Virus genome (UHGV): UHGV-1430915
Reading direction: 5' to 3' (one strand)
Length of the DNA: 64,000 nucleotides
Source: a virus
Program-made: the position numbers and the translations under genes
Part shown: positions 1 to 64,000 of the stretch, piece by piece
Position numbering within the stretch: position 1 is the stretch's first letter
Layout: the number at the start of each line of letters is the position of its first letter
The notes under the pieces: generated by a model
Seen by the model: the letters and a program-made list of their open reading frames with translations, nothing else
Told to the model about the DNA's origin: nothing
The model's database searches: none

Positions 1-536
1 GTAACCGCTTTACCAGAATTGGGTGAAGGGAAATGTGTGGTTATTTCAGCCTTAATTCCCTGAAGATCCTCAAAAGCCCCAATGTCTGTCTCAACAAACC
101 TTACGTTAAATGTCAGCATTACGGTAGCTCTATTTTCATACGTCTGCTTATTCAACGGCACCCTTTGAGGTGAAATTGTTGAATTGTTAGAGTAGGCAAA
201 GCACGATCCCAGAGGGAAATACTTGTCATAAAACATTGGAAGGTTTATTGCTTGCAATACTCTGCTAAGTGCAGCATATGCCCTGCCGCGATAAGCTGTT
301 AACAGATAAGTAACAGTATAACTGTGGGTGACGTAAGCATTACCCTCCGCATCTTGAAACTCATTATCTTCCCAAGTGGTGGGATTGATCGCCAGGGTTT
401 GCAAAAGTACAAACTCACCTTCCGGCTTCGGTATGGTAGAGCTTTCTGCCAGAACTACAGTTCTTCCTGTGGCAACCTTGACAAGCTTAGCGATGGTTGT
501 TTCAAGATCAGAAAAAACTTTTTCGAAAGCTTCCAT
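1..536 (-). CDS. hypothetical virion-module protein, partial (N-terminal part; continues past window start)
   Basis: ATG at 536 overlaps upstream stop as ATGA; frame MEAFEKVFSDLETTIAKLVKV... translated by hand over ~60 codons without a stop; remainder to position 1 not fully checked. Confidence 0.4.
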   Translation of the reverse strand, partial: MEAFEKVFSDLETTIAKLVKVATGRTVVLAESSTIPKPEGEFVLLQTLAINPTTWEDNEFQDAEGNAYVTHSYTVTYLLTAYRGRAYAALSRVLQAINLPMFYDKYFPLGSCFAYSNNSTISPQRVPLNKQTYENRATVMLTFNVRFVETDIGAFEDLQGIKAEITTHFPSPNSGKAV

Positions 537-961
537 CAGTTTTCTCCTTCAGGCTCTTCTACCACAAAAAATCTATATCTTCCACCACCAGACGTGACAT
601 AAGAATCGCATTTTAAAACGGTAAACCACTTCAGGTCACCACGGATGTCAGGCAGTTGAATTTGATCAGCCATTGCATATGTTCCTTCGTCTGGACTATA
701 CAACTTGGTTGAGGAGTAAACTGTAAAAGCCTCGTATTGTCTGTCACCTTCAGGATTTATCTGGGAGGAGTAATCTTTAGCTGCCCTTCCTGTCAACGGC
801 TGCACAACACACTCTAAGACATCAAACTCTTCATACTCAAGTTCTAACCCCTCGTTAGCAAAAGGACCACCAACTGTTTTGTTATACACTCTGTGGCGAC
901 CTTTGAATGTTTTACGAGGTATTAGCCTGTTCTTTCCTATCAGCTTATAACCTGCTGCCAC
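536..961 (-). CDS. hypothetical protein, head-completion/neck region
   Basis: 141-aa ORF, co-oriented and tightly packed downstream of capsid genes; no recognisable motif. Confidence 0.55.
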   Translation of the reverse strand: MAAGYKLIGKNRLIPRKTFKGRHRVYNKTVGGPFANEGLELEYEEFDVLECVVQPLTGRAAKDYSSQINPEGDRQYEAFTVYSSTKLYSPDEGTYAMADQIQLPDIRGDLKWFTVLKCDSYVTSGGGRYRFFVVEEPEGEN

Positions 962-977
962 TCAACCCCCTTATTTT

Positions 978-1448
978 TTACTGTCCAATTTTAAAGGTTG
1001 CAGATTCAAGCAGCACATCGTAATGCCGCATAGCCTCGTTGAAGCCCTTCTCTTGTGCCCACTGCTCACTAACAGTAGGGTTACTAAACTGACCAGCCTC
1101 AATAACAAACTGGATAGCTTTGGCCCCTGTGTCCCCCATCTGCCTAAGAACAGCCTCTGCACTTGATCCTCTAGCCATAGCTCTCAACAATTTTTCTGTT
1201 AAGGTCTGCAGTTGCGTGCTGTGAAATGCAAAGGCCGTCTCCATGAAATTGCGAACAGGCAGCCCGTTCCAACCGAAGTTGTGAATAGCTGCCAATGTTG
1301 CCATATTTAAGCCTGACGGGTGAGGTTCATCATAAAAGCCGTAGGTTATTGTTTTGCTTTCAAGTTTCACAAGGTCTTTATAAAAGCGATCTAAACGCTT
1401 TAGGTTGAACCTTGTTTGACATTTAACCTTTAGCATTATATTCCTCAC
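978..1448 (-). CDS. hypothetical protein, head-completion/neck region
   Basis: 156-aa ORF in structural operon; no recognisable motif. Confidence 0.55.
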   Translation of the reverse strand: MRNIMLKVKCQTRFNLKRLDRFYKDLVKLESKTITYGFYDEPHPSGLNMATLAAIHNFGWNGLPVRNFMETAFAFHSTQLQTLTEKLLRAMARGSSAEAVLRQMGDTGAKAIQFVIEAGQFSNPTVSEQWAQEKGFNEAMRHYDVLLESATFKIGQ

Positions 1449-1489
1449 TAATGTATTTTACCACAAAGATACATCAAAAGCAACAATTT

Positions 1490-2110
1490 TTAAAAACTGC
1501 GTTTGCGTCTTGGGTGGCGAGGAGGTTGATTATTTAGACCACTAATAGGTGTAATCCCCTGAACATCGAACGGGCCGTTACTGTTTTCATTAAATTTAAC
1601 CCGAATTCCTTCGTCTACACGAACACCGCCAATGATAATCATTCTGCTATAAGCATCTAGCTCAGAGTCTACATAATCTGGGTGTGCCAGCAGCCAATCA
1701 AGAAAATCTTTCCACTGAGCGTAGGAAGATCCACCACGAATCTCTATGGTCTCATCACCTATTTTTTCCAGACGAGAAGTTATACTTGCATTACCGCTGG
1801 AAACTTCCTGCATCATCAGCCACCGCACAAGCTGCACAAGCACATTGTACTTAAGCAGGGGTAGCTTATCAGGGTCTGCCGGATAATTTAGTTTCAGCTT
1901 CTCCATGTCAAGGAATGTTTTAATTACCTCATCAGGGAGTGTTTCCTCATCAACATTGCCAAGCAATAACCTCATAATATCGATAAGAGGTTGGTCTGGA
2001 TCAGGTTCCGGAGGCACAGGATCTTCTTTTGGTGGTTCTTCTGGGGTATCGACTACACCATCATGGTTAGGCGGTGACGGGATAATCTCTTCATCTTCAT
2101 ACCATGCCAT
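1490..2110 (-). CDS. hypothetical acidic Pro/Glu-rich structural-module protein
   Basis: ORF track 1490..2167; start moved to ATG at 2110 (MAWYEDEE...) because 2122-2159 forms a terminator hairpin. Confidence 0.5.
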   Translation of the reverse strand: MAWYEDEEIIPSPPNHDGVVDTPEEPPKEDPVPPEPDPDQPLIDIMRLLLGNVDEETLPDEVIKTFLDMEKLKLNYPADPDKLPLLKYNVLVQLVRWLMMQEVSSGNASITSRLEKIGDETIEIRGGSSYAQWKDFLDWLLAHPDYVDSELDAYSRMIIIGGVRVDEGIRVKFNENSNGPFDVQGITPISGLNNQPPRHPRRKRSF

Positions 2111-2121
2111 TTGAAAATACC

Positions 2122-2159
2122 TCGTAAAAATAAAGCCCCATTCCTGATTTGGAAGGGGC
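2122..2159 (-). terminator. intrinsic terminator
   Basis: minus-strand hairpin GCCCC(T)TCC/GGAA-TGGGGC followed by TTTATTTTTA. Confidence 0.5.
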
Positions 2160-2169
2160 CTTAACAAAA

Positions 2170-3024
2170 TTATGCCAGTGCAGCCTCAAAATCTTTCATC
2201 ATATTTTGGAAAGTTTTTGCCTTACTTAAGGTAACACCGTGCTCTTTAGCGAAGGTTTGGAGTGCATCTTTCGAACCACTCTTGTCATCTTCGTTGTTAA
2301 GAGCTGCGGCTTGCTGCAGTATGGCATCAACATCGCCGTGAGAAGATCTTGATTCTTGTGCCTGTTCAGGATCCTGCTCAGTACCTTCCGTACCCTCCGG
2401 TGCGGTCGGACCTGGTGATTCCTCACTGCCACCACCAGGTTCAGTAGGGCCTACAGGTGGCTCCGGCTCTGGTTCAGGTTCTGGGGCTACTGTAGAAGTC
2501 AGCCCAAGATTTACAACCTGAGAACGTTTCTTAGGCCACTCAATGGTGAAAGTCTGGGTATCTTCTGCATAAGCAACATCGCATTGCTCATCGTTTATGG
2601 TCACTTTTTTAGGCATCCCTTCAGGGTCCCACAGATGGCCCTCTGCCACTGAAACTTTGAAAGCGGCATCTACCTCTTTAAACACTGACGGGGTGAGTGT
2701 GATATTGACATCACCGCTTTGCAGTGTTAAAGTGCTTTCATCAAGGTTCTCTGTGAAGAACAGAAGAATAACACCCATACGGATAGTTGAAATACCAGTA
2801 TCAATTGGCAGACCTGTGTGTTTTGCAATCTTCTCGAAGAAGTCTACAATCGTTCTGCATGGATAGTGAACACTGCCAATAACGAACTCTGTTGGTGGCA
2901 GCAGGGCTGATAAACCAACATTGATTTCTGGATTGTATTGTGCTAAAAATTGATAAAAACTTAACTGATTGTTGAAAACTCTTAATAGAGGATCATACTC
3001 GACTGGATATACGGCTCTCTTCAC
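2170..3024 (-). CDS. hypothetical structural protein with PEPEPEPEPP linker
   Basis: 284-aa ORF between two terminators; GTG start preceded by AGGAG; Pro-Glu repeat linker. Confidence 0.55.
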   Translation of the reverse strand: MKRAVYPVEYDPLLRVFNNQLSFYQFLAQYNPEINVGLSALLPPTEFVIGSVHYPCRTIVDFFEKIAKHTGLPIDTGISTIRMGVILLFFTENLDESTLTLQSGDVNITLTPSVFKEVDAAFKVSVAEGHLWDPEGMPKKVTINDEQCDVAYAEDTQTFTIEWPKKRSQVVNLGLTSTVAPEPEPEPEPPVGPTEPGGGSEESPGPTAPEGTEGTEQDPEQAQESRSSHGDVDAILQQAAALNNEDDKSGSKDALQTFAKEHGVTLSKAKTFQNMMKDFEAALA

Positions 3025-3044
3025 GGGACACTCCTGTTAAACCC

Positions 3045-3081
3045 TAATAAATAAAAAGGGGAGGGGGAGAACCCCCTCCCC
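3045..3081 (-). terminator. strong intrinsic terminator after major capsid gene
   Basis: perfect 10-bp stem GGGGAGGGGG/CCCCCTCCCC, 4-nt loop, then TTTTTATTTATT on minus strand. Confidence 0.75.
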
Positions 3082-3105
3082 ATATGGGATGAATCACCTT
3101 AGTGA

Positions 3106-4113
3106 TTAGTCACCTTTCAGAGTTGCTTTAACAACCAGCTCTGGGCGGGTGTTAACTGCCAGCATTGAAGTTTCAGATTCAATCTTCTCTTCACGCAGGT
3201 ATGCAGAGTGTTTATACCACATGTACAGTTCCTGTGCAGGGGTATTTGCTTCGTTAACATCATCTGCCGGAGCAAAGTGCAGCTGGAACATCTGATCAAT
3301 ACCCATCGGCAGGATGCGAGCCTCTTTCTTAGGAATATTGCCAGAGATATCTTCGATAAAGGTGATACCTTTATGTTCAAACACACGGTATACGCTGTCT
3401 TGACCGCCAGCACCCAGACGGCGACGCAGAGGTTCCTGAGCAGAGCCGTAATAGGTGTATGCCAGTTCTACCAGTGGGTGATGGGTAATAGCACTGAAGA
3501 ACTCCGGTGAGCACAGAGCTACAATACGATAGCCAGCTGCGTTATCGCCAGCTTGCAGCGCGATGTGCAGACGAGCCTCTTCCAGAACCTCCATAGGATC
3601 CTGATCTGCTTTTGCAGGGTCAATCTCAACAGATTTCTGTTCAACACCCCACAGAGTGTAGTAGTCATACTGACAGGTGGTGTCACCAGGTGCATAGGAT
3701 TTACCCAGAATAGCCTGGAACAGTGCTTTCTCACGCAGTGCTTCATGAGAAACACGGATACGGCGAACAACGCGGGTTACTACGTCCTGAACAGTTTTCG
3801 GAGCATCCGGGGTGAAGTAACGACGGAAGTTCTGAACATCTGCGGCAGTGATGCCTTTGTCCAGAGGGAAGAACGGGATGTTCAGGTTTTTAACCTGGGC
3901 ACGTTCACTACCAACGTAGTTACGCTCACCGCCACGACGGCGTGCCGGAATGTCGGTTACAACTTCATCAACACGCTCGATCTGAGCAATTGTTGAGGTG
4001 CCGAGACGGGTTTCGAACAGATCCATACCAGTAATCAGTCGGAATTGGCGCGGAACAAGTTCCAGAGTAGCACCTAAATCAACAATGCCAAATTCATCTT
4101 TACGAGTAATCAT
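3106..4113 (-). CDS. major capsid protein (lambda gpE-like by size and gene order)
   Basis: 335 aa; follows scaffold and decoration genes; followed by strong terminator; order terminase-portal-scaffold-decoration-capsid as in lambda. Confidence 0.7.
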   Translation of the reverse strand: MITRKDEFGIVDLGATLELVPRQFRLITGMDLFETRLGTSTIAQIERVDEVVTDIPARRRGGERNYVGSERAQVKNLNIPFFPLDKGITAADVQNFRRYFTPDAPKTVQDVVTRVVRRIRVSHEALREKALFQAILGKSYAPGDTTCQYDYYTLWGVEQKSVEIDPAKADQDPMEVLEEARLHIALQAGDNAAGYRIVALCSPEFFSAITHHPLVELAYTYYGSAQEPLRRRLGAGGQDSVYRVFEHKGITFIEDISGNIPKKEARILPMGIDQMFQLHFAPADDVNEANTPAQELYMWYKHSAYLREEKIESETSMLAVNTRPELVVKATLKGD

Positions 4114-4160
4114 TTATTTCTCCAAAGTAAAACTTAAATATTTCCCGAACAATTTAGGGC

Positions 4161-4550
4161 TTACTCATCACCAAGGGTCTGGACTTGAACCTTGTTACCC
4201 AGAGCCTCAAGCTTGTCTAACACAGCCTGTGCTGCTTTAGCGCCACCAGTTGCCAGCAATTTATCCTTGGCAAAAGTAACACCACGCACAGCAACAACCA
4301 GTTTATATTTCTTTGTGCCAAGAGGTTCAGCGATATGCACTTTACCAGCGGAGTCTGGAATTAAAGCACGATCCACCAGAACGCCGTAAGCGTCTGAACC
4401 GTCCTGATTGGCAATGCTACCATCTTTGGTCACAACCGTGCCAGCGTGGTGATGCTCTGTCAGTGTAATTTCCATCTCTTTAAAATTGTAGCCAGCATCG
4501 CTAGAATCAACTTTGCCGAGCACGATATCAGAATATTGAGTGGTAATCAT
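4161..4550 (-). CDS. putative head decoration protein
   Basis: 129-aa ORF immediately upstream of major capsid gene (lambda gpD position). Confidence 0.45.
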   Translation of the reverse strand: MITTQYSDIVLGKVDSSDAGYNFKEMEITLTEHHHAGTVVTKDGSIANQDGSDAYGVLVDRALIPDSAGKVHIAEPLGTKKYKLVVAVRGVTFAKDKLLATGGAKAAQAVLDKLEALGNKVQVQTLGDE

Positions 4551-4570
4551 TTATTTCCCCCGTTAATGTC

Positions 4571-5548
4571 TTATTTGGCAGATTCTGCACGTGCACGAGC
4601 AAGTGCTTTTGCAACGTTTTCAGCAAGAACTTCTTCTGCGGATTTTGCAATATCATCCACAACAGGTTCGCCATCATTACCATGTTCAGTGGTGGCAAAC
4701 TCTTCTTTGGTTTTATGCACCTCTGCTTCCAGCTCTTTAATTTTGGCTTGAGCTTTCTCCAGCATAGCTACGATAGGTTCGTTAGCTTTTTCCAGCATGA
4801 AGTCAACCAGGGTTGCATGATCTTCTTCACCAACAAAGCTTAAAGCTTGAGCTTTAGCCAGCATTTTAGCTTTTTCAACTTCAACCTGGGCCTTGATGAT
4901 TTCTTCAGCTTTACTCTGGGTTGCTTTCAGCTCTTCTACTTGCTTCAGCAGATCCAGATACTCTTTAGTTTTGGTTACGTCCACCGGATTCTCCTCGGTA
5001 TTTGCGGATTTTGCAACATCATCCACCTCGGTAGTTTTATCCACCTCAGCAGGTTCCTGTACCGCCTTGATCAGGTTCCCTTCTTTATCGAAGAGATCAG
5101 CGGTTACTTGTTCAAAAATCTGTTGTGTTTTTAACAGACTGTACTGATCTACCACGCTAAGCTGCTTGCCTTCTTTTGCAGCTTTATGAATGGTCACGTT
5201 ATCACAACGCTCTTCCAGCCATGCAATGCAAGACTCTGCGTCAGCTTGCGCCCATTCCCAATCAGGATGCTCTTTAGCCCAAGCTTCCTCTTCAATCTCA
5301 AAACCAAGCATGTGTGCGAGTGCTTTGGCATCGTCATACCACATATCGAAGAAACGACGCAGGTATTCTTCAAAACTCAGCTCCACAGTAACTTGGCGAA
5401 GTGCCTTAACAATATCGTCTGTTAACTGCTCAGGCTGGAGATCACTCTTCATCAAAAGAGATACAGGTCTGTTGTTAGCGCTATAGCCTTGCGCCTTATG
5501 GCACAGGGCAATCCCCTTCTCTTTAATAGTGATTGTTTTTTCAGACAT
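4571..5548 (-). CDS. putative scaffolding protein
   Basis: 325 aa, E/K/A-rich predicted coiled coil; sits between portal and capsid genes. Confidence 0.5.
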   Translation of the reverse strand: MSEKTITIKEKGIALCHKAQGYSANNRPVSLLMKSDLQPEQLTDDIVKALRQVTVELSFEEYLRRFFDMWYDDAKALAHMLGFEIEEEAWAKEHPDWEWAQADAESCIAWLEERCDNVTIHKAAKEGKQLSVVDQYSLLKTQQIFEQVTADLFDKEGNLIKAVQEPAEVDKTTEVDDVAKSANTEENPVDVTKTKEYLDLLKQVEELKATQSKAEEIIKAQVEVEKAKMLAKAQALSFVGEEDHATLVDFMLEKANEPIVAMLEKAQAKIKELEAEVHKTKEEFATTEHGNDGEPVVDDIAKSAEEVLAENVAKALARARAESAK

Positions 5549-6123
5549 TATTCATTGCCCTCTTCTACAACACTGATCCCGAAATTTACGTTGGTAATTT
5601 CGCCCGTCTCTTCATCAACATTACCTGTTGCCTGAATGCTTAGGCCACCAACAATGCCAGCCTTCTTAGCTTCCCATAATTCAGGATTATTGTATTTAAC
5701 TTTAGCAACCCAAGAGCCAGCCTTGATGACCTGCTCAGTACCAATTACTACAACATCAAACTCTTCTTGAATCCACGTCTTTTCAATGGTGAAAGCATCT
5801 GTGGAGGTCAAGTGGAAAAGGTTTTCAGAAACTAGGCCTGCGGCGTATGCTGCGTCCCAATTATCTTTAGCCTTTTTGATGGTGTCTTTACTCATCCACT
5901 CACCGTGAGCATCTTTAGTGTCAGGTTCGTAGATGATTTCGTAGGAAATCATTTCTTCCTGTGGCATCTTATTCCCCATGTGGATTATTTTATCACGCCA
6001 AAGGAGGTTTTGCAACCCCCTGTGTTGATAATTTTTAATTTTCCATGTTAGATATGGAATTATCTCTGGTCGATGACATCTTAGAAGTGCCGTTGCCAGT
6101 GGATCCTGCAGCCATACCATCAC
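5548..6123 (-). CDS. head morphogenesis protein (possible prohead protease or core protein); start uncertain
   Basis: ORF between portal and scaffold; track start overlaps portal by 88 nt, alternative ATG at 5979; stop overlaps scaffold start. Confidence 0.4.
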   Translation of the reverse strand: MMVWLQDPLATALLRCHRPEIIPYLTWKIKNYQHRGLQNLLWRDKIIHMGNKMPQEEMISYEIIYEPDTKDAHGEWMSKDTIKKAKDNWDAAYAAGLVSENLFHLTSTDAFTIEKTWIQEEFDVVVIGTEQVIKAGSWVAKVKYNNPELWEAKKAGIVGGLSIQATGNVDEETGEITNVNFGISVVEEGNE

Positions 6124-7591
6124 CAGCCCTGCTGATGTCCTGGCCCAAGAGCTTCATCAGCTCTTCCTGATCCATGTCTTCGTCAAATCTTTCATCAAAC
6201 CCGCCTACCTCAAGAATCTTATTAATTACTGCAGGAGTTTTTGGCAAGTAACCTACAGCACCGATCCTCTGGACAAACTTGGAGAAGCTCTCCATGTCCA
6301 CTTCTTCAATCAGACCAGGTTTCAGTTTAGGCATATCATCATCTTCAAGGATGATACCATTCAATGCCAGAAGCTGTGGAATAAGATCTTTATTGAAGGC
6401 CTCAGTGATAATATCTATATCACGCTGAACAAAATGACCATGAATGGACTGTTTTGACTCAGACAGAGAGAAGGATCCGACGTTATCGTTACCGAGGTTA
6501 ATAAATCCAGCACCGAAACGGTCAAGAATCGCCTTCTTACGGGCATCAATCAAATCTTTAGTAGAATACTGCTTACCCATACCATCAACCCCCTTCAGGG
6601 TCATGGAGTAAAGCTCTTTACCAGACTTATCTCTATCAGACGGAAGTATAAAGAAACTTTGCTCCCCACTATGGGCGTTTGCTGCGTCCAACATAAGATC
6701 TGCAACCATTCTCCCTTCCATCGAATTCGGGTCAATGCTGGCCTTGTTCAAAATATTGGAAGGAATTTTCAGCTCAAGCACACCACCAAGGTCTTTGGAG
6801 CAGCCAACAACCTCAAGGTTTTCAATCAAAACTTTCTCACGGAAAGATCTGTAGCAACCTATCATCGGTGACACACCTGCAGGATTAGATTCTGTTCCTG
6901 ACAGAGTCATGAGCATAAGCTTTTTAGCAGGGATGAAAATTTCAGGCTCATTAAAGCCTTTTGAAGGCATTGCAGCGAGAGGTCCAGCCCAGCGTGCATT
7001 CTGAGTGTTTAGAAATGCATTAGGTGACTGATAAATACCTGTCAGTGTTCTGCTATTCTTGTCAAAGACAAACGGCTCTGATCTGGACAAACTGGCCTGT
7101 GGTCGGAATGCAATTTTATCAATAAGAAGCATCCCGGCATATTTACCTTCTTTCTCTCTGCGGTATACTTTCTCAAACAGTGAAAAACCATACTCGTTAA
7201 AGGTAGCTGCGCTTCTTGCAATATCTCGAAGAGTTTGTTGGTTTGCCAAATTACGCAAAGAATACTCTATAAGCTCGGCGGCTTTCTTAGAGTCTTCACT
7301 TTTAACATTATAAAGGATCTTAAAATCATTGAATGCTTTCGTGATGAAAACATATTTTGTATCTAAGGCAGTAGCAACTGTGGAATCACATTTCATAGTC
7401 TCCACTGTGGCAATCAGCTGAGGCCAACGCAATTCCTCAACCATCATAGATTGTGATTCTGCCATAATTTGGGAAAGTGCGCCAGAACCGATCTCACTCA
7501 TACGAACATTATGAGTTGGTGCGCCTGCGTTCCCAGATTTATTCACAGTTTTGGCTGTGGCGTTGTGTTTCCTGCGGTTCTTTTTGGACAC
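6035..7591 (-). CDS. portal protein
   Basis: 518-aa ORF directly downstream of large terminase. Confidence 0.65.
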   Translation of the reverse strand: MSKKNRRKHNATAKTVNKSGNAGAPTHNVRMSEIGSGALSQIMAESQSMMVEELRWPQLIATVETMKCDSTVATALDTKYVFITKAFNDFKILYNVKSEDSKKAAELIEYSLRNLANQQTLRDIARSAATFNEYGFSLFEKVYRREKEGKYAGMLLIDKIAFRPQASLSRSEPFVFDKNSRTLTGIYQSPNAFLNTQNARWAGPLAAMPSKGFNEPEIFIPAKKLMLMTLSGTESNPAGVSPMIGCYRSFREKVLIENLEVVGCSKDLGGVLELKIPSNILNKASIDPNSMEGRMVADLMLDAANAHSGEQSFFILPSDRDKSGKELYSMTLKGVDGMGKQYSTKDLIDARKKAILDRFGAGFINLGNDNVGSFSLSESKQSIHGHFVQRDIDIITEAFNKDLIPQLLALNGIILEDDDMPKLKPGLIEEVDMESFSKFVQRIGAVGYLPKTPAVINKILEVGGFDERFDEDMDQEELMKLLGQDISRAGDGMAAGSTGNGTSKMSSTRDNSISNMEN

Positions 7592-7693
7592 AAGCTTTAC
7601 CCCTCAAAACAGTATAACAAAATAGCCCTCGTGTCAGAGGGCTAGTATCTCCGATTACTCTATTCTACCACATCTAATTAAGATTGGCAACAC

Positions 7694-9241
7694 TTAGATA
7701 AAACGCTTGAACATAGAAGGTGATGAGATTGATGGAATCACACAAGGCAGCGCTACCTCCTCTTTCTCCAGGAAATTAATCGCAGAAGCTACACAGTCGG
7801 CCCAGTCGTCTTTTCTGTTAAATGTTGATCTTTCCCCGTTGAACTTTTCAAGTTCAGTCAGAAATGCTTCCAGAGTGTCAGGATGGAAACTGGATTTTAC
7901 AATCCTCACCATTCCTTGTTGGGCAAGATTGGCAAAAGGTGAGAACCTTGTCAGTTTAGATTTGTTGGAAGGCATTGGATCTTCTTCAACCCTGAACCCT
8001 TCGGCGAGCAAGGATCTGGACGAGGTTAAGAATTCACTCTTACCTGCCTGACCGGGGTCCACAGAAAATACGATTATGCAATCATCTCCATCAAACTGCG
8101 CCTGTTTCCTGATGATCACATCTCGTTCCCCAGCCTTTTTACAGAACTTGCCTTCCAGACCTGTGGAATACCTACCGTCATCCACGTTCTCAGGACAATA
8201 ATCCCCGGACAGGTAATAAAAGCCGTCGCTATCTTTACTTACCTTAACACTGGCGGTAAAGTCAGGAAATTTATTACCGGAAGTTCTCTCGGTTCCTGCC
8301 TTATCCCATGCCCTGCAAGATACTGATCCAAGAGGTACTCTATCGGCATCCCGAAGGAAAGATCTTTGGAAATAGTTTGCACCTTCAGGTTTGGCAAACC
8401 AGTTGCCATGAAGAAGCTGGGCTTTTTCAAGCTCGGGCAGACCTTCAAGGAAAGCAAGGTATTCTGGGTTGTCTCTCAAGCAGACAGGATTATCGAAAAT
8501 TGTTGCGCCTATAAACGAGAATGACAACGGTCTTGGCTTGATCTCCACACCCAGTCCGTTAACCGTGGTGTATTTCTCTATTAACTCCTCTTTAGAGTCT
8601 CCCCAGATAAACTCACCGTCGCGTCGGATAAAATATCTTTTCTTACCACATTTCTCCGGGTCTGGATACCCTTCATCGTCCAACCACCACCTAACCAGTT
8701 TGGCAAGCATGTGTTCTGAGTCTGGGTTACAGCTGATAACCATTCTTGATGGATACTTTGACTGAGATCGCAGACGAGACATCAAATAGTCTATCTGCTC
8801 CCATTCGAATTGCGTGCCTTCATCGAAGCAAACCATGGTGTACTCAAGGCCTTGATGGTTAAGCTTATCTTGGACATACTCCATGTGGCAGTATTTTACA
8901 ACGGCCCCTTTTTTGCTCCTGTCCCACTTGCCAGTGCTCGGATCAAACCGTGGAAAAATAAACTTATGATCCTTCTCTCTGAACTTTGGTTTAATGTTTT
9001 CAGGCAGATCACTGTAAATAGCTACTGCTTTAGGCCATAGACCACCCTCACCTTCCAACTGTGGAGTTGTTCTTCGGAACATAACCACAGAGCTGTGCGG
9101 GTCATCAATAATTTTAAGCGGCATTAGCTGCAAGAGGAACGACTTGCCAGACCCAGCTGCACCTCCGATCACCAAAATATCTGCATCGTTCTCTAGGATC
9201 ATCTTCTGCTTTTCAGAACACGGTCCGTAAATCTTAGACAT
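7694..9241 (-). CDS. terminase large subunit
   Basis: Walker A VIGGAAGSGKS near N-terminus, Walker B-like MVCFDEGTQ, C-terminal acidic nuclease-like region; 515 aa. Confidence 0.85.
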   Translation of the reverse strand: MSKIYGPCSEKQKMILENDADILVIGGAAGSGKSFLLQLMPLKIIDDPHSSVVMFRRTTPQLEGEGGLWPKAVAIYSDLPENIKPKFREKDHKFIFPRFDPSTGKWDRSKKGAVVKYCHMEYVQDKLNHQGLEYTMVCFDEGTQFEWEQIDYLMSRLRSQSKYPSRMVISCNPDSEHMLAKLVRWWLDDEGYPDPEKCGKKRYFIRRDGEFIWGDSKEELIEKYTTVNGLGVEIKPRPLSFSFIGATIFDNPVCLRDNPEYLAFLEGLPELEKAQLLHGNWFAKPEGANYFQRSFLRDADRVPLGSVSCRAWDKAGTERTSGNKFPDFTASVKVSKDSDGFYYLSGDYCPENVDDGRYSTGLEGKFCKKAGERDVIIRKQAQFDGDDCIIVFSVDPGQAGKSEFLTSSRSLLAEGFRVEEDPMPSNKSKLTRFSPFANLAQQGMVRIVKSSFHPDTLEAFLTELEKFNGERSTFNRKDDWADCVASAINFLEKEEVALPCVIPSISSPSMFKRFI

Positions 9242-9528
9242 TAACCTCTCTCCTTTGGAAACAGTGTTCTTATATAGTCTTGCAAAATGATCAATTTAGC
9301 TCTATCATTACTACAAGACAGGTTATTATCCCTCATAATGCCAGAATTCACCGCATCTGGCGCACCTTTCTTCAAAGGGATAGCTTTAGCAGGTGGTTTC
9401 ATAGCACCCTCGGGAGGTTTAACAATCAACCTTCCTACATCCGGAGGGTCAATCTTGTATTCTCTCTCAACGCTGGTTGCACACCCACACAATAACAAGC
9501 ACAAAACAACCAGTGCAGTAACTCTCAT
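9241..9528 (-). CDS. o-spanin (Rz1-like outer-membrane lipoprotein)
   Basis: signal peptide with lipobox-like LLLCGCA, Pro-rich mature region, C-terminal ERG as in lambda Rz1; ATGA overlap with preceding i-spanin; stop overlaps terminase start. Confidence 0.6.
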   Translation of the reverse strand: MRVTALVVLCLLLCGCATSVEREYKIDPPDVGRLIVKPPEGAMKPPAKAIPLKKGAPDAVNSGIMRDNNLSCSNDRAKLIILQDYIRTLFPKERG

Positions 9529-17232: not shown

Positions 17233-17946
17233 ATGCTGAATACTAAACTGATCGACAACCTGGAAAAACTGTCTCAGCCTGAAAACTACCTTTGGTCTGC
17301 CAACTGGGTGGAAAATTGGAACCGTGTAGCAGCTAAAGTGAAAAAATCATACACACCATTCGAACTTCAGCTGAGTTTCATTGAGGAAGAGTTCAATGAA
17401 GTTTTGGAAGAGTTGGAGAAAGGTGATGGTGGGGATCATCTCCTAAAAGAGGCCTGCGATCTTCACGTTGTCACAAGTTATGCCGCTTATCTTGTTAACG
17501 ATAACCATGAAAAGTGGTCAAACCTGTTTGATAATCCGCGAGGTCTTAAGTTTAAGATCGGTGAATTTTATGATACACTGATCGCTGCGAAAAATACCTC
17601 TAAGCAAAGAGCGTCCGCTTACCGCTTAGCAGAGCTGTCAACGGCTTTACTGTTCCAGCTTCGCGGTGATGTGTGCGGGATGATGCGGAAGGTTCTAAAA
17701 TCTAATGACAGCAAGTTTGCACGTGTCAACCATCTGCGGCATTCACACGGTGCCAGTGCAGATATGCCTGCTGAACAACTCATCGAGTTGGAGATTAAAG
17801 ATCTTGAGCGACGCTTTGATGGTCGCTATGAAGGTTTTGTTGCTAAAGAAGAATTCTACAACGGAAATAAAGTTATCATATTCCTCGACAGTAAAGGTAA
17901 GATTATGAAGCCTTCAAGCTTCAAGGATGTAACAGAATATATTTAA
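17233..17946 (+). CDS. MazG-like nucleoside triphosphate pyrophosphohydrolase domain protein
   Basis: EExxE...D signature IEEEFNEVLEELEKGD...EACDLH. Confidence 0.45.
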   Translation: MLNTKLIDNLEKLSQPENYLWSANWVENWNRVAAKVKKSYTPFELQLSFIEEEFNEVLEELEKGDGGDHLLKEACDLHVVTSYAAYLVNDNHEKWSNLFDNPRGLKFKIGEFYDTLIAAKNTSKQRASAYRLAELSTALLFQLRGDVCGMMRKVLKSNDSKFARVNHLRHSHGASADMPAEQLIELEIKDLERRFDGRYEGFVAKEEFYNGNKVIIFLDSKGKIMKPSSFKDVTEYI

Positions 17947-17953
17947 TAACATA

Positions 17954-17980
17954 GCCGGGGCGATCCCGGCTTTACTTGTT
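17954..17980 (+). terminator. intrinsic terminator
   Basis: GCCGGG-gcgat-CCCGGC followed by TTTACTTGTTT. Confidence 0.5.
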
Positions 17981-18010
17981 TCGGAAAGTATGCAAGTGAG
18001 GTAGAAAGTT

Positions 18011-18319
18011 ATGTACAAGCACTCCAGAGATCTTGAAAACGATGATGTGTTTGGGGATCAGATGAAAGAATTGGTTAAACTTATAGGTAGGATAGAGGAT
18101 AAGTTTGACACTAAGATCTACATCGACAGCAAAGTATTCAACCACAAAATATGGACAAATCTGTGTGTTGGACTGCATGGAGATAAAGATGTGGTAAATT
18201 TAGTTGTAATTAAGTTCATAGTGTGGCAGAATAAAACTATAAATTATTACGATCCACACCTACTTGTTTACCCGATAAAAGACCTATTAGAGAAGGAGGA
18301 CTGCAATGCCGTTATTTAA
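18011..18319 (+). CDS. hypothetical protein
   Basis: 102-aa ORF. Confidence 0.5.
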   Translation: MYKHSRDLENDDVFGDQMKELVKLIGRIEDKFDTKIYIDSKVFNHKIWTNLCVGLHGDKDVVNLVVIKFIVWQNKTINYYDPHLLVYPIKDLLEKEDCNAVI

Positions 18320-18575
18320 TCTTGCTAGACCTGTAGAAGCACACCAGTTTGACGGAAGCTCTTCATCAGTATCTGATCTGCAACGGTGGATTGATACAGG
18401 TGTGTTTACACCGTCACCTGTTCGGACCAGAGATATTCTTCGCATGTGTGAGCTTGTCGAGCCGTTTGGTAACCTGGTCTTGTACCAAGGGGATTGGTTA
18501 GTTGACTTTATGGGAGACTGGTTGGTAATGAGCAAAGAAGAGATGTTTAAAATTTTTAAGGAAGAGGCTGAGTAA
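18306..18575 (+). CDS. hypothetical protein
   Basis: 89-aa ORF; stop overlaps ligase start. Confidence 0.5.
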   Translation: MPLFNLARPVEAHQFDGSSSSVSDLQRWIDTGVFTPSPVRTRDILRMCELVEPFGNLVLYQGDWLVDFMGDWLVMSKEEMFKIFKEEAE

Positions 18576-19858
18576 TGCATCAGATCAAAACAACACTGTA
18601 CGCACTGAACAAAGATGGCAGCTACCAACAGTGGAAAGTATTCACGGATGGTGATAAGGTTATCGTAGAGTTTGGCAAGCTTGATGGTAAACTGCAATAC
18701 AAAGAGACGATCTGCACACCTAAGAACGTGGGTCGTGCCAATGAAACTACAGCTGAGCAACAGGCTGAGCTGGAAGCGATCAGTAAGTGGGAAAAACAAG
18801 TCCGTCTGGGGTATGTTGAAAATATGGAAGATTGCGAGCAGGGTGTTGACCTTTTACCCATGTTGGTGCATGACTACCTGAAGCGTGGAAAGGCACTTAA
18901 ATTACCTTGCTGGATTTTGCGTAAGTTAGATGGCCTTCGTCTACTGGTTGTTTTCCAAAACGGTGAGCCTAAATTTATTTCCCGTGGTAATAAGTCCTAC
19001 CCTATTCAAGGAAAGCTTCTGGAGCAACTTCGTTCTTTCCACTTCACCACCGGGATTAAACAGCTCGACGGAGAGATCTATATTCATGGTCTGCCTCTGC
19101 AGAAAATAGTGTCTCTTGCTAAACGTTGGCGCACACAGGAAGAGATTCAGGCCGAGATCGATAAAGACTACGAGGCAGATAAAAAACGCCGTCATGCCGC
19201 AATTAAGGCAGGCTTATCAACATACAAAAACTTCAATAAGGTAGATATTCCTGTTGATGTTGAGCCTGTTCGTGATGATTTGCGTTACGGAGGGTACTGT
19301 AGCTATGACTTAGAGTATCATATTTTCGACATCCCTAGTGACAAGGTATGGTGGGATCCAGAAACAGAATCTGGACGATGCAAGGATCTTATGGATGCAG
19401 AAGATACCATTACCACCCTGATGCTTGACCATATCAAGGTTGTTGACGCAGAGCTTGCGTACACAGTTGATCATTGCGAAGAATCTGTTGGTGTATTCAT
19501 GTCCGAAGGATATGAAGGTACTATCATGCGTAACTTCTGCGGTAAATATGAATATGGTCAGCGAACATCTGAAGCATTGAAATGGAAAAAGTTCAACGAT
19601 GCTGAGGTGAAAGTTATTGACGTTGAGAAAGATAAGAATGATGAAGGTGTTCTTATCTGCGTTGACAAGGAAGGTATCGTTGTTAAAATGAAGATGAAAG
19701 GCACGCACGAGGAGCGTAGCTATGACAGGATGCAGGAAATGATCGGCAAGTTTGTCACCTTCAAATATCAAGCAAGGACAGAAGACAACAACTACCAATT
19801 CCCTGTCGGCATCTGCGTCCGAAATGTTAACCCTGACACTTGGGAGGTTCTGGAATGA
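18575..19858 (+). CDS. ATP-dependent DNA ligase
   Basis: motif I KLDGLR (KxDGxR), motif IV-like EGYEGTIMRN, motif V LKWKK; 427 aa. Confidence 0.65.
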   Translation: MHQIKTTLYALNKDGSYQQWKVFTDGDKVIVEFGKLDGKLQYKETICTPKNVGRANETTAEQQAELEAISKWEKQVRLGYVENMEDCEQGVDLLPMLVHDYLKRGKALKLPCWILRKLDGLRLLVVFQNGEPKFISRGNKSYPIQGKLLEQLRSFHFTTGIKQLDGEIYIHGLPLQKIVSLAKRWRTQEEIQAEIDKDYEADKKRRHAAIKAGLSTYKNFNKVDIPVDVEPVRDDLRYGGYCSYDLEYHIFDIPSDKVWWDPETESGRCKDLMDAEDTITTLMLDHIKVVDAELAYTVDHCEESVGVFMSEGYEGTIMRNFCGKYEYGQRTSEALKWKKFNDAEVKVIDVEKDKNDEGVLICVDKEGIVVKMKMKGTHEERSYDRMQEMIGKFVTFKYQARTEDNNYQFPVGICVRNVNPDTWEVLE

Positions 19859-19982
19859 TGTAGGAAGGTTTAGTAGGTAACGGTAGCCAATTGAATGATG
19901 GTTTTTCAATTGGCACCTACATAACCACATTATGCAGTGTTGTTGATCGGGTTAGTTATGAGTAAATTGGAGAGTATGAAAA

Positions 19983-20453
19983 ATGAAACTTGATAAAAAT
20001 GTTCAACGAAAAGCTTTCTTGGATATGATCGCATATTCAGAAGGTACAGATAATGGTAGACAACCTACCAAGGATCGGGGCTATGATGTCATAGTCGGTG
20101 GCAAGCTGTTTAGCGATTACAGTAAGCATCCAGGTGTGTACGTTAAGCTAAATGCTAAACTTACCTCCTCTGCTGCGGGGCGCTACCAAGTTTTGGAGAA
20201 GTTTGCTAAACACTATATGAAACAGTTAGGATTACCAGATTTTGGCCCTGCCAGTCAGGATAAGATCGCACTACAATTGATCCGTGAGTGCAAGGCGCTC
20301 GATGATATTGATGAAGGTCGTATTCATCAGGCCATCCATCTTTGCAGATCCCGATGGGCAAGCCTTCCTGGTGCAGGGTATGGTCAGCACGAACAGAAGA
20401 TCGAAAAGTTGATCGAGGTGTTTAAAAAGTCAGGCGGTGTTGTCCTAGATTAA
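19983..20453 (+). CDS. R: endolysin, lambda R-like lytic transglycosylase
   Basis: near-colinear match to lambda R: QRKAFLDMIAYSEGTDNGRQ, GYDVIVGG, AGRYQ, WASLPGAGYGQ; catalytic Glu in YSEGT. Confidence 0.9.
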   Translation: MKLDKNVQRKAFLDMIAYSEGTDNGRQPTKDRGYDVIVGGKLFSDYSKHPGVYVKLNAKLTSSAAGRYQVLEKFAKHYMKQLGLPDFGPASQDKIALQLIRECKALDDIDEGRIHQAIHLCRSRWASLPGAGYGQHEQKIEKLIEVFKKSGGVVLD

Positions 20454-20516
20454 TCATTGACATGACCACACGGATGTGGTATTGTTACCCAGTAAAATGT
20501 TAAGGAGAGTTTAACC

Positions 20517-20723
20517 ATGAAAGATTTTCTGTTGGCAATTTTATTCATGGCAGCATGCTTTGCCTGTGGTGTCGTGTTTGCAGGTGAAACAGCGTATCTT
20601 GTAGATGTATATCGGGACAATGGTAAACGTATTTGCCTTTATGAAACAAGCCAAGGTGAGCTCTACGAGCTTGTGAAACAAGGCGAGGCTGGATCTTGTC
20701 CTCGGACTCACTTCTTCGAATAA
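20517..20723 (+). CDS. small protein with N-terminal hydrophobic or lipoprotein-like segment
   Basis: 68 aa, LLAILFMAACFACGVVFAG at N-terminus; directly downstream of endolysin. Confidence 0.45.
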   Translation: MKDFLLAILFMAACFACGVVFAGETAYLVDVYRDNGKRICLYETSQGELYELVKQGEAGSCPRTHFFE

Positions 20724-20733
20724 TGGTGGTAAT

Positions 20734-20952
20734 ATGGCTTTAGAAGGCACTGATTATATTCACGATTATCGTGGGAGTGCAGTGTATGTGGGAGATACTG
20801 TTGCAGTATACTACGGTTATGGTTCCCTAGAAACAGCGAAGGTCATACAGATCAAGAATGACCGTGCTAAGCTTGAAGTTTATTACTCTAATGGCGAAAG
20901 ATCGATTTCTAAGTGGAAAGATGGTCATTGTATGGTCAAATTGGAGGGCTGA
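20734..20952 (+). CDS. hypothetical protein
   Basis: 72-aa ORF. Confidence 0.45.
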   Translation: MALEGTDYIHDYRGSAVYVGDTVAVYYGYGSLETAKVIQIKNDRAKLEVYYSNGERSISKWKDGHCMVKLEG

Positions 20953-21416
20953 TGGAAGACGGACGTTTAATGAAGTCTGAACGCAGGCTTATTGTGCAAC
21001 TGATCCCGGAAACAGCTTGGTATAATAACCTCAGAAACGCTGTGAAGAAGAGTGAGTGGGATAAGATCCGTAAGAAGTGCTACAGAGAAGCCAACTACAC
21101 TTGTGAGGTGTGCGGTGGTAAAGGCAGCAAACATCCGGTGGAGTGTCATGAACTTTACACTTTCGAAGAGGGAGTGATCCGGCTTGTCGGACTGATAGCG
21201 TTGTGCCCAGATTGTCACACATCGGTGCATCCTGGTTTAGCAAATATCCGTGGAAAGTATGCTCAGGCAGTTAATCAGTTGGCTAAGGTGAATAAGATCA
21301 CCAAGGGTATGGCAGAGGCGTATTACCGAGACTGCTTTGCAGAGTGGCGTGAGCTTAGTAAAGTTCCAGAATGGAAGACTGACTTTTCGTGGATAGAGGG
21401 TTACCTTGATGGCTAA
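20913..21416 (+). CDS. HNH-like zinc-finger nuclease candidate; start uncertain
   Basis: CEVCGG...VECHEL...LCPDCH pattern; alternative start at 20970. Confidence 0.4.
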   Translation: MERWSLYGQIGGLMEDGRLMKSERRLIVQLIPETAWYNNLRNAVKKSEWDKIRKKCYREANYTCEVCGGKGSKHPVECHELYTFEEGVIRLVGLIALCPDCHTSVHPGLANIRGKYAQAVNQLAKVNKITKGMAEAYYRDCFAEWRELSKVPEWKTDFSWIEGYLDG

Positions 21417-21699
21417 GAAACCTGTAAAAGAGAAATTCGATAAGACAGCTTTTGTATTTGATACGCCTCTGGACGACATTATCAGAGGTATGCAAGCACT
21501 GTATCGAAAGGCTGAATCTGAGCAGTTGTCTGAATCAGAACTTTACTGGCTTGGTTGGTGGGAGTTAAACCTGCCTAAAGCTGAAAGTTCTTGTCTGAGA
21601 ACTGTTAAAACGTGCGCCCAAGAAAACGCCGCACTTGGAATCTACCACAAAAGGAAAAGACCAACAAAAAGCTCTCCAAGAAAGACTAAAAAGTCTTGA
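21406..21699 (+). CDS. hypothetical protein
   Basis: 97-aa ORF with basic C-terminus. Confidence 0.45.
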   Translation: MMAKKPVKEKFDKTAFVFDTPLDDIIRGMQALYRKAESEQLSESELYWLGWWELNLPKAESSCLRTVKTCAQENAALGIYHKRKRPTKSSPRKTKKS

Positions 21700-21725
21700 C
21701 AAAAGTGCTATTAATCTGATATTAT
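21696..21725 (+). promoter_or_regulatory. sigma70-like promoter
   Basis: TTGACA-18 nt-TATTAT, ~35 nt upstream of 21759 with AGGAG RBS. Confidence 0.6.
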
Positions 21726-21758
21726 CAGTCAGATATTTATAAACTAGGAGAACTAGAC

Positions 21759-22067
21759 ATGCTTAAAATTTTTATTGTTGAAGATAAAGATATTGTCCAG
21801 TTGTATGCAAACGAGAATCATAAAGGTATGATCCTGAAGAAGGCAAGCAACCTTCATGAAAACACCATTCAACCTGGCGATGTAATTAAGATCTGTGGCT
21901 ATCTGATACCAGACTCCTTGATGAAAATAACCCACCACTGGGGGTCTAATCCGTTCCTTTTTGAAAAATATTGGGATGTTGAGTCACTTATTGCAGAGAG
22001 TGATGATGCATTCCATTACAGCATCCAACCATCTTGCAGAATAACTAACAGGAGGGTCTTTGAGTAG
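21759..22067 (+). CDS. hypothetical protein
   Basis: 102-aa ORF with RBS. Confidence 0.55.
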   Translation: MLKIFIVEDKDIVQLYANENHKGMILKKASNLHENTIQPGDVIKICGYLIPDSLMKITHHWGSNPFLFEKYWDVESLIAESDDAFHYSIQPSCRITNRRVFE

Positions 22068-23199
22068 AGAATATCCGCTTATTGAGTCCATAGATTGTCT
22101 AGCTGATCTTCTTGAACCTGACGCTATAGTTTATTATGACTTCGATCAGGTTGCATATCAAGCTGCAGCAAGTTGTGAAAAAAGGACAATTGAGGTAACA
22201 CATAAAGCCTCAGGACGTAAGAAGGTGTTTAAAACACGAACAGAGTTTTGGGGGAGACAGAAGAACGCAGTTGGTGGTTGGTTAAAGGCTGAGAACACCA
22301 ACCGTGAAGCTGCATGTAAAAAAGCTGGTAAGGAGTTTATTCCGTGGACACGAGAAGATTTCGATGTCTTGGATATCCAAACCCCTGATCCTGTAGAGAA
22401 CTGCTTGCACACAATTAAGTGTAAAGCTAATGCAGTCCTTAACTATCTCGGTATTCCTGAAGATCGGTGCGTAGGAGTGCTTGGGGGTACTGGTAATTTC
22501 AGACTAGATCTTCCCATGCCGGAACGATATAAAGCCAACCGTAACAATACTCTTCGACCACTGTTGCTTGAAGATGCAAGACAGTATCTCCAAAAGCAAT
22601 ATAACGCTCAAGTGATCAACGGTATTGAAGCTGACGACTGGTTAGCTATCCAGCAATTTGAAGGTTGGAACCACTACCAGAAAACAGGCAAGTTCAACAA
22701 GTTTATTATCTCTATAGATAAGGACCAGCGAACACTTCCTGGGCTTGTATTCGATCCGATGAGGAACGATAAAGGTGATTTTGTAAGAGAGACACCTATG
22801 CTCATTGATAACGGTATGGGTAACATATTCATGAAACCAAACGGCGATGTTGGTGGGTATGGAATGTTGTTCTTCGGTTATCAAATGCTATGTGGTGACT
22901 CAGCTGACAATATTAAGCCTTACCAAGGTCTTATTGGTAAAGGGAAGTTTGGAGATGCATCTGCATTCTCCTTGCTGTCCCAGTGCAGCACACCGAAAGA
23001 GATGTGGTTAACAATCATTGATCAGTATAAAAAATGGTTTCCGAAAGGTGCTGTTAAGTATACCGATTTCAATGGTATCGACCGTAGGATTTCCGTAGGT
23101 CAGTGGATGAGTATAATTTTTGACTGTTTGTATATGAAGCGAACATTCAATGATCAAACAAAACTTGTTAACGTTCTTAGAAATGTTGGAGCAATTTGA
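22060..23199 (+). CDS. 5'-3' exonuclease / flap endonuclease (T5 D15-like)
   Basis: NGIEADDWLA matches FEN GxEADD motif; GDSADNIKPYQGLIGKG matches helix-hairpin-helix region. Confidence 0.7.
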   Translation: MSREYPLIESIDCLADLLEPDAIVYYDFDQVAYQAAASCEKRTIEVTHKASGRKKVFKTRTEFWGRQKNAVGGWLKAENTNREAACKKAGKEFIPWTREDFDVLDIQTPDPVENCLHTIKCKANAVLNYLGIPEDRCVGVLGGTGNFRLDLPMPERYKANRNNTLRPLLLEDARQYLQKQYNAQVINGIEADDWLAIQQFEGWNHYQKTGKFNKFIISIDKDQRTLPGLVFDPMRNDKGDFVRETPMLIDNGMGNIFMKPNGDVGGYGMLFFGYQMLCGDSADNIKPYQGLIGKGKFGDASAFSLLSQCSTPKEMWLTIIDQYKKWFPKGAVKYTDFNGIDRRISVGQWMSIIFDCLYMKRTFNDQTKLVNVLRNVGAI

Positions 23200-23522
23200 T
23201 GACTAAAAATTCTGTAGATAATGCAATTATGGAAGCTGTTTTTGAGGATGATCATACAACAGGGAACCTTAAAACAAAAAATACATTTATTGTTGCTACA
23301 GGTATGTGGCGGTTGTATGAAGATGACACTATTGCATACATCTTGTATACTGATGATTACGCAGATGATCGTGTATGGTCTGCTGTTTTAAAAGAAGATT
23401 GTGAGCTGATTGAGGGCGAGCGGTTATGCATGTTTACCAGCGTGGAAACAGACGTTAAGCTTTGCTCTCTTGTGCTATTCAAAGACAAAGCTTATTCCCC
23501 AGATGAAGAGGAAACAGCATGA
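23196..23522 (+). CDS. hypothetical protein
   Basis: 108-aa acidic ORF. Confidence 0.5.
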   Translation: MMTKNSVDNAIMEAVFEDDHTTGNLKTKNTFIVATGMWRLYEDDTIAYILYTDDYADDRVWSAVLKEDCELIEGERLCMFTSVETDVKLCSLVLFKDKAYSPDEEETA

Positions 23523-24148
23523 GAGAAAGACTGCTGTCTATAGACCAGTCTCTTACCCACACAGCCTGTGTTGTATGGGACGATGGTAGGCCTGTTCATA
23601 AGGTTGTGTTACGCACCCAAAGCTCATCTGCAAAAGAGAAGAAACCAGGGACGGTTTCTTTTGCAACAGCGGCTGAGCGTATTGACTGGATCTGCAAACA
23701 GGTTAGATATTATATCCACACGCACGGCGTTGACACCGTGGTTATGGAAGGGCTCTCCTTCGGATCGCGAGGAGATGCCACACGTGAACTGGCTGGGTTG
23801 TTTTACGGTCTTGAAGTTATGCTTTGGGATGCTTTAGCAGATTGTGAAAATGACGGCCTGTTTAAGGTTCACACAGTGACACCAACAACTGCCAAAAAGT
23901 TTGCTCGTAGTCATCTTCCTGAAGAACTTGCTTTTGAGGAGAAGAAAAAGCTTGACAAAAGGACAGGTAAAGAGCATACTGTGAAGAAACCTGTTACGAT
24001 GGATAAAAAGTTGATGGTTAAGGCCTGCGAAGTATCTGAACCCGGGTTCCTGGATGGGATCAACTTGGTACAAGGTAAGGCCGATCTCGCAGATGCTTAT
24101 TGGATAGGTAGGGCGCATCTGGAGGGATTATCGCAAAGCGTAAAATAA
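23519..24148 (+). CDS. hypothetical protein (possible RuvC-like resolvase)
   Basis: N-terminal LLSIDQSLTHTACVVWDD resembles RuvC/YqgF first strand; weak. Confidence 0.35.
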   Translation: MRERLLSIDQSLTHTACVVWDDGRPVHKVVLRTQSSSAKEKKPGTVSFATAAERIDWICKQVRYYIHTHGVDTVVMEGLSFGSRGDATRELAGLFYGLEVMLWDALADCENDGLFKVHTVTPTTAKKFARSHLPEELAFEEKKKLDKRTGKEHTVKKPVTMDKKLMVKACEVSEPGFLDGINLVQGKADLADAYWIGRAHLEGLSQSVK

Positions 24149-24225
24149 GAAAGAAAGCTGTCAAAGCCCCCGTCCATAGCGGGTGGCTAAAAGATTCTAA
24201 GGACATAGCCGACTTTCGGAAAGAA

Positions 24226-24705
24226 TTGTCAGAAGAGCAGGATGGTCTTGATCCAATCTTGTGCGAACCACTTCGTAAGCCTTGTTTAGATCATGATCAT
24301 CTGACTGGTCGTTGCAGGGGTGTTTTGTCCCAATGCACTAATACCTTTGAGGGGTATGTGCTTAAATACTGGATGAAATACTGTAACGAGTATACAGATT
24401 GCAGTTTATCAGAGGCGTTACGCAGGATGGCTGACTATCTGGAGAAAGACTACAGCGACTTCCCGCTCCACAAAAACTACAGAGATGATATGACAAAGTT
24501 CTTGAGGAGATGCTCTAAAGCTACGATTATTGCACGTGCAGAATCAGATCTCGGTCTTGTCATTAATTCAGAGTATACCAAGCATGAGGCTATTGAGTCC
24601 TACATGCAGGAGTTTATAAAGAAAACTGAGGAGAGAGATTTCTATGGGGACGAAAAAGGTATTCAATCCTTGCGATTCAGTTCTGATCAGGATGAAATAC
24701 CGTAA
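24226..24705 (+). CDS. recombination endonuclease VII-like protein
   Basis: PCLDHDHLTGRCRGVLSQCTN resembles T4 endo VII zinc/HDH motif. Confidence 0.55.
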   Translation: MSEEQDGLDPILCEPLRKPCLDHDHLTGRCRGVLSQCTNTFEGYVLKYWMKYCNEYTDCSLSEALRRMADYLEKDYSDFPLHKNYRDDMTKFLRRCSKATIIARAESDLGLVINSEYTKHEAIESYMQEFIKKTEERDFYGDEKGIQSLRFSSDQDEIP

Positions 24706-24865
24706 CTGGAAAGGTGTTGTTGCAGATCGCTGCGTTACTGAGCCTAATTTATGGTTTGGCTCTACAGAGTATCATAAAGAAGAGCAGTGGTTGATGCATG
24801 CATTTGACGTAGATAAGGGCGAATACCGTGACTTCGCTTTAAAAGACATTCTTCAGTTTTACTAA
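24644..24865 (+). CDS. hypothetical protein (overlapping ORF, uncertain)
   Basis: 73-aa ORF overlapping end of endo VII-like gene by ~60 nt. Confidence 0.3.
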   Translation: MGTKKVFNPCDSVLIRMKYRNWKGVVADRCVTEPNLWFGSTEYHKEEQWLMHAFDVDKGEYRDFALKDILQFY

Positions 24866-24877
24866 GGAATCTTAACG

Positions 24878-25861
24878 ATGATGACAAAGTTAACTCTTGA
24901 GCAAATTTTAACACTAAAGCAACAGGGATACACTAATAGACAAATTGCTCGTGAATTTTTAGGGCGTGAGTCGCGTGAAAGCTGGATCCGACTACAGCTT
25001 AAACGTGCACAAGAGAATATGTCAGAGATTGTAGGAGAGGCAACGGAGCGCTTCCTTGAAGAACATAAAGGTGCTAAAGTTTGGGTGTATGACACAGAGA
25101 CATCTCCAACAAACGGCTGGTTCTTTGGGCATTATAAGACCAACATTCAAACCTGCGGTATTGAAATTATGCCCTATATGCTGACTTTCGCAGGTAAGTG
25201 GTTAGATAGCCCTAGCGTGGTTGACTGTGGTCTTCCTGATTACAAAATGTGGGACGAGGATATCCACAACGATCTTGAACTGATTCAAGATTTGTGGTAT
25301 TATCTGGATAAATGTGATGTAGCAGTAGCGCACAACTCCGGTTTTGACTGTGGGTGGGCCAACCAACGATTTGCATTTCACGGTTTGCCGCCAACAAGTC
25401 CATACAAAGAGGTTGACACCCTCAAGATGATTAAAAAGGCATTCCGTTTGAATGCAAACACGTTAGAGTATGCATGTAAATACTTCCAACTGGCCCGACA
25501 GAAGCTGATTGACCACACATTTGAAATGTGGATCAAGTGTGTTCATGGTGATCTTGAGGCGTTTAAACAGATGCGGGAGTATAATGTTGGGGACATCTTG
25601 TCTCTGGAAGGCCTGTATTTGCTGGCGCGTCCGTTTGCTAAGCAGCACCCCAACATGTCATTGTACTACCAAGATGAGGAGTCAAAAGTTCGTTGCCCAC
25701 GTTGTGGTGGAGAACACCTTCACGAGGAAGAAGCTTTGGCGTATACTCAGCTGAGTGCATTTAAAACATACCGCTGCGAAGGTTGTGGATCTGTTGTTCG
25801 TGATCGTAACAACATCCGTACTAGGGAAGAGATGAAAAACACCCTTATTCAGATAATCTAA
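24878..25861 (+). CDS. DnaQ-like (DEDD) 3'-5' exonuclease with N-terminal HTH
   Basis: Exo I-like WVYDTETS, Exo II-like HNSGFDCG, Exo III-like YNVGD; C-terminal Cys pairs. Confidence 0.55.
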   Translation: MMTKLTLEQILTLKQQGYTNRQIAREFLGRESRESWIRLQLKRAQENMSEIVGEATERFLEEHKGAKVWVYDTETSPTNGWFFGHYKTNIQTCGIEIMPYMLTFAGKWLDSPSVVDCGLPDYKMWDEDIHNDLELIQDLWYYLDKCDVAVAHNSGFDCGWANQRFAFHGLPPTSPYKEVDTLKMIKKAFRLNANTLEYACKYFQLARQKLIDHTFEMWIKCVHGDLEAFKQMREYNVGDILSLEGLYLLARPFAKQHPNMSLYYQDEESKVRCPRCGGEHLHEEEALAYTQLSAFKTYRCEGCGSVVRDRNNIRTREEMKNTLIQII

Positions 25862-25869
25862 CAAATAGA

Positions 25870-25897
25870 GGGAGGCTTGCGCCTCCCTTTTCCTTTT
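25870..25897 (+). terminator. intrinsic terminator
   Basis: GGGAGGC-ttgc-GCCTCCC followed by TTTTCCTTTT. Confidence 0.65.
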
Positions 25898-25906
25898 GGA
25901 GGCACT

Positions 25907-26713
25907 TTGAGCAAGAAAGAGTCCAACGACAAATATTACACAGACCCCGAGTATGCAGAATATCTTGTTGGTAAAGTAAAAGGTAAGTATGGGAATTGTG
26001 CATACGTTGAGCCTTCTGCTGGAAAGGGTTCTTTTTCAAAACTATTTTCAGAGATACTGTCGTATGATTTGGTACCAGACCCTGAATTTGAAGGCCCAAC
26101 CCCGTGTATTAAGGCAAACTTCTTAGAGGTGTATCCCAAGGCCGATGTATTCATAGGTAATCCTCCATTCGGCAAAAATTCGTCTTTAGCTTGCAAGTTC
26201 TTTAACCACTGTGCATCATTGCTAGAGCCTGGTGGAGCTATAGCCTTCATCTTGCCACGGACTTTTGAAAAAATATTTTTTGCAAACAAACTGGACATGT
26301 CGATGCACCTTATTTACAGTGAAAGGTGCCCCAAGAACTCGTTTTTACTTAACGGCAAACCTTATGACGTGCCATGTGTTTTCCAAATTTGGGAGAAAAA
26401 GGTGTGCAGTAGGGATCCTGTAGAGATCGGGGAGAATAAGTTATTTTCTTTTGGCACACCGAATGATTATGACTTCTGTATAAGACGTGTTGGGTATAAT
26501 GCTGGGAAAGTATTGGGAGATGATGACCCAAAATCTGAAGAATCAACATATTTCATAAAATCTTTAGTTGATGGTATTGACAGAGTGTTTGTTGAGTGCT
26601 ATTCTTCTTTTCAAGAAGAAGCAGGTAAGACTGCTGGAATGAAGAGTATAGGCAAGAAAGAACTACAATACATTTTGGAGACCAGGTATGATCAAAAGCA
26701 TAGACTTGACTAA
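25907..26713 (+). CDS. DNA methyltransferase (N6-adenine or N4-cytosine), probable TTG start
   Basis: motif I VEPSAGKGSF, motif IV FIGNPPFG; track start 25877 lies in terminator hairpin, so in-frame TTG 25907 after GGAGG proposed. Confidence 0.6.
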   Translation: MSKKESNDKYYTDPEYAEYLVGKVKGKYGNCAYVEPSAGKGSFSKLFSEILSYDLVPDPEFEGPTPCIKANFLEVYPKADVFIGNPPFGKNSSLACKFFNHCASLLEPGGAIAFILPRTFEKIFFANKLDMSMHLIYSERCPKNSFLLNGKPYDVPCVFQIWEKKVCSRDPVEIGENKLFSFGTPNDYDFCIRRVGYNAGKVLGDDDPKSEESTYFIKSLVDGIDRVFVECYSSFQEEAGKTAGMKSIGKKELQYILETRYDQKHRLD

Positions 26714-27146
26714 AGAGCTTTCCGATGCAAAAGCTTTTGGTGAGACAGCCGTGCAAAGGGGGCAGGCTATGGGGCTGGCACTACCTTTTGTCTTAAAAGA
26801 GCATTTTACAGATTTTCAGCTTATCCGGGGTGAAAAGGGTATGCTTATTCTGGAACATAAGCTGAGTAAGAAACGTTATAAAGTTGTTTTTAATTCTAAA
26901 GCTCCAACAAAACTTGGATTCAGAACTTACAATCTCAACCCTTCTTATACTAAGGGTGTTGGAAGAGTGGAGCAGCAGCATTTCAGTGCTAGAGCTTCTT
27001 TAGCACCTTTGATGGTAAATTTCTCAGGTGTGGCTTTAGGATACCTAGATAAGAAAAGAGTTCTTCATGTTCGTTTTACAGACTTTATAACGCTTTTAGC
27101 TAACAACGAAGTAGATGAAAAGGGACGTGTAAAAACAAACTTCTAA
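26688..27146 (+). CDS. hypothetical protein
   Basis: 152-aa ORF. Confidence 0.5.
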   Translation: MIKSIDLTKELSDAKAFGETAVQRGQAMGLALPFVLKEHFTDFQLIRGEKGMLILEHKLSKKRYKVVFNSKAPTKLGFRTYNLNPSYTKGVGRVEQQHFSARASLAPLMVNFSGVALGYLDKKRVLHVRFTDFITLLANNEVDEKGRVKTNF

Positions 27147-27161
27147 TAACGTGCAGTATGA

Positions 27162-27365
27162 TTGGAGACCGCAATGACACCAGAGTTAACAATTCCAGAC
27201 AGCTTTTCAGAAAGATTTATCCCAGAAATGATGAAGAAGATGCGATCACTGCTTGATCAGATTGAGGAGGCTGTTTGGGAAGACGATGCTGTAGTAGCTA
27301 ACGAGCTGGTAGATAAGTGTAAAAGTATTATTGATGCAGTTGAAGAATACCACGGAGGTTTTTAA
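27162..27365 (+). CDS. hypothetical protein
   Basis: 67-aa acidic ORF with RBS. Confidence 0.5.
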   Translation: METAMTPELTIPDSFSERFIPEMMKKMRSLLDQIEEAVWEDDAVVANELVDKCKSIIDAVEEYHGGF

Positions 27366-27967
27366 TGGATATTATTGTTCTTAATGCTCCACCAAGTTCT
27401 GGAAAAGACCATATCGCAGATCTTTTGTTGGAAGCCATTCCAAACTCGCATCACCGAGAGGTAAAGGAAATGCTATTCAGTGTGGCAATTAAGGCAGCTG
27501 GTATTTCACCGCAGTTGTGGAATGCACTCTATGATCGCCGCTACAAAGAAGAACCGTGCCCGTTCTTAATGATAGACGGCAAGCATGTTTCTCCGCGAGA
27601 ATGGATGATCCATTGTAGTGAAAATCTGATTAAACCTATCTTTGGTGAAGACGCTTTCGGTAAGGCCGCAGTCGCATCCTTGAAGAAAGATTTCCCTGAA
27701 GGTAAAGGGGTTGTTGTTTACTCCGATGGTGGCTTCAAAGAGGAGCTGGCATGCCTTGGCGAGTACGCATACAGCACAGGTGGCGATCTTCTACTGTTCC
27801 GTATCCACCGTGCAGGATATGATTGGGGAAATGATTCCAGAACTTACCTTAGCCTAGAGAAGAACGGGATAAAAGGTATCGAGTTTGATGTTGTTAACCC
27901 TGAGGGGTCTCCTTGGGAGTGCGCATCTGAGATTGTGTGCAAGTATATTGATGCTAAAGAGGTCTGA
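27365..27967 (+). CDS. dNMP kinase-like protein
   Basis: N-terminal P-loop-like NAPPSSGKDHIADL resembles T4 gp1 SG.KRSGKD. Confidence 0.45.
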   Translation: MDIIVLNAPPSSGKDHIADLLLEAIPNSHHREVKEMLFSVAIKAAGISPQLWNALYDRRYKEEPCPFLMIDGKHVSPREWMIHCSENLIKPIFGEDAFGKAAVASLKKDFPEGKGVVVYSDGGFKEELACLGEYAYSTGGDLLLFRIHRAGYDWGNDSRTYLSLEKNGIKGIEFDVVNPEGSPWECASEIVCKYIDAKEV

Positions 27968-27972
27968 GAACA

Positions 27973-28566
27973 ATGCTGATCGGAATTGATGTAGATTTAA
28001 CACTGGTAGACTCAGGAACAGCATGGTGGGAGTGGCTAGAGCGTTTATATGGTCCAGCCAGCAAGACAGTCGCTAAACCTTCTAACGGACTGATGTATTA
28101 CGATCTGTCAAAGTATTGGCCTGATCGCCCCAAAGAAAACATCATAGGGCCTTTTGATTTCTGGAGTGACCCGTTCCTCTACGACTTTCTTAAGCCTGAA
28201 GAGGGGGCTATTGAGGTTATGAAAGATTTGGTGGCTCGTGGTCACAAGCTTGCATTTATCTCTGTATGCAAGAAAGGTCACCTTGCATCTAAATCAAGGT
28301 TCTTAAAGCGTTGGACCAGCGATTTTATGGATCTTGACGATCACACCCAGGGCCACGGCTTCTATGCCACACATTTCAAAGGTAATGTGGCTGTAGATGT
28401 TATAATTGACGACAGGCATGAATACCTGAACCAATTCGCTTCACGCCCTGAAGTTATTAAAATCTTAAAAGACACTCCTTATGAGCAATTCGAGGAGTTG
28501 AAGGTCAGTGTTGACTATACCACCAATAGTTGGTATAAAATAGGAAAGTTTTTAGAAGGTATTTGA
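27973..28566 (+). CDS. HAD-superfamily phosphatase (possible 5'-deoxyribonucleotidase)
   Basis: motif I IGIDVDLTLVD (DxDxT), motif IV-like VIIDDR. Confidence 0.45.
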   Translation: MLIGIDVDLTLVDSGTAWWEWLERLYGPASKTVAKPSNGLMYYDLSKYWPDRPKENIIGPFDFWSDPFLYDFLKPEEGAIEVMKDLVARGHKLAFISVCKKGHLASKSRFLKRWTSDFMDLDDHTQGHGFYATHFKGNVAVDVIIDDRHEYLNQFASRPEVIKILKDTPYEQFEELKVSVDYTTNSWYKIGKFLEGI

Positions 28567-28567
28567 A

Positions 28568-28768
28568 ATGGGCAGATGTTCTAAAGGTGGCGATCCTGTA
28601 GTCAGATACGGTGACTGGCTAGAGGTATATGATCTTGGAGGTAAGCTAGTGTATGCCTCTAGGATCACCCAAGACATGTGCTCTGATATGTTTAACAGAT
28701 ACCTTGCATTTAAGGCCAACATAAACCCAGACGAAATTTCCAAAATTAAAACAAGGAGAGCTAAATAA
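28568..28768 (+). CDS. hypothetical protein
   Basis: 66-aa ORF. Confidence 0.45.
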   Translation: MGRCSKGGDPVVRYGDWLEVYDLGGKLVYASRITQDMCSDMFNRYLAFKANINPDEISKIKTRRAK

Positions 28769-29751
28769 TGCTAAAACTGTGCACTGCAAAGATTATTGCC
28801 GACAGTATTTCCGAGAAAGGTAAGCGTATCACCACTTTTGAGCTAGAGTATCCTCGAATTATTCACTCAGAGCTTATGACACATCGAGTGTTCAGCCGAA
28901 ACGCCATGTCTTCTCGTGCAGTTCCTGTCGGTAAGATGCTGCAGCAGATCGTGGAGAATCCGGCAATGCCAGTTCGCTTCGGTGTAAATAAGCGAGGGAT
29001 GGAAGATGGTGGGGAACACGATCAAAAGATCCGTGTAGAGTATACCGACATGGAGTTAACTCCTGAAGAGTTTTGGAAAGAAGCTGCAAAAAACGCCGCG
29101 TGGCATGCAGAGAAGTTCGCCCTTGCTGGTTACCATAAGCAGGTATGTAATCGCTTAGTGGAGCCGTTTCAGCGCATGAAAACAGTTGTAACAAGCACCG
29201 AGTGGAATAATTTTTTCCACCTGCGTTGCTGGCACGATGCTGATCCTACGATTCAGATGCTGGCTAATTGTATGTGGGATGCTCTTATGAATAGCACTCC
29301 TGAAACCCTTAAACCGGGTCAATGGCACACCCCATATGTAGAGCACGTTTATTTGGACGGTGAGTTTAACTACGCTGTACGTGACACAGAAGGGAAGCTA
29401 TGCATTCTCGATACTAAAGAAGCCCTATCTATTAGTGCTAGTTGCTGTGCACAAGTATCTTATCGAAATATTGACAGCACGTTTGAAAAGGCAGACAGTG
29501 TGGCTAAAAAATTGATTGGCGGGGATCGTATTCATGCAAGCCCTTACGAGCACCAGGCAACACCTATGGATCACGATAACGCAATGGAACGTTTAAACTA
29601 CTACCTGTCTTCATGTGAAATCACACAGGACAGCTGTGTTTGGCAGGAAGGTGTAACCCATCAAGACCGTGATGGTAAATTCTGGTCTGCCAACTTTTGT
29701 GGGTGGGTTCAGCACAGACAGCTGCTTAATAACCACTTCATGAAAGGTTAA
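28768..29751 (+). CDS. thyX: flavin-dependent thymidylate synthase
   Basis: ELMTHRVFSRNAMSSR resembles ThyX signature (RHR-x7-S; first R replaced by T); 327 aa. Confidence 0.6.
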   Translation: MLKLCTAKIIADSISEKGKRITTFELEYPRIIHSELMTHRVFSRNAMSSRAVPVGKMLQQIVENPAMPVRFGVNKRGMEDGGEHDQKIRVEYTDMELTPEEFWKEAAKNAAWHAEKFALAGYHKQVCNRLVEPFQRMKTVVTSTEWNNFFHLRCWHDADPTIQMLANCMWDALMNSTPETLKPGQWHTPYVEHVYLDGEFNYAVRDTEGKLCILDTKEALSISASCCAQVSYRNIDSTFEKADSVAKKLIGGDRIHASPYEHQATPMDHDNAMERLNYYLSSCEITQDSCVWQEGVTHQDRDGKFWSANFCGWVQHRQLLNNHFMKG

Positions 29752-29780
29752 TCCTATCACAGCGATAGGTAACTTTTGTG

Positions 29781-29809
29781 TTGACTAATAGTATTAGATA
29801 ATCTATAAT
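29781..29809 (+). promoter_or_regulatory. sigma70-like promoter
   Basis: TTGACT-17 nt-TATAAT. Confidence 0.65.
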
Positions 29810-29837
29810 AATGGCTCACTTTGTTGGTGAGCCAGAA

Positions 29838-30311
29838 ATGGAGACAGGTATGAGTAATGTTATGATTCCTAAAAAGACATTTATTTCAGTTACTTTAGAT
29901 TTCCTATCTACTGTTCCCGGATTTAACGTTCGCACACGAAACGGTCTCCGAGCTGCACTCTTTGCTGTAGGGTTTGATTTAAAAAATATTGATGTTCTTC
30001 GTGGAAAAAACGTTCGATGCAAAAATAAGCCAACACATTATAGAAAGGCAGATGTATTTGCTGGTGTCATGCGTGCAGACTTTAGATACCCGCAAATGTA
30101 TAACGGTGTAGATATTTTAGATGTAGATAAAGCACCCGATGAGGCAATGCTTGTTCAAGATCTTCCCTATGATATCCCTGTAGAAGATCGTGTTAATGTA
30201 AGAAAGTATACAAAACAATCTGAAAAGGCTGAAGATATTCATATTGTTGATGAACCTTTCAATTTTGAAGATCTGCATCGCCTGGAAAAATTATTCGGTA
30301 TTGAAAGCTAA
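29838..30311 (+). CDS. hypothetical protein
   Basis: start moved downstream of promoter to ATG 29838 (alternative 29850). Confidence 0.5.
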   Translation: METGMSNVMIPKKTFISVTLDFLSTVPGFNVRTRNGLRAALFAVGFDLKNIDVLRGKNVRCKNKPTHYRKADVFAGVMRADFRYPQMYNGVDILDVDKAPDEAMLVQDLPYDIPVEDRVNVRKYTKQSEKAEDIHIVDEPFNFEDLHRLEKLFGIES

Positions 30312-30321
30312 GGTGGTGAAG

Positions 30322-30552
30322 ATGAGTCATAACTCCAAGTGGAAGGATCTTGGTTTTGCAAGTCGGGCAGAATATGTTGGTTGGCTTTGGTTCAACGGTC
30401 TGACAAACGATATTAAAATGTATGATGATGTTTACTATGACGAGTATACAGGTAAAATTATAAATATCTCTGTAGAAGAGGATACCTTTGTCCAGCAAGA
30501 TACTGATACCTGCCTTGATAAATACGTTGATGAAGTGGAGGAAGCAAATTGA
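30322..30552 (+). CDS. hypothetical protein
   Basis: start at ATG 30322 after AGGTGG RBS; stop overlaps nrdA start. Confidence 0.5.
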   Translation: MSHNSKWKDLGFASRAEYVGWLWFNGLTNDIKMYDDVYYDEYTGKIINISVEEDTFVQQDTDTCLDKYVDEVEEAN

Positions 30553-32864
30553 TCACCAAGGTAATTAAAAGCAACGGATGTGAAGTGGCATTCGATCCAG
30601 AACGTTTAAATAAGGCGGCTATTTTCGGTGACGACGGTAACGGCAATTGGTCACATATTGCACTGGATGCATACAAGCGGCTGTATGATGGATGTACAAC
30701 CAAAGAAGTTAACCAAGCTATTATAGACTCTTGTGTTAGCCGTAAAGACGAAGCACATTCCCGTATGGCTGGTCGTGTTCTTATTGGTCAGATTTATAAA
30801 GAGGCTTTTGGAGGGTTTACAAAGATCCCTTCCTTACCATCATTTTACAATACCATGGTTGAGAAAGGGTATTGGGAGGATATGGGTTATAGCTTTACCG
30901 AGCTAAACACTTTAGACGCTGTTATTGACCACAGTAAAGATCTCGGTTATGGCTATGCAGTCCTTAAACAGTTTCGAGACAAATACGGGATCAAGGATAC
31001 TCTTAAAGACACCCTGTTCGAATCTCCACAGATGATGTTTATGGGGATAGCGATGGCTGTCATGAAAAATATGCCGAAAGAACGCCGTATTGACGATGTT
31101 GTAAAATTATACACTTATCTGTCAGACTTAAAGATCAATGCCCCGACACCGTACTTAAACGGGCTGCGCACAGGCAAGACAGGGTATGCATCTTGTTGTG
31201 TAATAAAAGCTGACGATACAGCAAAATCTATTGGTGTGGCACGTGAAGTTGCATACACAATGACGGTTAACCAAGCAGGTATTGGCTACTATTTATCATC
31301 AAGATCTGCAGGTGATGGTGTTCGTGGTAACACTATTAAACATATGGGCAAGATTCCATATTATCGAGGTATTGATGCTGGGGTTAAGGAGAACAGACAA
31401 CAATCACGTGGCGGTTCTGCAACAGTATCATTCCTTGCACTGGACCCGCAGATTGATGAGCTAATCCGTTTGAGAAACCCTATGACTGTTGCTTCAAAAA
31501 GAATCAACACCATGGACTACTCTATAGGTATTAATAGGTCGTTTATCAACCGTGTGGCTAAAAATTTAGATTGGATGCTTGTTTCTTATAAGCACGCGCC
31601 TCAACTGCATGAAGGTATCTTCACCATGTCTATGGAGGAGTTTGATGCCGAGGTTGATCGTATCGCTAAAGATGACAGTATTCCTAAAACATGGATCCGA
31701 GCTAGAGATCTTGCTGTTGAGCTGATCACGCAGCGCACCGAGGTTGGAAGGTTGTACGTATACTGGACAGATGAGATGAATAGACATACACCTTTTAAAG
31801 ATGTGATCTATTCAAGTAACCTGTGTGCAGAAATAGCCCTCCCGACAAAAGGCTATTCAGATATGCGTAATATCTTCAAGTACGATGTTGATGATGGCGA
31901 AGTTGCATTGTGCTTCCTGTCATCTCTTGTAGCTGGAAGGGTTACCCCAGAGGAGTATGAGGATGTTGCATACTACACGGTGCTTATGATTGACAATGTT
32001 ATGGAAATCATGACATATCCGTATGAAAATATGGAGAGCACTGTTAAAAAACGCAGATCCATCGGGGTTGGCCTTACCAATGTTGCACATTTTATTGCCA
32101 GCCACAAGGTTGCTTACGGGTCTCCTGAAAGTAAACAGCTTGTTCACGATCTTGCAGAGCTCCACAGCTACAGCTTGCATAAGGCAAGTTTACGATTGGC
32201 AAAAGAGCGGGGTGTCTGTGAGTGGATGCATAAAACAAAATACCCGGAGGGTTGGTTACCAATCGACACTTATAACAAAGAGGTCGATAGTGTGGTGAAA
32301 GATCCTTCTCTTAAGCAGGATTGGGAAGGGTTACGTAAAGAAATCATTGAAAATGGTGGGCTACGTAATAGCGTTCTTGAAGCATATATGCCTAATGAAA
32401 GCTCTTCGCTGGCAACAAACACCACTAACGGGGTTTATCCTGTCCGTGAGCACATTATCTTTAAAAAGTCGCCACAAGGGCAGGTGCTGTTTATCGTTCC
32501 TGAATATGATGAACTGAAAGAGTATTATACCTCTGCCTGGGACGTTGATACTAACGACATGATTGATATGTATGCTGTGATTCAAAAATTCACAGGACAG
32601 GCAATTAGTGCTGACCTATATATTGATTACACCAAGTTGAAAGATGGTAAAATTTCAATGAAGGAGCAGCTGGGGTATCTTATCCGTGCTACTAAATTCG
32701 GGATGAAGACATGGTATTACTTAAACTCTCGGGTTGGTGCTGGTGACTCTTTGACAGAGGAGCTTCACGCGAAGAAACAGGCTGAAGATGAAACCAGAAA
32801 GAACTATCCTTTGATTGCAGATAGTTCAGTTGAAGATCCATATTGCGAAAGTTGTGCACTGTAA
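30549..32864 (+). CDS. nrdA: ribonucleotide reductase class Ia alpha subunit
   Basis: 771 aa; N-terminal ATP-cone-like region; active-site SSNLCAEIALP; C-terminal CESCAL. Confidence 0.9.
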   Translation: MITKVIKSNGCEVAFDPERLNKAAIFGDDGNGNWSHIALDAYKRLYDGCTTKEVNQAIIDSCVSRKDEAHSRMAGRVLIGQIYKEAFGGFTKIPSLPSFYNTMVEKGYWEDMGYSFTELNTLDAVIDHSKDLGYGYAVLKQFRDKYGIKDTLKDTLFESPQMMFMGIAMAVMKNMPKERRIDDVVKLYTYLSDLKINAPTPYLNGLRTGKTGYASCCVIKADDTAKSIGVAREVAYTMTVNQAGIGYYLSSRSAGDGVRGNTIKHMGKIPYYRGIDAGVKENRQQSRGGSATVSFLALDPQIDELIRLRNPMTVASKRINTMDYSIGINRSFINRVAKNLDWMLVSYKHAPQLHEGIFTMSMEEFDAEVDRIAKDDSIPKTWIRARDLAVELITQRTEVGRLYVYWTDEMNRHTPFKDVIYSSNLCAEIALPTKGYSDMRNIFKYDVDDGEVALCFLSSLVAGRVTPEEYEDVAYYTVLMIDNVMEIMTYPYENMESTVKKRRSIGVGLTNVAHFIASHKVAYGSPESKQLVHDLAELHSYSLHKASLRLAKERGVCEWMHKTKYPEGWLPIDTYNKEVDSVVKDPSLKQDWEGLRKEIIENGGLRNSVLEAYMPNESSSLATNTTNGVYPVREHIIFKKSPQGQVLFIVPEYDELKEYYTSAWDVDTNDMIDMYAVIQKFTGQAISADLYIDYTKLKDGKISMKEQLGYLIRATKFGMKTWYYLNSRVGAGDSLTEELHAKKQAEDETRKNYPLIADSSVEDPYCESCAL

Positions 32865-32872
32865 TTTAAAAA

Positions 32873-32892
32873 GGGGCTTCGGCCCCATTTTA
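32873..32892 (+). terminator. weak terminator or attenuator between nrdA and nrdB
   Basis: GGGGC-ttcg-GCCCC followed by ATTTTAG. Confidence 0.35.
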
Positions 32893-32903
32893 GAGGTAGA
32901 ATA

Positions 32904-33992
32904 ATGGCTGTATTTAATACTGAGAACACTGCTCATAAAACTGGTGATTATCCGCTGTTTTTAGGACAGCAGATGGGGATGTACGACTCTATTAACAAAA
33001 AGTACCCACAGCTGTTTGAACTATACAAAAAACAAAAAGAACAAGATTGGGCAGAGGACGAAGTAGATTTGTCACAGTCTATTTCGGATTTCGTAACATG
33101 CTCAAAGTCAACTTACGATGTGATGGTGCAGACACTTATGTGGCAATGGGAGGCAGACAGTGTTGCAGCAAGATCTATCATTTGTCTGTTTTCACCATTT
33201 ATCACCAATAGTGAACTTTTCACCTTGTTGATGAAGCAGTCTGAGATTGAGGTTCTTCATGCATTAACTTACTCAGAGATTGTTAGACAATGCCTTCCTA
33301 ATGCTCGTGAGATTATAGAAGAGATTCAGGAAAACCAGAACGTGCTGAGCAGATCTGGAGTTATTGTCAAATATATGCAAGAGCTTGAGGTTATTGGTGC
33401 AAAATACCGACTGGATCCTTCCAGTGTTGAAGAGGATGTTGTACGGAAATGTATCCTTAGAGCACTTTTTGCACTTTTAGCTCTAGAAAGTATTGAGTTT
33501 ATTGCAAGTTTTGCATGTACGTTCGCAGTAGCTGAGCAAGGTATTTTTGTTCAAGTTGCACAACTCGTTCAAAAAATTATGCTTGATGAAATGCTGCATT
33601 CGAAAGGCGATTTTGCTATCATCGATATCCTGCTTGATGATCCTGCATGGGAGCAAAGCTTTCTTGAGATTAAGGGTGAGTTAAAAGAAATTCTTGACGA
33701 AGTGCGAATCAAGGAGTACGGTTGGAGTGACTATATTTTCAGCGAAGGAAGAGCAATTATAGGTCTTAACTCACCATTACTTAAAGAATGGGTTGACTAT
33801 AACTGCTCACCGATTTATGATTACTACAACATCGACAAAGACTTTGTGCCGCCAACAAAGGACCCGTTACCGTTTATGCAGGTGTGGATGAAACCTTCAC
33901 TGCAACAGACGGCTAACCAGGAAATGTCTAACACCGACTACCGCGTCAACACAACTGTTAATGACGCTGAAGAAGAAATTTGGGAGTTTTAA
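32904..33992 (+). CDS. nrdB: ribonucleotide reductase class Ia beta subunit
   Basis: 362 aa directly after nrdA; ferritin-like helical protein of expected size. Confidence 0.8.
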   Translation: MAVFNTENTAHKTGDYPLFLGQQMGMYDSINKKYPQLFELYKKQKEQDWAEDEVDLSQSISDFVTCSKSTYDVMVQTLMWQWEADSVAARSIICLFSPFITNSELFTLLMKQSEIEVLHALTYSEIVRQCLPNAREIIEEIQENQNVLSRSGVIVKYMQELEVIGAKYRLDPSSVEEDVVRKCILRALFALLALESIEFIASFACTFAVAEQGIFVQVAQLVQKIMLDEMLHSKGDFAIIDILLDDPAWEQSFLEIKGELKEILDEVRIKEYGWSDYIFSEGRAIIGLNSPLLKEWVDYNCSPIYDYYNIDKDFVPPTKDPLPFMQVWMKPSLQQTANQEMSNTDYRVNTTVNDAEEEIWEF

Positions 33993-33995
33993 TAT

Positions 33996-34274
33996 ATGAG
34001 TTGTGAAAAATCTTTTTTCATTATCATCTACGGTAAGGATAACTGCCCACATTGTGTAAGAGCAAAAGAATTTGCAGTAAGCAAAGGTATACCTTTCGTA
34101 TACAAGACGCTCGGTGAAGGATACACAAAAGAAGAGCTTATTGAGAAGTGTAGTCCATTTGTTCCCAGAACGTTGCCTCAGATCTTCTTGGAAAGCAACC
34201 TTGATAGTGTCCACATAGGTGGTGCTGACGATTTCATCTCTTTTGTTAAGAATGGTCTTGGAGAGAAAAAGTGA
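33996..34274 (+). CDS. glutaredoxin-like redoxin (NrdC/NrdH-like)
   Basis: 92 aa with CPHC active site near N-terminus; between nrdB and nrdD. Confidence 0.65.
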   Translation: MSCEKSFFIIIYGKDNCPHCVRAKEFAVSKGIPFVYKTLGEGYTKEELIEKCSPFVPRTLPQIFLESNLDSVHIGGADDFISFVKNGLGEKK

Positions 34275-36394
34275 AAGTTGTAAAACGGGACGGCAGAGAA
34301 GAGGTCTATAACGGAGTTAAGGTAATCAAGGCGGCAGAGTCCGCCTTACTTGAGTCTGGGCATACTGAAGAAGAAGCTTACCGGATCGCTTGTGCGGTTA
34401 ATGAAGTTGTTGCCAACAATCTACCAACCGACCAGTGCACGATCTCTGTAAAAAATATCCATATCCTTGTTGAAGATGCTCTTATGGATATGGGTTTAAA
34501 ATGTGCAGCCAGAGAATATATCCAGTATAGACAGACAAGAGATAATAACAGAGAGGCAGGTGGAAAACTGCTTGCAGATATTAGTGGCTTCTTGGATCGA
34601 ACTTGTGATGAATTTACAAAAGAAAACGCAAATAAGCCCACTAATCATGTACATACTCATCGTGACCTGCTTGCAGGTATCCTTAGCAAACACCTTGCAT
34701 CAACACAGATACTGCCAGATCGTGTCTCCGAAGAGCACAACAAGGGATTCATCCATGTGCATGATCTTGACTATCTGATCAGTCCGTTAACAAACTGCTG
34801 TTTGGTGAATTATCCGGATATGCTGGAAAACGGATTCAACATTGGCAACGCCCATGTCAGTAAGCCGAAGTCAATAGGGGTTGCAACAACAATCCTCAGC
34901 CAAATCTCTAGTGCAGTAGCTAGTGCTCAATATGGTGGTCAGACCATGAGCCATATTGATCATTATCTGGCGCAGTATGCTGAAGCAACCTATGAGAAGA
35001 ATCTTAAATTTTGTCAGGAACATTGGTTGCCGGATGCTGAGACTGTTGCAATGCAAATGACGGATAAAGACGTGTTTGATAGTATGCAAACTTTGCTATA
35101 CCAAATCAATACGTTAACTTCTGTCAACGGGCAAACTCCATTCATCACATTAAGTTTAGGACTGGATACCTCAATCTTTGGTAGAATGATTACCAAAAAC
35201 TACCTGAAAGTCCACAAAATGGGTCTTGGTGAAGAACGTATCACACCTGTGTTCCCTAAGGTGTTGTTCTTCCTGGAGGAGGGTATCAACATGAACCCCG
35301 AGGATCCTAACTATGATTTGAAACGATTAGCTCTGGAATGCTCTGCAGAGCGGATTTATCCTGACTTCGTATCTGTACCACTAAATAGAAAAGTGACAGG
35401 TTCAACAGAAGGTAATGTCACAAGCATGGGTTGCCGGAGTTTTCTTAGCAAATACAATGACTTGGAAACAGGAGAGGAGAAATACCTTGGCAGATTTAAC
35501 TTAGGTGTTGTTAGCCTTAACCTACCAATGATTGCAGCCAAAGCTAAAACGGAAGGTGTTGATTTCTTTGCAGTTCTTGACGAGTACTTGGATCTGGCCT
35601 ACGAGGCTCACCTTGTAAGGGTTAACCGTCTAAAAGGAACAAAGGCAGGGCAGAACCCCATCATGTGGTGTGAAGGAGCCCTTGCTCGCCTGGATCCTGA
35701 AGAGAGTATTGATAAACTCTTCTATGACGGGTATGCTTCCATAAGTATTGGATATATTGGTGTGTATGAAACCTGCCAGATTTTAGGCAGAGAGGGAGAC
35801 AAGTCCTTAGCTCTTGGGATCCTTCAGCACATGAAAGACGCTTGTGATCGGTACAAAAAAGAAAGTGGTCTGGCATTCAGCTTGTACGGCACTCCTTCAG
35901 AGAGCTTGTGCTATAAGGCTGCAACATGTCTAGATCGTGAATATCCTGAAGTGTTGAAGCACGAGCACGAATACCTTACCAACAGTTTCCACCAGCCCGT
36001 GTGGATCAATAGTTCACCTTTTGACAAGTGGAAGTATGAGGAAGGTTTTGCTATGATCTCTTCTGGCGGCAACATTGGATACATAGAAACACCTAACCTG
36101 AAAAACAACCTGGATGCTTTGGAAGCCCTTGTCGATTTCGGGTATAAACACATTATGTATTTTGGTATTAACCAACCTGTGGATAAATGCCTTAAGTGTG
36201 GATTCTCTGGTGAGTTCAGTGCAACAGCTAAAGGCTTTGTATGCCCAGAGTGTGGAAACCATGAAGAAGGAACGATCAGCGTGATTAGACGTGTATCTGG
36301 GTATTTGTCTAGTCCAAACTCCCGTCCTTACAACAAAGGTAAGCAAGCGGAAGTTATAGAACGGGTTAAGCACTACGGAAGTTGTGGTTGCTGA
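34271..36394 (+). CDS. nrdD: anaerobic ribonucleoside-triphosphate reductase
   Basis: 707 aa; C-terminal glycyl-radical motif RVSGY and zinc ribbon CLKCG...CPECG. Confidence 0.9.
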   Translation: MKVVKRDGREEVYNGVKVIKAAESALLESGHTEEEAYRIACAVNEVVANNLPTDQCTISVKNIHILVEDALMDMGLKCAAREYIQYRQTRDNNREAGGKLLADISGFLDRTCDEFTKENANKPTNHVHTHRDLLAGILSKHLASTQILPDRVSEEHNKGFIHVHDLDYLISPLTNCCLVNYPDMLENGFNIGNAHVSKPKSIGVATTILSQISSAVASAQYGGQTMSHIDHYLAQYAEATYEKNLKFCQEHWLPDAETVAMQMTDKDVFDSMQTLLYQINTLTSVNGQTPFITLSLGLDTSIFGRMITKNYLKVHKMGLGEERITPVFPKVLFFLEEGINMNPEDPNYDLKRLALECSAERIYPDFVSVPLNRKVTGSTEGNVTSMGCRSFLSKYNDLETGEEKYLGRFNLGVVSLNLPMIAAKAKTEGVDFFAVLDEYLDLAYEAHLVRVNRLKGTKAGQNPIMWCEGALARLDPEESIDKLFYDGYASISIGYIGVYETCQILGREGDKSLALGILQHMKDACDRYKKESGLAFSLYGTPSESLCYKAATCLDREYPEVLKHEHEYLTNSFHQPVWINSSPFDKWKYEEGFAMISSGGNIGYIETPNLKNNLDALEALVDFGYKHIMYFGINQPVDKCLKCGFSGEFSATAKGFVCPECGNHEEGTISVIRRVSGYLSSPNSRPYNKGKQAEVIERVKHYGSCGC

Positions 36395-36457
36395 TACTTG
36401 ACAAAAGCCACAAGGATGTGGCATATTGTTATCACACAGTAAACTAGGAGGTGCAGT

Positions 36458-36574
36458 ATGTCTACAGGTATTTATAAAATTTGCAAGTGCGGTTGTCATT
36501 GCAATCTTCGTTGGTGTAAGGCACTGGACGATTTTATTTGGCATTGTCCTAAATGCGATGCGGAGTACTTATGA
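36458..36574 (+). CDS. small Cys-rich protein (38 aa), translationally coupled to nrdG
   Basis: not in ORF track; ATG after AGGAGG; CKCGCHC...CPKC; stop overlaps nrdG ATG as ATGA. Confidence 0.45.
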   Translation: MSTGIYKICKCGCHCNLRWCKALDDFIWHCPKCDAEYL

Positions 36575-37044
36575 ATATTGTCGGATACACAGAAATATCC
36601 TACACCGAAGGGCCGGGTCTCAGGACGGCCTTGTGGGTATCTGGGTGCCCACACGCTTGTCCTGGTTGCTTTAATCAAGCATTTTGGTCAAAAGATAAGG
36701 GAAGAGAATTCACCGAAGAAGATTTGCAGAGAATTTTGTCAGATTTAGACAATGAATCTATATGCGGTATTTCTTTGCTTGGTGGAGAACCTTTGGCTAC
36801 GTATAATGAGCCCGGTATTATTAAACTTATGAGGAGAATTAAGGAAAAGTTTGGTGACAAGAAAACTATTCTTGTGTATACTGGGTTCACATTTGAGCAT
36901 ATCTCTAGTGATGTTCTTGAGCTGGCTGATATCATCATTGATGGCAAGTATGTAAAAGATTTACCAACAAAGAAACCATTCCGAGGCAGCGATAACCAAA
37001 GAATGTTTAAAAAGGTAGCAGGCGGTTGGGTTCAGGTTGACTAG
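36571..37044 (+). CDS. nrdG: anaerobic RNR activating protein (radical SAM)
   Basis: CPHACPGC (Cx3Cx2C) radical-SAM cluster motif; start set at ATG 36571. Confidence 0.85.
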   Translation: MNIVGYTEISYTEGPGLRTALWVSGCPHACPGCFNQAFWSKDKGREFTEEDLQRILSDLDNESICGISLLGGEPLATYNEPGIIKLMRRIKEKFGDKKTILVYTGFTFEHISSDVLELADIIIDGKYVKDLPTKKPFRGSDNQRMFKKVAGGWVQVD

Positions 37045-37047
37045 TCG

Positions 37048-37077
37048 TTGACAAAGCTTTGGTAAGTTGGTTATAAT
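37048..37077 (+). promoter_or_regulatory. sigma70-like promoter
   Basis: TTGACA-18 nt-TATAAT. Confidence 0.65.
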
Positions 37078-37106
37078 TATCGTAATGAAAGCAGAGGAGG
37101 TGCCAA

Positions 37107-37220
37107 ATGGCTAAAAAAGCCTTGAAGAAGGCGTACAAGAAAGAGATTGCGCTTGAGCTTAAGAAAAAACACAAGCGTGAAAAGAAATGTCATGAAGATG
37201 AAGAGGGGGTGCAACAGTGA
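37107..37220 (+). CDS. small Lys-rich basic protein (37 aa)
   Basis: not in ORF track; ATG after GGAGG, downstream of promoter. Confidence 0.4.
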   Translation: MAKKALKKAYKKEIALELKKKHKREKKCHEDEEGVQQ

Positions 37221-37567
37221 CACAAGAGCGTATTGATTTAGCCAGTAAGTTTGTAGATCTCATTTTGCCACGGTTGGTTACTCAACATGCAGACGCTATT
37301 TCTACCAATCTTGATGGCTTACGCCTAATGCTGAACCGAACAGATGATCCACGTATTCGGGCCGATTTAGAGGCCTCTGCCAACAAACTGGAAAAGTTCT
37401 TGCAAGTAGATACGCAAGAAGCCTTGCACAAGATTATGGTGGAAGGTTTCTCTAAAGAATTCACCGTTAAAGAGCTTAAGGAGCTGATCCGCCAAGAAGA
37501 GATGAATATCCGAGTTCAGGCTGTTGCAAGCAGCATGGAAGCGGCTATTGAAAAACTGTTGCAGTAG
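37217..37567 (+). CDS. hypothetical protein
   Basis: 116-aa ORF, GTG start overlapping preceding stop. Confidence 0.5.
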   Translation: MTQERIDLASKFVDLILPRLVTQHADAISTNLDGLRLMLNRTDDPRIRADLEASANKLEKFLQVDTQEALHKIMVEGFSKEFTVKELKELIRQEEMNIRVQAVASSMEAAIEKLLQ

Positions 37568-37605
37568 AAGTTCTTGACACATCTCAATCTGAAAGGAGTC
37601 CCAAC

Positions 37606-38394
37606 ATGGGTCGAGCTAAAGAAACAAAACGCATGCGTGATGAAGCCAAAGAGGCTCGCAAATCTGATCGTCTGCGTAAGGCTGCTGAGAAATTTGCTGA
37701 CGAACGAGAGCACACAGCTCCAGCTCTCAGACCAATGAACAAAAAGCAGCAAAAGTATCTTGATTATCTAGGATCGCGTAAGATTATTATTGTAAACGGT
37801 GTGTTTGGATCCGGTAAGACATTCATGGCATCCGCATATGCAGGTGATCTTTTGCGTAAGAACGAGATTGATAAGATCATTGTTGCACGCCCTTACGTTC
37901 AGACAGGAAAGACTTCAGGGTTTAAACCTGGAAACGCAATGCAGAAACTGTGGCCCTATCTCCGAAGCATGATGGACACGATTTGTCGTCGTGTTGGCAA
38001 AGGTGCTTTTGCCGCAATGCTGGGGGATGGTCAGAACAGTCGTATCGAGATCTGTGAAGTTGAAAGCATTCGTGGTCGTAGTTTCGATGAGCGGTGCTTT
38101 GTCCTAATTGACGAGGCACAGCAAACTAACCCTGAAGAAATGTTATCAATTATCACAAGGATCTCTGATCAGGCCACACTTGTAATCATGGGTGATAATA
38201 GCCAACGTGACATCCCTGGTAAGTCTGGGCTTGCATGGGTAACGGATTTCTTTACTCGTCATCCAGATCCTGAGGTTGGGATGATTAGCTTTGATAGTCC
38301 AGACGATGTCGTTCGTTCTGGGTTGGGTCGTCAGATCGCACTCAATCTTATTGAGGATCGTGCAAATCATATTTGGACCCCTGTTTCCGAGTAA
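37606..38394 (+). CDS. phoH: PhoH-like ATPase
   Basis: Walker A GVFGSGKTFMA, Walker B-like FVLIDEAQ; 262 aa. Confidence 0.8.
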   Translation: MGRAKETKRMRDEAKEARKSDRLRKAAEKFADEREHTAPALRPMNKKQQKYLDYLGSRKIIIVNGVFGSGKTFMASAYAGDLLRKNEIDKIIVARPYVQTGKTSGFKPGNAMQKLWPYLRSMMDTICRRVGKGAFAAMLGDGQNSRIEICEVESIRGRSFDERCFVLIDEAQQTNPEEMLSIITRISDQATLVIMGDNSQRDIPGKSGLAWVTDFFTRHPDPEVGMISFDSPDDVVRSGLGRQIALNLIEDRANHIWTPVSE

Positions 38395-38438
38395 TACAGA
38401 AGGGTGGTTATTCCACCCTTAAATATCTAAAACAGTTG

Positions 38439-38467
38439 TTGACAAATAGGTAAGCTTTAGATATTAT
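38439..38467 (+). promoter_or_regulatory. sigma70-like promoter
   Basis: TTGACA-17 nt-TATTAT. Confidence 0.65.
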
Positions 38468-38495
38468 TATCGGACAAAACAGAGAGAAGGACAGT

Positions 38496-38807
38496 ATGGC
38501 TACAATACAAGAGAAACTGAATAAAATATACTGCCTGTTTGTCTATAACGGCGAGACAATTTTGGCAAATAAGGGATCCAAGAATGTGTGGACCAAGGCC
38601 AGCGGTGGTAATATAATTAACTTAGCGTTGCTACGTGAGCGCCGACACAGATTCTTTATCGAGTCTCGAATTATTGAAAGCAGCACTTGCTACAGAACAG
38701 GCGATAAAGTAATTGTTGACAATGATACGTGGTATGTGGTAGACTGGCAATCATTGAGCTGTGATGCTTCTGACAATCGTAAGTATTCCATAGTGATTGC
38801 TAAATAA
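38496..38807 (+). CDS. hypothetical protein
   Basis: 103-aa ORF downstream of promoter. Confidence 0.5.
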   Translation: MATIQEKLNKIYCLFVYNGETILANKGSKNVWTKASGGNIINLALLRERRHRFFIESRIIESSTCYRTGDKVIVDNDTWYVVDWQSLSCDASDNRKYSIVIAK

Positions 38808-38867
38808 AGGTAAATGTGAATCAGGTTTAAATAAATAGCTTTCAACTTCCAATATTAAGGATTTCTC

Positions 38868-39917
38868 ATGAATTTAACACCTCGCAGAACCATGGTACAC
38901 GGCATGAAAGAAAAACAGAACGGTTTCGAACCTATGAGTAATAAAATGTTTGGTATGCCGGGCGGTATCATGGAAACATACAGCTACCCAACACCTGTTG
39001 TTGACCACGTTCTTTATATCGACGATTTGGAAGACTTACAAGACCATATGTCTCGTCTGCAGACGATCCGTATGGCTCAGCCGGAAGAAAGCATTCGGGT
39101 GATCATCAATAGCCCTGGGGGTTGCGTGCACATTGCAATGGCTTATCTGCAGGCATTCCGAGAGTCTCAGGCAAGCGTTGTCGTACACGCTGAAGGGATG
39201 TGCTGCTCAGCAGGAACAATCTTATGGCTGGGTTGCAAAGAACGCACTGTGGCTCCGGACACAGAATTTATGTTCCACTACTATCAAGGTGGCACTTATG
39301 GTAACGGTGTGAACATGAATACTCAGGTCAGCTACTGGAAAAAACGTTTTGAACGCCTGATTGAAAAATACTACGGTGGGGTGCTGACAGAAGATGAGAT
39401 CGCATCCATCACAGCTGGCGGTGAAGTGTGGTTGGATGGAGAAGAGCTGGCATCTAGAACTGGTGCTATCATCTTGGACGATGAAAACATTCAGCGCATT
39501 CAGAATGGACAGAAACCGAAAAAGCTTTTGGCAAAAAGAGATGAAGAAGGTGTGTTAGGTGAGGCAGGCCTTCCAGAGATTCACCAATGCACATCTTTGG
39601 ACGAGCTGGTTCATGCTGTTGAGTCTGCAAAAGAAAATGGTATGAAAGGTGATGTTCACACTGTGTTCCTGAATCTACAGATGGAGAGTGGTGAGACCGT
39701 TAAGATTGCACTAGGTGAGATTACCTCGGAAGATCTGCAGCGATTCTCTGTGGTAGAGCTTCAGGACATTTTGTCCCAATTGAAAACTACCCTGAACGGA
39801 GGTGAAGAAGTTCAGGTGAAAGATAAGACTCGCAAGCGTCTGGTGGACAATATTATTAAAACAGCAAAAGAGCTTAATGAAAAAATCCTGGGCGCAGGAA
39901 TTGTCGAAGAAGCTTAA
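38868..39917 (+). CDS. ClpP-like serine protease with ~150-aa acidic C-terminal extension (possible prohead protease)
   Basis: IINSPGG, Ser in MCCSAG, His in EFMFHYYQGG match ClpP catalytic core. Confidence 0.7.
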   Translation: MNLTPRRTMVHGMKEKQNGFEPMSNKMFGMPGGIMETYSYPTPVVDHVLYIDDLEDLQDHMSRLQTIRMAQPEESIRVIINSPGGCVHIAMAYLQAFRESQASVVVHAEGMCCSAGTILWLGCKERTVAPDTEFMFHYYQGGTYGNGVNMNTQVSYWKKRFERLIEKYYGGVLTEDEIASITAGGEVWLDGEELASRTGAIILDDENIQRIQNGQKPKKLLAKRDEEGVLGEAGLPEIHQCTSLDELVHAVESAKENGMKGDVHTVFLNLQMESGETVKIALGEITSEDLQRFSVVELQDILSQLKTTLNGGEEVQVKDKTRKRLVDNIIKTAKELNEKILGAGIVEEA

Positions 39918-39930
39918 ACATTAATTCTAA

Positions 39931-39954
39931 AGCCCTCTTCGGAGGGCTTTTATG
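39931..39954 (+). terminator. intrinsic terminator
   Basis: AGCCCTC-ttcg-GAGGGCT followed by TTTATG. Confidence 0.5.
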
Positions 39955-39968
39955 ATCTGGAGATTTGC

Positions 39969-40502
39969 ATGACTTGTGCTAGAAAACCTGACGAACAACG
40001 TAACGCCTATGATGAATATGTGACACCAGAGTGGTGTGCAGAAGGGTTGTATGACCTCATTCCGTTCCCAGAAGATTGGACCTATTTGGAGCCTTGCAGG
40101 AATAGCGCCTCAGGTGTGTTCTACTCCCGTATGCCGTTAGGATCTGCATGGGGAGAAATCCAAGAAGGTGTTGACTATCTGAATACAGAATACAACCATG
40201 TTGACTGTATTATCACCAACCCGCCGTACAGCCTGGCTCGTGAGTTTGTGGACAAGGCGTTGAAAGATGCCGACGTAGTTATTATGCTTTTGCGTCTTAA
40301 TTTTCTGGAAAGCAAGGCCAGATTTGAATGGTGGCTTGATAATGCCCCTACCACTGTGATCACAATATCTAAGCGTCCATCATTCCAATCGAATGGCAGA
40401 ACTGACGGGCAAGCATATGCATATTTTGTGTGGGACAAGAAGAACCGTTTAGACCTACCGCCATTTATGTGGTTGGCACCTCCGGAGGCAGACTTGAAAT
40501 GA
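39969..40502 (+). CDS. DNA N6-adenine methyltransferase (small phage Dam-like)
   Basis: catalytic motif DCIITNPPYS; 177 aa. Confidence 0.7.
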   Translation: MTCARKPDEQRNAYDEYVTPEWCAEGLYDLIPFPEDWTYLEPCRNSASGVFYSRMPLGSAWGEIQEGVDYLNTEYNHVDCIITNPPYSLAREFVDKALKDADVVIMLLRLNFLESKARFEWWLDNAPTTVITISKRPSFQSNGRTDGQAYAYFVWDKKNRLDLPPFMWLAPPEADLK

Positions 40503-40783
40503 AAATGAGTGCTAAGGACAAGTTGCACCAGTTAGCGCTAAAACGTCCTGTAACTCTCCCTGACGAGCTTAACTCCATTTATGATGCGATTGTAGGGGAG
40601 ATACAAAATAAGGCGTTAGCAGGCTTTCTGGGATGCGGATTTTCGATAAATCTTCCATCACACCTCTCAGACTACTTACCACACATCGTTGGGGATTTGA
40701 GGGCAGGAGGTCTGCAGGTGGATGTTGTTGGCATCTCCCCGGAGAAAAATAACACAGTTGCCTACTTGACAGTGACCTGGTAG
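40499..40783 (+). CDS. hypothetical protein
   Basis: start at ATG 40499 overlapping methyltransferase stop (ATGA), after GGAGG. Confidence 0.5.
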   Translation: MKMSAKDKLHQLALKRPVTLPDELNSIYDAIVGEIQNKALAGFLGCGFSINLPSHLSDYLPHIVGDLRAGGLQVDVVGISPEKNNTVAYLTVTW

Positions 40784-40818
40784 TAGTGTATTTTGTTTTC
40801 AACAAGAGGGGGTCATCT

Positions 40819-41058
40819 ATGTATAAGTCATTTTCAATCTACTCAAGACAGACAAAACACTACACAGAGATTCTGATCACTCAGAAAAAATCTGTGGAAG
40901 GTGAGTGGGAATATCATCATAAAATGTTGCGTCCAGACTGGGTTTTTGATAGGCTTATTGCTATGATCCCTCTTGGAGAAGTATACCCTCTGACAGGTCA
41001 TAGGGATGCTTGGGATTTAATTGACTATATAGATTCATTTAAGGAGCCTAGATTATGA
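40819..41058 (+). CDS. hypothetical protein
   Basis: start at ATG 40819 after AGAGGGGG. Confidence 0.5.
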   Translation: MYKSFSIYSRQTKHYTEILITQKKSVEGEWEYHHKMLRPDWVFDRLIAMIPLGEVYPLTGHRDAWDLIDYIDSFKEPRL

Positions 41059-41453
41059 AGATTGAGATTACTGAAGAAGGTAAGAAAGTCTCTGGTAACT
41101 ATGCAACAGTTATCCGTGATGTAATGTTCGAAGTCACTAAGATTGGCACATCCAAGGTTGGTCAAACGGTGAGTGTGCAAGGTAATATCACCTCAGGAGA
41201 GAAGATATTCATCGTAATAAAAGGCCAGGACCCTGTAGAAGGGACAGTTGGACGTGGCGGATACCTGTGTATCTCTGAAGAGCCTCGCATGCTAGTTGCT
41301 GATAACTCTACAGGTAAAAAGCGGGTATGTAACACGGACGAGGTGATGATTATCTATCCAGTCAACCCGGATGATCCGGCAACATGGATTGTGGGAAATG
41401 AAATCTTCTCTTTAGAAGAGTTATCCTTCCCAGCTCCGCGATCTGTTCAGTAA
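41055..41453 (+). CDS. hypothetical protein
   Basis: 132-aa ORF; MKIEIT start as in other members of the region. Confidence 0.5.
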   Translation: MKIEITEEGKKVSGNYATVIRDVMFEVTKIGTSKVGQTVSVQGNITSGEKIFIVIKGQDPVEGTVGRGGYLCISEEPRMLVADNSTGKKRVCNTDEVMIIYPVNPDDPATWIVGNEIFSLEELSFPAPRSVQ

Positions 41454-41492
41454 TAATTTATCTTACCAGGGACGGTAAAAGTAGGAGGTAGC

Positions 41493-41726
41493 ATGAAAGT
41501 TAAATTTCTTACAGATTTAGGGTACCCTTCCTTGGTTGACTGTGTTGGTAAAATTGTGGAAGCAAAACGGCTATCTGCAAACGATAATGTTGTCATGGTT
41601 AAGGGAAAAGATTTACTAGCTGCAGGTGCAGAGTCTGGCAGGATCTCTCCTGACTATACGTATTACCTGTCTTTAAGTAATCTACCAGAACGAGGCGGCA
41701 AAGGCCTTGAAGTTGTGGAGGAGTGA
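41493..41726 (+). CDS. small acidic protein, family A (KGxDLxAAGA subgroup)
   Basis: MKVKFL...KGKDLLAAGAESG...LEVVEE; paralog of 45053, 45267, 47136. Confidence 0.55.
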   Translation: MKVKFLTDLGYPSLVDCVGKIVEAKRLSANDNVVMVKGKDLLAAGAESGRISPDYTYYLSLSNLPERGGKGLEVVEE

Positions 41727-42268
41727 CAGGTATGCTTCTGATTAACTGGGAAGACCTCTATGGGGACAAAGACCCTGTTGCGTTTGTTGATCGTAGGTGG
41801 AGGTACACTGAAGAACAACTGGCTGCAAAAAATTTAACTGCAAAACGCAGAAAGATCATCCAGTGCAAGTACAAATACGCACAGTTTGCTGCAAAAGTGT
41901 CTCCACAAATCGAGAGTTTTGTACTTAAATTGTATGACGAGTACCTCAAATTCAAATTGGATTTTGTACAGGTATACCGTGCACAGGTACGTCCAGATAC
42001 CAACATCTGTAGATGGAAGGTTGTTTGTGATGGTAAAGATTTGCCGCTCAGTTTGACAATTGAGTGGCGTTGGGGGTATCATGAGTGCGGTTTGTATGAT
42101 ATTTGGGATGTCATTGTAGATCCTGCTAAGTACCTGAACACAGAGGAGCTGGAATATATCAATAAGGTTATTCTAGATATGTTTTTCAGCTACACCCATG
42201 AAAACTCTGAGAAAGAACGGGATAATTTTCTTGACACCCTCGGCAACCACCTGCAGTGTACAATTTAA
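41723..42268 (+). CDS. hypothetical protein
   Basis: 181-aa ORF. Confidence 0.5.
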   Translation: MTGMLLINWEDLYGDKDPVAFVDRRWRYTEEQLAAKNLTAKRRKIIQCKYKYAQFAAKVSPQIESFVLKLYDEYLKFKLDFVQVYRAQVRPDTNICRWKVVCDGKDLPLSLTIEWRWGYHECGLYDIWDVIVDPAKYLNTEELEYINKVILDMFFSYTHENSEKERDNFLDTLGNHLQCTI

Positions 42269-42286
42269 CCTACAAAGGAGGAGCCA

Positions 42287-42523
42287 ATGAGTATAGATGC
42301 TGTGCTGATAGGTTACCTGGTAGTAGCTGTTATAACAGCAGTAATCTTGGCAGGTATATGCATCGTGTCTACCCGAAGGGTGAAGTTTGATGATTTTATC
42401 ACCATCATCACTGCTGCGCCCTTTTGGCCTGTTGTTATCTTCATCGTAATAATGTGCCTAGTTGATTACCACAAGAATATCCGTAAGGAGAAAAAGGAGA
42501 GTAGGGATGGATACCGCACCTAA
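42287..42523 (+). CDS. small membrane protein with two predicted TM helices
   Basis: 78 aa, two hydrophobic segments, charged C-terminus. Confidence 0.5.
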   Translation: MSIDAVLIGYLVVAVITAVILAGICIVSTRRVKFDDFITIITAAPFWPVVIFIVIMCLVDYHKNIRKEKKESRDGYRT

Positions 42524-42742
42524 AACTGTTTATACTGTTCTTAAAGAGATTGCATTCTACGCAGATCTTAGCCGGGCACCTTTATGGGAAAAGAATATGT
42601 ATTTAAAATGGTGCGTGAAATTAGGGGGGCCTTCTAATGTTTCAAGCCATGTTTATTGAAATGCTCTCTGGGGTATTACTGCTGGTAGCCATTTTAGGTG
42701 GCGCGGCGCTGATGTATAATTATCTTGAAAAAGGGGACAGTA

Positions 42743-42928
42743 ATGACAAAAAATAAATCCTTAGAACAGGCTGAAAACCTTCTCCACGAGCTGGTAAAGG
42801 AGTGGAAAGTTGAATACTCAGATTTTAATGCAAGAGAGGGGGAAGATTATTGGCCTACGGAGCGCTCAGAGGGAGAGTGGTATCAAGATTTCATAGAATG
42901 GCTATATCAGACGTGCGATGAGGGGTGA
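42743..42928 (+). CDS. hypothetical protein
   Basis: start at ATG 42743 after AAGGGG. Confidence 0.45.
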   Translation: MTKNKSLEQAENLLHELVKEWKVEYSDFNAREGEDYWPTERSEGEWYQDFIEWLYQTCDEG

Positions 42929-42930
42929 CG

Positions 42931-43386
42931 ATGTTTGTTAAATATGTAAAAACGTGCCTCAACAACCTTGGTAGAGAGCATTGGTACACACTGCTTGAAA
43001 AAGGAGAAATTTTAACAAAATCTGGAAAGATAACTTTGATACCTTTGGACGATAAAGACCCGTCACTACTTGTCATAGATGATTACGTTACAGGTGTGTC
43101 GTACGAGGTATCTGTGGAGAGGTTAATACGCAGATCTGGAGGTCCTTATGACCGAAGAGAGTATGTTTTCGATTCCGTTACAGAGAAGGAAGATCCGTCT
43201 CTAATGTTTAGGATGGTAATCAGGGATATGAAATCATCTATAAATAGGATCGTAAAGGACATTAAGGAGCCTTTTAGGGTAAAAGTTAAGAAGTTTTTTG
43301 ATTCTAAGATCAACATACTTGCAGTTGTGCTAGGCGTAATTCAACTTCTGTTAATTTTGCACTATTTTGAACTGTTGTTTAAGTAA
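42931..43386 (+). CDS. hypothetical protein with C-terminal TM segment
   Basis: ATG 42931; C-terminal ILAVVLGVIQLLLILHYF. Confidence 0.5.
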   Translation: MFVKYVKTCLNNLGREHWYTLLEKGEILTKSGKITLIPLDDKDPSLLVIDDYVTGVSYEVSVERLIRRSGGPYDRREYVFDSVTEKEDPSLMFRMVIRDMKSSINRIVKDIKEPFRVKVKKFFDSKINILAVVLGVIQLLLILHYFELLFK

Positions 43387-43446
43387 TGTGCATTATGGCA
43401 CAAAGGATGTGCCATAACTAAATAAACTAAGAAAGAGGTAGAGAGA

Positions 43447-43794
43447 ATGTCAAAGATTAAATCGATATTAATGTGGGTGGCTGTTGTAGCTTTTGTAGGA
43501 TACTGGACTTGGGAAACTGAATTAAAAGATATTGGGTATACCAGTCTTGAGAGTAAGGCGTGCATTGGCATAACCGATGCATTCAGGCAGAATGCTATGG
43601 ATCACGAATGTGTCGATGCAGATATAGATGAGAAACTGTCTAAGGACAAAGATTTTTACCATGGTCATGCCTTGCTTGATAGTGGTGATACTGTAGAATT
43701 CTGGTCGTGGTTCCGTGAAGATGGGACAATAAAGACAGCAGTAAAGATTTCCAACAAAGAGTTGATGCTGTTGCAGCAGAAGGAGGTGCAATGA
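43447..43794 (+). CDS. hypothetical exported or membrane-anchored protein
   Basis: N-terminal hydrophobic LMWVAVVAFVGYWTW. Confidence 0.5.
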   Translation: MSKIKSILMWVAVVAFVGYWTWETELKDIGYTSLESKACIGITDAFRQNAMDHECVDADIDEKLSKDKDFYHGHALLDSGDTVEFWSWFREDGTIKTAVKISNKELMLLQQKEVQ

Positions 43795-44078
43795 TCTGGA
43801 TATCCTACGCTGATGGCACTATGCTGTATACTGCAGGTACTAGATATGAAGTTAAGGAGGACGATAAAAAATTTATCGTAAAAACATTTGACAAGGACGA
43901 CAACCTTTTGCTAGAATTGACTTACAAGGTTGGGGATGTATCTAGCATCCAATTGGATTGCGGTCATAAAGATAACCCGCTCAAGAAACCTGGGGTAGGT
44001 AAAGCTTCAGAAGAACGCCTGTCTCGTATTGCAGAAAGCGTTTCTGCACAAAAATCTAAAAAGGGGACTAGAAAATGA
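43791..44078 (+). CDS. hypothetical protein
   Basis: 95-aa ORF overlapping previous stop. Confidence 0.5.
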   Translation: MIWISYADGTMLYTAGTRYEVKEDDKKFIVKTFDKDDNLLLELTYKVGDVSSIQLDCGHKDNPLKKPGVGKASEERLSRIAESVSAQKSKKGTRK

Positions 44079-44269
44079 AAAACTTACATTTTAACACTTA
44101 TTACTACAACACTTTGAATGATTTGTATTATATTGTTCGAAGTAAAAATCCTGAAACAGTCCTATTCTGCCGCGAACCTTTCAAAGGAGAGGAAGTGGAG
44201 TCTGAGATGAATGTTAGCCAGATTACCTCTTTGTTGCTCTCAGGTGCAATGGAAGAAGCAATATTCTAA
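44075..44269 (+). CDS. hypothetical protein
   Basis: 64-aa ORF. Confidence 0.45.
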   Translation: MKNLHFNTYYYNTLNDLYYIVRSKNPETVLFCREPFKGEEVESEMNVSQITSLLLSGAMEEAIF

Positions 44270-44287
44270 ACCAGGCGGGAGGGTTTT

Positions 44288-44476
44288 ATGAAGCACTATT
44301 GTCTGTCTGGTAGGATGGGGGTGGATTGTGATTGGGTTTTCTTAAAACTTGTCAGCGTTCGAGAGTCCATCCCAGAGGAAGAGCAAGAAAGCGAGCTGAT
44401 GTCATGGATCAACCATTACGGTAACACTTTTCGGCATGTTAAGGTAGAAGAGTTGCCAAGCGAGGCTGAATTATGA
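44288..44476 (+). CDS. hypothetical protein
   Basis: 62-aa ORF. Confidence 0.45.
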   Translation: MKHYCLSGRMGVDCDWVFLKLVSVRESIPEEEQESELMSWINHYGNTFRHVKVEELPSEAEL

Positions 44477-44769
44477 AACTTTTTGAGTGGTTTAAAAAGT
44501 TTAAATATAAAGCTGTAGCCATCGTGCCGTGGTCCATTCAGTGGGTTGATGAAGGTGGTCTACCGATACCTGGTGACAAAGATACTGGGTACTGGATTAT
44601 GATGGAGAACGGGTTTGGAAAGCGAAAGTATACGTGCACAAACTCTACTCGATCTGCACTTAATAGAGTGCCTGGTTACAAACTTATGGTTGTGTGGAAA
44701 ATGTCAGGCGTGCCTCCAGCCAATGCTCAATTTCTTACTGACAATCCGACCACGGTAGAGGGAGATTGA
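44473..44769 (+). CDS. hypothetical protein
   Basis: 98-aa ORF. Confidence 0.5.
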   Translation: MKLFEWFKKFKYKAVAIVPWSIQWVDEGGLPIPGDKDTGYWIMMENGFGKRKYTCTNSTRSALNRVPGYKLMVVWKMSGVPPANAQFLTDNPTTVEGD

Positions 44770-44771
44770 TA

Positions 44772-45053
44772 ATGAAAAAGATTAACAGTAGTGAAGTAGA
44801 GTTTAAACTTGTCGGAAAAGGCACTTACTGGGAAGTTCGTCAAAAGGTATATTTGTTCGGTCTTATTCCCTACTGGTCTAAATTCTACTGGGGAGCTAAC
44901 GAGTTGGGAAGATACGCCACCAAATCAATGGCACTTATTGGTATAGCAGAGTACATTGCAGCCCGAGACAGGGTTGGAACCACTTATTACTACACTGCTG
45001 ACGATATTCGTAACAGTGTTTACGTCCCACAACCACCTGATGGAGACCGTTGA
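44772..45053 (+). CDS. hypothetical protein
   Basis: start at ATG 44772. Confidence 0.5.
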   Translation: MKKINSSEVEFKLVGKGTYWEVRQKVYLFGLIPYWSKFYWGANELGRYATKSMALIGIAEYIAARDRVGTTYYYTADDIRNSVYVPQPPDGDR

Positions 45054-45277
45054 TGAAAGTTAAAGTTTTAGATTCAAGCTTCTATATTGGTCAGGAGCCT
45101 TTAGTAGGAAAAGTGTTTACTGCTGTCCCTAACGAAGATTACCCTGACCTTTTAAAAATAAAAGGAGCAGATCTTATTGCCGCTGGTGCATCTCAGGAAT
45201 GCTTTGACAGTCAGTGGACCTATAACTTTGCCCTAGGTGAGGATGTAGAGGTAGTGGAGGACGATCATGAAGGTTAA
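45053..45277 (+). CDS. small acidic protein, family A
   Basis: MKVKVLDSSFY...KGADLIAAGASQE...VEVVEDDHEG; first gene of tandem triplet 1. Confidence 0.55.
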   Translation: MKVKVLDSSFYIGQEPLVGKVFTAVPNEDYPDLLKIKGADLIAAGASQECFDSQWTYNFALGEDVEVVEDDHEG

Positions 45278-45521
45278 AATTCTTGATTCTAACGTCTACT
45301 TGGGACAATCCTTCCTGAATGGAAAGGTCGTTCCTGCGGTATACTTTGAAGGGTTGCCGTGGGATGATCCTGTGCGGCAACATCACAGTTATGTAGGCCA
45401 CAACGTGGTGTTTATCTTGGGATCAGACCTGATCACCGCTGGTGCACCTGAATATTATTTCGGGGAAGAGTCCTACTATGCCTTTGGGGTAGGGTCAGAT
45501 GCAGATATTGTAGAGCTGTGA
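45267..45521 (+). CDS. small acidic protein, family A
   Basis: MKVKILDSNVY...GSDLITAGAPEY; second gene of triplet 1. Confidence 0.55.
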   Translation: MKVKILDSNVYLGQSFLNGKVVPAVYFEGLPWDDPVRQHHSYVGHNVVFILGSDLITAGAPEYYFGEESYYAFGVGSDADIVEL

Positions 45522-45533
45522 TGGGTAACCGTT

Positions 45534-45923
45534 GTGAAAAATAAACTGTTTAAAGTTACAATGAAAATTCGCGGAGCTTGGAGCGTAAAGCAAGGGCGCA
45601 TCCCAGAGTTTGAGAAAGACTTCTACGTAGTCTCCACCTCTGAAGAGGCTGCATGCTGGCAGGCTGGATATGCCTATGCAAGAACCTGGTACGAAGGATA
45701 CCAGACTGGAGGCTATGACGGAGAAATTGTCAGCAAGGGTGTGGAAGAAATTAATGTGTTGACAAGTGAAAAAGTTTTTGTTATAGTGCATCCTGATTCT
45801 AGAGTGAAGCATTACTGGAATGCCAGAACAAAAACCTGGACACCGTTTGCAGATTCTGCTACACCGCTTTTAAACCAGAAAGCTCTTGACTCTGCCCCAA
45901 GCTATGTGTTGAAGAAAAGATAA
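45534..45923 (+). CDS. hypothetical protein, family B
   Basis: HPDSRVKHYWNARTKTWTP paralogous to HPHSNIAYYWDVLNNEWTP in 47736..48131; GTG start, alternative ATG 45561. Confidence 0.5.
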   Translation: MKNKLFKVTMKIRGAWSVKQGRIPEFEKDFYVVSTSEEAACWQAGYAYARTWYEGYQTGGYDGEIVSKGVEEINVLTSEKVFVIVHPDSRVKHYWNARTKTWTPFADSATPLLNQKALDSAPSYVLKKR

Positions 45924-46007
45924 GCTGAAATAGTGGGGTACTTACATGATGGATTTAGTTTTGGACACTGATAACACCGAATCGTTTAAAAAGATGGTGT
46001 AATAAGC

Positions 46008-46235
46008 ATGGACCAACCCTGCCATGCCAAGATTGACTCAAAATGGACCTACAAGTTTGACGGTGAGATCTTCGCAAATGATGAGAAGGTCGTGGATGCT
46101 GTAGCCATTTTAAACGCTTTAGGGTATGACCCTGTGAACTCATTGATCAAGGATCCTGTTGAGTTTGCAGAGTATGTTCGTAAAATGGCAGATCTTGCAG
46201 TAGATATTTTAAAAACTATCGACGACAAGCTGTAA
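46008..46235 (+). CDS. hypothetical protein
   Basis: 75-aa ORF. Confidence 0.5.
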   Translation: MDQPCHAKIDSKWTYKFDGEIFANDEKVVDAVAILNALGYDPVNSLIKDPVEFAEYVRKMADLAVDILKTIDDKL

Positions 46236-46241
46236 AAACTG

Positions 46242-46270
46242 TTGACACAACACTTGATCTTTAGTATCAT
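46242..46270 (+). promoter_or_regulatory. sigma70-like promoter upstream of HPF homologue
   Basis: TTGACA-17 nt-TATCAT. Confidence 0.6.
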
Positions 46271-46317
46271 TATTTTCAAAGAGGGTTTGGTTCCCTCTTC
46301 TTTAAAAGGAGCACGTT

Positions 46318-46635
46318 ATGCAGATTGAAATCACTGGCAACGTAGATATCACTGAAGGTATGGTGTCTTTCATTTCCCACAAAATGTCCAAACTGGAGCG
46401 TTTGCACCCATCTGCCAACTATGCACGTGTGAGTGTAAAAGTTGAAAATGATCACCAGGAAGTTATGGCTTTTATTTTTGACAATTCTGGGAAAGAAGTT
46501 ATCGCCAAAGCTAAAGGTAGCGATGCTTACGAGGCAACTGACCGTATGGTGGATGTTGCAGCACGCCAGTTGGCTAAATGCGGTGGAAAGAAAGGTAAGG
46601 GAAAAGGTAAAGTAAAGATTGACTTTTTAGATTAA
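46318..46635 (+). CDS. hpf: ribosome hibernation promoting factor homologue (HPF/YfiA family)
   Basis: alignable with E. coli HPF: MQIEITGN.VDITE, KLE, VKVE, AKAKGSDAYEATD, ARQLAK; Lys/Gly-rich tail. Confidence 0.7.
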   Translation: MQIEITGNVDITEGMVSFISHKMSKLERLHPSANYARVSVKVENDHQEVMAFIFDNSGKEVIAKAKGSDAYEATDRMVDVAARQLAKCGGKKGKGKGKVKIDFLD

Positions 46636-46773
46636 GGTGCTACAATGGGCATGATTAAGAAATTAGTCCCAAATGTAGAGATTGCATGCTTTGAAATTAT
46701 GTTTGCAATCGCAGTTGTAGTTAATGTGTTAGGTTACGGCTATTAATTATCAAATAATTGAGGAGACCTCTAA

Positions 46774-47043
46774 ATGAAAATTAAATTATTCAAAACTGAG
46801 CTGGCAGACAAAAACTGCGGACTGGTTGAAGGCATGATCGTTGAAGCACAACCAGTTGACTACATGAAGGTGGTTCGTGATGCCCTGGGTGAAGGTTTTG
46901 ATCTGATGGAGCCAGCTCTGCGAGAAGATGTCATCGAGATGGCTAAAAAGCACACACCGGAAGGTTTGGTAGTGTTTGTTGCACCAGGTAACGGGGAAGA
47001 GTTGATTGTAACTCCGGATGTGTATGAGGTTGTAGAAGAGTAA
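46774..47043 (+). CDS. small acidic protein, family A (YEVVEE subgroup)
   Basis: MKIKLF...YEVVEE; similar to 48208..48468. Confidence 0.5.
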   Translation: MKIKLFKTELADKNCGLVEGMIVEAQPVDYMKVVRDALGEGFDLMEPALREDVIEMAKKHTPEGLVVFVAPGNGEELIVTPDVYEVVEE

Positions 47044-47135
47044 TCCTGCTTGGGTTGGAATACTTTCCTCGACAAGAAAGGTTTATAATTATTTGTGGGA
47101 AAGGAATCCCCATCTCTTACCAGAGGTGATACTAT

Positions 47136-47399
47136 ATGATTGTTTATTTTAAAACTTCAGGTGGATACCCTGATTCTCAAAGCTTGATTGGAAAAACGTG
47201 CACAGCATACTCCCCTCTTGATGAGGAGGTAAGTGGTATCCTACGAGATATGTATCGGATTGATCCACAAGAAGCTTTTGATCAAAACCTTGTATTTGTC
47301 AAGGGATCAGACATAAAGTCTTTGGGGGCATTCCCTGAAGCAGATGATGATGCTGTTTATTCGTTTATGACACCTTTTGAAGCTATGGTTGTGGGGTAA
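47136..47399 (+). CDS. small acidic protein, family A
   Basis: KGSDIKSLGAFPE; first gene of tandem triplet 2. Confidence 0.55.
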   Translation: MIVYFKTSGGYPDSQSLIGKTCTAYSPLDEEVSGILRDMYRIDPQEAFDQNLVFVKGSDIKSLGAFPEADDDAVYSFMTPFEAMVVG

Positions 47400-47403
47400 G
47401 AAT

Positions 47404-47736
47404 ATGAAAGTACGCTTTATTGGTGAAACAATTCCTGTGCATCTCCGGTCTCCTGAAGACTCTGCAGATCTTGCATCTCAAAAGGCGAGAGGGTATGATA
47501 AGAAAGTGATCTCAAGCAATGTAGAGCTTGAGGCCACCAGTCTGCCTGACCCAGCTGCATTCTTCAATCATTATGGCTACTATTTTAGCAATCTGATGAA
47601 TATTGGTGAGCTTGTGTTTATTAGTGGTGGAGAGATAGTTAGCAAGCTTGGTGGAGATCCGGATATCTTTCATGAAACCTGTCCTTTTGCATTTGTGGTG
47701 GGTTCAGATGTGGAAGTTATTGAGGAGGTTCGGTAA
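47404..47736 (+). CDS. small acidic protein, family A-like
   Basis: MKVRFIG...VVGSDVEVIEEVR; second gene of triplet 2. Confidence 0.5.
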   Translation: MKVRFIGETIPVHLRSPEDSADLASQKARGYDKKVISSNVELEATSLPDPAAFFNHYGYYFSNLMNIGELVFISGGEIVSKLGGDPDIFHETCPFAFVVGSDVEVIEEVR

Positions 47737-48131
47737 TGGTAAGTCTATACCGTGTTGAGTATAGCTCGGATACTGTATACAACGTAAGAAGCAAAGATCG
47801 CAGTGATAGAGTGCAAGAAATGTATGTTCTTGCAGATAGTCCGTTATCTGCAGCGTTCAAGGCAGGAGCTCTTGCATCTCGTTGGAAATTTGAGGGTGGA
47901 TCTTTCTATGAAGAAACCCTCGAAGATTCTGTTGTTATTTCTTCTGTAGAGGTTTCAACCGACTACGAAGGGAAAAAGTTCGTAATGCGGCACCCACACA
48001 GCAACATTGCGTACTACTGGGATGTTCTGAACAATGAGTGGACCCCTGATCTTCAGAAGGCCACTGTTCTAACCCCATTCCTGGCAGATAAGTTCCCACC
48101 AGAAGGTAATTTATCTGCACTGTTTCAGTAA
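47736..48131 (+). CDS. hypothetical protein, family B
   Basis: paralog of 45534..45923; third gene of triplet 2. Confidence 0.55.
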   Translation: MVSLYRVEYSSDTVYNVRSKDRSDRVQEMYVLADSPLSAAFKAGALASRWKFEGGSFYEETLEDSVVISSVEVSTDYEGKKFVMRHPHSNIAYYWDVLNNEWTPDLQKATVLTPFLADKFPPEGNLSALFQ

Positions 48132-48149
48132 TTTTATGCCACACAGGTG

Positions 48150-48178
48150 TTGACAACACCAACCCTGTGTGCAATAAT
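48150..48178 (+). promoter_or_regulatory. sigma70-like promoter
   Basis: TTGACA-17 nt-AATAAT. Confidence 0.5.
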
Positions 48179-48207
48179 ACCTTCATCTTAACAAGATAGG
48201 AGACCGA

Positions 48208-48468
48208 TTGATGAAGATTAAATTGAAAAACCTTGAAACGGCAGAGATTCAGGAAGGTGTTGATTTCCGTTCTAAAGATGGAGACATCCTAGAGGCGAAT
48301 GTCCCGACATATAAGTTGATTAAAGGTTTTGGCAACGTTCCGGAGGAGGATATTACAGACATTCTTATGATGTTGATCCTTGACGGGACTGTGTTTGTAG
48401 GTGAAGGTGAGAACGCTATTGCAATCCCGAGCCATTTTTATGAAGTAGTTGACGAAGAGGTGCTGTAA
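48208..48468 (+). CDS. small acidic protein, family A (YEVVDEE subgroup)
   Basis: MMKIKLKNLE...FYEVVDEEVL. Confidence 0.5.
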   Translation: MMKIKLKNLETAEIQEGVDFRSKDGDILEANVPTYKLIKGFGNVPEEDITDILMMLILDGTVFVGEGENAIAIPSHFYEVVDEEVL

Positions 48469-48819
48469 ATGAAAGTAGAGATCACAGGTTTTGATATGAA
48501 TGCGGTTCCGGAAGATATTTTAGCTAAACTCCCGGAAGGTTTTGGTAACGGTGTTGTGGTTGATGCTGTTCCTCCTACCAAAGACATCCTGCTGCAGTAT
48601 GGTGTGGCAGAGGAAGATGTTGATAAAGTTCTTACAATGATGGCAATCGACCGTGTTGTCGTTGTTAAAGGTCTTGAAGGTTTTGATAACGATCCTCTGA
48701 TTATTCGTGGTGATGACTATCGTATCATCGACAACGAAGGTCAGGGGTTCTACGAACCTTCTGCTGAAGATGTTCTTAACTTACTACTGGAAGCAGGTAC
48801 CGTAGAGGAGGCAGAATAA
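48469..48819 (+). CDS. small acidic protein
   Basis: 116 aa, MKVEITG start, acidic. Confidence 0.5.
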   Translation: MKVEITGFDMNAVPEDILAKLPEGFGNGVVVDAVPPTKDILLQYGVAEEDVDKVLTMMAIDRVVVVKGLEGFDNDPLIIRGDDYRIIDNEGQGFYEPSAEDVLNLLLEAGTVEEAE

Positions 48820-49148
48820 TGAAAATTGATCCGTTACTGAAGGCTCGTGCAGAAAAAGCATACACTATTAAGCTGACCTCTCTGGTTCCTACTTGTCATC
48901 CAGATGTAGGTTGGCCTGAAGGTCTGGTAGAGGGGACTGTAACAGCCGCATATCTCCCTAACATCAAATACCTCATGGAGATCTTGGAGATGGATGAGGA
49001 AACGGCAGAACAGTTCCAGTTAGACATGAAGCAAAGTGGGACTCTGGTTATTCACGGGTGGTATAATACTAAAGATGCAGAAGATCCCCTGGTAACTTCT
49101 AATCTGGCATATGAGATCTTAGGGCCTTTGAACTTGGGGGAAGACTAA
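48819..49148 (+). CDS. hypothetical acidic protein
   Basis: 109-aa ORF, stop/start overlap. Confidence 0.5.
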   Translation: MKIDPLLKARAEKAYTIKLTSLVPTCHPDVGWPEGLVEGTVTAAYLPNIKYLMEILEMDEETAEQFQLDMKQSGTLVIHGWYNTKDAEDPLVTSNLAYEILGPLNLGED

Positions 49149-49435
49149 TGAAAGATTTGGTTAAGATCAAGATTAAAGACACCAATGGAGAACTCAGCCA
49201 TTTTGGAATTAACGATGGTGACGAGCTGATCGCCCACCTGCCTACCAAGGAAGTTGTAAGCAAAGCGGTTGCCGGAGAAGAAGATGCAATGCAGGCTGCA
49301 GGTGTGGATGAAAACTATGTAGCAATGTGTATGTGCCGAGATCAGGTTGTTCTGTATAAAGCGTATCGACCAAATGGAGCACCTGAGTGGCTTGTTTTCC
49401 GACCCGAAGGATATGAAATTTTAGAGACGCTATGA
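49148..49435 (+). CDS. hypothetical acidic protein
   Basis: 95-aa ORF. Confidence 0.5.
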   Translation: MKDLVKIKIKDTNGELSHFGINDGDELIAHLPTKEVVSKAVAGEEDAMQAAGVDENYVAMCMCRDQVVLYKAYRPNGAPEWLVFRPEGYEILETL

Positions 49436-49524
49436 TAAATCTTGCCAAGGTTGCAACGGCACTGTTAATTATTTGCTGGATAGTGACCTTGGCACTATGT
49501 CTTGTATTTCATTAAGGGGGCTGT

Positions 49525-49788
49525 ATGAACATCTTGGTGTGGGTTGTAGCAGTAGCGTTTGTTGCGTGCCTCTCTTGTTGGGTTGCTGTGAGGATTTCTA
49601 TAGCCACTCTTCGGAAATTAGGGTTCTCAGAGTGGGATATTAATATCCTTTCTTTTCGCAATGAGACAATCTCAGCCGCCCTGCTGTGTAAGAAGTTTAA
49701 GTGGGAACCTTGTGAGGTCATGAACTATCTAAGAACAGGAGATATTCCTGAGAGATTTAAAAAAGTTCTTGACGGCAAAGACAAATGA
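49525..49788 (+). CDS. small membrane protein
   Basis: N-terminal TM segment ILVWVVAVAFVACLSCWVAV. Confidence 0.5.
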   Translation: MNILVWVVAVAFVACLSCWVAVRISIATLRKLGFSEWDINILSFRNETISAALLCKKFKWEPCEVMNYLRTGDIPERFKKVLDGKDK

Positions 49789-49943
49789 TAGTATAGTGAC
49801 TAACAAGAGGTGAGGAATGACTGATTTTACTGAAGCTTTAATGATGGCCTTATCTGTTTTAGCGCTATCGGTGTGTTTTGGGGCGTTATTCACATCTCTG
49901 GTTAAAGTTTTACATACCATATTCTCACCCAAGGAGCACAGTA

Positions 49944-50195
49944 ATGACGAAGATTGACTTAAATGCTGGCGACCATGTTGTTGTCAAATGCATCGGGGAT
50001 TATCTTGGATTCACAATCGGCAATACTTACGAGGCAGTGGTGGCGAAGGTTTATCATGATAAAGTCCTTAGCCTTGTATTTGACTGTGATGATGACGGAG
50101 ATGACCGCTACGTCTGTGAGGTGCTGGCACGTGACGATAGTGAAGACCAGAAATTCCTGGTTATCGAACTGAACGGTATTTTTGTAGAACGTTAA
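49944..50195 (+). CDS. hypothetical acidic protein
   Basis: start at ATG 49944 after AAGGAG; track ORF begins at 49878. Confidence 0.5.
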   Translation: MTKIDLNAGDHVVVKCIGDYLGFTIGNTYEAVVAKVYHDKVLSLVFDCDDDGDDRYVCEVLARDDSEDQKFLVIELNGIFVER

Positions 50196-50223
50196 TTTAA
50201 AACAATATAAGGAGACTCTTACT

Positions 50224-50529
50224 ATGGCTAAATCTAAAGTTGAACTGTTCACCTCTCTGCCTTCTGACACTGCAGAGCGTGATCGCCTCCGTAAAACAAT
50301 TGAAGAGCTGGTGGAACTTCAGCTTCAGATTAAAGATCTGAAAGACGCTATCAAGGATATTATTCTTGTAGAGAAACAGGATCACCTATATTCTCCTAAG
50401 TTTATCAAGTCATTGGTGGCTACCGAATTCGATATCCGCTATGAAGCTGAAAAACGTCGAGCTAAAATCGAAGAAGAGGTTGAGCACATGTCTGAAGCAG
50501 ACATTCTGTTCAAACGCTCTGCAGAATAA
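50224..50529 (+). CDS. hypothetical coiled-coil protein
   Basis: 101 aa, charged heptad-like sequence. Confidence 0.55.
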   Translation: MAKSKVELFTSLPSDTAERDRLRKTIEELVELQLQIKDLKDAIKDIILVEKQDHLYSPKFIKSLVATEFDIRYEAEKRRAKIEEEVEHMSEADILFKRSAE

Positions 50530-50535
50530 CAACGA

Positions 50536-50561
50536 AGAGGGGTCTTGGCCCCTCTTTTTTA
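50536..50561 (+). terminator. intrinsic terminator
   Basis: AGAGGGG-tcttgg-CCCCTCT followed by TTTTT. Confidence 0.7.
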
Positions 50562-50583
50562 CTATCTATGAAGGAGATTAGAG

Positions 50584-50910
50584 ATGCTAATGCCGATTAC
50601 TGTAAAAGAACTAAATGAACGTGATGCAGGAGGCCTGTGGCCTGCACGGAAAATACGCTGCGTTTATATGAAAGAGAATCTTGAACACCTTGATCAACAG
50701 ATTGCGGTTGGCGATATTTTCGAAGTTCTCTATTCTAATCGTCGCAACTGGGAAACCATTCAACCTTCCGGTTTTGTTCTTGCCAGACTTGATACCGGAG
50801 AAGTGATTATCCCTGGGCTGGATATTGTCTTCGAAATTATCCAGGAGTGGGATCCTGATAAGATTAAATATGAAGAGTTATTCGGTGAAGGTATTATCAA
50901 GCCTGTATGA
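50584..50910 (+). CDS. hypothetical protein
   Basis: 108-aa ORF after terminator, AAGGAG RBS. Confidence 0.5.
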   Translation: MLMPITVKELNERDAGGLWPARKIRCVYMKENLEHLDQQIAVGDIFEVLYSNRRNWETIQPSGFVLARLDTGEVIIPGLDIVFEIIQEWDPDKIKYEELFGEGIIKPV

Positions 50911-51218
50911 GGTGGATTATGTCTACAACGACAGCTAAATACTCCTATATGCCAGCAACCTCGGCAGAAATAGACTTCAGTTTTGATGTGTTTCCATTGT
51001 TTGAGGTGGTTCTGGCATACCCAACAATACTATCTACTCCTGAATCCCTTGTACCTGTTAAGTTGCAGAACGCTATGCATTCCATGCATTACAACAATAA
51101 ATGTAGGCACAGATGGTGTCAAGACGAGGAAAAAGATCTGGAGAGTTTGAAAGATTTTGACAGTCACCTTTTGACACCTTTTAGTTACTCAAACCTAGAC
51201 AAGCCTTCATGGGTATAG
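50907..51218 (+). CDS. hypothetical protein
   Basis: 103-aa ORF. Confidence 0.5.
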   Translation: MRWIMSTTTAKYSYMPATSAEIDFSFDVFPLFEVVLAYPTILSTPESLVPVKLQNAMHSMHYNNKCRHRWCQDEEKDLESLKDFDSHLLTPFSYSNLDKPSWV

Positions 51219-51431
51219 CAAAATATCAAATTTAAGGCACATAGGACGCTATGTGGCGTCCTTTTCTTTATCTGGTGCACGATTCCATACCTTAAGCAGT
51301 TAATCTCATTACAGAGCGTTTAAAGGCGGCTTACAAGCAACTCTCTATTTCGAGCGTAGCGAGAACGCACGTCCGTTTTGACCCAAATCACCATACGCTC
51401 GGATTTTAACCAAACCCTCGCGGCGTTTCTG

Positions 51432-51460
51432 TTGACACATTACCGCTCCAGTGATAATAT
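51432..51460 (+). promoter_or_regulatory. sigma70-like promoter
   Basis: TTGACA-17 nt-TAATAT; lies inside track ORF 51378..51791, whose 5' part is therefore rejected. Confidence 0.6.
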
Positions 51461-51480
51461 CCACACATCATTTGGAGAAT

Positions 51481-51582
51481 ATGGGATACACAATGAAAAC
51501 ATTGTCAGAGGTTTTGGTGGTGATCCTGATGATCATTACGTCCATAGTGGCTGTTGCCGGAATACTCACGGGTGGAACATGA
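51481..51582 (+). CDS. small hydrophobic peptide (33 aa)
   Basis: ATG after GGAGAAT downstream of promoter; single TM-like segment; stop overlaps next ATG. Confidence 0.35.
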   Translation: MGYTMKTLSEVLVVILMIITSIVAVAGILTGGT

Positions 51583-51791
51583 TAAACACACATGCATCTG
51601 AAGAGACATCCAAAGGAGTGACTATATGTCCCTTGGCTGAGCCAGTGAAAGAGGAAAACTTAGATTCTGAAGATTCTCCATCTTCGCTCCAGGTAGATCC
51701 TGAGGCTGATGACCTAACGTGGGAAGACATCGTAGACATCTGGTTCTCCATTATGCCTGAGCACGAAGAGTTCAGAGGTGGCAGACTATGA
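51579..51791 (+). CDS. hypothetical acidic protein
   Basis: in-frame 3' part of track ORF 51378..51791 starting at ATG 51579. Confidence 0.35.
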   Translation: MINTHASEETSKGVTICPLAEPVKEENLDSEDSPSSLQVDPEADDLTWEDIVDIWFSIMPEHEEFRGGRL

Positions 51792-51912
51792 AGCACCGAG
51801 CCCACACAGGTTCCTCATGCTAAAGCATGGCCTGAAGAGGCAAACGTGCATAATTCCTGTGCATTGGAACGTATAAAACCCTGTTCACACTCTCATTTCT
51901 AGAGGAGATTTC

Positions 51913-52128
51913 ATGAAGATAGAAATATTTGGTGGAGCTGACAACACTTGTGGCCTGATTTACCTCGAATTCGATGAATCGTACCTGCCAGAAGTGTTAA
52001 ACATGGATTCTGTTGCTGAGGCTTTGGGAGTAAGTCCTAAAGATCTCTACTCTGGTGCTGAGATTGATGGTTGGGAGGAGACCATGAACATCGATTTCAG
52101 TGAAGTAGGTGATGAACCGCTGGACTGA
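51913..52128 (+). CDS. small acidic protein, family A-like
   Basis: MKIEIFGG start, 71 aa, acidic. Confidence 0.5.
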   Translation: MKIEIFGGADNTCGLIYLEFDESYLPEVLNMDSVAEALGVSPKDLYSGAEIDGWEETMNIDFSEVGDEPLD

Positions 52129-52129
52129 C

Positions 52130-54420
52130 ACACAATTAGTTGCCCGGCTAAAGTGCTGGAAGCACCCATAACATCTTCCAACTAAATTTCCTACCAACAC
52201 AGTTACTTACCCACCACACATGACTGTTTGCTTGTTTAGTGAGCAGTCATCCCTTGACATTCTTGCCTATCTTGATAAAATTAAGTTCTTCTCTTTTCTT
52301 TTACCGAGTAATTCGGGTTTTCTGTTCTCTTCGGTTTGAAGGGGTATGGAGATACACCTGAGTGAACAGGGTGAACAACCGAACCTTTAGCTATGGCATT
52401 AGCATGGCGAAGCGGACGGGTGACGAAAGAGGGGCCGGAGGACACCAGTCACTGCCATATAGTATATGGGTGATAACCTGAAGAGTCTGAATAAGTGTTT
52501 AAGTACCAGTCAGAGGAAAAGGTGAATGGTAGCCGAAGGGGGAGGGGGGTTTCTTATATCTTTAATTTGTATACTTTATATACACTTGTAAACCAATTCA
52601 ATTAGGATCTGTTTACCACACAAAGTGGATGGAGACAAATATCACCTATTAAACTTGAATTATTTATAGAAAATACCACAACACTACTTAAGTCTTTGAT
52701 TTTACACACAAATCCTACAGATATTCACCCTCCATATTTAACATACTTGTAACATATCCCATACTCTACCTGTCTGATCAATTTACCCAACTACATCCCC
52801 ATATTTTTCCTGTCTGTACTACCCCTGCCCCGCCGGGAGTCTCGTCATATCTGGCTTCCCAGCAAATATCACACCCACAAATATCATTGCCTGAAGAGGG
52901 TTTCATCCCATAATACATGCCTTACCTGAAGAGGGTTTCATACACCACGTAAATTTTTTAATTGACCTCCCCTGCCCCGCCGGAGAGGTTGGCTTTTCCC
53001 ACACAGACCTGAAGAGTCGGCCAGAAATATCTGAATAGGTCCAGTTCTGCCCTGTCATGAGCGGTAGCGACTGGAGTGCTGCCAGGCGGACGGAATGGGA
53101 ATACTTCTCATTTTTATAATAATTCTCAAATATCGAGGCAGTGAGGCAAATTAATAGGTCAGGCCGTTCACACAGTGGCACAACATTTGCAATCTATCTT
53201 GTGGGAGTGAATGAGAATACCTATCATTGTGAGAATGGTTATCATTACGGGCAATTTAACATAATACCCATTATGCGCACCACTGGCGATACATACAGGG
53301 ATTGATAACATGGGTTACTGTTTACGCACATAACAATTATATTTCTTACTATTTGTGCGGGATATAGTTAGCAACCAATAGATTAGATATTGACCTGCGG
53401 ACTTCTGACCGTCCAGACGTCTAAACGCCCACACAATAAGGGTTATACATACATTCCTGAATGTAAACAGGGCCGCAAAAATGCTACCATACCAGTTTGT
53501 AAATTTTTCATGCAGCACTTGACAAAGAGGAGAAAAACTTGTCTGACACTTTTGCCACTTTTGACACAATATGACACAATAACGGCTGTTACTATTCCAT
53601 ATCTCACTGTTTACGCATAGACTGTTTACGCCTGAATAGTTTACGCCCAAACTGTTTACACAGAGATGATAAGCCATGCCATTCGTTTGCATGAAAACAA
53701 TTAACAAGATAACAATTAACAAGTTAATAATCTTTCGCTGGCTATGCCAGGTGACTAGGTCACCCCTTCGGGCGTTTATATGACATAATATAAAAGCAGG
53801 GCAACTATTAGAAGATCTATAGTTGCCTTACTTGTTATGTCATGATTAACTAAATACAAGGCAACTATGATCTGAGTAATAGATTGCAGAAAAACTATCA
53901 CGGGGGTGATGGTTACTGCTTTTATATTATGTCGCGACTCCGTCGCGCCATGCCATTCGTTTGCATAGTTGCCTTATTGTTACAGGTAAAATAATTACAT
54001 TATTAATTATTTCTTATCTTTCTCTTAGTCATCTAATGATTCCAGTCAGTATAGTAATGTACAGTAAACATTAGACGACTAAAGATTTCTCTGTTTATGA
54101 TAACTCATCGTGATAATTTCGGGCTGTTTACGAAAAATGTTGACACCTGAGCTGATTTATGTTATGCAGTTTACACGAATAATTATTTTATGCAGGTATT
54201 AACTATTCCGTTATTCTGTGGTTGGAATAAATACTTTGCAGGCTATAGAATGGCGTGCGTACGTGAATTCTGAGATCTGGCGGCTATAGTTATACTCGAT
54301 TTTTCGCGTAGAACACGCTTTAGATGCTGTGTAAGTGTATGACTTATAAAGATTTTTAGTTGTTGACAAGATATTGGAGATGTGCATCAGGTTAAAATTT
54401 GTGCAATAGCGGCATTACGT
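52130..54420. repeat. 2.3-kb ORF-free repeat-rich region (candidate origin, terminus or regulatory hub)
   Basis: no credible ORF; cctgaagag motif x4, cccctgccccgccgg x2, ~13-bp-period tgtttacgc iterons x4, catgccattcgtttgcat x2, acaattaacaag x2, palindromes ggtgac-tag-gtcacc and cgcgac-tcc-gtcgcg, ~19-bp inverted repeat flanking 53780-53935. Confidence 0.6.
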
Positions 54421-54580
54421 GCACTTTTGGGAGAGAAAACGGGTAAAAATGGACTTGCTACCACACAATGAAAAATTATGCAATAGTTATTTTCCATGTA
54501 TATTTGTACAGTATGTGGGATTGATGGCTAGTCAATTATTCCACTTGCCAGGTAGGGCCGTTTATGGTAGGAGAAGAGCA

Positions 54581-54607
54581 GACAAAAAGAAAGGGGCCTA
54601 AGCCCCT
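54581..54607 (-). terminator. intrinsic terminator at 3' end of minus-strand small-gene block
   Basis: minus-strand stem AGGGGC/GCCCCT followed by TTTCTTTTTGTC. Confidence 0.6.
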
Positions 54608-54626
54608 TGATAATTCAGTTAAAAAA

Positions 54627-55046
54627 TTATAATGATTCGTATATTTCAAAAATCCGATTTGCCAGGTCGTTACGGTAGCTGAATTTTTCCTCACGTTTGA
54701 TCATAAGATCTTTATAGCCGTACTCTTTAAGCACTTCATTAACTTTATGGCGGCATACTTTCATATTATCCTGCGCGTCACCAATAAATCTGTTGCTATG
54801 GTGCATGGCTTTAATTTCTTCTTCCAGGACCAGGGCAACTATGCGGACCGGATCAAGCTGATAGGCGGTAACATCCATGCGGCATTGTAAACGGCTTTTT
54901 ACGTCTGCCACCGGATATACTGCAACCTCTTCCCCGTCAACATTGACAATAATTAGTTTACCATCGATTTCGAATCCTTTCGCCGCCGGACCGTGACAAA
55001 AAGCGTTATCAAAGCTATATGCCGGATTATTAGATTTAATGTTCAT
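54627..55046 (-). CDS. hypothetical protein
   Basis: 139-aa ORF with upstream promoter and RBS. Confidence 0.55.
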   Translation of the reverse strand: MNIKSNNPAYSFDNAFCHGPAAKGFEIDGKLIIVNVDGEEVAVYPVADVKSRLQCRMDVTAYQLDPVRIVALVLEEEIKAMHHSNRFIGDAQDNMKVCRHKVNEVLKEYGYKDLMIKREEKFSYRNDLANRIFEIYESL

Positions 55047-55094
55047 GGTGTTTTTACCTCTTAGTTAATTTTCTTACAACTTCCCTTCAAAAAA

Positions 55095-55123
55095 GAATAT
55101 AGCAAAACTGCCGATCCCTGTCA
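55095..55123 (-). promoter_or_regulatory. sigma70-like promoter
   Basis: minus strand TTGACA-17 nt-TATATT. Confidence 0.6.
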
Positions 55124-55190
55124 ACCAGGGATAGCATAATTTTTATGTGATCAAGGGGCTTTATTGCCCCTGACCATGTAACTTGTTGTA

Positions 55191-55454
55191 TTATTTGTTG
55201 CTCATCCAGTTTTCCCAAGCTGCCTGATAATCTGCCTCACTACGGCGGATCTCTTCTTGCTCTTCAAGGCGGATCTCTTCTTCCAGGTACCCCAAGATGT
55301 CAGCCTTTTTAGTCTGGCGTAGCATCCAGTCATCTTTTTTGCGAGTGAAGATCTTATAAGCTTTCTCGCAAACCTCTTTTTTGCTACCTTTCTGGACTTC
55401 AAGAACACGATAAGCCATATATTGAACTAATTTGAGCTGATCAAGACGTTTCAT
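55191..55454 (-). CDS. hypothetical protein
   Basis: 87 aa; 5' leader has hairpin GGGCC-tttt-GGCCC then CACAAAGAGG. Confidence 0.5.
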   Translation of the reverse strand: MKRLDQLKLVQYMAYRVLEVQKGSKKEVCEKAYKIFTRKKDDWMLRQTKKADILGYLEEEIRLEEQEEIRRSEADYQAAWENWMSNK

Positions 55455-55514
55455 GATGTTTACCTCTTTGTGCGGTTCTGATTAGTGGGCCTTTTGGCCC
55501 GTGTCATTATCTTA

Positions 55515-55787
55515 TTACTTATGGCGGCAGAATTCAAGCGTTTTTAATTGATAATCTTCCTCAGCTTGGAGTACGACCGCCTCGATCATTTCGTTGGCAT
55601 TGTTAAAGCCATAACCTTTAGCGAACTCATCCGCGCCACCTTCGTGATCATGTTCTGCGTTCATCGCTTCCACAAAATGGAATTCCAAATTGTTGAGGTA
55701 GGGGCTTGATGTTCCGTCCTCTTTTTCGATGAGATCCCAAATAGCATTAAAACGTGATTCGACTTCTTGATTAATCCAGCTTGACAT
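55515..55787 (-). CDS. hypothetical acidic protein
   Basis: 90 aa; leader hairpin GGGCA-cttt-TGCCC. Confidence 0.5.
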   Translation of the reverse strand: MSSWINQEVESRFNAIWDLIEKEDGTSSPYLNNLEFHFVEAMNAEHDHEGGADEFAKGYGFNNANEMIEAVVLQAEEDYQLKTLEFCRHK

Positions 55788-55841
55788 AGTGTTTTCCTCT
55801 CTCCTGGTTGTTGTGTGGGCACTTTTGCCCCTTCAAGATAA

Positions 55842-55870
55842 ATGTTACCTCACCCCATGGCAGATGTCAA
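55842..55870 (-). promoter_or_regulatory. sigma70-like promoter
   Basis: minus strand TTGACA-17 nt-TAACAT. Confidence 0.5.
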
Positions 55871-56004
55871 CGGTTTTTATAGTTCTTATATGACAGGCAG
55901 GCCCGGTGATTGTCTCCCCCTGTTCCCAAGTGCCGCCCGTTTAATAAGAATAGCAAAAGGGGCCGAACAAGTCAACCCCAAAATCAGTACCAAAACACTT
56001 TTAT

Positions 56005-56316
56005 TTATACGGTCCGATCATTGGCCTTTGTCCAGGACCTGGCGATCCGTTTCCCGGTCACCTGGAACGGAGGCTGCATTGTGTGTAATGAGTCCAGAGT
56101 AAGGGAGGACCGTTTACGGCGTATCTTCAGGATCGCTAACGTATTGTCCATCTCACGGCCAGGTCCTGGGCGGTATGGTGTGCCTCCAGCGTTAAGGTTG
56201 ATGATCTCATGTATTGAGATCCGGCGTTGTTTTGCTTCCGCATCTTTGAAGATAGCCAGCGGAGGCGCTATGCGTTGCCGATACCAATCTAAAACGGTTG
56301 GCGTAATAGCGATCAT
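56005..56316 (-). CDS. hypothetical protein
   Basis: 103-aa ORF; ATGA overlap with upstream gene. Confidence 0.4.
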   Translation of the reverse strand: MIAITPTVLDWYRQRIAPPLAIFKDAEAKQRRISIHEIINLNAGGTPYRPGPGREMDNTLAILKIRRKRSSLTLDSLHTMQPPFQVTGKRIARSWTKANDRTV

Positions 56317-56504
56317 ATTTTACCCCCTATGTAGTCCGGTCGGTTTTTCTCTGTCATACGCTTAAGCAATTCTTGCATGTTGCTTATGGCTTGTAGTGTA
56401 TCCTCTTCAAGGGATGAATCAAGATAATCAGGATCATTCTTCACCTTGCAATGATTATGATAACGCAGCACCGCCAGTACTTTTTTAACTTCTTCCGCTG
56501 TCAT
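56313..56504 (-). CDS. hypothetical protein
   Basis: 63-aa ORF. Confidence 0.45.
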   Translation of the reverse strand: MTAEEVKKVLAVLRYHNHCKVKNDPDYLDSSLEEDTLQAISNMQELLKRMTEKNRPDYIGGKI

Positions 56505-56649
56505 TATCGCGCCTAAAACAATGAGTTAATATATAACACCAGATCGCTGACTACCAGGACAACATTAATCAGCACATACCTAACCATAAAGGGAAAGATC
56601 GCCAACATTGCCTCCACGATCCCCATGGTAATAATTATCTTTCTCATGG

Positions 56650-56934
56650 TTAACGGTTCACGTAAGTTTTCCCGTTTACGGTTATCGGCAGATCCTCCAG
56701 GTCTGGATCTTCTTTAAGGTCGTGAGCAAGTTCACCGCACCGAACGCCCTCGAATCCGTAGTACTCTGTCGTGCCATCCTGGAAAGTTTTAGCGGCAAGG
56801 CATAGGCGATAAGTAACACCGATTTGATTGACGGCATGGATATCAGTTAGATCTACCTCTTTTGCCAGCTCTTTGGCCATTACAGGCGCATTAAGTCCAA
56901 CAACCAGGGCAACCACTGCGATCATCTTTTTCAT
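56650..56934 (-). CDS. secreted or periplasmic protein
   Basis: N-terminal signal-peptide-like MKKMIAVVALVVGLNAPVMA. Confidence 0.55.
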   Translation of the reverse strand: MKKMIAVVALVVGLNAPVMAKELAKEVDLTDIHAVNQIGVTYRLCLAAKTFQDGTTEYYGFEGVRCGELAHDLKEDPDLEDLPITVNGKTYVNR

Positions 56935-57025
56935 TGTATCTATCCTCTTTCTGCTACGTTTAAGGCGGCGGCAACCGCCTGTTTATGCTTTGTTGGTTAA
57001 TTTTCGGGTATCGGTATAAATTAAA

Positions 57026-57241
57026 CTATACTGTACGCTCAACTATAACAACGGCTTGAGGGATCTCACCTTCCACCACTATCAAGGCTTTTTTCTGCGT
57101 AATGGATATCTTTACCCGCTTCAGCGTGGCGGTAAAGTCTTTCATTTCGTCGCGTGGTGTTTTAGTGCAATGCCAGATCTCAGGCTTACCTATTTGCAAG
57201 CCGCGTAAAAATTCTGTTTTGCCTGTTTTGTTAGTGATCAT
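57026..57241 (-). CDS. hypothetical protein
   Basis: 71-aa ORF. Confidence 0.45.
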   Translation of the reverse strand: MITNKTGKTEFLRGLQIGKPEIWHCTKTPRDEMKDFTATLKRVKISITQKKALIVVEGEIPQAVVIVERTV

Positions 57242-57250
57242 TTGCCAACC

Positions 57251-57355
57251 TCACCCGATACCGTTGGAAGACAAGATCACATTAGCCATGGTTGCAATCA
57301 GGCCAATACCTAGGGCAATAACCAGGATCACCGCATCAATTAATTTCTGTTTCAT
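57251..57355 (-). CDS. small membrane peptide (34 aa)
   Basis: not in ORF track; ATG after AGAGGAAAACAAA; MKQKLIDAVILVIALGIGLIATMANVILSSNGIG. Confidence 0.4.
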   Translation of the reverse strand: MKQKLIDAVILVIALGIGLIATMANVILSSNGIG

Positions 57356-57445
57356 TTTGTTTTCCTCTTCTTGTTCCAGGTGGCGGACCATTCCACCGCC
57401 TTATGTATTATGCTTTGTAAGATGGTTGTTTGTTTTCAAACTATT

Positions 57446-57625
57446 TTAACGATAATCATCGTACGCTTTATTAACCTGGCGAATATAACATTCAAAAGCC
57501 AGATCAATAGATTTATATTCACGGATATACTCACCATAGGAAACCACATACATTTCTATAGCTTCCTCATATGCGAGGAGAATAGAATCCAAGCCTACGA
57601 TCTCAGTCTTTGCAATAATAGCCAT
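57446..57625 (-). CDS. hypothetical protein (59 aa)
   Basis: not in ORF track (below 60 aa); leader CCACAAAGAGGATAAAAATC-ATG with upstream hairpin GGGGC-ttg-CCCC. Confidence 0.45.
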   Translation of the reverse strand: MAIIAKTEIVGLDSILLAYEEAIEMYVVSYGEYIREYKSIDLAFECYIRQVNKAYDDYR

Positions 57626-57696
57626 GATTTTTATCCTCTTTGTGGTTGGTGGGGCTTGCCCCTTTGATTTATATACTACAGTCTTATAGGGTCATG

Positions 57697-57930
57697 TCAA
57701 CTATTTTCAAAAAATTTTTCTGCTGTGATATTCTTCCCGGTCGGATTAGCTACTTTTAAAATTCTATCATGCACCGGACGCCCAAAAGAATAAGATCCGT
57801 ATACAGTAAACCAATAATCGCCGTCGGGCTGCACTATTACCGCTGCATAGGGTACGCCTTTTTCGTTATTGTTTACAAAATAGATCACATTGCCGTTAAT
57901 AGCCTCGGCGCGTTTAACTTGTTCAATCAT
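57697..57930 (-). CDS. hypothetical protein
   Basis: 77 aa; leader hairpin GGGGCC-ttttc-GGCCCC. Confidence 0.5.
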   Translation of the reverse strand: MIEQVKRAEAINGNVIYFVNNNEKGVPYAAVIVQPDGDYWFTVYGSYSFGRPVHDRILKVANPTGKNITAEKFFENS

Positions 57931-57993
57931 GATGATTTACCCCTCTTTATTTTTTTCATAATTTCAGGAGGGGCCTTTTCGGCCCCGCCAGGT

Positions 57994-58278
57994 TTATTTA
58001 TTGATGGCGTGCAACGGGAAAGGTACGCCAGGTTGATAAATAACTTTTACAACCTCATCAGGGCAAAAGAAATTGCAGAATTCTCCCCGGTAAGCTTCAT
58101 CTTCTTTTAATTCTTCGTCAACATACTCAAAAAAGTAGTCGATGCTTGGATAATCCTGGCCGGGATTATAGTCGACCATCGTTAATAGTAACTCTTGATC
58201 ATTCCGTAGGATATGCATACCCGCTTTTAAGTATTTTGCTTCCATTTCTACTACATCGCCAACGGTAACAATAGCCAT
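57994..58278 (-). CDS. hypothetical acidic protein
   Basis: 94 aa; leader hairpin GGGGGC-cg-CCCCC. Confidence 0.5.
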   Translation of the reverse strand: MAIVTVGDVVEMEAKYLKAGMHILRNDQELLLTMVDYNPGQDYPSIDYFFEYVDEELKEDEAYRGEFCNFFCPDEVVKVIYQPGVPFPLHAINK

Positions 58279-58505
58279 GGTTTTAACTCCTATCTATCCG
58301 GTTAATGATTGGGGGCCGCCCCCCTGATACGTCCTATTATCCATATTGTAGGGCTTGATGCAAGTACTTCTTTAAATTTTTTTTTTAAGCGCCTTGGGGG
58401 CCGCTGTAACGCTAAAATAATAAAGGCCATGCAACCGCATAGCCTTTATGTGATTATATCGCTTCAGGCCCTGCTAGGGGCCTTATTTTGCATCATTTGC
58501 CGGAA

Positions 58506-58805
58506 TTATTCAGAGAAAACATCGTTCACAATAGCGATCACAATGCCGCCCACCTTGTCACGGTCAACAATGCACAAATCACCATAGATCATGTGGTAGT
58601 CTGGATGATCTTTCACGGAATAGTCAATGAGCGTTTTCTTGTCGTCCAGCTTTGTAACTTCCATTCTCATAACGATACGAGAATCATCAAAGGCATTATT
58701 CCGAAAAGTCATAGCCTGACCACCAGGGCACCCAGTGATCTCCACTTCCACGCCGTCTACGATCTGACCATCAAAGAAATAAAGATTATTGGCGGGTATA
58801 AACAT
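58506..58805 (-). CDS. hypothetical protein
   Basis: start moved to ATG 58805 (MFIPANN...) because AAAGGAG RBS lies inside track N-terminus. Confidence 0.5.
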   Translation of the reverse strand: MFIPANNLYFFDGQIVDGVEVEITGCPGGQAMTFRNNAFDDSRIVMRMEVTKLDDKKTLIDYSVKDHPDYHMIYGDLCIVDRDKVGGIVIAIVNDVFSE

Positions 58806-58850
58806 GATCATTGCTCCTTTTTGCACTGATTATTTTAACAGGGTTTAAAT

Positions 58851-58894
58851 TTACTTTATTGATGGCCCTGGAGTCAAGGCCATCTAAAAATAAA
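58851..58894. repeat. 44-bp intergenic repeat, copy 1
   Basis: ttactttattGATGGCCctggagtcaaGGCCATCtaaaaataaa; 7-bp inverted repeat; TTGACT on minus strand in loop. Confidence 0.85.
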
Positions 58895-58896
58895 TT

Positions 58897-59097
58897 TTAC
58901 AGATCTACAATCTCTTTAATTCGTTTTACTGCTGCCTCAGCGCCTTGAGGGTAGAAATTATGATAACCAATCACGCGGGTAATACTGATCGCCGCTTGGT
59001 GGTCCTCGTAGTCGCCTTTGAATATTTCTTGACCATCAACCAGCACAGCAATTTTTTCTTCTTTTTTGAAGTTAATAACGCGGATATTGTTGCTCAT
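58897..59097 (-). CDS. hypothetical protein
   Basis: 66 aa; leader hairpin GGGGAG-tgt-CTCCCC. Confidence 0.5.
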   Translation of the reverse strand: MSNNIRVINFKKEEKIAVLVDGQEIFKGDYEDHQAAISITRVIGYHNFYPQGAEAAVKRIKEIVDL

Positions 59098-59242
59098 TTT
59101 GTTTCTCCTTTTGGAACTTTGTCTGTGTGGTGGGGAGTGTCTCCCCGTTGATTGTTATTATCCATATTCTGGACCGGATTGCAACATTCAGGAAGAAAAA
59201 TTTTTTGAAAAAAGTTAGGCCCCCAGGGATCGGGGGCCGTTA

Positions 59243-59362
59243 TCAGTTGCTTACAGCGATAAAATACATCCCTACGCCTAACAATATTTCAAGGGCGATG
59301 ATCTCCAGCCATACCATAACACGGCGCGCCTTATCGGTGCGGGGCTTATCCTTGGGTGTCAT
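59243..59362 (-). CDS. small membrane peptide (39 aa)
   Basis: not in ORF track; ATG after AGGAGG; C-terminal hydrophobic segment; partly overlaps another small TM ORF (59346..59471). Confidence 0.35.
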   Translation of the reverse strand: MTPKDKPRTDKARRVMVWLEIIALEILLGVGMYFIAVSN

Positions 59363-59581
59363 CGTCTCCCTCTTTCCTCCTGTTAGTAGTGACGTGGTTT
59401 ACAATGGTCCCCAGGAGTACTATCGCCACGCACATTACGAGAAAAATTATTTCTTCCGTTGTTCGGTCCATTGTTATAAAACCTCTCAAGATCAGGCCTA
59501 AAAGTAAATCTTTCGTTATTGAATCCGTCACGCCAGGCGGCTGGCTTCAAATCTTCACTAAATGGATTAATTAACGTGGCA

Positions 59582-59953
59582 TTATTTAAACGGTTGGCCC
59601 ACATATTTTCTATTCCTCTCAAATAGGCGATCCGCCTCAGTTAAACATATCTCATGGGCGTGATCTCTGGTTTTAGCTTCATCAAAAACCTGTTGTGCAA
59701 GGCTGCAACGTAGGGAGACTGGAAGATCACTATAATAGGCGTTGACAAACGTTTGAGCGTCGTACAGGTCTGAAAATACTTTACCCTTTCTATTATTCCC
59801 CTTGTCAACAATTGCAAGGATAACCAATACAATAGTTGCAACCACCCCCAGGAAAATAGATATAATAAACCATAAAAAGGCGGATCTTCCCATCTTGCCA
59901 GCGATCCAGGCGTTAAACAAGGCAACCAATATAGCCAAAATAATAAATTCCAT
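59582..59953 (-). CDS. membrane protein with two TM helices
   Basis: MEFIILAILVALFNAWIA and FLWFIISIFLGVVATIVLVILAIV then soluble C-terminal domain. Confidence 0.55.
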   Translation of the reverse strand: MEFIILAILVALFNAWIAGKMGRSAFLWFIISIFLGVVATIVLVILAIVDKGNNRKGKVFSDLYDAQTFVNAYYSDLPVSLRCSLAQQVFDEAKTRDHAHEICLTEADRLFERNRKYVGQPFK

Positions 59954-60019
59954 TCTATGTACCCTCTTACAATTCTGCGTAGCAATAAGGCGGCAAATAT
60001 GCCGCCGCCTGTTACCTGA

Positions 60020-60400
60020 TTAAAAATTATCGCCGTAAATCTTTCCGCTTTCTACCCATACCACCACGCGAGGCATACTATCCCACACGTCTTGTTTTAG
60101 ATTGAGCGCGTGCAATTCTTCGGTGGTGCTCATACCGGGCACGGGCTGATTGTATACTGCAAAACGACCACCCGCATAATCATAGGCCAGGGTTAAATCA
60201 CACTGGATCATCTTTTTGATCATGGCATTAAGCATGGCGTTAGCCGCATATTGATCACGTTTTAAAGGCAACTCTTTGATTAGTTTGCGATAGTTTTCGA
60301 TATGGTCGCACACTGTTTCACGAGGAAGATCTTTCATATCTTCACGGAATGTAACCAGGTTAAACATAACGGTGTCAATAGCCTTGGTAGTGTTTTTCAT
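60020..60400 (-). CDS. hypothetical protein
   Basis: start set at ATG 60400 after CAAAGAGGAAAACATC; leader hairpin 60422-60441. Confidence 0.5.
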   Translation of the reverse strand: MKNTTKAIDTVMFNLVTFREDMKDLPRETVCDHIENYRKLIKELPLKRDQYAANAMLNAMIKKMIQCDLTLAYDYAGGRFAVYNQPVPGMSTTEELHALNLKQDVWDSMPRVVVWVESGKIYGDNF

Positions 60401-60489
60401 GATGTTTTCCTCTTTGTTTTGTGTGGGGCAAGTCATCTCGCCCCTTGAGTTTTAATATAGCAGGTTTTTAGATTATTGCAACACTTTAT

Positions 60490-61113
60490 TTATGAAAAAC
60501 TCATCTCCCCATATTCATCCACATCAAACCGCCAATCATTGGCTTCAATAAGGCCGATCAGGTTTTCGGTAGTAAACTGTTCAAGATAGGCCCCCTCCAG
60601 GTCTACGTAAACCTTGCGGGATAGCTCCCGTACCGTCTCGGTGATCAGCTCTTCCAGCTCTTCAACTTTATCCTCTTGCTTGGTGGTCAGGTCTAGCCAA
60701 TTAGTATCGATGCACCCTCCTATTGTGTTTTCGTGGTGATAATGGCTAAACGGGATACGTTCAACACTAGCTGATAACTCGCCATCGTGCATTGTGCCGA
60801 ACAAGTGACGAATTGATCGGAACTTGGTCAGGGCCTTGACTTTACGCAAGAATTTTTCTAAATCCACGTTTTCAGCACTGATTGACGCGCCATCGCCTTG
60901 ACACCAAAAGCCGGACCAACGTACTTCGGTATCTTCAAGGCCGTACTCTGGAAAGACATATTCTTTATAGTGTTCAATTACGCTTTCTGCAAAAAAATTA
61001 TCCCCGCTGTGTTCTTCTCTTTCGCGTACCATTTCAATGGCTTTTTCTTTTTGTTCGTCGGTCAGCACGTCGAAAGATAAATTGTAACCTGTGGTAATGT
61101 TAACGGTGGTCAT
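60490..61113 (-). CDS. hypothetical acidic protein
   Basis: 207 aa; own promoter and leader hairpin. Confidence 0.55.
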   Translation of the reverse strand: MTTVNITTGYNLSFDVLTDEQKEKAIEMVREREEHSGDNFFAESVIEHYKEYVFPEYGLEDTEVRWSGFWCQGDGASISAENVDLEKFLRKVKALTKFRSIRHLFGTMHDGELSASVERIPFSHYHHENTIGGCIDTNWLDLTTKQEDKVEELEELITETVRELSRKVYVDLEGAYLEQFTTENLIGLIEANDWRFDVDEYGEMSFS

Positions 61114-61130
61114 GATATTTTCTCCTGTTT

Positions 61131-61149
61131 TCTTTGTTAGTGGCGGGAA
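61131..61149 (-). promoter_or_regulatory. conserved 5'-leader hairpin GGCGGGAA-N4-TTCCCGCC
   Basis: perfect 7-8 bp stem just downstream of predicted transcription start; near-identical copy at 63661-63679, partial copy at 62983-62995. Confidence 0.5.
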
Positions 61150-61159
61150 GTTTTCCCGC

Positions 61160-61187
61160 CTGTGTGTTTAATTATACTTATTGAGAT
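61160..61187 (-). promoter_or_regulatory. sigma70-like promoter
   Basis: minus strand TTGACA-16 nt-TATAAT. Confidence 0.65.
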
Positions 61188-61448
61188 TTACTTGTCAACA
61201 CTATTTTTTAAATTATTGTGGCGCAAAATGTTTAAAATCTCTTCAACGTCATCAACACGGCGGCAATTTTTAAACGCTACCAATTGCCCCATGATTTTAA
61301 TCACTGGGCGGCCTTGCCAGTGCCCTTGGAGAAAGCGCGCCTTGACTTTATCGGTGGAACTATCACGCCACCAAATAGCCTTGTTGTTGCAGTAGTAAAA
61401 ATTATTCAGGATAACATCAACTTTATCAAAATTTTTTAATTTACGCAT
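61188..61448 (-). CDS. hypothetical protein
   Basis: 86-aa ORF with promoter at 61481-61509. Confidence 0.5.
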   Translation of the reverse strand: MRKLKNFDKVDVILNNFYYCNNKAIWWRDSSTDKVKARFLQGHWQGRPVIKIMGQLVAFKNCRRVDDVEEILNILRHNNLKNSVDK

Positions 61449-61480
61449 GGCGTTTACTCCTTCCTCTCTTTGATGTGGTT

Positions 61481-61509
61481 AGTATAGCTAACCTGTTGAC
61501 GATGTCAAT
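61481..61509 (-). promoter_or_regulatory. sigma70-like promoter
   Basis: minus strand TTGACA-17 nt-TATACT. Confidence 0.6.
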
Positions 61510-61666
61510 GATATTTTTAACGCCATAAAACGGCCCTGGGCGATGTTTTCAGGTTAAAGGGGGCGATTGCATAGGCGGGGGCCTTTTTGGCGCTTACAGG
61601 GCCAACCAGGGGCGCTATTCGTAGGATAGAAATAAAAAGCCCCGCACAATGGCGGGGCGTTGGTTG

Positions 61667-61864
61667 TTATTTGTCTTTATGGCGGTATCGTTCTGCCTGT
61701 CGTTCACGTTCCAAAAGTAGGCCGGGCAATTTACGATCATAATGATTACGCCAGATCTTCCCAAACCTTTTTGGCTTATTCAGTTTATTGTTACGCTGGC
61801 GGCGTTCTGGCAGCTCTTCGGAATCATGAGGGCGCTTTACAATTTTCTCGAAATTAATTTTCAT
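61667..61864 (-). CDS. small highly basic protein
   Basis: start set at ATG 61864 after GGGGG; Arg/Lys-rich. Confidence 0.5.
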   Translation of the reverse strand: MKINFEKIVKRPHDSEELPERRQRNNKLNKPKRFGKIWRNHYDRKLPGLLLERERQAERYRHKDK

Positions 61865-62207
61865 ATATTCCCCCTTTGCTAACTTCAATATTGGCCTGAA
61901 TAGCCCGGATACGGCGCTTTATAACTTCCTGATCTGTGTGGTCGTATCCCCAAAAGTCTACAATTTTTGCGCCACCCGCCTCCAGGCGGTATAGTGTTTC
62001 CTGCATTTTGTAAGCCGGGATCGGTCGCGGTGTTACTTGGTCACCTTCTTTATTTTTATACTTTATAATATAATCTTCGTTATCGTTGAATGCCCAAAAT
62101 GGATATTCTGCAAGGGCGGTACTTCCTCTTTCCTTTTTATCCTGGATCTTATTTACAATTAAAGCCGTAGCAATAGCGCCAATAATAAAACTAGCCCCGC
62201 TAATCAT
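61854..62207 (-). CDS. membrane-anchored protein
   Basis: N-terminal TM segment ISGASFIIGAIATALIV. Confidence 0.5.
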   Translation of the reverse strand: MISGASFIIGAIATALIVNKIQDKKERGSTALAEYPFWAFNDNEDYIIKYKNKEGDQVTPRPIPAYKMQETLYRLEAGGAKIVDFWGYDHTDQEVIKRRIRAIQANIEVSKGGIYEN

Positions 62208-62283
62208 GTGTACTTTCTCCTTTCATGGTGTTAATAAATTATCTTTATAGATGGCCCTGCAACCAGGACCACCGAAAAAATAA

Positions 62284-62529
62284 CTATTTCACAATGCCTA
62301 CAAAACAGATCCCACCTTCACCTATGTAAGCAATATCGGTAACTTTATAATTTGTCAAGATCTGTTTATTTAGTTCATTAATAAAATCGGTCATTGCGTT
62401 GGTGTAGTTGTCTTCCATATCTAAGGCATAATCCCAGGCGTAAACCTTTTTACGTCCGAAGCCTTTTACCATGATACGGGCGCTTTTGGTGTTGGTGGGC
62501 GCATAATATTTGGTGATTAGTGCTGCCAT
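62284..62529 (-). CDS. hypothetical protein
   Basis: 81-aa ORF downstream of repeat copy 2, GAGGAG RBS. Confidence 0.5.
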   Translation of the reverse strand: MAALITKYYAPTNTKSARIMVKGFGRKKVYAWDYALDMEDNYTNAMTDFINELNKQILTNYKVTDIAYIGEGGICFVGIVK

Positions 62530-62570
62530 GGTTTTAACTCCTCATTAGTTCAGTGTTAACAGTGTAAAGT

Positions 62571-62614
62571 TTACTTTATTGATGGCCCTGGAGTCAAGGC
62601 CATCTAAAAATAAA
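62571..62614. repeat. 44-bp intergenic repeat, copy 2
   Basis: identical to 58851-58894. Confidence 0.85.
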
Positions 62615-62615
62615 T

Positions 62616-62957
62616 TTACTCGTTTTCTTCCAGCTCTGAAAGCTCTTCTTTCACTTCTTCGAGCTCTGTCTGCAATTCTTGGTACTCTTCATCGTCCTCA
62701 ATATCCAGGCTGTCGATGTAGTCGCTAAATCCGCAGCGGTAAGCGATAGGATCTAGCTCCTTGAGGATACGCGACGGAAGAAAAGAAATGTTTCCGATCA
62801 TAATTTCGCCGTAGATCTCGTCTAACCATTCATCATAGTTTTCGTCGTACTTGTCCTCGTCGATTTCAAAGTTATCGATCTTGTTCTCAAGGTCTGCGAT
62901 CTGTTTTTTCAGCGCGGCGATCTGCATAGCTTTTTCTGCGGCGGTCATAGTAGTCAT
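62616..62957 (-). CDS. highly acidic coiled-coil protein (candidate DNA mimic)
   Basis: 113 aa, very Asp/Glu-rich C-terminal half. Confidence 0.55.
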   Translation of the reverse strand: MTTMTAAEKAMQIAALKKQIADLENKIDNFEIDEDKYDENYDEWLDEIYGEIMIGNISFLPSRILKELDPIAYRCGFSDYIDSLDIEDDEEYQELQTELEEVKEELSELEENE

Positions 62958-63008
62958 GGTGTTTTCTCCTTTTGTGTGTTCTGGGAAGTTTTCCCGTTTA
63001 CGTGTTTA

Positions 63009-63036
63009 AGTATACCGATTTGGGTTAGCTTGTCAA
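63009..63036 (-). promoter_or_regulatory. sigma70-like promoter
   Basis: minus strand TTGACA-16 nt-TATACT; followed by leader hairpin 62983-62995. Confidence 0.6.
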
Positions 63037-63191
63037 TTAAAAATTTAAGAAAAATTTTGCAAAACTGTTGGCGCTACTCATTAACATTTGCGCCAGGATG
63101 TAACCGACAACGCAAACGATAATAGTTACCTTTGTGTATTGGCGTGTAGTGCTCATCTTAAAGCCCCCTTTTTCGCTTAACTGAGATTAGT

Positions 63192-63235
63192 TTACTTTAT
63201 TGATGGCCCTGGAGTCAAGGCCATCTAAAAATAAA
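63192..63235. repeat. 44-bp intergenic repeat, copy 3
   Basis: identical core to 58851-58894. Confidence 0.85.
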
Positions 63236-63236
63236 C

Positions 63237-63641
63237 TTAGTAAGTTTTCAGTACTTTCCCGTCCAACCTGTCAAGCTGGATCTCGATAGCTGCAGAAAAC
63301 CTATTGTACACCACGTCGCCCATGGAATCCAACCAGTCTATGACGTTATACACTTGCTCTTTGTTCTTGCAGGTCCGGATCCGTTTCATGATGTAAGCCG
63401 GATCAATATTGGTGCTCTCGTTGGTGCTCCCCTGTACCTGGTTTGCCGTATTAGTCACATCTTTAATGGCCTTTACCACCACCTGGAAGGGCTTTAAGGT
63501 GCCTTTTGCGTTCATCTCACGCGCTTTTGCGGCGCGGTTGTTATAGGTTACACAACGGCGGCAAATGTTCACCAAATGCATGTCAATAATTTTTTCATCG
63601 TTTGCCAGTTCGTTCATGATGCGGCGTACGTTCTTATTCAT
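63237..63641 (-). CDS. hypothetical protein
   Basis: 134-aa ORF with promoter and leader hairpin. Confidence 0.55.
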   Translation of the reverse strand: MNKNVRRIMNELANDEKIIDMHLVNICRRCVTYNNRAAKAREMNAKGTLKPFQVVVKAIKDVTNTANQVQGSTNESTNIDPAYIMKRIRTCKNKEQVYNVIDWLDSMGDVVYNRFSAAIEIQLDRLDGKVLKTY

Positions 63642-63660
63642 GATCTTTTTCCTTTGTGTT

Positions 63661-63679
63661 GGCGGGAAACATTCCCGCC
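63661..63679 (-). promoter_or_regulatory. conserved 5'-leader hairpin GGCGGGAA-N4-TTCCCGCC
   Basis: second copy of the hairpin at 61131-61149. Confidence 0.5.
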
Positions 63680-63689
63680 TTTTGTGACT

Positions 63690-63717
63690 AGTTTACTTGA
63701 ATTTTGCAGCGTGTCAA
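63690..63717 (-). promoter_or_regulatory. sigma70-like promoter (weaker -10)
   Basis: minus strand TTGACA-16 nt-TAAACT. Confidence 0.45.
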
Positions 63718-63722
63718 CAATT

Positions 63723-63966
63723 TTTATTCGTGGGCGCATGTTACAATGTGCTTTTTATAGCCCAGGTGGTTAGCAAGTGCCGACAAAAACTCTTCTTCAT
63801 AGATCCAGCCGTTGGCAGTGATCCCCATAGCATTTAATGCGCTCTCAAGTGCTGCATTAGCTTTATCGTAGCCGTGACCGCTCGCCTTCCCGCCAGTATA
63901 ACCGTACTTATTGTTCTTGTTGTCGTGAATCCAAAAAACGCAGTATTGAGTGTTCCCGCTGGCGGC
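63723..63966 (-). CDS. hypothetical protein, partial (C-terminal part; 5' end lost at contig end)
   Basis: open frame on minus strand from adapter junction down to TAA at 63723-63725 (...GHGYDKANAALESALNAMGITANGWIYEEEF...). Confidence 0.4.
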
Positions 63967-64000
63967 AGATCGGAAGAGCGTCGTGTAGGGAAAGAGTGTA
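63967..64000. other. Illumina TruSeq adapter (sequencing artifact, not biological)
   Basis: agatcggaagagcgtcgtgtagggaaagagtgta matches the standard adapter AGATCGGAAGAGCGTCGTGTAGGGAAAGAGTGT. Confidence 0.95.

What the first reader, a model, noticed from the sequence alone, without database searches (positions are those of the whole stretch)
62616..62957. Highly acidic 113-aa coiled-coil protein: candidate DNA-mimic anti-restriction factor
The product is extremely Asp/Glu-rich (for example DEDKYDENYDEWLDEIYGE and DIEDDEEYQELQTELEEVKEELSELEENE) with predicted coiled-coil character, a size and charge profile like Ocr and ArdA-type DNA mimics. It is flanked on both sides by the 44-bp repeat and has its own promoter and leader hairpin.
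Basis: inference. Interest (0 to 1): 0.5.

Follow-up and report, generated by a model that had tools for sequence, protein, structure and literature searches.

The report
Very acidic early phage protein, function unproven
This is a real, conserved early gene of an rV5-like E. coli phage whose product is as small and as negatively charged as the T7 anti-restriction protein Ocr but is unrelated to any known DNA mimic, so it is a good, still unproven, candidate inhibitor of a host DNA-handling enzyme.

Summary
The ORF at 62616-62957 (minus strand) encodes 113 aa with 35 Asp/Glu and net charge -26. It is the most acidic ORF in the window and in the non-structural half of phage FV3. It has a near-consensus sigma-70 promoter, a Shine-Dalgarno site and heptad-repeat terminal helices.

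The window is a Vequintavirus (rV5/FV3-like coliphage), and the protein is identical to the hypothetical protein FV3_00176.

The conserved part is not the acidic tails. It is a compact ~55-aa core (YDxxLDE…SRxLKELDPIAYRCGFSDY) found in more than 3,800 protein clusters of virulent phages, with no Pfam or NCBIfam model. Every member examined is net negative.

Sequence and fold searches find no relation to Ocr, ArdA, T7 gp5.9 or the T5 PARIS triggers.

Circumstantial support for an anti-restriction role comes from published raw plating data. Vequintaviruses are almost unrestricted by type I systems (EOP 0.2-0.9 with 9-15 EcoKI sites in the genomes read) but are strongly restricted by EcoRI and EcoRV. 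That evidence points to no particular gene.

Most likely this is an early polyanionic decoy for a host DNA-binding enzyme, with type I R-M or RecBCD as candidate targets. It is a functional analogue at most, not a family member.

The parts
62616..62957 (-). CDS of 113 aa, net charge -26; orthologue of FV3_00176 and bas59_0104; member of phrog_9294
62688..62864 (-). Conserved core mini-domain, residues 32-90: helix, beta-hairpin, helix, helix. Signature residues: Y41 D42 L45 D46 E47 ... S62 L65 K66 E67 D69 P70 A72 Y73 R74 C75 G76 D79 Y80
62874..62942 (-). N-terminal heptad-repeat helix (residues 6-28), about neutral in charge; variable or absent in relatives
62625..62690 (-). C-terminal strongly acidic heptad-repeat helix (residues 90-111); variable or absent in relatives; weak local similarity to the T7 gp5.9 coiled coil
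62966..62971 (-). Shine-Dalgarno sequence AAGGAG, 8 nt upstream of the ATG
   Evidence: read directly from the sequence
62983..62995 (-). Short 5'-leader hairpin (GGGAA-AAC-UUCCC); weak on its own, but part of a repeated promoter-leader module
63009..63036 (-). Sigma-70-type promoter TTGACA-16-TATACT (11 of 12 consensus positions)
62556..62618 (-). Intergenic repeat that starts at the stop codon. A 10-bp G+C stem (62581-62604) is extended by a U-rich 5' arm and an A-rich 3' arm. It is not a canonical terminator
63177..63239 (-). Upstream copy of the same repeat (hairpin 63202-63225); it follows the stop codon of the 134-aa ORF
63037..63156 (-). 39-aa hydrophobic ORF (phrog_16391) lying between the upstream repeat and the promoter of the 113-aa gene

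Best explanation
The gene is most likely transcribed early by host RNA polymerase from its own near-consensus sigma-70 promoter. It makes a small polyanionic protein. A conserved ~55-aa acidic alpha/beta mini-domain forms the functional module. In this phage it is probably carried at the tip of an antiparallel coiled-coil stalk formed by the N- and C-terminal helices.

I think it most likely acts stoichiometrically as a decoy. It would occupy the positively charged nucleic-acid-binding surface of a host DNA-handling enzyme that threatens incoming phage DNA. Type I restriction-modification is the leading candidate target and RecBCD the second. In other words, it would work like a DNA mimic without belonging to the Ocr, ArdA or gp5.9 families.

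Shown here: the ORF, its composition, its conservation, the family, the predicted secondary structure, the promoter consensus, and the absence of known homologues. Inferred: early expression, the helix packing, the oligomeric state, the decoy mechanism and the target.
For: - **Charge and size.** Almost identical to Ocr, and the most acidic ORF in about 87 kb of the genome.
- **Acidity is a family trait.** It holds in both core and flanks across 220 members. Conserved acidic columns are D42/E43, D46/E47, E67, D69 and D79.
- **Early-gene position.** The gene has a consensus host promoter. In Providencia podophage PS3 two paralogues are among the first ORFs after the annotated host-type early promoters at the genome left end. 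T7 gene 0.3 occupies the same kind of position.
- **Distribution.** The family is confined to virulent phages. There are no plasmid hits apart from one record that looks like a mis-filed rV5-like phage genome, and almost none in 185,579 bacterial genomes. It spans hosts from Proteobacteria to Actinobacteria, which fits a generic or universal target.
- **Tandem cores.** Some relatives carry two cores in tandem, suggesting a two-module functional unit like dimeric mimics.
- **Phenotype of the phage genus.** Vequintaviruses are nearly immune to type I R-M only: EcoKI EOP 0.22-0.90 and EcoCFT_I 0.50-2.0, against EcoRI ~1e-3 or lower and EcoRV 3e-7 or lower. Lambda-vir plates at 3e-5 on EcoKI.
- **Local similarity to a proven mimic.** Residues 80-111 resemble the coiled coil of T7 gp5.9, a structurally proven DNA mimic (BLASTP E 2e-4, hhalign probability 47%; PMC9836394).
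Against: - No homology or fold similarity to any known DNA mimic. The Pfam gp5.9 model does not match.
- The strongest conservation lies in a compact motif with many non-acidic residues (S62, L65, P70, A72, Y73, G76). That looks more like a specific protein-protein interface or a folding core than generic phosphate mimicry.
- The acidic coiled-coil arms are dispensable in the family.
- Type-I insensitivity is also seen in N4, phi92-like and Felix-O1-like phages, so it does not single out this gene.
- The BASEL authors conclude that these phages lack effective protection against RM in general (PMC8594841).
- The similarity to gp5.9 is close to background. The best of 6,289 unrelated ORFs scores 12.8 bits against 14.8 for the Vequintavirus proteins, and it is confined to the Vequintavirus subfamily.
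- I could not inspect model coordinates, so DNA-like charge spacing is untested.
Confidence: 0.4

Rival explanations
1. Specific host-takeover factor. The conserved core binds one particular conserved host protein, such as RNA polymerase, a sigma factor, a replication or division protein, or a protease. Binding uses a shaped interface. The negative charge is incidental or serves solubility, and no nucleic-acid mimicry is involved.
For: - Near-invariant non-acidic positions: S62, L65, D69-P70, A72, Y73 and G76 are each 92-99% conserved over 198 non-redundant domains.
- Core-only relatives of 51-80 aa exist.
- The gene sits in early-gene-like blocks of small ORFs in many unrelated phages.
- Many proteins in this window are acidic anyway.
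Against: - The family spans phages of very different hosts, so a single protein target would have to be universally conserved.
- Net negative charge is kept in every member and in the variable flanks as well. That is not expected if charge were incidental.
Confidence: 0.3
2. One reading: an Ocr/ArdA-type B-DNA mimic whose specific job is to block type I restriction-modification enzymes, and possibly BREX.
For: - Size and charge equal to Ocr.
- A host-type promoter.
- The genus-wide phenotype is nearly specific to type I. All 12 BASEL Vequintaviruses plate at EOP 0.22-0.90 on EcoKI and 0.50-2.0 on EcoCFT_I, and are strongly restricted by EcoRI and EcoRV. Type III results are mixed: some of these phages plate at 0.06-0.40 on EcoCFT_II or EcoP1.
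- Comparators lacking a known anti-type-I function are restricted 1e-3 to 1e-5 in the same assay.
- One of those 12 phages (Bas59) carries a 96% identical orthologue.
Against: - Not homologous or structurally similar to Ocr or ArdA.
- Absent from plasmids, where ArdA-type genes live.
- The phenotype maps to no gene. The FV3 record annotates about 220 features, most of them hypothetical proteins in the stretch read.
- Phages not known to carry this domain show the same type I insensitivity.
Confidence: 0.2
3. A phage-internal helper rather than an anti-host factor. Examples would be a prefoldin-like chaperone or assembly factor, or an acidic escort for a basic phage DNA-binding protein.
For: - The topology (N-helix, central beta-hairpin module, C-helix) gives prefoldin beta as the top, though non-significant, PDB match (E about 1, TM 0.43-0.45; prefoldin subunit 6, E 0.011 on the C-terminal helix only).
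- In some metagenomic phage contigs the gene lies near a large ORF that looks like a terminase by inspection, found in 14 of 78 loci.
Against: - The scores are at noise level and are driven by coiled-coil content.
- The gene has a host-type promoter and sits among small early-type ORFs, not in the structural module.
- Core-only relatives lack the helices that make the prefoldin-like shape.
Confidence: 0.08

Closest known systems
T7 Ocr (gp0.3), DNA-mimic inhibitor of type I R-M and BREX
   Same: Nearly the same length and charge: 117 aa, 34 acidic, 6 basic against 113 aa, 35 acidic, 9 basic. Both are mainly helical. Both are driven by host sigma-70-type promoters and, in some phages, sit among the first genes at the genome end.
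   Different: No sequence similarity and no fold match. This protein has a motif-rich alpha/beta core and a coiled-coil stalk, not Ocr's all-helical bent-DNA shape. Its function is untested.
ArdA (conjugative-element anti-restriction DNA mimic, PF07275)
   Same: Acidic, and proposed to act early on entry of foreign DNA.
   Different: No Pfam match and no structural match. This family is absent from the 72,556 plasmid records apart from one that looks like a mis-filed phage genome, whereas ArdA is typical of plasmids and transposons.
T7 gp5.9, coiled-coil DNA mimic that blocks RecBCD (PF25708; PMC9836394)
   Same: Small, pI about 4, with an acidic heptad helix preceded by a YIDSL motif. Local alignment: 15 of 32 identical, pairwise BLASTP E 2e-4, profile-profile probability 47%. 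It is a precedent that an acidic coiled coil can mimic DNA.
   Different: The Pfam gp5.9 model does not hit. The similarity barely exceeds the best of 6,289 background ORFs and is limited to the Vequintavirus subfamily. gp5.9 lacks the conserved core, and its coiled coil is a parallel dimer.
T5 Ptr1 and Ptr2, small acidic early proteins that trigger PARIS (PMC11464382)
   Same: Small, highly acidic phage proteins of unknown primary function.
   Different: No homologue of the core domain in the first 90 kb of T5 by HMM search.
PHROG families 9294, 9396 and 37123 (unknown function)
   Same: The protein is a full-length member of phrog_9294 (E 4e-54). Its core matches phrog_9396 and phrog_37123.
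   Different: These are unannotated clusters. They do not record the common core, its scale (3,818 clusters at 50% identity) or its conserved acidity.
Prefoldin beta subunit (fold resemblance only)
   Same: N-helix, beta-hairpin-containing centre, C-helix, with the two long helices probably antiparallel.
   Different: Scores are not significant. The centre carries three extra helices, and there is no sequence relationship.

Membership tests
Ocr (T7 gp0.3; PF08684) | Sequence homology to Ocr | tested here: not met
   No Pfam hit. BLASTP finds no alignment at E <= 100. hhalign probability 1%.
Ocr (T7 gp0.3; PF08684) | Ocr fold (elongated all-helical dimer shaped like bent B-DNA) | tested here: not met
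Ocr (T7 gp0.3; PF08684) | About 115 aa, about 30% acidic, pI about 4 | tested here: met
   113 aa, 35 acidic, net -26, against 117 aa, 34 acidic, net -28 for Ocr.
Ocr (T7 gp0.3; PF08684) | Surface carboxylates spaced like DNA phosphates; homodimer | not testable with these tools
Ocr (T7 gp0.3; PF08684) | Inhibits type I R-M in vivo and in vitro | not testable with these tools
   Indirect only. Vequintaviruses plate at EOP 0.22-0.90 on EcoKI, with 9-15 sites in the genomes read. This is not gene-specific.
ArdA (PF07275) | Pfam or sequence match and the three-domain elongated fold | tested here: not met
   No Pfam hit. Does not appear in the listed structural matches.
ArdA (PF07275) | Carried on conjugative plasmids or transposons | tested here: not met
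   tblastn against 72,556 plasmids gives 1 hit, a 137.6-kb record that appears to be an rV5-like phage genome.
T7 gp5.9 RecBCD inhibitor (PF25708) | Match to the Pfam model | tested here: not met
   PF25708 hits gp5.9 (27.8 bits) but not the C-terminal 46 aa of this protein at E <= 10.
T7 gp5.9 RecBCD inhibitor (PF25708) | Remote homology by profile-profile comparison | tested here: inconclusive
   hhalign of A1 against A4 gives probability 46.7% over 31 columns. Pairwise BLASTP E 2e-4. The background control scores 12.8 against 14.8 bits.
phrog_9294 | Full-length HMM match | tested here: met
   E 4.2e-54 over residues 1-113.
T5 PARIS triggers Ptr1/Ptr2 | Homologue present in T5 | tested here: not met
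   Core HMM against six-frame ORFs of T5 1-90 kb: best E 0.24.
Prefoldin beta | Significant fold or sequence match | tested here: not met
   Foldseek E 1.0, TM 0.43-0.45. The sequence hit (E 0.011) covers the C-terminal helix only.

The most novel reading that the evidence does not exclude
The conserved YDxxLDE…SRxLKELDPIAYRCGxxDY mini-domain defines a large, undescribed class of phage anti-defence proteins. The class would have a new fold and act as nucleic-acid mimics against type I restriction, and perhaps against RecBCD or BREX. It would explain why Vequintaviruses are nearly immune to type I R-M despite carrying many sites. The same module would be used by thousands of virulent phages from enteric to marine hosts, including as tandem modules in large polyproteins.
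Probability: 0.2. Interest if true: 0.75.

Novelty: new variant of a known kind. Interest (0 to 1): 0.45.

Why it matters
Small acidic early proteins are a proven source of broad-spectrum anti-defence factors. A recent catalogue lists only 11 DNA-mimic anti-defence proteins (10.1101/2025.06.06.658234).

This one belongs to a family of more than 3,800 sequence clusters with no Pfam or NCBIfam model and no matching paper found. It sits in phages used for biocontrol and therapy of E. coli O157. If it blocks type I R-M or RecBCD, three things follow:
- it would explain a genus-wide phenotype visible in published raw data;
- it would add a new fold to the DNA-mimic repertoire;
- it would give a portable tool for overcoming restriction barriers.

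If it does not, it remains a widespread, well-defined domain whose host target is worth finding.

Tried and rejected
**Annotation libraries.** Pfam, NCBIfam and PADLOC gave only coiled-coil noise such as GvpG, HalX, SlyX and LmuB. The names some sources attach to homologues (GvpG, SbcCD ATPase, Zn-ribbon, CwlO-like) have the same cause and were rejected.

**Domain fusions.** Twenty longer relatives gave only DUF3849 and DUF6894 in two proteins.

**Conserved neighbours.** Across 78 IMG/VR loci there is no consistent partner gene. A large ORF that looks like a terminase by inspection occurs in 14 loci.

**Position near contig ends.** 12 of 50 long contigs have the gene within 3 kb of an end, against 5.5 expected. 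Orientation is mixed, so this is inconclusive.

**T5 Ptr1/Ptr2 relationship.** No homologue found.

**gp5.9 relationship.** Weak and probably convergent.

**Literature.** Searches for the motif, the PHROG ids, and Vequintavirus anti-restriction or anti-defence found nothing specific.

**The intergenic repeat.** Rfam has no family for it. A canonical terminator reading was rejected because the U-rich tract precedes the stem and the A-rich tract follows it on both strands.

Full report
**What is there.**
- It has 13 Asp and 22 Glu against 7 Lys and 2 Arg, giving net charge -26 and pI about 4.05.
- It is the most acidic of 181 ATG-started ORFs of at least 60 aa in the window.
- Its identical orthologue is the most acidic of 171 ORFs of at least 50 aa in FV3 87-137 kb.
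- T7 Ocr, read from NC_001604, is 117 aa with 34 acidic and 6 basic residues, net -28. The size-and-charge comparison is therefore accurate.

**Where it is.** The last 4 kb of the window matches 130 phage records at 90-99% identity. Nearly all are Vequintavirus (rV5/FV3-like E. coli myophages).
- The protein is 100% identical to the hypothetical protein FV3_00176. The two genes differ by 5 synonymous and 0 non-synonymous substitutions.
- The gene lies in a long leftward-transcribed block. That block starts with rIIB, helicase, primase and DNA polymerase and continues through about 50 small hypothetical ORFs.
- None of ten neighbouring proteins has a significant Pfam match. All fall in PHROGs of unknown function.

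**Signals around the gene.**
- A TTGACA-16-TATACT promoter (11 of 12 consensus positions) lies at 63036->63009 on the minus strand.
- AAGGAG sits 8 nt before the ATG.
- The leader hairpin is a 5-bp stem that is not significant alone. It belongs to a promoter-leader module that recurs at 61133-61198 (family D2).

**The 44-bp repeat.** It occurs as three perfect copies plus one degenerate copy. Each begins at the stop codon of a gene.
- On the minus-strand RNA it forms a 10-bp G+C stem extended by a U-rich 5' arm and an A-rich 3' arm. Free energy is about -25 kcal/mol, with z of -5.7 and -7.0.
- It is not a canonical terminator on either strand.
- In the degenerate copy, three substitutions in the 5' arm keep pairing through G-U or C-G pairs. 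That works only in the minus-sense RNA (read).
- The upstream copy is separated from this gene by a 39-aa ORF and the promoter. 'Flanked on both sides' is therefore only loosely true.

**The family.** A word-indexed search found 76 relatives. Aligning them showed that the conserved part is not the acidic tails. It is a ~55-aa core, YDxxLDExYGxxxIxGxxFxxSRxLKELDPIAYRCGFSDYxDSL.
- A profile of this core finds 3,818 representative clusters (50% identity) at E <= 1e-3, and 1,655 at E <= 1e-10.
- Over 198 non-redundant domains the near-invariant positions, in window numbering, are Y41, L45, D46, S62, L65, D69, P70, A72, Y73, G76 and D79.
- Of 220 members, 30 are 80 aa or shorter and consist of little more than the core. 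Some have two cores in tandem. A few are 300-840-aa marine proteins with two N-terminal cores.
- Every member is net negative. The median is 29% Asp+Glu and about -0.21 charge per residue in both core and flanks.
- No Pfam, NCBIfam or PADLOC model covers the domain.
- Carriers include Vequintaviruses, Vibrio myophages, Providencia Kakivirus, Pseudomonas Nankokuvirus (CHA_P1) and related myophages, and Klebsiella, Citrobacter, Clavibacter, Microbacterium, Gordonia and Pseudoalteromonas phages.
- The plasmid collection has no hit except one 137.6-kb record that appears to be an rV5-like phage genome. A strict-pattern scan of 185,579 species genomes gave 5 loci: four on MAG contigs and one on an Agromyces isolate scaffold.
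- In Providencia phage PS3, two paralogues (gp02 and gp05) are among the first ORFs after the annotated host-type early promoters at the genome left end. T7 gene 0.3 holds a similar position.

**Structure.** AlphaFold2 on the 43-sequence alignment gives mean pLDDT 89. The elements are helix 6-28, helix 34-49, a beta-hairpin at 52-59, helices 61-68 and 70-83, and helix 90-111. The core alone folds the same way, with pLDDT 88. The terminal helices have heptad periodicity.
- Foldseek against the PDB finds nothing significant. The top match is prefoldin beta (E about 1, TM 0.43-0.45).
- BFVD returns only uncharacterised relatives.

**Direct tests against known mimics.**
- Ocr: no BLASTP alignment, and hhalign probability 1%.
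- T5: no homologue in the first 90 kb, so no link to the acidic PARIS triggers Ptr1 and Ptr2 (PMC11464382).
- T7 gp5.9, a proven coiled-coil DNA mimic of RecBCD (PMC9836394): residues 80-111 align with gp5.9 residues 19-46 at 47% identity. Pairwise E is 2e-4 and profile-profile probability is 47%.
- That similarity has three weaknesses. The Pfam gp5.9 model does not hit. The gp5.9 HMM scores the Vequintavirus proteins at 14.8 bits against 12.8 for the best of 6,289 unrelated ORFs. It rarely matches other family members. I treat it as a functional precedent, not as homology.

**Biological hint from published data.** The BASEL paper states that Vequintavirinae are exceptionally susceptible to RM systems (PMC8594841). 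Its raw plating data give a more specific picture.
- All 12 Vequintaviruses plate at EOP 0.22-0.90 on EcoKI and 0.50-2.0 on EcoCFT_I. The seven genomes read (Bas53-59) carry 9-15 EcoKI and 4-6 EcoCFT_I sites.
- The same phages plate at about 2e-4 to 2e-3 on EcoRI and at 3e-7 or lower on EcoRV. Type III results are mixed. Most are undetectable or low, but some reach 0.06-0.24 on EcoCFT_II and 0.27-0.40 on EcoP1.
- In the same assay lambda-vir (5 EcoKI sites) gives 3e-5, P1vir (11 sites) gives 3e-3, and P2vir gives 9e-4 on EcoCFT_I (6 sites). T7, which carries Ocr, gives 0.92.
- Bas59 carries a 96% identical orthologue.
- This is the phenotype expected if the genus encodes a type-I-specific inhibitor. 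It does not identify the gene. phi92-like phages, N4 and a Felix-O1-like phage are also type-I-insensitive, and N4 carries 7 EcoKI sites.

**Interpretation.** The evidence best fits an early, host-promoter-driven polyanionic protein. Its conserved acidic mini-domain, here mounted on a coiled-coil stalk, would bind and block the nucleic-acid-binding surface of a host DNA-handling enzyme. Type I R-M is the leading candidate and RecBCD the second (confidence about 0.4). The strict type-I reading gets about 0.2.
- The main rival is a specific, non-mimic interaction with one conserved host protein. The motif-rich core favours it (about 0.3).
- A phage-internal chaperone-like role is unlikely (about 0.08).
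- The protein is not a member of the Ocr, ArdA or gp5.9 families. At most it works like them.

**Novelty and value.** The gene itself is already catalogued as hypothetical in more than a hundred genomes. What is new here is the recognition of a very large, unmodelled, virulent-phage-specific acidic domain, and the link to the type-I-only insensitivity of the genus. The decisive experiments are simple: plasmid expression against EcoKI, BREX, RecBCD and PARIS, and a deletion mutant.

Noticed in passing
window 63967-64000: The window ends in the Illumina adapter sequence AGATCGGAAGAGCGTCGTGTAGGGAAAGAGTGT. Similarity to phage genomes stops at 63966. The source contig therefore has an untrimmed adapter at its end.
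   Followed up: partly
window 58836-58898, 62556-62618, 63177-63239; degenerate copy 62225-62287: This intergenic repeat starts at the stop codon of four minus-strand genes. It has a 10-bp G+C hairpin with a U-rich 5' arm and an A-rich 3' arm (about -25 kcal/mol, z -5.7 and -7.0). It is not a canonical terminator on either strand. In the degenerate copy pairing is kept through G-U pairs that work only in the minus-sense RNA. It has no Rfam family and is conserved in FV3. It could be an RNase III site or a 3'-end stabiliser. The loop also carries a TTGACT-18-TAAACT promoter-like match.
   Followed up: partly
window 61133-61198, 62971-63036 and about 63650-63717: A repeated promoter-plus-leader module recurs here: TTGACA-16-TATAAT, TATACT or TAAACT, followed by a GGCGGGAA..TTCCCGCC-type leader hairpin. 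The plus-strand terminator scan flags the same hairpins, although no plus-strand genes lie here.
   Followed up: no
window 60490-61113 (minus strand): A second large acidic protein lies two genes downstream. It is 207 aa with net charge -24 and belongs to phrog_5162. It has no Pfam or NCBIfam match and contains a WSGFWCQGDGA motif. It is another candidate anti-host factor in the same block.
   Followed up: partly
GenBank MG0656xx records (e.g. MG065662.1, MG065677.1); PLSDB CP057073.1: Seventeen records labelled 'Campylobacter phage' with host C. jejuni match this E. coli Vequintavirus region; the four listed are about 96% identical. A 137.6-kb E. coli 'plasmid' record carries this Vequintavirus gene and is the size of an rV5-like genome. 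Both are probably mislabelled or contaminated entries.
   Followed up: no
proteins P0077-P0083 and P0088 (marine metagenomes): These proteins of 211-840 aa begin with two tandem copies of the core domain, or carry them after a leader. Unrelated modules follow, separated by recurring AETFGAE/AESFxAE linkers. Several end in a C-terminal hydrophobic helix. They look like modular, possibly protease-processed, phage polyproteins.
   Followed up: no
PMC8594841 S1 Data and S5 Table: The paper's text calls Vequintavirinae exceptionally susceptible to RM. The raw EOPs show they are essentially unrestricted by both type I systems tested, despite many recognition sites. N4 and the phi92-like phages behave the same way.
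   Followed up: yes
L006 (Providencia phage PS3) 1683-1886 and 2931-3131: There are two paralogous core-only proteins (67 and 66 aa) among the first ORFs after the annotated host-type early promoters at the genome left end.
   Followed up: yes
FV3 (L095) record coordinates 92131-92664, 130548-131312, 132619-133962: The related phage FV3 has three annotated DNA methyltransferases. These could contribute to RM evasion independently of the acidic protein.
   Followed up: no

Follow-up and report, generated by a model that had tools for sequence, protein, structure and literature searches.

Does the phage genome end at position 63966 of this stretch? The window (the whole stretch of DNA that was analysed, 64,000 nt) closes with 34 bases of adapter sequence, which cut off a gene on the minus strand. 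The preliminary description had offered two readings of this junction, either an assembly breakpoint or a physical or packaging terminus, and had suggested that a repeat-rich region nearby bears on where the genome ends. We propose that the 34-nt end is very probably adapter that was left on an opened circular assembly, which would make it a technical artefact and not the end of the genome.

The window corresponds to bases 71187-135186 of contig Ga0495776_073149 (135,186 bp) from the JGI metagenome 3300045988. By megablast against 50,697 phage records, it belongs to an rV5/FV3-like Vequintavirus, which is a myovirus of E. coli, and its closest relative at the right end is ECP2303 (98.2% identity). 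Genomes in this group are about 135-140 kb. We also noticed that ~16-17 records of "Campylobacter phage" (host C. jejuni) show 92-97% identity to this E. coli Vequintavirus in the regions that were compared. These records, among them MG065635, MG065647, MG065654, MG065661, MG065662, MG065666, MG065672, MG065674, MG065677, and MG065690, are probably mislabelled, or else they are coliphages that were carried along in the preparations.

The adapter and the gene at the junction

The features at the right end of the window are:

63724 to 63966, minus strand: 3' part of a gene for a 132-aa hypothetical protein (80 codons and the stop, 243 nt; phrog_7028, no Pfam match)
63928 to 63966: 39-nt stretch shared by the two contig ends (its other copy is record bases 1-39), where the circle is opened and the adapter branch departs
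63967 to 64000, plus strand: TruSeq adapter, non-biological, at the 3' end of contig Ga0495776_073149

We read the last 34 letters of the window directly. They are AGATCGGAAGAGCGTCGTGTAGGGAAAGAGTGTA, which is identical to the TruSeq adapter at 34 of 34 positions, just as had been described, and when both strands were searched this was the sole copy in the window. (The chance expectation for a given 34-mer is ~4e-16 in 2 x 64,000 positions.) AGATCGGAAGAGCGTCGTGTAGGGAAAGAGTGTA is the Illumina TruSeq Read-2 read-through sequence, which is the reverse complement of the universal (P5) arm, and its leading A is the A-tail base. Up to the junction the window reads ...GTGTTCCCGCTGGCGGC, and then AGATCGGAAGAGCGTCGTGTAGGGAAAGAGTGTA. 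The junction itself is GCTGGCGGC followed by AGATCGGAAG, and its counterpart without the adapter is GCTGGCGGC followed by GGCATAATAC. When Vequintavirus relatives were aligned to this region, all of the alignments reached window position 63966 (query base 2967) and none of them went further. The exact 30-mer across the junction had no match among the viral contigs of IMG/VR.

The same adapter sequence is present in seven other GenBank phage records, and in four of the seven it lies within ~300 nt of the end of the record. Because these phages have different, unrelated hosts, it must be a technical sequence, as nothing else would be shared in this way. TruSeq adapter in phage records is a known class of contamination. 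The records with the adapter near their end are OU509537.1, OR360270.1, OQ703102.1, and PQ571273.1. Internal copies are found in KT254133.1 (59297-59330), MW202825.1 (6021-6053), and PQ462667.1 (7573-7605), and in two of these three records the adapter lies under an annotated CDS ("hypothetical protein" and "endonuclease"), which suggests chimeric joins.

The minus-strand ORF next to the adapter has its stop codon at 63724-63726. It had been described as running from 63723 to 63966 without a start codon and as being cut off by the junction; the missing start and the cut are as stated, but the coordinate is one base off and should be 63724. The corresponding position in the relatives is within a 399-nt gene that encodes a conserved hypothetical protein of 132 amino acids, and the window holds the C-terminal 80 of these 132 residues. 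A search of the full protein against PHROGs placed it in phrog_7028, a family of unknown function, and a search against Pfam found no family. The metagenome's own gene call at this position (L007 2-277, which is window 63724-63999 on the minus strand) reads through the adapter, and its 91-aa product starts with the adapter-encoded peptide TLFPYTTLFRS. This chimeric entry is present in public protein clusters.

Closure of the circle and a second adapter tip

At position 64000 the contig itself ends, and not only the window, as the reverse complement of L007 (the end of Ga0495776_073149) matches the tail of the window with 0 mismatches in 10,764 bases. At the other end of this contig, bases 1-39 are identical to window 63928-63966, and after base 39 the contig runs on with GGCATAATACCGGATCTC..., which is the missing part of the cut gene (156 nt or 52 codons, bases 40-195). 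The rejoined ORF is intact, with 132 amino acids, and is identical to the copy in a sister contig from the same metagenome (Ga0495776_073147). The statement that the adapter truncates a gene is thus correct for the linear contig only; in the phage, the ORF is restored on joining.

Once the adapter is removed, the join is seamless. Given the overlap of the ends and this seamless rejoining, Ga0495776_073149 is a closed circle of 135,113 bp (135,186 - 34 - 39) with no sequence missing. An independent MEGAHIT contig from ENA (ERZ27229786 k119_158274) gives a circle of the same size (135,232 - 119 = 135,113 bp). The first of the two proposed readings, an assembly breakpoint or adapter contamination, is borne out by the start of the contig, which spans the junction into the rest of the gene. 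The preliminary description had taken continuation of the sequence past 63966 as the mark of simple adapter contamination, and at the level of the assembly we see this continuation, with contig bases 1-39 spanning the junction.

Other assemblies agree. Across the 10,730 bases that lead to 63966, the sister contig and the ENA contig each match the window at 100.000% identity, and both read through this position. The start of Ga0495776_073149 (bases 1-10968; L013) matches the sister contig with 0 mismatches in 10,968 bases, and the sister and ENA contigs (L003 and L004) show no difference in any of the 20,405 bases that were compared. We also used a 600-nt probe centred on the junction, which gave one uninterrupted match in each of 116 related deposited records (116/116), and none of these relatives' records begins or ends at 63966. 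An end at 63966 is therefore not reproduced by two other assemblies of the identical strain or by any of the 116 relatives, all of which are continuous there. A search of metagenome contigs with the 40 nt beyond the junction found only two relatives (CYGL01000682 and UADI01000001), and no contig of JGI 3300045988. In an exact-sequence index, a rarely called 93-aa ORF that lies 650-930 bases past the junction (P0016) occurs on only two contigs, both from JGI 3300045988.

The JGI metagenome holds two separate genome-length contigs of one phage, and Ga0495776_073147 and k119_158274 come from different archives and assemblers. Since there are two genome-length contigs of one phage, and since the contigs are identical across archives, this "metagenome" looks like a pool of libraries that were assembled separately, and the same strain or data may have been deposited twice (at JGI and at ENA).

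The sister contig has an adapter tip of its own. It starts with 25 nt, GTTCAGACGTGTGCTCTTCCGATCT (L015 1-25), which are fused inside a gene for a MoxR-like ATPase; GTTCAGACGTGTGCTCTTCCGATCT is the end of the other TruSeq arm (the indexed or Read-2-primer arm). The main junction is at base 24662 of the sister contig, or 24.6 kb from this tip, and the sequences at the two tips are unrelated. Two tips in one phage from one sample, at unrelated positions within genes, imply that adapter tips land arbitrarily in this dataset. The pattern is one of incomplete adapter trimming and not of a defined terminus. We also considered whether the junctions of Ga0495776_073149 and Ga0495776_073147 could be the two termini of a single linear molecule, one left and one right. 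This is ruled out, because the tips have the same polarity and are 24.6 kb apart. The truncated ATPase left by the sister contig's tip (P0146, 309 amino acids of a 394-aa protein) has been entered in a protein collection.

How might such a contig arise? The contig's layout is that expected from a circular assembly graph, here of 135,113 bp, in which one side branch has survived. A short library fragment with its insert ending by chance at 63966 probably gave some untrimmed Read-2 sequences that continued into the adapter, and this read-through would create a short side branch (or tip) in the graph. The assembler could then have cut the circle where this branch departs and output a linear contig, whose path would lead from the 39 bases before the branch, through the whole genome once, to the same 39 bases again and out along the 34-nt adapter branch. 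The tip might stop at 34 nt where the adapter's constant part gives way to differing index bases, or it might join other paths through adapter sequence at that point.

Two points count against this account of an artefact. First, the terminal overlaps (39 nt here, and ~42 nt for the sister contig, as inferred from 135,180 - 135,113 - 25) fit no single standard k-mer size. Second, a tip that survives the cleaning of the graph may be backed by more than just a few reads. That fragment ends are truly over-represented at 63966 appears very unlikely.

Repeats and neighbouring genes of the early region

The repeat-rich region near the junction consists of two kinds of elements, all of them on the minus strand like the genes: a 63-nt element, and a set of promoters with hairpins. 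These elements and the nearest complete gene are:

58836-58898, 62225-62287, 62556-62618, and 63177-63239, minus strand: four copies of the 63-nt intergenic element, with 60-90% identity to the reference copy
61133-61198 and 62971-63036, minus strand: second family, consensus TTGACA-16-TATAAT with a GGCGGGAA..TTCCCGCC hairpin; a similar arrangement at 63661-63717
63237-63641, minus strand: last complete gene of the window (134 aa), 325 nt inside the junction
63661-63679, minus strand: GGCGGGAA...TTCCCGCC hairpin, in the intergenic space that separates the cut gene from its neighbour
63717-63690, minus strand: sigma70-like promoter TTGACA-16-TAAACT, in the same intergenic space

The 63-nt element contains the hairpin GGCCCTGGAGTCAAGGCC, and a promoter-like site (TTGACT-18-TAAACT, minus strand) overlaps it. 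We considered these repeats as terminal or packaging repeats and rejected this, as they are sigma70-like promoters, on the same strand as the genes, together with GC-rich hairpins, and are spread through the early region. The repeats are ordinary regulatory architecture of the early region and unrelated to the ends of the genome, which removes the proposed link between this region and a genome end. The 134-aa gene is found at one place only on Ga0495776_073149.

Some other features of this region deserve mention. According to precomputed annotation, a 65-aa early protein (window 61667-61864, minus strand) matches the Pfam family Phage_T7_1_1 (PF08200), which makes it a small protein like that of T7 gene 1.1 within an rV5-like phage. 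About 2.7 kb past the junction, a 63-aa protein (L003 6824-7015) belongs to a 90%-identity cluster that includes proteins from the T4-like Krischvirus (RB49, Phi1, and JK32). The shared cluster shows that Vequintavirus and Krischvirus have recently exchanged this small early gene. Nearer to the junction, at the start of the source contig, is a gene-poor stretch of ~950 bp (L012 9550-10500, which is 270-1220 bases past the junction). It contains three copies of a direct repeat of 47-55 nt with a spacing of 65-74 nt (9697-9882) and further short repeats, and a search of the non-coding stretch past the junction against Rfam found no match. Gene-free "wastelands" are reported for rV5 (PMC8785237). 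The repeats in the gene-poor stretch of our phage could be origin-like or iteron-like.

Possible physical ends and comparison with known systems

Contigs that end in adapter can mark physical ends in ligation-based libraries, and pac sites are usually in or beside the terminase genes (as in P22, SPP1, P1, and Sf6), although this rule is not absolute. The terminase of this phage is in the window:

7694-9241: T4-type TerL (Terminase_6N/6C), adjoining the portal and major capsid genes

It is very unlikely, in our judgement, that 63966 is a preferred end of the virion DNA, either as the first pac cut of a headful series or as the boundary of a short terminal repeat, with the piled-up ends breaking the assembly. 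This would account for the survival of the adapter tip through assembly and for the opening of the circle exactly at 63966. There is also a precedent in the subfamily, as a direct terminal repeat (DTR) of 514 bp has been reported for Klebsiella phage KPP-1, the sole such member of the Vequintavirinae that we cite (PMC9862379). But a DTR should appear as a repeat of tens to thousands of bp, longer than the assembler's k-mer, at both ends of the contig, and the ends share 39 nt only. A pac site should lie near the terminase, and the junction is ~54.7 kb from TerL, inside a small gene in a block of small early genes. The sister contig from the same sample was opened 24.6 kb away by a tip of the same polarity, which fits neither a pair of ends nor a single pac site. 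The reading through 63966 by the ENA assembly of the identical strain, and the lack of any record that begins or ends there among the 116 relatives, also argue against a preferred end. Finally, rV5 and other E. coli Vequintavirus are described as lacking fixed termini: rV5 is circularly permuted (PMC3606486), bovine Vequintavirus isolates were classified as "circular permutated" by PhageTerm (PMC8407724), and headful packaging with partial permutation was reported for another isolate (PMC13211470). The terminus suggested by the preliminary description is not supported by these results.

A somewhat more specific proposal, that an over-represented virion end at 63966 arises from (for example) an unrecognised packaging-initiation cut far from the terminase genes, seems to us slightly less probable still. 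If it were true, then packaging series would have a defined start in a group that is regarded as randomly permuted. Equally improbable is that 63966 is a fragile or nicked site (a site-specific nick, a modification-dependent break, or a shearing hot spot) rather than a packaging terminus: the survival of the adapter tip is the one observation in its favour, and against it, the junction (GCTGGCGGC followed by GGCATAAT) showed neither a palindrome nor a repeat nor any motif that we recognise, the sister's tip is in unrelated sequence, and the other assemblies have no break at 63966.

If the adapter was left on an opened circular assembly, as we propose, then this contig end has no biological significance, and its use is in quality control. 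The contig should be trimmed of the 34 nt of adapter and of the 39-nt overlap, which leaves a complete, circular, permuted genome of 135,113 bp, and the "partial" gene calls at its two original ends should be joined to give one gene of 132 amino acids. Artefact entries in protein collections, such as the TLFPYTTLFRS product and the 309-aa ATPase fragment, can mislead homology searches, and they can also mislead automated calls of termini or of completeness.

Among known systems, phages with fixed termini and a DTR (T7-type or T5-type, or KPP-1) can give rise to contig ends that are capped by adapter, as seen here. This contig differs from them in that it has no repeat of DTR size, its end is not reproducible between assemblies, and no deposited relative ends here. 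It resembles the linearised circular assemblies of permuted headful phages (such as rV5, with a T4-type terminase): the contig is of genome length and has identical ends of 39 nt, its TerL is T4-like, and assemblies of the same strain were opened at different places. The difference from these is that, in place of a clean k-mer overlap, the shared stretch here runs on into 34 nt of adapter, which is not genomic. The end itself resembles TruSeq contamination of the class that is flagged by NCBI VecScreen or FCS-adaptor, with an exact adapter after an A-tail base at the extreme end of a contig, homology that stops at the junction, and flanking genome that is otherwise normal. It differs from the usual case in nothing essential; its one special trait is that a circular assembly was opened exactly at the tip, so that a gene appears to be truncated.
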